Source: a bacterium (lineage in GTDB: Bacteria > Hydrothermota > Tepidihabitantia > Tepidihabitantales > Tepidihabitantaceae). From it: a stretch of 18,232 nt of DNA. The notes below the pieces were generated by a model. It was not told the DNA's origin, made no database searches, and saw only the letters and a list, made by a program, of their open reading frames with translations. The stretch is taken from NCBI GenBank assembly GCA_046485285.1, contig JAWOHE010000054.1:1-18232 (forward strand). Direction: 5' to 3'. The stretch's first letter is position 1. Each line of letters starts with the position of its first letter. Of the stretch, positions 1 to 18,232 are shown one piece after another. The position numbers and the translations under genes were made by a program.

Positions 1-146
1 GCAATCAGGGCCGGCTCTTTGATCAGCTTGGCCATCGTTTCGGAACTGCCGTCCGGCAACCTGCCGCCGGCTTCGCGCTCGAAGCGCAGTCTGTACTTCG
101 CCCAGCGGGCCGCGCCGTCGGGCGGTGGGACCCGATATGTCGACAT
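1..146 (-). CDS. Hypothetical protein, N-terminal 48 codons (runs off the window edge): MSTYRVPPPDGAARWAKYRLRFEREAGGRLPDGSSETMAKLIKEPALI...
   Basis: Minus-strand AAAGGAG Shine-Dalgarno (152-158), 5 nt before ATG at 146. The frame is open to position 1. It is missing from the ORF track because no stop lies in the window. Confidence 0.75.
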   Translation of the reverse strand, partial: MSTYRVPPPDGAARWAKYRLRFEREAGGRLPDGSSETMAKLIKEPALI

Positions 147-447
147 CGTAGCTCCTTTGCGGGATTCCCGCAGTCTGCGAACATCACTGACTTCCGGGTT
201 CCGGGTTGCCCGTGCGTGTCCGCACCCGCCTGCCGGCACCACGGCCGACCGGCCTCAGCCGGAACCCTCTATGAAGTTATGTCATCTCGGAGACCGGTTC
301 TTGCACGTGACCTGCATCGGCAGGCGGACGAGGAGCGGCAGTGACCGGCCAAGCGGATTCTTTGCGGAGAGTTACGCGGCTCGTCGGACCATCAGCCTGC
401 CGTGCCCGAGATGCACTCCCCGGCTGAGCCGGCCGATTGCCCGGGCA

Positions 448-627
448 GTCACCGGGCCGGTGACATGGTCAGTGACCGGGCGGACCACCACCCGGACGAC
501 CCGGAGAATGACGGTCCGGATTGCCTCCCGAATCACCGGCCGGGTCGTCAGGCGGATGACCCGGATGATGATTGGCCGGGTGACTCACCGAGTCACCTCC
601 CGGGTGACCGGGTGGGTGACCCGGGGG
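448..627. repeat. Degenerate 12-bp tandem repeat, 15 units (consensus approx. RTSACCNNNCGG)
   Basis: Units in register: gtcaccgggccg, gtgacatggtca, gtgaccgggcgg, accaccacccgg, acgacccggaga, atgacggtccgg, attgcctcccga, atcaccggccgg, gtcgtcaggcgg, atgacccggatg, atgattggccgg, gtgactcaccga, gtcacctcccgg, gtgaccgggtgg, gtgacccggggg. Overlapping ORFs show 4-residue periodicity (VTGP VTWS VTGR ...). Confidence 0.8.
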
Positions 628-827
628 ATAGGGGAGGGGGGAAATTCGGATTCGGCTAATCTGTTGCAATGTAGAGGGTTATGAACCTCGCTGGGAAATG
701 CCGAATTGAGCGAAAACGCAATTTGCCTCGGCGATATTGGGTCGGGAAGCCGGGTCAGGCGCGCCGGGAAGCCGGCCTCAGCCGGCGGTCAGCCAGGGGT
801 GTCCGGACCGGGTAACGCACGCGAATG

Positions 828-857
828 TTGACGGGAAGGGCCGGATGCTGTTATCCT
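828..857 (+). promoter_or_regulatory. Sigma70-type promoter of the NYN gene (TTGACG-N18-TATCCT, extended -10 TG)
   Basis: -35 at 828-833 and TGnTATCCT with -10 at 852-857. ATG lies 8 nt downstream with no SD. Confidence 0.55.
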
Positions 858-865
858 GTTGGCGG

Positions 866-1396
866 ATGCCGAGCTATCTCGTCGACGGCTATAATGTCAT
901 CCACCGCGAGCCGGCGCTGAAGCCGCTACTCGAGCGGGACGCCGAGGCGGCGCGGACAGGGCTCATCTCGATGCTGGCCGGGTTCAGGGCCGGGCGCCGG
1001 GTGCGGGTGACCGTGGTTTTCGACGGCCGGGGCGGCACCGGGCTGGACGCGCGCACCATCGCGGCCGGGGTGCAGGTGGTGTACGCCCATTTCTCGGAGA
1101 CCGCGGACGCGCGCATCGTCAGGCTGGTGCGGTCGTCGCGCCATCCCCGGTCGCTGACCGTGGTGAGCTCGGACCTGGGGCTGGTGGCGCAGTGCCGGGA
1201 CTTCGGGGCGTCGTCGCTCGGCGCGGAGGAGTTCCTGGCCCGCTGCCGCGAGGTCGCGGGACGGCCGGCGGCCGGGCGCGGCGGGAACGGGGACCGGGCG
1301 GAGGTGACGCCGGGCGAGGCGGCGCAGGTGAATGCGGAGCTGGAGCGGCACTACCGTGACCGCGGGGTGTACGACCGTCGGGAGAGGCCGCGGTGA
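866..1396 (+). CDS. NYN domain (YacP/Rae1-like, PIN-fold) ribonuclease
   Basis: Acidic motifs YLVDGYNVIH, VTVVFDG, ETADARI and VVSSDL, then GA..xEEF. Start reassigned to ATG 866 because the DGYN motif is at the N-terminus in this family. Confidence 0.88.
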   Translation: MPSYLVDGYNVIHREPALKPLLERDAEAARTGLISMLAGFRAGRRVRVTVVFDGRGGTGLDARTIAAGVQVVYAHFSETADARIVRLVRSSRHPRSLTVVSSDLGLVAQCRDFGASSLGAEEFLARCREVAGRPAAGRGGNGDRAEVTPGEAAQVNAELERHYRDRGVYDRRERPR

Positions 1397-2424
1397 GCGC
1401 GGCCGCGCTGGCGTTCCTGCTCTTTGCGGCCGAGGCGGCCGGTCCGGACGTCGAGCTGTCGGTCCGGCTGGCGGACACGCTCCGGGTCGAGCTGGCGCTG
1501 ACCTGCCCGGGCCGGCTCGCACCGCGCGAGGTCCTCGTCTACCGGAGCACGAGCCGGCTCGAACCGGACCCGGACACGCTGGTCCTGCCGGTGACGGTCC
1601 TGCGCTTCCCGGCGCCCGGGGACACCGGCCGGATGCTGAACCTGGTCGACTCGATGGTTGCGCACGACGCGCGGTATTTCTACCGGGCGCGGCTGGCCGG
1701 GGACCGGGAGGAGCCGCGCTGGAGCAATCTCGATTCGGTCGACACGCCGGATGCCGAGCTCGGCCGCATCACCGGCTCGAGCCTGCTGGTCGACAAGCTG
1801 AACTATTTCCTGGCGGTGCAGTGCGGCGGGCGGACGCGCAAGCGCTACCCGGTCGCGCTCGGCCGCGAGCCGCGCCGGCGCAAGCTGCACCAGGACAATG
1901 CCTCGACACCGGAGGGCATCTACCGCATCGCGGGCGCGCAGTCGCCGGCCCGCTATCACAAGGCGTTCGACCTCGACTACCCGAATCACGCCGACCGGAC
2001 CCGGTACGAGTTCTGGCGCAGGCAGGGCGGGGCCGGCCGCGGCATCGGCGGGGAAATCCAGGTCCACGGCGAGGGCATCGAGCGGAACTGGACGCTCGGC
2101 TGTGTCGCCCTGCGCAACAGCGACATCGATGAGCTGTTCGCCCACCCGCGCGTCGGGCGGGGGACACCGGTCTACATCGTCGGGAGCGAGCTCTCCCGCG
2201 CGGACATCGAGAGCATCCTCGACTACCGGCCGCTTGGGGAGGTCGAGCGCATCCAGCGCCGGCTCCGGGAGCTGGGGCTGTACGAGGGCAAGGTCGACGG
2301 CGCGGTCGGCACCGGCACGCTGGCCGCGCTGGCGGAGTTCCAGCGCCGGCGCGGGCTGGCGGTGACCGGCCAGCTCGACGCCCGGACGGTCGCGGCGCTC
2401 GGGGAGCCAGCCGGGCCGGATTGA
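1393..2424 (+). CDS. Exported L,D-transpeptidase (YkuD family) with C-terminal peptidoglycan-binding domain
   Basis: Signal-like N-terminus. YkuD motifs VDK..Y.L, YPVALG, TPEGIY, LDYPN..D and IQVHG...WTLGCVALRNSDIDELF. C-terminal PG_binding_1 pattern IQRRLRELGLYEGKVDG..G..T..AL.EFQ...GL.VTG.LD..T. GTGA overlap with the NYN stop. Confidence 0.9.
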   Translation: MSAAALAFLLFAAEAAGPDVELSVRLADTLRVELALTCPGRLAPREVLVYRSTSRLEPDPDTLVLPVTVLRFPAPGDTGRMLNLVDSMVAHDARYFYRARLAGDREEPRWSNLDSVDTPDAELGRITGSSLLVDKLNYFLAVQCGGRTRKRYPVALGREPRRRKLHQDNASTPEGIYRIAGAQSPARYHKAFDLDYPNHADRTRYEFWRRQGGAGRGIGGEIQVHGEGIERNWTLGCVALRNSDIDELFAHPRVGRGTPVYIVGSELSRADIESILDYRPLGEVERIQRRLRELGLYEGKVDGAVGTGTLAALAEFQRRRGLAVTGQLDARTVAALGEPAGPD

Positions 2425-2448
2425 CAAGCCGGGGCGGCGGACTAACAT
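2421..2448 (+). promoter_or_regulatory. Sigma70-type promoter of the oxidoreductase operon (TTGACA-N16-TAACAT)
   Basis: Perfect -35 overlapping the upstream TGA and a TAnnnT -10. About 90 nt of leader, then GGAGGT SD before ATG 2548. Confidence 0.65.
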
Positions 2449-2547
2449 CTGAGCCTGGCACTATCGTGGCTGGCCGATCGGTACCGACCAGGAACAATCA
2501 ACAGTTTGAACGGGCGCGGTTCGGGCGCCCGGCGAAACGGAGGTAGC

Positions 2548-3153
2548 ATGGCTGAAGTCTGTTTCAACCTCGCCGGACAGGTGCTGGAGATCCGCTGGCA
2601 CGGCCGCGGCGGGCAGGGCGCCAAGACCGCCGCGCTGCTCTTCGGCGAGTCGGCGCTCGACACCGGGATGCACATCCAGGCGTTCCCGGAGTACGGCCCG
2701 GAACGGATGGGCGCGCCGGTGCAGGCGTTCAACCGGGTGTCGGACAAGCCGATCAGGTCGCACGCGGGCGTGAAGCGGCCGCGGATCGTCGTCGTGCTCG
2801 ACTCGTCGCTGATCGAGCCGGCGCGGGTGACCGAGGGCCTGCAGGAGGGCGGCATCCTGCTGGTCAACACGACCGAGGACCCGGTCGAACTGCGCAAGCG
2901 GCTCGACCTGCCGAAGGACGTCCAGCTCTACTGTGTGGACGCCTCGAAGATCGCGATGGAGACCGTCGGCAAGAACGTGCCGAACACGCCGATGCTCGGC
3001 GCGCTGGTCAAGGTCACCGGGGTGTTCGAGTTCGAGCCGATGATGGCGGCGATCAAGGCGAAGCTGGCCGACAAGTTCAGGGGCGGCAAGGAGAAGTTCA
3101 TCGAGCCGAACCTGGTCAGCATCCGGCGGGCCTACGAGGAAGTGAGGTGCTAG
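2548..3153 (+). CDS. porC: Pyruvate/2-oxoacid:ferredoxin oxidoreductase gamma subunit
   Basis: EIRWHGRGGQGAKTAA, QAFPEYGPERMGAPV and PNTPMLGAL motifs. GGAGGT SD before ATG 2548. Confidence 0.93.
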   Translation: MAEVCFNLAGQVLEIRWHGRGGQGAKTAALLFGESALDTGMHIQAFPEYGPERMGAPVQAFNRVSDKPIRSHAGVKRPRIVVVLDSSLIEPARVTEGLQEGGILLVNTTEDPVELRKRLDLPKDVQLYCVDASKIAMETVGKNVPNTPMLGALVKVTGVFEFEPMMAAIKAKLADKFRGGKEKFIEPNLVSIRRAYEEVRC

Positions 3154-3154
3154 C

Positions 3155-3445
3155 GTGGCGGAACTGAAGAGCTGGCAGGAGCTGCCCTGCGGGGCGATCA
3201 TCGAGGACCAGAAGGCGGTCCTCGACAACAAGACCGGCGCCTGGCGGTCGGCGCGGCCGGTCTGGAACAAGGACACCTGCATCCATTGCCTGACCTGCTG
3301 GATCTACTGCCCGGACGCGTCGATCGTCGTCAAGGACGGGAAGATGACTGGCATCAACTACGACTACTGCAAGGGCTGCGGCATCTGCGCGGCGGTGTGC
3401 CCGCCGAAGGTGCACGCCATCGAGATGGAACAGGAGCGAAAATGA
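3155..3445 (+). CDS. porD: Pyruvate/2-oxoacid:ferredoxin oxidoreductase delta subunit (2x[4Fe-4S])
   Basis: KTGAWRS.RP; CxxCxxCxxxCP twice (CIHCLTCWIYCP and YDYCKGCGICAAVCP). Confidence 0.93.
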   Translation: MAELKSWQELPCGAIIEDQKAVLDNKTGAWRSARPVWNKDTCIHCLTCWIYCPDASIVVKDGKMTGINYDYCKGCGICAAVCPPKVHAIEMEQERK

Positions 3446-4596
3446 TTCTCGCGAAGACCGGGAACGAGGCGCTCGCGTACGCGATGAAGCAGGTCAACCC
3501 GGACGTCGTCGCGGCCTACCCGATAACGCCGTCGACCGAGATCGTCCAGCTCTTCTCGAACTACGTCAACGACGGGCTGGTCGACTCCGAGTTCGTCGCG
3601 GTTGAGAGCGAGCACTCGGCGATGAGCGCCTGCATCGGCTCGGCGGCGTCGGGCTGCCGGACGATGACCGCGACCGCGTCGCAGGGGCTGGCGCTGATGC
3701 ACGAGATGCTGTTCATCGCCGGCGGGCTCCGGCTGCCGATCGTGATGGCGGTGGCGTCGCGCTCGATCTCCTCGCCGCTGAACATCCACGGCGATCACTC
3801 GGACTCGCTGGCCTCGCGCGACTCGGGCTGGATGCAGTTCTTCTGCGAGTCGGTCCAGGAGGGCTACGACACGCTGATCCAGGCGGTGAAGATGGCAGAG
3901 CGGACGTCGCTGCCGGCGATGGTCTGCGTCGACGGGTTCATCCTGTCGCACTGCATGGAGCGCATCGAGAGCTTCGAGGACGAGAAGGTGCGCAAGTGGC
4001 TCGGGCCGTACCAGCCCAACTGGAACCTGCTCAACCTCGCCAAGCCGATACTGGTCGGGCCGGCGACGATGCAGGACTACTACTTCGAGTTCAAGCGCAC
4101 CCAGGTCGAGGGAATGAACAAGGCCCTGCCGGTCATCGAGGCGGTGCAGGAGGAGTTCCGGCAGGAGTTCGGCCGGGGCTACGGGGTCATCGAGGAGTAC
4201 CGCTGCGAGGACGCGACCGCGGCCGTCCTGCTGATGGGCTCGGCCTGCGGGACGATGCGCGAGGCGGTCGACGTCCTGCGCGATAAGGGACACAAGGTCG
4301 GGATGGTCAAGCTGCGGGTGTTCCGGCCCCTGCCGCACCCGGTGCTCAAGCAGGCGCTCAAGCGCTTCAAGACCGTCGCGGTGATGGACCGGATGGACAC
4401 GGTTAGCTCGTGGGGCGGGGCGCTGTTCACCGAGACCGGCTCGGCGCTCTACGACCTCGCCGAGCGGCCGAGGCTCTTGTCCTACGTCTACGGGCTGGGC
4501 GGCAAGGAGTTCTCACCGGCCGACGCGCAGGCGGTGCTCGAGGGCGCGCTCGCCGGCAGGAAGGACGAACTCGTGACCTACGTGGGAGTGAGGTAA
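3442..4596 (+). CDS. porA: Pyruvate/2-oxoacid:ferredoxin oxidoreductase alpha subunit
   Basis: TGNEALA, AAYPITPST, VESEHSAMSACIG, TATASQGLALM, PLNIHGDHSD and YGLGGK. ATGA overlap with the delta stop and AGGAG SD. Confidence 0.94.
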   Translation: MILAKTGNEALAYAMKQVNPDVVAAYPITPSTEIVQLFSNYVNDGLVDSEFVAVESEHSAMSACIGSAASGCRTMTATASQGLALMHEMLFIAGGLRLPIVMAVASRSISSPLNIHGDHSDSLASRDSGWMQFFCESVQEGYDTLIQAVKMAERTSLPAMVCVDGFILSHCMERIESFEDEKVRKWLGPYQPNWNLLNLAKPILVGPATMQDYYFEFKRTQVEGMNKALPVIEAVQEEFRQEFGRGYGVIEEYRCEDATAAVLLMGSACGTMREAVDVLRDKGHKVGMVKLRVFRPLPHPVLKQALKRFKTVAVMDRMDTVSSWGGALFTETGSALYDLAERPRLLSYVYGLGGKEFSPADAQAVLEGALAGRKDELVTYVGVR

Positions 4597-4599
4597 GCG

Positions 4600-5535
4600 A
4601 TGGCACGACTCAAGGATCTCTGTCAGAACCCCGAGCTGTTCTCGAGCGGCCACCGCGCCTGCGCGGGCTGTGGCGAGGCGCTGGCGGTGCGCCAGGTCCT
4701 GCTGGCGGCGAAGCAGCCGGTGGTCGGGATAATGCCGACCGGCTGCACCGAGATTTTCTCGTCGATCTACCCGCACTCGGCGTGGCAGATACCGATGATT
4801 CACACCGCGTTCGAGACCGCGGCCTCGACCGCATCGGGCGTCGAGGCGGCGTACCGGTTCCACCGGAAGATGGGGCTGATGAAGGACGACGTGAAGTTCA
4901 TCGCCTTCGGCGGCGACGGCGCGACCTACGACATCGGGTTCCAGGCGCTGTCGGGCGCGGTCGAGCGCCGGCACAAGTTCCTCTACGTCTGCACCGACAA
5001 CGAGGGTTACATGAACACCGGCATCCAGCGGTCGTCGGCGACGCCCTACGGCGCGCACACGACGACGTCGCCGGCCGGGACCGTCGTCCCGGGCAAGCGC
5101 CAGCACCGCAAGGATATCGTCGAGATAATGATCGCCCACGACATCGCCTACGCCGGCCAGACGACGATCGCGCTCTGGAACGACCTCGTCACCAAGGTCG
5201 GGAAGGCGCTGGCCGCGGACGGGCCGAGCTTCCTCAACGTGCTGGTGCCCTGCCCGCTGGGCTGGGGCCACGCCGGCGACGAGACGGTCAAGCTCTCGCG
5301 CCTCGCGGCGGACACCTGCTTCTGGCCGGTGTACGAGTTCGAGAACGGCAGGTACACGATCAACCACGTCCCGAAGGAGAAGCTCCCGGTCGACGACTTC
5401 ATCAAGCCGCAGGGCCGGTTCCGGCACCTCTACACCCACAAGGGCGGCAAGGAAGTCATTGCCGAACTCCAGCGGCACGTGGACGAGAAGTGGGCGCTGC
5501 TGCAGAAGAAGCAGCAGTGCTTCGGGCGGGACTGA
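4600..5535 (+). CDS. porB: Pyruvate/2-oxoacid:ferredoxin oxidoreductase beta subunit (TPP-binding)
   Basis: GHRACAGCG, TGC, TPP motif GGDGATYDIGFQALSG...DNEGYMNTGIQRS, PCPLGW and QGRFRHL. Confidence 0.94.
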   Translation: MARLKDLCQNPELFSSGHRACAGCGEALAVRQVLLAAKQPVVGIMPTGCTEIFSSIYPHSAWQIPMIHTAFETAASTASGVEAAYRFHRKMGLMKDDVKFIAFGGDGATYDIGFQALSGAVERRHKFLYVCTDNEGYMNTGIQRSSATPYGAHTTTSPAGTVVPGKRQHRKDIVEIMIAHDIAYAGQTTIALWNDLVTKVGKALAADGPSFLNVLVPCPLGWGHAGDETVKLSRLAADTCFWPVYEFENGRYTINHVPKEKLPVDDFIKPQGRFRHLYTHKGGKEVIAELQRHVDEKWALLQKKQQCFGRD

Positions 5536-5618
5536 GCGGCCGAGGGCGGTCACCGCGGGTCGAGTTCGGCACGGACGGGTCCGGCCGGACCGGCCGGCCG
5601 GTTCCGATGCGATAATGC

Positions 5619-5646
5619 TTGACAACCGCGCGGCCAGCATTAGAGT
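5619..5646 (+). promoter_or_regulatory. Sigma70-type promoter (TTGACA-N16-TAGAGT)
   Basis: Perfect -35 and a TAnnnT -10 in the intergenic region upstream of the next gene. Confidence 0.65.
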
Positions 5647-5712
5647 GGAGCCGTGGAGTCGGTTGAGTCCAGCACTGCAGTCCCCGGTGGTCCGAACAGC
5701 GCGAGGTTCACA

Positions 5713-6858
5713 ATGAGATACTGCGTCCGAATCGCCAAACTGCGTGACCAGTGGCGGCTGTTCACGCTCGAGAGGGCCGAAGACGTCATCGATGCCGCCC
5801 AGCTCGTCATTGACGTTCCCGAGTTCGTCGGGCTCCTGCAGCCCGGCGGCCCGCTGCCGCGGGCGGCGATCGTCGCGCCCAGCTCGAACTCCGGGCGCGT
5901 GGTCCTGACCGTCGACGACGGCGGCCGGCTCCAGCTGATCGGCTGCCCGCACGACGGCGACGACGCCGAGCTGGCGATGGTAATGGGCGACCTCCTGTCG
6001 ATCGGCGGCCGGCTGTGGCGCCAGCCATACGCGAGCGTCGCCGGGCCGTTCGAGCAACAACTGGGCGTGCCGCTCGAGAACTGGATCAGCGACCGCGTCG
6101 GCGACGGCTGGGCCGGGGAGAACTTCCAGCGGTCGGTCGAGCGCGGCCTGCGCGATGGCAGGTTCCCGGTGGTCATCGTTGCCCGCCGCGTCAGTACGGC
6201 ACTGCTGGACATGCTCAACTACATGCGGAACATGAACATCGAGGTGTCGGTCGTCGGCTACGAGTACATCCGCAGCGGCGGGATCGAGATGGTCGCGCCG
6301 GTCCAGCTCGAGGGCCAGGCTGTGCAGCAGGACCCGGAGCCTGCCGTCGAGCCGGTCCGGAGCGTCCCACTCGAGCGACCTCAGGTCGAACAGCGCGCGC
6401 CGGTCGTCAACGTCCCGTCAAGGAAGCCGATTCCGCGAAAGGCCAGGCCCGAGCCGCCCGCGAACGCCGGCGTCTCGCCGGGACAGCAGAAGATCCTTGA
6501 CGTTCTCGCCAAACTCGACGACCTGGGCCTGCAGCGGCGCGGGCTTGAGTTCTTCGTCCCCGGTCGCGATCGCCTCGATGACGCCAAGGCCGCGATTGCG
6601 CTCTCGGTCGACGCGAATCGCTGGCCGTTCCCGAAGCCGGAGGAGGTCGTCGTCGTGGTGGACACCGGGGCGGATCAGCTGGCGGGCTTCCTGAAGCTGT
6701 CGCCGGAGGAGATCCAGGAGTTCCTGGATTCGCTGCCCCGCGTTCAGCGCAAGGAGAACCGCGGCGCGCTGCTGTTGCTCGCGTCGAGCCTCCACGAGGC
6801 CGAGCAGCTCGTCAACGAGCTGCGCGCGCTTAAGGAAGTCGCGGTTTCCGGGGTCTGA
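5713..6858 (+). CDS. Hypothetical protein: N-terminal degenerate PD-(D/E)XK (NucS/DUF91-like) domain, Pro-rich linker, unknown C-terminal domain
   Basis: Long ORF with host-like codon usage. GAGGT SD before ATG 5713, with an in-frame leaderless GTG at 5653 as an alternative start. The domain call rests on pattern recognition only. Confidence 0.7.
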   Translation: MRYCVRIAKLRDQWRLFTLERAEDVIDAAQLVIDVPEFVGLLQPGGPLPRAAIVAPSSNSGRVVLTVDDGGRLQLIGCPHDGDDAELAMVMGDLLSIGGRLWRQPYASVAGPFEQQLGVPLENWISDRVGDGWAGENFQRSVERGLRDGRFPVVIVARRVSTALLDMLNYMRNMNIEVSVVGYEYIRSGGIEMVAPVQLEGQAVQQDPEPAVEPVRSVPLERPQVEQRAPVVNVPSRKPIPRKARPEPPANAGVSPGQQKILDVLAKLDDLGLQRRGLEFFVPGRDRLDDAKAAIALSVDANRWPFPKPEEVVVVVDTGADQLAGFLKLSPEEIQEFLDSLPRVQRKENRGALLLLASSLHEAEQLVNELRALKEVAVSGV

Positions 6859-6867
6859 CCGCCCGGG

Positions 6868-7596
6868 TCAGGGCCCGAACCAGACGTATTCCCCGAACGG
6901 TTCAAAGCCGAGCGACTGCGTAAGGCTGAGCGAGGGCCGGTTTGTCCTCTCGATGTAGACGAAGGGCCGGATACCGAGCCGCAACTGACACCGGGCGAGC
7001 CGGATGCCGATTGACCGTGCCATTCCCTGGCCCCGGAACTCATCGAGGACGTGGAGGAAGCCCAACGCGCCGTCGGCGTGGGTAAGCGCCCACGCGACGA
7101 GCCGGCCTTCGCGGCGGATTGCCGCGCCGGGGCCGCGTGAGATGCGCCCGACAATGTAGTCGGGTCGGCGGCCATAGGGCCAGTGGCGGGCGATGGTCGG
7201 CGCGTCCTCGGCGCGGAGCGGTCCGACGCGGTGGGCGGACCGGTCGGGGAGCCGGCCCGGGTCCGTGAGCGCGTACATCTCGCACCGGGTCTGCCAGCCG
7301 ACCCGGCCCAGGCGTGCGAGTCGACGGTGAACCCACCCCGGAGTGGCCGCGAAGCGCCGTTGCCATCGGGCGGGGAGCCAGTCGAGGGCTGGCGTTCCCT
7401 TCGATCGGGTCGAGCTGTAAAGGTAGAGCCAGTGGTGCCGGGCGAGGACGACTTGCGGGTCGGCCGGGTTGTCGGCCCGGACCCAGCGCGCCCGTTCGCC
7501 GGCGCGGCCGGTGGCAAGGCAGAGTAGCGAGGCGGCGGCAGGCCCGGACCGCTCGAGGAACCGCACCGTCGGGCCGAGGTCGCGACAGAGAAGCAC
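6868..7596 (-). CDS. GNAT family acetyltransferase (FR47-like C-terminal domain)
   Basis: LVAWALTHADGALGFLHVLDEFRGQGMARSI (acetyl-CoA motif A, R/Q-x-x-G-x-A) and N.PSLSL.QSLGF. Start set to GTG 7596, just after the promoter. Confidence 0.82.
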   Translation of the reverse strand: MLLCRDLGPTVRFLERSGPAAASLLCLATGRAGERARWVRADNPADPQVVLARHHWLYLYSSTRSKGTPALDWLPARWQRRFAATPGWVHRRLARLGRVGWQTRCEMYALTDPGRLPDRSAHRVGPLRAEDAPTIARHWPYGRRPDYIVGRISRGPGAAIRREGRLVAWALTHADGALGFLHVLDEFRGQGMARSIGIRLARCQLRLGIRPFVYIERTNRPSLSLTQSLGFEPFGEYVWFGP

Positions 7597-7601
7597 CGGG
7601 G

Positions 7602-7629
7602 AGGATAGCCCGCGCCCGGCCCGAATCAA
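7602..7629 (-). promoter_or_regulatory. Sigma70-type promoter of the GNAT gene (TTGATT-N16-TATCCT), leaderless
   Basis: On the minus strand GTG lies 5 nt after the -10. Back-to-back with the queH promoter. Confidence 0.6.
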
Positions 7630-7635
7630 GCGGGC

Positions 7636-7663
7636 TTGACCGCGACGACGGCCCGGGTAGGCT
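7636..7663 (+). promoter_or_regulatory. Sigma70-type promoter of queH (TTGACC-N16-TAGGCT), leaderless
   Basis: GTG 7669 lies 5 nt after the -10, with no SD. Confidence 0.65.
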
Positions 7664-7668
7664 GGGCT

Positions 7669-8211
7669 GTGAAGCCGCAACTGCTGCTGCACGTCTGCTG
7701 CGGGCCGTGCGCGACCGAGGCACTGCGCCGGCTGGCAGGCGAGTACGCGGTAATCGGCTGTTTCGCCAACCCCAACATCGCGCCCGAGGAGGAGTTCCTG
7801 CGCCGGGCGGCGGCCGCGGAGCAGTTGGCCGCGGCCTGGCACGTGCCGTTCGAGGTCCTGCCCTGCGACCACGGGGCGTTCCTGAGTGCGGTCCGCGGGC
7901 TCGAAGCCGAGCCGGAGGGCGGTCGGCGTTGCGACATCTGCTACCGTCTGCGCCTCGGGGCCGCGGCGGAGCGGGCGCTCGCCTACGGCTGTACCCACCT
8001 TGCGACGACGCTGACGGTCGGACCGCGGAAGCCGGCACTGGCCATCAACCCAATCGGCCACGACGTCTGCCGGAAGCGGGGACTCGAGTTCGTGGCTGGA
8101 GACTGGAAGAAGCAGGACGGCTTCCGGCGCAGCGTGGCGCGGGCCCGGGAACTCGGTCTTTACCGCCAGCACTACTGTGGCTGTGAGTTCTCGCTGCCGC
8201 CAGAAGAGTGA
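7669..8211 (+). CDS. queH: Epoxyqueuosine reductase QueH (DUF208)
   Basis: LLLHVCCGPC, NPNI.P.EE..RR, PEGGRRCDICYRLRL, TTL..GP.K, DWKKQDGF.RS and LYRQHYCGCEFS. Confidence 0.93.
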   Translation: MKPQLLLHVCCGPCATEALRRLAGEYAVIGCFANPNIAPEEEFLRRAAAAEQLAAAWHVPFEVLPCDHGAFLSAVRGLEAEPEGGRRCDICYRLRLGAAAERALAYGCTHLATTLTVGPRKPALAINPIGHDVCRKRGLEFVAGDWKKQDGFRRSVARARELGLYRQHYCGCEFSLPPEE

Positions 8212-8240
8212 TGCGGGGGCGCCTAAGCGCCCCCGCATCA
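8209..8240. terminator. Perfect 14-bp GC-rich hairpin between convergent genes (probable bidirectional terminator)
   Basis: TGATGCGGGGGCGC-CTAA-GCGCCCCCGCATCA; no U-tract on either side. Confidence 0.7.
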
Positions 8241-8259
8241 GGGTCCGCTATGCTCCTGC

Positions 8260-10230
8260 TCAGCGCACCAGCGTGGTGCGGGTCACCGCTGCGCCCTGCG
8301 GTGTCTCGAGCCGGCAGAGATAGCTGCCGTTCGGGACCGCCACCCCGTCTTCATCGCGGCCGTCCCAGGTCGCGAGGTGCCGGCCGGCGGCAAGCGGCCC
8401 GGCGGCAATCGTGCGGATCTCGCGGCCGCTGACATCGAAAACGACGAGCGTTACCGGCGCGGGAGCCGGGAGTTCGAATGCGAGCGTCGTGCGGCCGCGG
8501 GACGGGCTCGGGCTCGCACGGAGGTCGAATTCGCGCACGCCCGGGCGTGTCGGGCGCTCGTCGGCAACCGCGACCGTCGGGCCGGTGGTCGTGAACCTGA
8601 TGGCCCGGCCGGGCTCGATTCGTGCCGAGCCGCGATGGTAGGCGCCATCGAGCAGGCACTGGATGCCGATGGCGGTCGTCGAGTCGTTGATGCCGACGGT
8701 GGTCGACCCGTAGTTGTTGGCGGTCAGGTACTGGTAGGTGAACACGCTGTTCCCGTCCGGAGCAGCCAGCGTCGTGTCGTAGATGACGACCTGGAACCAC
8801 TCAAACGCGGTCCGGTTCGAGTAGTAGGGCATCGAGTCGTACTGGATGATGAGTCGGTGGTTCGACGCGTCGTGGTGCCACCAGACCCCACCCGAGGTCG
8901 GCGGGTAGAGGTCGTCCCACGCCAGCGCGAGCATCGTCGCCTCGCTGGCGGATGGAAGTCTCGCGTTCGAGTAGGCGGTTCGCGTCGTGTAGCCCGGCCC
9001 GACCCAGCCGTTGCCGCAGACCGAGAACTGGGTGAACCTGCGGCCGTAGAAGTAGAAAGGCCCGAACGCGGTCGGGAGGTCGAACTGGACCGTTTGGTCG
9101 TCCGAGGTGATGGCGAGCCGCGTGCCGACCCCGGCGATGTCGAGCCACTCGAAGGTCGGCGCCTGGGAGTAGCCGGAATCGGCGTCATCGTAGGCCCAGT
9201 AGAGGGCCGGCTCGCGCGGGCCGTCAGGGGTCGGGTCGATTGACCGCAGCTCGCCGACCGTTACGTGGAGCCGGAGCGTGTCGCAGTAGTCCCCGTCGCC
9301 GGTGACGAAGAGCGTGCAGGTCACCCGGGTTTCGATCGGCATCGAGGCGTCGACCGAGACCCGGAACGGGCTCGAGCTGTTGACCCTCGTCTCGCCGGCC
9401 GGGATGTCGCCGTACTCGGCGACCGAGTCGGTGAAGACGAGCAGGCCGTGGCCGGAGCGGATGACCGCCCGGGCGCTGCCGACGCCGGCGTTGCCGGCGT
9501 TGCGGAGCGCGGCGAGCAGGCCTCCGGTCTCGCCCGGGTCGAAGCGGCCGTTGCCGTTACCGCCGGGCGGGCTGTCGAGGATGGTTGTGCCGGTACAGAA
9601 GAGGTACGGGCCGGAGGACAGGTTGGTGAGGGAGACGTCGTCGGCGAAGACCTTCGCCGAGGGCGTCCCTCAACCGTCGTAAGTGTAGCTGAAGAGCGCG
9701 ACCTCGAGCTGGGCGACGTCGCCGGGGTTGACGCCGGGGAGGTTGGCGGTGATCTCCTGCGCGACGTCGAGCGAGTACTCCGCCCAGTCCGGGGCCGTGA
9801 TGCGGTGGAGGCTGAGCGTCGGCGAAGGCACCCAGTTCGCGTAGGTCGAGTAGTACCACCGGGTCTCGCCGAGGGCGGTCCCCGCGCCGTCCAGATACCG
9901 GACGCTGAAGCAGGCGGCCGGCCAGCAGGTCGACACCCCGCCGGCCTCCTCGAACTTCGCCCAGAACGACAGGCTGAGCTGGATGCCGGGTGTGACGACG
10001 GTCTGGCTGAGCCGGCTCCAGCCCGGGTTGTCGTACTGGTAGGTCATTGCTTCGTAGTCCGGGTCGGGATGGTAGTCGATCGCCCGGTCGCTCTGATGGG
10101 TGCCGTAGCCGCTGTCGGTGTGGGTCCAGCCGGTCGCCAGCGGCTGCTCGAAGTCGCCGTTGACGAGCAGCTCCTGGGCCAGTCCGACCGACAGCGCCAG
10201 CACCGCGAGCACGGTCAGGGTCTTTCTCAT
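8260..10230 (-). CDS. Secreted multidomain protein, 656 aa, with in-frame UGA at codon 187 (candidate selenocysteine): signal peptide, CBM4/9-like jelly-roll, beta-rich Ca-motif domains, C-terminal FlgD-Ig/T9SS-type sorting domain
   Basis: AAAGGAG SD before ATG 10230. Signal peptide MRKTLTVLAVLALSVGLA, then ELLVNGDFE. TGA at 9672-9670 is followed in frame by 109 stop-free codons (GTPSAKVFADDVSLTN...DSPPGGNGNGRFDPGETG...) that join the track ORF 9342..8260. That ORF ends in SPSP...VFDVSGREIRTI...WDGRDEDGVAVPNGSYLCRL. Confidence 0.82.
9627..9672 (-). promoter_or_regulatory. Candidate bacterial SECIS stem-loop immediately 3' of the in-frame UGA
   Basis: mRNA: UGA GGGACG CCC UCGGCGAA GGUC UUCGCCGA CGA CGUCUC CCUCA. 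Perfect 8-bp upper stem, 4-nt loop beginning with G located 17 nt after UGA, and a lower stem. Confidence 0.72.
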
Positions 10231-10254
10231 TGCTTTCTCCTTTGCGCCTGACTC

Positions 10255-10282
10255 AGTGTAGGCGGGCACCGGCCGGCGTCAA
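10255..10282 (-). promoter_or_regulatory. Sigma70-type promoter of the UGA-containing gene (TTGACG-N16-TACACT)
   Basis: Minus-strand -35 at 10282-10277 and -10 at 10260-10255; short leader with SD. Confidence 0.7.
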
Positions 10283-10327
10283 GCCTCTGCGTGCTTGACC
10301 GGCCGGGTCGGTCACCTGAGAAGGCCG

Positions 10328-10464
10328 GTGCCTGCGAGGACGGTCCGCGACCGGGTCCACGGCGGCACCGACTTCACGGCCGAGGGCTGGCGGTCATCGA
10401 CACGGGCGCGTTCCAGCAGCTCCCGCAGGTCAGGCAGCTCGGCGACGCGTACCCCGCCTCCCCG
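10328..10464 (+). pseudogene. Frameshifted 5' remnant of an HD-superfamily phosphohydrolase (SAMHD1/YwfO-like dNTPase N-terminus)
   Basis: GTG 10328 gives VPARTVRDRVHGGTDFTAE. A 1-nt loss at about 10385 is followed by LAVIDTGAFQQLPQVRQLGDAYPASP, matching the family pattern IRD.VHG.I.......IDT..FQRLR.I.QLG.AY.V.P. No HD motif follows. Confidence 0.65.
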
Positions 10465-10514
10465 CAGGTGGTGCCGCCGGCCGACGGCCAGTCGCGGCCC
10501 GGTCCATCAAGGGC

Positions 10515-10940
10515 CTAGTCAAACTCCAGGGCCAGTTCGATGTCCTGTGCGAGGAGCCGACGGGCAAGGTCCGCGGCGGCCTGCTCGGCCCGGTAGTGCT
10601 CCCAGCGCGTGAGCTCATTACGGTGCGGCTCCAGCTCGGCGCGAAAGCGGGCGAAGGCGCCGGCACCGTCGATAACCGAACGCAGCCGGCCGCGCAGGGC
10701 ATCGTCGTCGACCGTCTCGACGAATCGGGACATCACGGCATAGTCGTGCCGGCCGGCACGCGGAGCGAGTCGGAGGTAACGCCCGGGTTCGGCGCGGACC
10801 GTGGCCAGCACCCGCTCGCGGTTGAAGGCGAAGACCGGGATGACGTCACCGGTCTCCAGGTCAAGGTAGTGAACCGTGCCCGGCGCGCGGCCGCGCAGGG
10901 CGAAGGCCAAGTCGCGGGCGTAGACTCGGAGCTTGCGCAC
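10515..10940 (-). CDS. UPF0158 family protein
   Basis: HYLDLETGDVI, RYLRLAP....DYAVMSRFVETVDDDALRGRL...IDGAGAFARFRAEL and RWEHYR. Start set to leaderless GTG 10940. Confidence 0.85.
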   Translation of the reverse strand: MRKLRVYARDLAFALRGRAPGTVHYLDLETGDVIPVFAFNRERVLATVRAEPGRYLRLAPRAGRHDYAVMSRFVETVDDDALRGRLRSVIDGAGAFARFRAELEPHRNELTRWEHYRAEQAAADLARRLLAQDIELALEFD

Positions 10941-10945
10941 GGGCA

Positions 10946-10973
10946 ATTCTAGGTGCGGCGGCGGCCTCGTCAA
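10946..10973 (-). promoter_or_regulatory. Sigma70-type promoter of the UPF0158 gene (TTGACG-N16-TAGAAT), leaderless
   Basis: GTG lies 5 nt after the -10 on the minus strand. Confidence 0.7.
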
Positions 10974-10985
10974 TTGGCCGCCCTG

Positions 10986-12080
10986 TTACCAGCGGACGAC
11001 CGGGTCGGCGTGGAACCGGAAGACGCTGTTGCGGAGCTCGAGCCAGCCGGACCGGCCGGACAGGCGTACCGGGCAGGCGGGCCAGCCGAGCTGGCGGGCG
11101 GCGTCGGTGATGGCGAGGAGGCGCCAGGCACCATCCTCGAGCCCGGCGAAGCTGCGGGCCGGGCCGCCGGGCCGGGAGCCGGGAACGAAGAAGCCGTAGG
11201 CGACCAGCGAGTCGCCCTGGTTGGCGAGGACGAGCCGCCCGCCGGGCAGGGTCTCTTCCCGGGCGAACCACTCCCGGAGCGGAAACGGGTTGCCCGTGAA
11301 CCGGTACTGCCCATCGTCATCGAGATAGAGGACAGCGAGCGGGCTGGGCCCGGGCTCGCGCCGGATCCCGGCGACGACGGGCAGGCGGCCGGGGTAGTCT
11401 GGGAGCCGGATCGAACCGGTGAACACCACGTCCGTACCCTCGCGCCAGAACAGGCCGGTCAGGTAGTCGGAGAGCGGCGAGAAGCCGGTGTCGTTCGGGG
11501 CGTAGACCCGCACCAGCCGGGCCGCGAGGAGCGAATCGGTCGGCGCGGCCTCGAGCGTGACGAGTTCGTCACGGCCATCATCGTCGAGATCGGCCGCGAC
11601 CGCGTCGGTGACCCAGGCGCCGGGCAGACTGAGTTCACGGGAGGTCACCGAATCAGGACCGAAGCGCCAGACCTCGCACCGTTCACCGCTGAAGACCGCG
11701 AGTTCGAGGAGCCCATCGCCGTCGAGGTCGATCGCGGTCCAGGCGTTGGGCGCGAGCATCGCCGCCGGAACCGGGTCGGCGAGGAGCGGCCGGCTGCGCC
11801 AGACCTCGCGCACGGTTCCGCCGAGGGGCCGGAACAGGCAGAGTCGGAACAGCCCGGGTTCGTTACGACCGAGGCCGGGGCGAAGGGCCGCGGGCAGCGC
11901 GCCGATCGACTCGAGGGCCAGTATGTCGTCGATGTCCCGCTGGACGAACGGTCCGGCGACGATGCGTTCGAGTGCCGGCCGGGGAGAACGTCCGAGAATC
12001 TCGTCAGCCCGTGCGGTTGGAGTCAGGCCCGGGAGCAGCCCGACGATGAGCAGAATCGTGGTTCGTACCGGCGCGCGCAT
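10986..12080 (-). CDS. Exported protein with FG-GAP/VCBS-like Ca-binding repeats
   Basis: Signal peptide MRAPVRTTILLIVGLLPGLTPTARA; motifs AIDLDGDGLLELAV and AADLDDDGRDELVT. Confidence 0.75.
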   Translation of the reverse strand: MRAPVRTTILLIVGLLPGLTPTARADEILGRSPRPALERIVAGPFVQRDIDDILALESIGALPAALRPGLGRNEPGLFRLCLFRPLGGTVREVWRSRPLLADPVPAAMLAPNAWTAIDLDGDGLLELAVFSGERCEVWRFGPDSVTSRELSLPGAWVTDAVAADLDDDGRDELVTLEAAPTDSLLAARLVRVYAPNDTGFSPLSDYLTGLFWREGTDVVFTGSIRLPDYPGRLPVVAGIRREPGPSPLAVLYLDDDGQYRFTGNPFPLREWFAREETLPGGRLVLANQGDSLVAYGFFVPGSRPGGPARSFAGLEDGAWRLLAITDAARQLGWPACPVRLSGRSGWLELRNSVFRFHADPVVRW

Positions 12081-12085
12081 GGAGC

Positions 12086-12113
12086 AGGATAGCCGTCTCA
12101 GGCCGACTGTCAA
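12086..12113 (-). promoter_or_regulatory. Sigma70-type promoter (TTGACA-N16-TATCCT), leaderless
   Basis: ATG 12080 lies 5 nt after the -10 on the minus strand. Confidence 0.7.
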
Positions 12114-12319
12114 ACCCACCCTGTCAGACACCCCCCTGTGCCTCTGCCTGAGACCGGGCGGGGGACAGAGTAGCCGCCAGGACCGATAGATGCCTGTCAC
12201 GCCCCTGACTCCTGATTGGGCAAGACGCTGACGGAGTTGAATTTAGCAAAGATGGTGCGGCCGTATTGATATAGTTGATATATATACTCACGAATATTGA
12301 TATTATGTGAAACTCTTGC

Positions 12320-12366
12320 TTGACATTGGCGTCTAAGATACTAATATGTACATAGTGAAAGTACAT
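12320..12366 (+). promoter_or_regulatory. Promoter TTGACA-N16-TAATAT with overlapping inverted repeat ATGTAC-N9-GTACAT (candidate operator) in an AT-rich island
   Basis: -35 at 12320-12325 and -10 at 12342-12347. The palindrome at 12346-12366 covers the expected transcription start. Confidence 0.6.
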
Positions 12367-12456
12367 CATTGCCGAAATCAATCCGGAGAGGGCATGTACT
12401 CAGTCAAGTCAATTCAGGAAGATAGTTGTGTGGTTCTAGAGAATCGGGAGGTTGGT

Positions 12457-12819
12457 ATGAAGTCGGAGATAGTCCGTTATGGATACGCGGTCGCGGTCGT
12501 GGCGGTCGTGTTGCTAGGTGCGCTGGCCGTGTCGTTCGGCGTGGCGAGGCAGAACTCAGTGCGGGGCTCGGACCTCACGCCGGCGGGCATGCTGGTTGAG
12601 GTCGAGGCAACGGCAGAAGGCCCGGTCGGTCTGCTGGACGAAGTGGTGGCAGTCGCCGAGGGTCCGCGGCAGGCGGTGTGCACGATTGACGTCGTGGCGA
12701 CCGCGCTCGGCCCGGCCCGGGGCGAACAGCCGGTCGTCGAGGTCCGGGCTGCCCGGCCGCAGTATGCCGGCATCGGCCGGCTGCCCGCGAGCGGTCAGTA
12801 CGAGTCTAAGGTCAACTGA
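12457..12819 (+). CDS. Small membrane-anchored hypothetical protein with repeated (L/M)xEVxxxAxxP motifs
   Basis: GGGAGG SD before ATG 12457; N-terminal hydrophobic helix; internal repeats MLVEVEATAEGP, LLDEVVAVAEGP, TIDVVATALGP and VVEVRAARP. Confidence 0.7.
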   Translation: MKSEIVRYGYAVAVVAVVLLGALAVSFGVARQNSVRGSDLTPAGMLVEVEATAEGPVGLLDEVVAVAEGPRQAVCTIDVVATALGPARGEQPVVEVRAARPQYAGIGRLPASGQYESKVN

Positions 12820-12830
12820 CGGAGGCAGAG

Positions 12831-13217
12831 ATGAAGGCAAGTCACCTGCTCCACCGCTGCCCGGTTTGCTCGGGCCGGATGGCGGTTGCGGAGCTCAAGT
12901 GCGAGTCCTGTGATGTCTCGGTGCGGGGCAGGTTCGAGATTCCCGAGCTGTGCCGGTTGCCTAGGGAGCTGTACGACTTCCTGCTCGTGTTCGTGCGCAA
13001 CCGGGGCGTGATCCGGGAGGTGGAGCGCGAGCTCGGGATTTCCTACCCGACGGTCCGCTCGCGGCTGGACGCCGTGCTGGCCGCGCTCGGGTCCGGCGCG
13101 AAGGCCCCGGCTGATGGCGAGAGGGTGATTGCGATGCTCGAGCGGGGGGAGATAACGGCCGAGGAAGCCGAGCGGATGCTCCACGGCGGAGAGGAACCGG
13201 GAGGAAACGATGAGTGA
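12831..13217 (+). CDS. DUF2089 family putative transcription regulator (Zn ribbon, HTH, C-terminal SHOCT-like helix pair)
   Basis: CPVC...LKCESC...GRF, FVRNRGVIREVERELGISYPTVRSRLD and VIAMLERGEITAEEAERML; GGAGG SD. Confidence 0.92.
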   Translation: MKASHLLHRCPVCSGRMAVAELKCESCDVSVRGRFEIPELCRLPRELYDFLLVFVRNRGVIREVERELGISYPTVRSRLDAVLAALGSGAKAPADGERVIAMLERGEITAEEAERMLHGGEEPGGNDE

Positions 13218-14115
13218 GGAGAGGGAGCGGGTGCTGAGGATGCTCGAGGAGGGCAAGATCACCGCCGAGCAGGCGGCAAGGCTGATCGAGGCGCTGGGCC
13301 GGTCGCGGGCCACCGCCTCACGGCAGGACGAGTGGTTCGCGCCGCCGCGGCCGCCGCGGATCCCCGGGGCGCGGATGGCGGACCTCGACCGGATTCCGGA
13401 CATCGTCGCGAGCGCGGTCTCGTCGGCGATGAAGTCCGGGTTCGGCTCGCGCGGGGAGGAGGCGCGGACCGAGTTCCCGGGCAAGAGCTGCCTGTTCCTG
13501 AAGAGCGTCAGCGGCGACGTCACGGTCGCGGGCTGGGACGAGGAGCGCATCACGATCGAGAGCGAGGCCGGGATGACCCGGGTCCGCGAGCGCGAGGACA
13601 TCGTGATGGTCCGGGCGATATCCGGCGACTTCAACATCCACCTTCCGCGCGAGGCGCGGCTCGAGGTGACGACAGTCTCTGGCGACGTGACGGTCCGCGG
13701 GGTCGGTGGCCGGTTCGGGCTCAAAGGCGTGTCGGGCGACGTCACCCTAGAGGGCTTCAAGGGCGAGGCCCGGGTCCAGACAGTGTCGGGCGACGTCAGG
13801 CTGGACCGTGCCGAGGGCAGGTTCGAGGTCGAGAGCAAGTCCGGGGACATCGAGCTCCTTTCCGGGCGCGCGGTCGGCGGCTCGCTCGTGACGAAGTCGG
13901 GCGACGTGACCCTCCGGCTCGGGCCGAGCGCGGACGTCCTGCTCGACCTCGAGTGCGAGGGAGACGGGAGCATCGAGTTCGACGCGGGCCTCGAGCACGA
14001 GGTCATCGAAGAGGGCGAGTGCCGGCTGAAGGTCCGCCTGGGGGCCGGCGCCCGCGAGTTGAAGGTTCGGACGACCGACGCCGTGATTGCCGTTCGGCGG
14101 GCGAAGGAGGAATAG
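13210..14115 (+). CDS. YvlB/LiaX-like protein: N-terminal SHOCT-like domain plus DUF4097 (toast-rack) beta-strand repeats
   Basis: EERERVLRMLEEGKITAEQAARLIEAL; seven SGD repeats (SVSGDV, AISGDF, TVSGDV, GVSGDV, TVSGDV, SKSGDI, TKSGDV). Confidence 0.9.
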   Translation: MSEERERVLRMLEEGKITAEQAARLIEALGRSRATASRQDEWFAPPRPPRIPGARMADLDRIPDIVASAVSSAMKSGFGSRGEEARTEFPGKSCLFLKSVSGDVTVAGWDEERITIESEAGMTRVREREDIVMVRAISGDFNIHLPREARLEVTTVSGDVTVRGVGGRFGLKGVSGDVTLEGFKGEARVQTVSGDVRLDRAEGRFEVESKSGDIELLSGRAVGGSLVTKSGDVTLRLGPSADVLLDLECEGDGSIEFDAGLEHEVIEEGECRLKVRLGAGARELKVRTTDAVIAVRRAKEE

Positions 14116-14298
14116 ATGGGACGCGGGATAATCTGGGGAGTCGTGCTGATGGCGGTCGGGGCGTGGCTCTGGCTCGCCAACCTCGGCGTCCTGCCGACCG
14201 GCATCGTGCCGAGCCGTGACTGGCCCCTGCTCATCGTCGTGGTCGGGCTGCTCACCGCGTTCGAGGGATTCCGCTGGCTGGTCCGGAGGCGGCGATGA
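14116..14298 (+). CDS. Small LiaI/LiaF-TM-like (DUF5668) membrane protein
   Basis: WGVVLMAVGAWLWLANLG...RDWPLLIVVVG two-helix pattern; AAGGAGG SD. Confidence 0.82.
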   Translation: MGRGIIWGVVLMAVGAWLWLANLGVLPTGIVPSRDWPLLIVVVGLLTAFEGFRWLVRRRR

Positions 14299-14555
14299 GA
14301 AGGCTCTTCTGGGGAAGCGCGATTGTCCTGATTGGAGCGTGGATATGGTTATCGGCCCTTGGGGTATCCTGGATCTCGTTCCGGCGCGACTGGCCGATAC
14401 TGCTCGTCGCGCTGGGCGGGTACGTCGCCTGGCGCGGCGCGCGCAGCCTGGCGCGACGCCGGCGCCGGAGCGTCCGGTTCGTCATCGACGACCTGGCGAG
14501 CGGCAGGGTGGACGTCGAAGAAGCGGTCAGTGAACTGAAAGGAAGGAAGCAATGA
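14295..14555 (+). CDS. LiaI/LiaF-TM-like (DUF5668) membrane protein with C-terminal SHOCT-like helix pair
   Basis: WGSAIVLIGAWIWLSALG...RDWPILLVALG, then VIDDLASGRVDVEEAVSEL. ATGA overlaps at both ends. Confidence 0.8.
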   Translation: MRRLFWGSAIVLIGAWIWLSALGVSWISFRRDWPILLVALGGYVAWRGARSLARRRRRSVRFVIDDLASGRVDVEEAVSELKGRKQ

Positions 14556-14914
14556 ACGACGAGCGGCTGCGGGTTCTCAAGATGCTCGAGGAGAAGAAGG
14601 TGACCGCCGAGGAGGCGGCCCGGCTGCTTGACGCCATCGGCCAGGCCGAGGGCGAGGGCGGGCACAAGAATCGGTTCCTCAAGGTCCGGGTCTGGGAGCA
14701 GGGCAGCGAGAAGCCGAAGGTCAACGTCACGCTGCCGATATCGCTGGTCAAGTGGGGGATGCGGATGGCCCCGGAGCAGGCGCGGGCGAAGATCGCCGAC
14801 GCCGACATCGACCTGAAGGCGGTCTCGGAGGCACTCGAGAGGGGCGTCACCGGCAAGATTGTTGAGGTCGACGAAGACGAAAAGGGCCAGCACGTCGAGG
14901 TCTGGCTCGAGTAA
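14552..14914 (+). CDS. SHOCT-like domain protein typical of DUF2089 operons
   Basis: DERLRVLKMLEEKKVTAEEAARLLDAI, FLKVRV......KVNVTLPISL and GKIVEVDEDEKGQHVEVWLE. Confidence 0.85.
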   Translation: MNDERLRVLKMLEEKKVTAEEAARLLDAIGQAEGEGGHKNRFLKVRVWEQGSEKPKVNVTLPISLVKWGMRMAPEQARAKIADADIDLKAVSEALERGVTGKIVEVDEDEKGQHVEVWLE

Positions 14915-14936
14915 CCGGTCCGGGCCGGGGCGTCTG

Positions 14937-14962
14937 CGCGGGCGCGGCGGGCCGCGCCCGCG
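14937..14962 (+). terminator. GC-rich inverted repeat after the DUF2089 operon (possible terminator)
   Basis: CGCGGGCGCGGC-GG-GCCGCGCCCGCG, 12-bp perfect arms; no U-tract. Confidence 0.5.
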
Positions 14963-14965
14963 GCC

Positions 14966-14993
14966 TTGACCGGTGCGGAGGCGGTCCTAGAAT
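14966..14993 (+). promoter_or_regulatory. Sigma70-type promoter (TTGACC-N16-TAGAAT), probably leaderless
   Basis: In-frame GTG at 15002 lies 8 nt after the -10, with no SD. Confidence 0.65.
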
Positions 14994-15001
14994 CGGGCCG
15001 A

Positions 15002-16120
15002 GTGGCGCCGAATCCTGTCCGGGTCGTCCGGGGCCTCGGCCGACTGCGCTTCGGGCGCGGGCCGGGGATGCTGCCGCGCGGCCGCCAGTTCGTCGAGATG
15101 CTCGCCGGCGCGGTCCAGGGCGGGTTCACCCCGCTCGAGTACCAGCTCTACGGCTTCGGCCGGCGCGACCGCGACCGGTCGGGCTACGTTCCTCTGCGCT
15201 GGATCGAGCGTGAGTTCCGCGCCCGGCTCAACCCGCCGGAGGCGGCGCGGGTGCTCAAGGACAAGCTCGAGTTCTTCCGGTCCTGCCGGGCGCGCGGACT
15301 GCCGGCGGCGCGGGTGCTCGCGCTGGTCGGGTCGGGAATGGCACCCGGGGGCGTCGCGGCGCTCGGTGACGCCGCCGCGCTGGTGGAGTTCCTCGCCGGG
15401 CTGGCGCCGGGCCGGTTCGTCGCCAAGCCGGCCGGCTCGGTCGGCGGCAAGGGCGTGATGCTGTTCGACCGCCGGCCGGACGGCTCGTTCGCGGACGCGA
15501 CCGGCGAACTCACCCCGGCCGCGCTCTGGGCCCGGATGGCCGGGGACATCGAGCGGCAGGCGCGTGAAGACGCGCGTACCGGCTACCTCCTGCAGGAGTT
15601 CGTACGGCCCGACCCGGCGATGAACCCGGGCGGCGGCACCGCGCTCAACACCGTCCGCATCGCGACCCTGCTCGACCCCGGCGGCGAGGCCCGGCTCGAC
15701 TTCGCGATGCTCCGGCTGGCGCGCCCCGGCGCGCCGAGCGACAACCTGCACCAGGGCGGGACCGTGGCCGGCATCGACCTCGAGACCGGTGCGATCCGCG
15801 CGCCGGCGTGGGGCTACGAGACGCCCGATGGGCCGTGGCTCGCGCCCCGGTCGGCTGACCCGGCCGCGCTCTTCCGGGCCGGGCGGCTGCCGCGCTGGGA
15901 CGAGCTCGCGGCGCTGGCCCGGGCGTGCGCGCTGGCTCTGCCCGGCGCGCGGTCGGTGGGCTGGGACATCGTGCTCGCGGACACCGGGCCGGTGGTCATC
16001 GAGGGCAATGACAACTGGGACATGGTCATCGCGCAGGTGCTGGACGGTCCCTACCTGACCCCGATGCGACGGGAACTGCTCACCGAGCTCGGCCTGCGCC
16101 TGCCTGCCCGCGTCGCTTGA
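15002..16120 (+). CDS. Sugar-transfer-associated ATP-grasp family protein
   Basis: LKDKLEF, FVAKPAGSVGGKGV, YLLQEFV, LNTVRIATL, DNLHQGG..AGIDLETG, LPRWDE and SVGWDIVLADTGPVVIEGN. Confidence 0.88.
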   Translation: MAPNPVRVVRGLGRLRFGRGPGMLPRGRQFVEMLAGAVQGGFTPLEYQLYGFGRRDRDRSGYVPLRWIEREFRARLNPPEAARVLKDKLEFFRSCRARGLPAARVLALVGSGMAPGGVAALGDAAALVEFLAGLAPGRFVAKPAGSVGGKGVMLFDRRPDGSFADATGELTPAALWARMAGDIERQAREDARTGYLLQEFVRPDPAMNPGGGTALNTVRIATLLDPGGEARLDFAMLRLARPGAPSDNLHQGGTVAGIDLETGAIRAPAWGYETPDGPWLAPRSADPAALFRAGRLPRWDELAALARACALALPGARSVGWDIVLADTGPVVIEGNDNWDMVIAQVLDGPYLTPMRRELLTELGLRLPARVA

Positions 16121-16178
16121 CCCTGACTGCCCGATTCACCTCGGGGGCAGCCGCCCTTCTTCTCCGAGGGCGGGGTAG

Positions 16179-16304
16179 AGGCTCGGCCGGGCGGTGGCAA
16201 GGCTTGAGAAGGGTGAGAACGACGTCCGGCGGCTCGCGCCCGGGGTGTACTTCGTCCGCCGGCAGGACACCGACGAGTCGGCAAGGCTGGTGCTGGTCGA
16301 GTAG
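16179..16304 (+). pseudogene. Orphan remnant of a C-terminal secretion/sorting domain
   Basis: GRAVARLEKGENDVRRLAPGVYFVRRQDTDESARLVLVE* matches the short T9SS-type-A-like tail (GR.V..L..G.NDV..L.PGVYFV...K/R.V.V). It is bounded upstream by an in-frame TAG at 16176 with no parent gene. Confidence 0.65.
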
Positions 16305-16373
16305 GGCGGTCCCCTTCCCGGGTCGGCCGACGGTGTGGAGAGTCACTGGCGGCAGCCGGCCGTCAATTCGCCC

Positions 16374-16401
16374 TTGACAGAGGGGGGCAGGGGACTATGC
16401 T
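16374..16401 (+). promoter_or_regulatory. Sigma70-type promoter (TTGACA-N16-TATGCT)
   Basis: Perfect -35 and a TAnnnT -10, about 110 nt upstream of AGGAGG-N6-ATG. Confidence 0.7.
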
Positions 16402-16518
16402 TCTCCCGAAGCAGGTTGGAGAAACGGGTATGCGACCTGCCGGACCGAGTTCAGCAAACGGCACGATGGGGTTCACCGTGCCTGCATGGCTGAGAGAAGC
16501 CATGCCAGGAGGAATCAG

Positions 16519-18232
16519 ATGCAACGTCCGTGCAGAACGAGAATCCTACCCCCCCCCCCCCGAGACCGCGTACCGGTCACTTCCTAACCAAAGGCATAGC
16601 AGCTGCGGGCTGCGCCGCAGCGCTACTCCTGGTCTGCAGCACCACCCTTCAAGCCACAGAGTACCCTGACATCGTCTGGGGGACTTATCGCCCCGTGTGG
16701 GTCAGTGACACGGCCGCGAACCTGACCCCGAATCCTGGAGGCAGACCGACGTCGGTATCCAAGTATGCCCGGCAGACGAATCGCCCCTGGACGAGCTTCG
16801 TCTTCACGGACGAAGTCGGGCGCGTCTGGTACCGGGCCGATTCCAGTGGACCGTCAGTCTCACCCACAAGAAGCCCTTGGCCCGGCAGGGCTGGCGGGAG
16901 CCGCGCAGTCTCAGCGTTCACTGGCTGCGGCATTGCAGGGTCGGACCATAACGACCGCGTGCACTGCGCTTGGTATCATGCCGCGGGCAATCGGGTCATC
17001 TATGCGGATACGCTCGTGAGAGCCAGTTGGACGGCGACTTCCCGTTGGCGCGTTGACTCCTTCCCGAACGTGGACTGCGCGGACATCGCAATGGACGCGT
17101 GGCGTACTGCGCAAGCCAATGAGCGCTACGTGTTCCTGGCCTTCAGAGCACAGCCTCCGGGCCAACAGAAGGGCGTCTATGTGATGCGGTCCACTGATGG
17201 TGGCAGTTCTTGGGCTGGTCCCATCCGCGTCGCGATAGCCGACAACGCAGACCGGATCGGCATCTGCACACCGATTTCGGGCGCCTGCTCTGACCAGGCT
17301 ACCCCGCTCGTCTACGTGACATTCCACACCTACACCGGAGGCACGGACCGCGTACACTTCTACGGCTCTCAGGACTACGGGGCCACTTGGCCAGACAGCA
17401 ACTACCGGTACTGGGCGAATGCCACGGAGCCCTGCCTTGCCGCGGACCAGGATGAGCTTGTTGTCAGCTGGGTCTTGGCGGGACGGGTCTACGCGGCTTG
17501 GAACACACACGCTGGACGCCCCAGCAAATGGTCTCAGGCTTTTGCCGTCAACTACGAGCAGTCCTACGGCGTGTACTCGCGACCGTCTGTAGCGCTTACT
17601 CAGGTGACCGGCAAACCCCGCAAGCGGGTTGACTTCACCGCGGTGTTGCGCCGTCCAGACGGCCGGCACCTTGTGTCGACAACGTACTTCTACACAAGAA
17701 CAAGTAGCAACAATCCGCCCATCATCTTCCCCTCGGCCGAGCGCTGGCTGAGTTACGGAATCGCCCAGGCTGGCGCCAACGCCAATCCGTCCATCCTACG
17801 TTACATGGAAACCGAGACGGACAGCTTCCGTCTGTCCTGCGCTTGGACTGACGTCAGTGCAAACGCCTACTGGAGCACCGCCAGACGGAGGACCGCTCGG
17901 TCGTCGCCACCGCCGTACACCTTCGACGGCTCGGGCCGCCGGCTGGTGCCGGGACCCAACGCCGACATGGTCTACTCGGCGCGCTCAGGCGCCAGCGTCC
18001 TCTACGGCCCGGCCCTGCGCCAGGGTGAGCTGTGGCCCTTCACGGCCGGGGCCGGCGACCTGTCCGCGGTCGCGGCCGACCCGGACGGCAACGCGTGGGT
18101 CGCGTTCAGATGCGACGACACCATCTGGTGTCTGACCGGCGAGCAGTCGGTGGAACCGGTCTGGGCCGGAGACGGCAGCCGGGTTCCCGGCCAGCCGTCA
18201 ATCGCGATCTACCCGTTGCAGGACAACGGCGA
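16519..18232 (+). CDS. Large secreted Asp-box (BNR)/beta-propeller-like protein, partial, out of frame with its SD-linked start at the C13 tract
   Basis: AGGAGG-N6-ATG 16519, whose frame stops at TAA 16585. The frame starting at 16560 is open to the window end: signal peptide GIAAAGCAAALLLVCSTTLQA and Asp boxes STDGGSSW (17190-17213) and SQDYGATW (17367-17390). It is absent from the ORF track because it has no stop in the window. Confidence 0.78.
16549..16561 (+). repeat. C13 homopolymer tract at the 5' end of a CDS
   Basis: 13 consecutive C residues, 10 codons after ATG 16519. Confidence 0.95.

Follow-up and report, generated by a model that had tools for sequence, protein, structure and literature searches.

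The window, the whole stretch of 18,232 nucleotides analysed here, holds on its minus strand a single frame running from 10230 to 8260, the sole internal break of which is a TGA at 9672-9670 (Table 1). Translation of the same frame from 10269 to 8260 gave 670 positions, with stops only at this TGA and at the terminal TGA (8262-8260). The internal TGA is position 200 when counted from the GTG at 10269 and residue 187 when counted from the ATG at 10230. The GTG, which is in frame upstream of the ATG, is the less likely start; alignments of the orthologues extend from about residue 10-20 (GTG numbering) through to the end. The preliminary description had placed two open reading frames, 9670..10269 and 8260..9342, in one frame, and continuous translation with checking of the bases confirmed this. 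An ORF was taken to start at the first ATG, GTG or TTG after a stop. Since the ORF downstream of the TGA begins at 9342, the 109 codons from 9669 to 9343 contain no start codon, as had been claimed. The gene is free of other stops and of frameshifts. TGA is also a normal stop elsewhere, as noted earlier: it ends 5 of the 10 window ORFs checked, this gene included. In stop-to-stop frames of at least 500 codons, the genome uses TGA 520 times, TAG 327 times and TAA 54 times, so that TGA is its commonest stop in long frames. TGA is also the terminal stop of 6 of the 28 orthologues, this gene being one of the six.

Table 1. Coordinates of the candidate selenoprotein gene, its protein domains and its predicted RNA element in the window
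Feature	Coordinates	Strand	Description
Whole candidate selenoprotein gene	8260..10230	-	ATG 10230-10228 to TGA 8262-8260; 656 aa with Sec187
Signal peptide, residues 1-19, MRKTLTVLAVLALSVGLAQ	10174..10230	-	Read by eye; model helix 2-16
Sec-containing CBM-like beta-sandwich, residues 20-205	9616..10173	-	AlphaFold2 mean pLDDT 92.9, pTM 0.87
UGA read as Sec187 (putative)	9670..9672	-	Context SYTYDG-U-GTPSAK; TGA in 65/65 copies
Full predicted SECIS-like element	9627..9672	-	Predicted lower helix: UGA region with downstream UCUCCCUCA
SECIS core hairpin (predicted)	9643..9658	-	GGCGAA (9658-9653), loop GGUC (9652-9649), UUCGCC (9648-9643)
Ig-like all-beta domain, residues 210-325	9256..9603	-	Full-length AlphaFold2, pLDDT blocks ~69-89
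Conserved beta-rich middle domain, residues 345-547	8590..9198	-	Low-confidence model, pLDDT 27-83
C-terminal FlgD-Ig-like / T9SS-type sorting domain, residues 570-656	8263..8523	-	Pfam PF13860
Terminal TGA, read as stop	8260..8262	-	Orthologues have TAA, TAG or TGA as the stop at this position

The cleavage site of the signal peptide was read by eye. Of 119 family representatives that are truncated at the TGA, 90 begin with a hydrophobic N-terminal run. In the AlphaFold2 model, residue 187, the putative Sec, lies in an exposed turn linking the final two strands of the beta-sandwich, and the stretch past the TGA forms strand 191-203 of this same sandwich. The motifs described earlier, ELLVNGDFE at the opening of the domain and AKVFADDVSL beyond the TGA, are both seen in the translation, the strand after the TGA being part of the one modelled sandwich. 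The best Foldseek matches were CBM11/16/22/61-type modules, sugar-binding FBA domains and phage tailspike domains, with E values of 2.5e-9 to 3e-6 and TM (query) of 0.37-0.55; for the CBM11/16/22/61 structures, the E values were 1e-8 to 1e-6 and TM (query) 0.44-0.50. The Pfam CBM_4_9 model (PF02018) matched residues 33-109 with 12.7 bits (E 0.17) and did not reach its cut-off of 25.9. Because of this sub-threshold score, the term CBM-like is used here for a fold comparison and not for family membership. The middle domain is common to many paralogues with different N-terminal heads. Residues from about 215 to 669 were matched in 269 of 272 genomes, with open frames of 1000-1700 aa. A precomputed Pfam match to NIDO exists for one relative (P0019); NIDO was not found in the window protein. 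At the C-terminus, Pfam FlgD_ig (PF13860) matched residues 592-654 with an E value of 3.7e-14 and 52.9 bits, against a cut-off of 27. The arrangement first described, with a signal peptide before the UGA and a sorting domain after it, was recovered, the former by eye and the latter through this match.

A recurring TGA in homologues had been proposed as a check of the selenocysteine reading, and it was borne out. All 28 orthologous loci have a single TGA, at the homologous codon, and a further stretch of about 470 codons past it is open and conserved in every one of them, the full-length identity being 39-58%. The homologous codon was likewise TGA in 65 of 65 distinct copies extracted, which come from dozens of independent assemblies. 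In a search of 272 genomes of the phylum, exactly one TGA was present in 149 of the 150 N-domain matches listed; the lone exception ends at residue 122, at the end of a contig. Sec forms an invariant column across the 45 domains of alignment A1. Within the genome of the window, six paralogues have TGA at this codon. The five short ones all read on beyond the UGA through the last strand, and two of these (C44 and C13) reach a sorting tail. The sharing of TGA across copies is far beyond chance.

Homologues without the TGA are rare, and several of them lack the motif encoded by the hairpin described below. In most of these homologues, the Sec site is occupied by A, V, D, L, M, Q, G, N, S or I. 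Cysteine at this codon in some homologues had been named as a sign in favour of Sec, and a few do carry it: at the protein level, 2-3 of 17 read-through representatives have Cys in the Sec column (P0051 and P0058, with P0111 ambiguous). For a selenoprotein family, such a shortage of Cys homologues is unusual, and the near absence of Cys-only relatives suggests that selenium itself is required at the site. In one public protein, P0002, the corresponding residue is W. The read-through of locus L043, where the DNA has TGA, shares 98.8% identity with this protein, whose W can be read as a table-4 gene call.

Cysteine directly precedes the stop at the Sec codon in 83 of the 119 truncated representatives. 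Among the 65 copies checked at the DNA level, C-U is read in 15, including paralogue C87 of this genome (GGC-U-G). The window copy has G-U-G and so lacks a vicinal Cys, but it keeps the distal Cys of TCWP. When the two cysteines were tallied jointly, 82 of the 119 representatives had only the Cys at -1, 16 only the TCW Cys, 1 both and 20 neither; in the 65 DNA-checked copies, the TCW Cys was present in 48 and the Cys at -1 in 15, with both in 2 and neither in 4. An independent-pairs test on a FastTree tree had 4 usable pairs and a median p of 0.25. The complementarity of the two cysteines is mostly phylogenetic, and the partner-Cys idea is a weak one.

The core hairpin has its first base 11 nt past the UGA and extends to 8 bp when 9660-9659 and 9642-9641 are added. 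For the window copy, folding gave -25.1 kcal/mol in a 48-nt segment and z = -1.95 in a 91-nt segment. Across the family, a 6-bp hairpin begins 11-20 nt after the TGA (n = 64 sequences), and its positions pair in 99.5% of 384 cells. Compensatory changes, with both sides altered, occur in 4 of the 6 pairs (37 cells). The covariation score was matched by 0 of 500 shuffles, slid controls paired in at most 65% of cells, and RNAalifold independently yielded the identical six pairs. The loop is GGUC in 62 of the 64 sequences, and the spacing between UGA and loop is 17-26 nt in all 64. The bSECIS model quoted in PMC13188914 has a loop of 3-9 nt, a stem of 4-16 bp and a spacing of 16-37 nt, and further a G in the first two loop positions and an MFE of -7.5 kcal/mol or lower. 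The family falls within this model in loop (4 nt), stem (6-8 bp), spacing and MFE; -7.5 kcal/mol or lower was reached by 64 of 64 sequences in the 48-nt fold and by 31 of 64 for the 16-nt hairpin alone. The covarying hairpin after the TGA lends SECIS-type support to the selenocysteine reading.

The codons in this stretch are synonymously frozen. An Ala codon is GCG in 63 of 65 copies (background 25%), the Val codon is GTC in 63 of 65 (background 41%) and a second Ala codon is GCC in 59 of 65 (background 39%), whereas the Asp codon next to the frozen stretch is unconstrained (GAC 32, GAT 32). The last strand thus offers a clean natural case in which an RNA element appears to dictate the protein sequence, here A-[K/E/R]-V-[F/S/L]-A. 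An Rfam search of 9500-9800 with E values up to 10 returned chance matches only (snoRNA, miRNA) and is uninformative on bacterial SECIS. A naive genome-wide scan for an open frame, a TGA and a GGU-loop hairpin gave 143 matches, mostly off-frame noise at a G+C of 69%; it recovered 5 of the 6 family copies but was set aside as a census of the selenoproteome.

The search for selA, selB, selD and tRNA-Sec that had been suggested found all four in this genome. The tRNA-Sec scored 73 bits and is called SeC, anticodon tca, by ARAGORN; selA (538 bits), selB (357 bits) and selD (335 bits) are all above their curated cut-offs. The selD gene carries an in-frame TGA of its own, and the hairpin after it also fits the bSECIS model. 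FdhA was not found in this genome. Over the 272 genomes of the phylum, the domain is present in 107 and selA in 122. Cross-tabulation by hand placed selA in 101 of the 107 domain-bearing genomes and the domain in just 6 of the 150 genomes without selA, and the domain is absent from every taxonomic family without selA. Other Sec genes are present in 4 of the 6 domain-bearing genomes without selA. Convincing Sec machinery was not found in the domain-bearing genomes G128 (96% complete) and G160 (76% complete). In G133, which also bears the domain, the search found selB and a selA fragment only and no tRNA-Sec.

On these comparisons of sequence, we consider it very probable that TGA 9672-9670 is a selenocysteine codon, and every test proposed in the preliminary description that was run agrees with this interpretation. 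Three other explanations were weighed against it. That a decaying gene has acquired a nonsense mutation, or that sequencing or assembly introduced an error, is supported by nothing beyond the bare presence of a stop. This explanation is refuted by the recurrence of the TGA, which all 65 copies, drawn from dozens of independent assemblies, share, as do 6 paralogues here; the gene also has no further stops or frameshifts, and we give the idea practically no credence. If the UGA were a true stop, the product would be a secreted fragment of about 186 aa, the downstream part would be untranslated or re-initiated, and the hairpin would act as a regulatory or stability element. Gene callers do annotate such proteins of about 186 aa, and since Sec insertion in bacteria is inefficient, a share of truncated product is probable whichever way the codon is read. 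However, about 470 further codons are open and conserved in 28 of 28 orthologues, the 109 codons after the UGA lack a start codon, and the final strand of the sandwich is encoded after the UGA. The five short paralogues also continue past the UGA, C44 and C13 into the sorting tail, and the domain co-occurs with selA. Termination as the normal fate of this codon is highly improbable.

The UGA might also be read through without Sec, with a near-cognate or suppressor tRNA inserting Trp, Cys, Gly or Arg and the hairpin stimulating the event. The W recorded at the site in P0002, the two domain-bearing genomes in which Sec machinery was not found and the small number of Cys homologues would all be in keeping with such a process. 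Yet the domain tracks selA in 101 of 107 genomes and occurs in no selA-free family, and the hairpin fits the SelB-type SECIS model, with G-G at the start of a 4-nt loop that lies 17-26 nt from the UGA. TGA is the main ordinary stop and terminates this same gene, and where P0002 has its W, the 98.8% identical locus L043 has a TGA. We therefore regard read-through by another tRNA as very unlikely and retain selenocysteine as the preferred reading of the codon.

The locus had been treated as a single odd gene; it belongs instead to a large multi-copy family, in which most members have a Cys right before Sec. Six copies are present in this genome, and up to nine matches were obtained per genome. 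The relatives are named either candidate division WOR-3 or simply 'bacterium'. The gene is a member of a large family in the Sec-using lineages of the phylum, and the names of the matches point to WOR-3. Public annotation splits the gene, as had been predicted for standard annotation, into a 'hypothetical protein' of about 186 aa and a 'T9SS type A sorting domain-containing protein' of 426-461 aa. N-terminal proteins of about 186 aa account for nearly all of 111 matches and for 119 of the best 150 representatives, and at least 119 clusters (50% identity) in public data are truncated at the Sec site. This would amount to a systematic annotation error, in which hundreds of 'hypothetical proteins' of about 186 aa and their 'T9SS' neighbours are the two halves of one gene. 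The gene neighbourhood, with 2-oxoacid:ferredoxin oxidoreductase subunits, QueH, UPF0158, FG-GAP and ATP-grasp proteins, provides no functional clue.

A profile search with NCBIfam 20.0 matched no selenoprotein model, and nothing similar appears among the 119 selenoprotein families tabulated in 2026 in PMC13188914, a source that also cites a groundwater-MAG study reporting 'potentially novel candidate selenoproteins'. In the literature searched, no description of the family was found, and a paper that names selenocysteine together with WOR-3 deals with glycine reductase; the family could already figure in the supplementary lists of deep-Sep or BSepDB or in the groundwater-MAG study. Judged by sequence and modelled fold, this is almost certainly a selenoprotein family, one that seems to have gone unrecognised, and its members would be exported, CBM-like surface proteins. 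According to PMC13188914, the bacterial selenoproteins known so far are mostly thioredoxin-fold proteins with redox motifs, with which the combination of a binding-module fold and export signals in a large and diverse family stands in contrast. The family also opens a way into the physiology of a phylum that is uncultured and into the selenium demand in its habitats.

In the mechanism that we propose, the hairpin GGCGAA-GGUC-UUCGCC, 11 nt downstream of the UGA, would recruit SelB carrying Sec-tRNA(Sec), and insertion of Sec would yield a precursor of 656 aa. The signal peptide would direct export of the precursor, and the C-terminal FlgD-Ig/T9SS-type domain would probably bring about its surface display or release. 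The selenol of Sec187 would be the working group of the N-terminal head, forming a selenenylsulfide or binding a soft metal or a sulfur species outside the cell. We infer only that its function may be surface redox chemistry or soft-metal binding. In the subfamily of the window copy, the likeliest partner of Sec187 would be the conserved Cys of TCWP. A more tentative suggestion, which we hold to be possible though somewhat doubtful, is that these WOR-3 lineages use Sec mainly for this family, rather than for formate dehydrogenase, and that the family is a reason for them to keep the machinery, in the service of an exported selenol head; it is prompted by the six family copies in this genome, in which FdhA was not found. 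If true, a selenol, usually as a vicinal Cys-Sec, would be exported on a binding-module scaffold with no obvious extracellular reductant. The possible targets would include elemental sulfur or polysulfide and chalcophile metals or metalloids, or the selenol might serve covalent substrate attachment. Functionally, such proteins would form a new class of selenoprotein, with a reactive 'head' on display in place of a redox enzyme inside the cell.

The RNA element resembles that of the E. coli fdhF-type genes, in which a stem-loop in the coding region likewise follows the UGA and G-G/U opens a small apical loop, and tRNA-Sec, selA, selB and selD are all in the genome of the window. In the minimal fdhF element, too, the loop is GGUC with A-U as its closing pair, and the distance to the UGA is 11 nt. 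In contrast to the known SelB/SECIS-dependent genes, the window gene encodes a protein unrelated to any listed selenoprotein family, with a fold that is neither thioredoxin-like, as in most known bacterial selenoproteins, nor that of a metal-cofactor enzyme. The N-terminal domain is akin to the CBM4/9/11/16/22/61 modules in its Foldseek comparison (probability 1.00, TM (target) up to 0.71) and in its N-terminal NGDFE opening, and one relative is named 'CBM-cenC domain-containing protein' in UniRef, but the invariant Sec in the last hairpin loop sets it apart from these modules.

Like T9SS cargo, the window gene pairs an N-terminal signal peptide with a C-terminal FlgD-Ig-like beta-sandwich, and the NCBI name for the C-terminal relatives is 'T9SS type A sorting domain-containing protein'. 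It differs from such cargo in that the score of the T9SS type A tail (TIGR04183, 19 bits against 23) and those of two PorU-like ORFs in the genome (298 and 258 bits against 420) are below their cut-offs. About 30 other ORFs in the genome have a similar C-terminal tail. A search for SprA/Sov gave no match here, but it was silent in 14 of 14 control genomes as well and is therefore uninformative.

Animal thioredoxin reductase has a GCUG motif, and most members of the present family likewise carry a vicinal Cys-Sec. The same CU pair is found in SaoL, HgcA, SaoC, MbdU and KCU-star (Table 1 of PMC13188914), from which the window copy differs in its lack of the vicinal Cys as well as in fold and location. 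The same table contains predicted selenoproteins of the envelope, namely a TonB-dependent receptor (FCYXU type), the GSU2204 outer-membrane beta-barrel and the ExtKL cytochromes, which sit outside the cytoplasm to judge by their names. The novelty first claimed for a secreted selenoprotein appears to hold for the family, which is unlisted there; secretion by itself is less unprecedented, because envelope-named selenoproteins are already in print in that source. The TonB receptor, GSU2204 and ExtKL have other folds and belong to other families, and none of them combines a soluble, displayed binding-module head with a tail for sorting.

A preliminary description had proposed that two ORFs listed on the minus strand of the window, 9670..10269 and 8260..9342, form one selenoprotein gene. 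Translation of 10269..8260 in a single frame gave 670 positions with stops only at TGA 9672-9670 and at the terminal TGA 8262-8260, confirming that the two ORFs are one frame split only by the internal TGA and 109 sense codons. Because the downstream ORF starts at 9342 under the ORF-calling rule, these 109 codons contain no ATG, GTG or TTG, as had been noted. With ATG 10230 (MRKTLTVLAVLALSVGLAQ...) as the likely start, the internal TGA is codon 187. Pfam placed FlgD_ig at the C-terminus of the read-through protein (E 3.7e-14), downstream of the UGA, and only the read-through product would therefore have both secretion ends, as originally suggested. TGA is also a normal stop elsewhere: it ended 5 of the 10 window ORFs checked and, when frames of 500 codons or more were counted in the window's genome (G000; G+C 69%), was the commonest ordinary stop (TGA 520, TAG 327, TAA 54). 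Each of the five original observations is thereby confirmed.

A search with the read-through protein covered 272 genomes from the phylum of G000. Each full-length match listed had one TGA, except one with two and one with a TGA and a TAG. All 28 orthologous loci carried TGA at the homologous codon within the motif [S/G]G-U-G[T/A/G]P and had no further internal stops, and TGA was also the final stop in six of them. The N-terminal domain alone (query P0032) was matched in 107 of the 272 genomes and 47 of 110 genera. Exactly one TGA was found in 149 of the 150 domain matches listed; the odd one ends at a contig end, at residue 122. The addition of 20 regions brought the distinct copies to 65, and all 65 carried a single TGA at the site and no other stop. 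When 45 domains with 32-67% identity to that of the window were aligned, the Sec column was invariant.

Eleven nucleotides 3' of the UGA lies the hairpin GGCGAA-GGUC-UUCGCC. In an alignment of 64 distinct 54-nt segments, each from the TGA onward (A2), the six stem pairs were formed in 99.5% of 384 cells. Both sides changed in four of the six pairs (37 cells), the fifth going from A-U to G-C in 26 sequences. The covariation score was equalled by 0 of 500 shuffles, sliding the partner by 1-3 columns left pairing of only 19-65%, and RNAalifold independently yielded the identical six pairs. The loop was GGUC in 62 of 64, and the distance from UGA to loop was 17 nt (n=40), 20 nt (n=21), 23 nt (n=2) or 26 nt (n=1). 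The minimum free energy was at or below -7.5 kcal/mol for the 48-nt segment in 64/64 and for the bare 16-nt hairpin in 31/64. The Fig. 2 legend of PMC13188914 quotes a bacterial SECIS model with four constraints, and these values fall within all of them. Coupled protein changes mirror the covariation (AKVFAD to AEVSAD or ARVLAD), and synonymous sites in the stem are frozen, with GCG in 63/65 (background 25%), GTC in 63/65 (41%) and GCC in 59/65 (39%); the Asp codon directly outside the stem is free (32 GAC, 32 GAT). Rfam had no family matching the hairpin region.

All the decoding genes that the preliminary description had named as a check are present in G000, which is 88% complete in 102 contigs: selA (538 bits), selB (357 bits), selD (335 bits, with one TGA) and tRNA-Sec (73 bits; called SeC, anticodon tca, by ARAGORN). 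The selD gene is itself a selenoprotein gene, and its hairpin GGCGC-AGUUG-GCGCU, with 22 nt from UGA to loop, fits the bacterial SECIS model. The formate dehydrogenase alpha subunit (FdhA) is the most widespread bacterial selenoprotein. It was not found in the 88%-complete G000 (TIGR01553, best match 18 bits) and seems, on this search, to be absent despite the complete Sec machinery. Since FdhA was not found, a bolder reading is that the new family might be a main reason why these lineages retain that machinery.

Across the phylum, selA occurred in 122 of the 272 genomes. Among genomes with the domain, 101 had selA and 6 did not; among those without it, the numbers were 21 and 144. The table was crossed by hand, and no statistic was put on it because related genomes are not independent. 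All 12 domain-bearing taxonomic families had selA, and no selA-free family had a domain copy (e.g. f6 0/11, f15 0/14, f28 0/12). Of the genomes with the domain and no full selA, G221 and G223 had selB and tRNA-Sec, and in G145 tRNA-Sec was found alongside a fragment of selA that lies at a contig end. In the single-contig genome G133, selB is intact, selA is a 114-residue fragment directly upstream of it, and no tRNA-Sec scored above the cut-off. Either a frameshift in the assembly or ongoing loss of the Sec trait in this lineage could account for the pattern. In G128 (96% complete) and G160 (76% complete), no convincing Sec machinery was found despite the domain. The expectation that TGA carriers have Sec machinery held for selA in 101 of 107 genomes.

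To survey homologues in public data, a profile of the 45 domains was run against 1.84 billion representatives, giving 484 proteins at E <= 0.001. Among the best 150 of the 484, 119 have their own C-terminus at profile position ~186, the signature of gene callers halting at TGA, 14 are N-terminal fragments and 17 read through the site. The public halves of the gene are named 'hypothetical protein' and 'T9SS type A sorting domain-containing protein' (candidate division WOR-3), so standard annotation does split it, as had been predicted. In the 17 read-through proteins the Sec column holds Cys in P0051 and P0058, is ambiguous in P0111, and otherwise holds A, V, I, D, Q, M, L, G, N, S or a gap; judged from these sequences, Cys/Sec pairs exist but are rare in the family. 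The stem-encoding motif AxVxAD is lost in several non-TGA homologues (AEVCVD, ARAIVD, AAWAYAD), a loss to be expected if the motif reflects a constraint on the RNA that comes with the TGA. In one public full-length protein, P0002 (656 aa), a W occupies the site. The read-through of locus L043 (G179:C51), whose DNA has TGA, shares 98.8% identity with P0002, and the W is therefore probably a table-4 call by a metagenomic gene caller on a short contig. Table-4 gene calls can mask Sec codons as Trp.

The Sec domain was modelled with AlphaFold2 from 45 sequences as a beta-sandwich (mean pLDDT 92.9, pTM 0.87), with Sec in the turn 185-190 joining strands 174-184 and 191-203. Strand 191-203 follows the UGA, so the predicted sandwich would be incomplete without the downstream part, in agreement with the closing strand originally assigned there. 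Foldseek against the PDB matched modules of the CBM11, CBM16, CBM22 and CBM61 types, along with a porphyran-binding CBM, sugar-binding FBA domains and phage tailspike domains (E 2.5e-9 to ~3e-6; query TM 0.37-0.55). A full-length model from 21 orthologues had a mean pLDDT of 75. The stalk recurs in 269 of the 272 genomes, where it follows unrelated, much longer N-terminal regions and the frames span 1000-1700 aa; from these architectures it looks like a common display platform for many surface proteins. G000 has about 30 ORFs with similar, PorU-tail-like C-terminal domains and two ~1300-aa PorU-like ORFs (C25 peptidase family) that align over most of the model and score below the curated cut-off. 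G000 holds six copies of the Sec domain, with TGA in the same place in each; the window's own copy is on contig C6. One C44 copy joins it to a different C-terminal region (613-aa frame), and the other C44 copy and the C13 copy, each of about 300 aa, have only a sorting tail after it. Given these several settings, we read the Sec domain as a displayed 'head'. Tandem arrays occur in other genomes too, such as three copies within 8 kb at L095 (G146:C5). The window gene's neighbours are unrelated housekeeping genes, none hinting at an operon with it.

Features of the selenoprotein gene, its paralogues and associated genes (G000 unless stated)
Feature	Location	Strand	Remark
Hairpin	window 9658-9643	-	
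Stalk	window 8263-9603	-	from ~residue 215, ~450 residues; Ig-like, beta-rich and sorting domains
Ig-like domain	residues 210-325		full-length model
Beta-rich domain	residues 345-547		full-length model, poorly modelled
C-terminal sandwich	residues 570-654		full-length model
2-oxoacid:ferredoxin oxidoreductase subunits	window 3286-5535	+	POR_N/PFOR_II, TPP_enzyme_C
Epoxyqueuosine reductase QueH	window 7636-8211	+	
Sugar-transfer-associated ATP-grasp protein	window 14966-16120	+	
Paralogue	C44: 21593-23431	-	tandem pair
Paralogue	C44: 23508-24536	-	tandem pair
Paralogue	C13: 291-1313	+	
Paralogue	C58: 445-2730	-	Sec domain fused to window gene's stalk
Paralogue	C87: 9580-10323	-	Sec domain alone; GGC-U-G
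selD	C37: 9674-10585	-	TGA 10570-10568; SCAG-U-ASKLGK
selB	C37: 10662-12542	-	directly adjoins selD
PorU-like ORF	C96: 13894-17025	+	
PorU-like ORF	C28: 1409-4624	-	
TGA-bearing domain, G133	C1: 1645576-1647900		

A Cys precedes the site in many homologues. Among the 119 shortened representatives, 83 are Cys-terminal, giving a C-U motif, and 92 have Cys in the last five residues. C-U occurs in 15 of the 65 DNA-checked copies, including the C87 paralogue, and some copies have C-U-x-x-x-C. The window's subfamily has G-U-G at the site and keeps a Cys in a TCWP motif, which is found in 48/65 copies; both cysteines occur in 2/65 and neither in 4/65. From this distribution the TCWP Cys and the vicinal Cys look like alternative Sec partners. 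A tree test of their complementarity had only four independent contrasts (median p 0.25), and the partner Cys identity is put forward as a hypothesis.

Taken together, the conserved TGA, the SECIS-type hairpin, the machinery and the co-occurrence with selA argue for the proposal that the UGA is Sec187. A mutation or sequencing error, to which we give next to no weight as an explanation, is excluded by 65 independent copies with TGA. That the UGA is a true stop is very improbable, as it leaves ~470 conserved, start-less downstream codons and a split beta-sandwich unexplained. Read-through without Sec is hardly more plausible, accounting neither for the selA link nor for the SelB-type loop. We consider it very probable that SelB-dependent Sec insertion at UGA187, an exported CBM-like head on the surface and an exposed, Cys-paired selenol belong together. 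SelB would insert Sec guided by the in-frame hairpin, the head would be exported and displayed, and the selenol would be the working group, serving redox chemistry or the binding of soft metals or sulfur. Sec decoding of UGA187 is well supported by the sequence comparisons; the export route and the chemistry we infer.

No NCBIfam 20.0 model matched the Sec domain; the best hit (16.9 bits) covered the signal peptide and belonged to an unrelated family. Table 1 of a 2026 review (PMC13188914) holds 119 prokaryotic selenoprotein families, including outer-membrane families and others with names that point to the cell envelope; within that table and section 7 (parts 1-2), no family shares the fold, motif or architecture seen here. 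Passages of deep-Sep do not mention the family, and a term search of BSepDB gave 0 hits. Searches of article full texts returned no description of it, so an earlier listing is possible. The Sec domain is like the CBM11, CBM16, CBM22 and CBM61 modules in predicted fold, its Pfam match to CBM_4_9 being only sub-threshold (E 0.17). The E. coli fdhF element has a GGUC loop and an 11-nt spacing, and the hairpin of the window's gene is like it in both.
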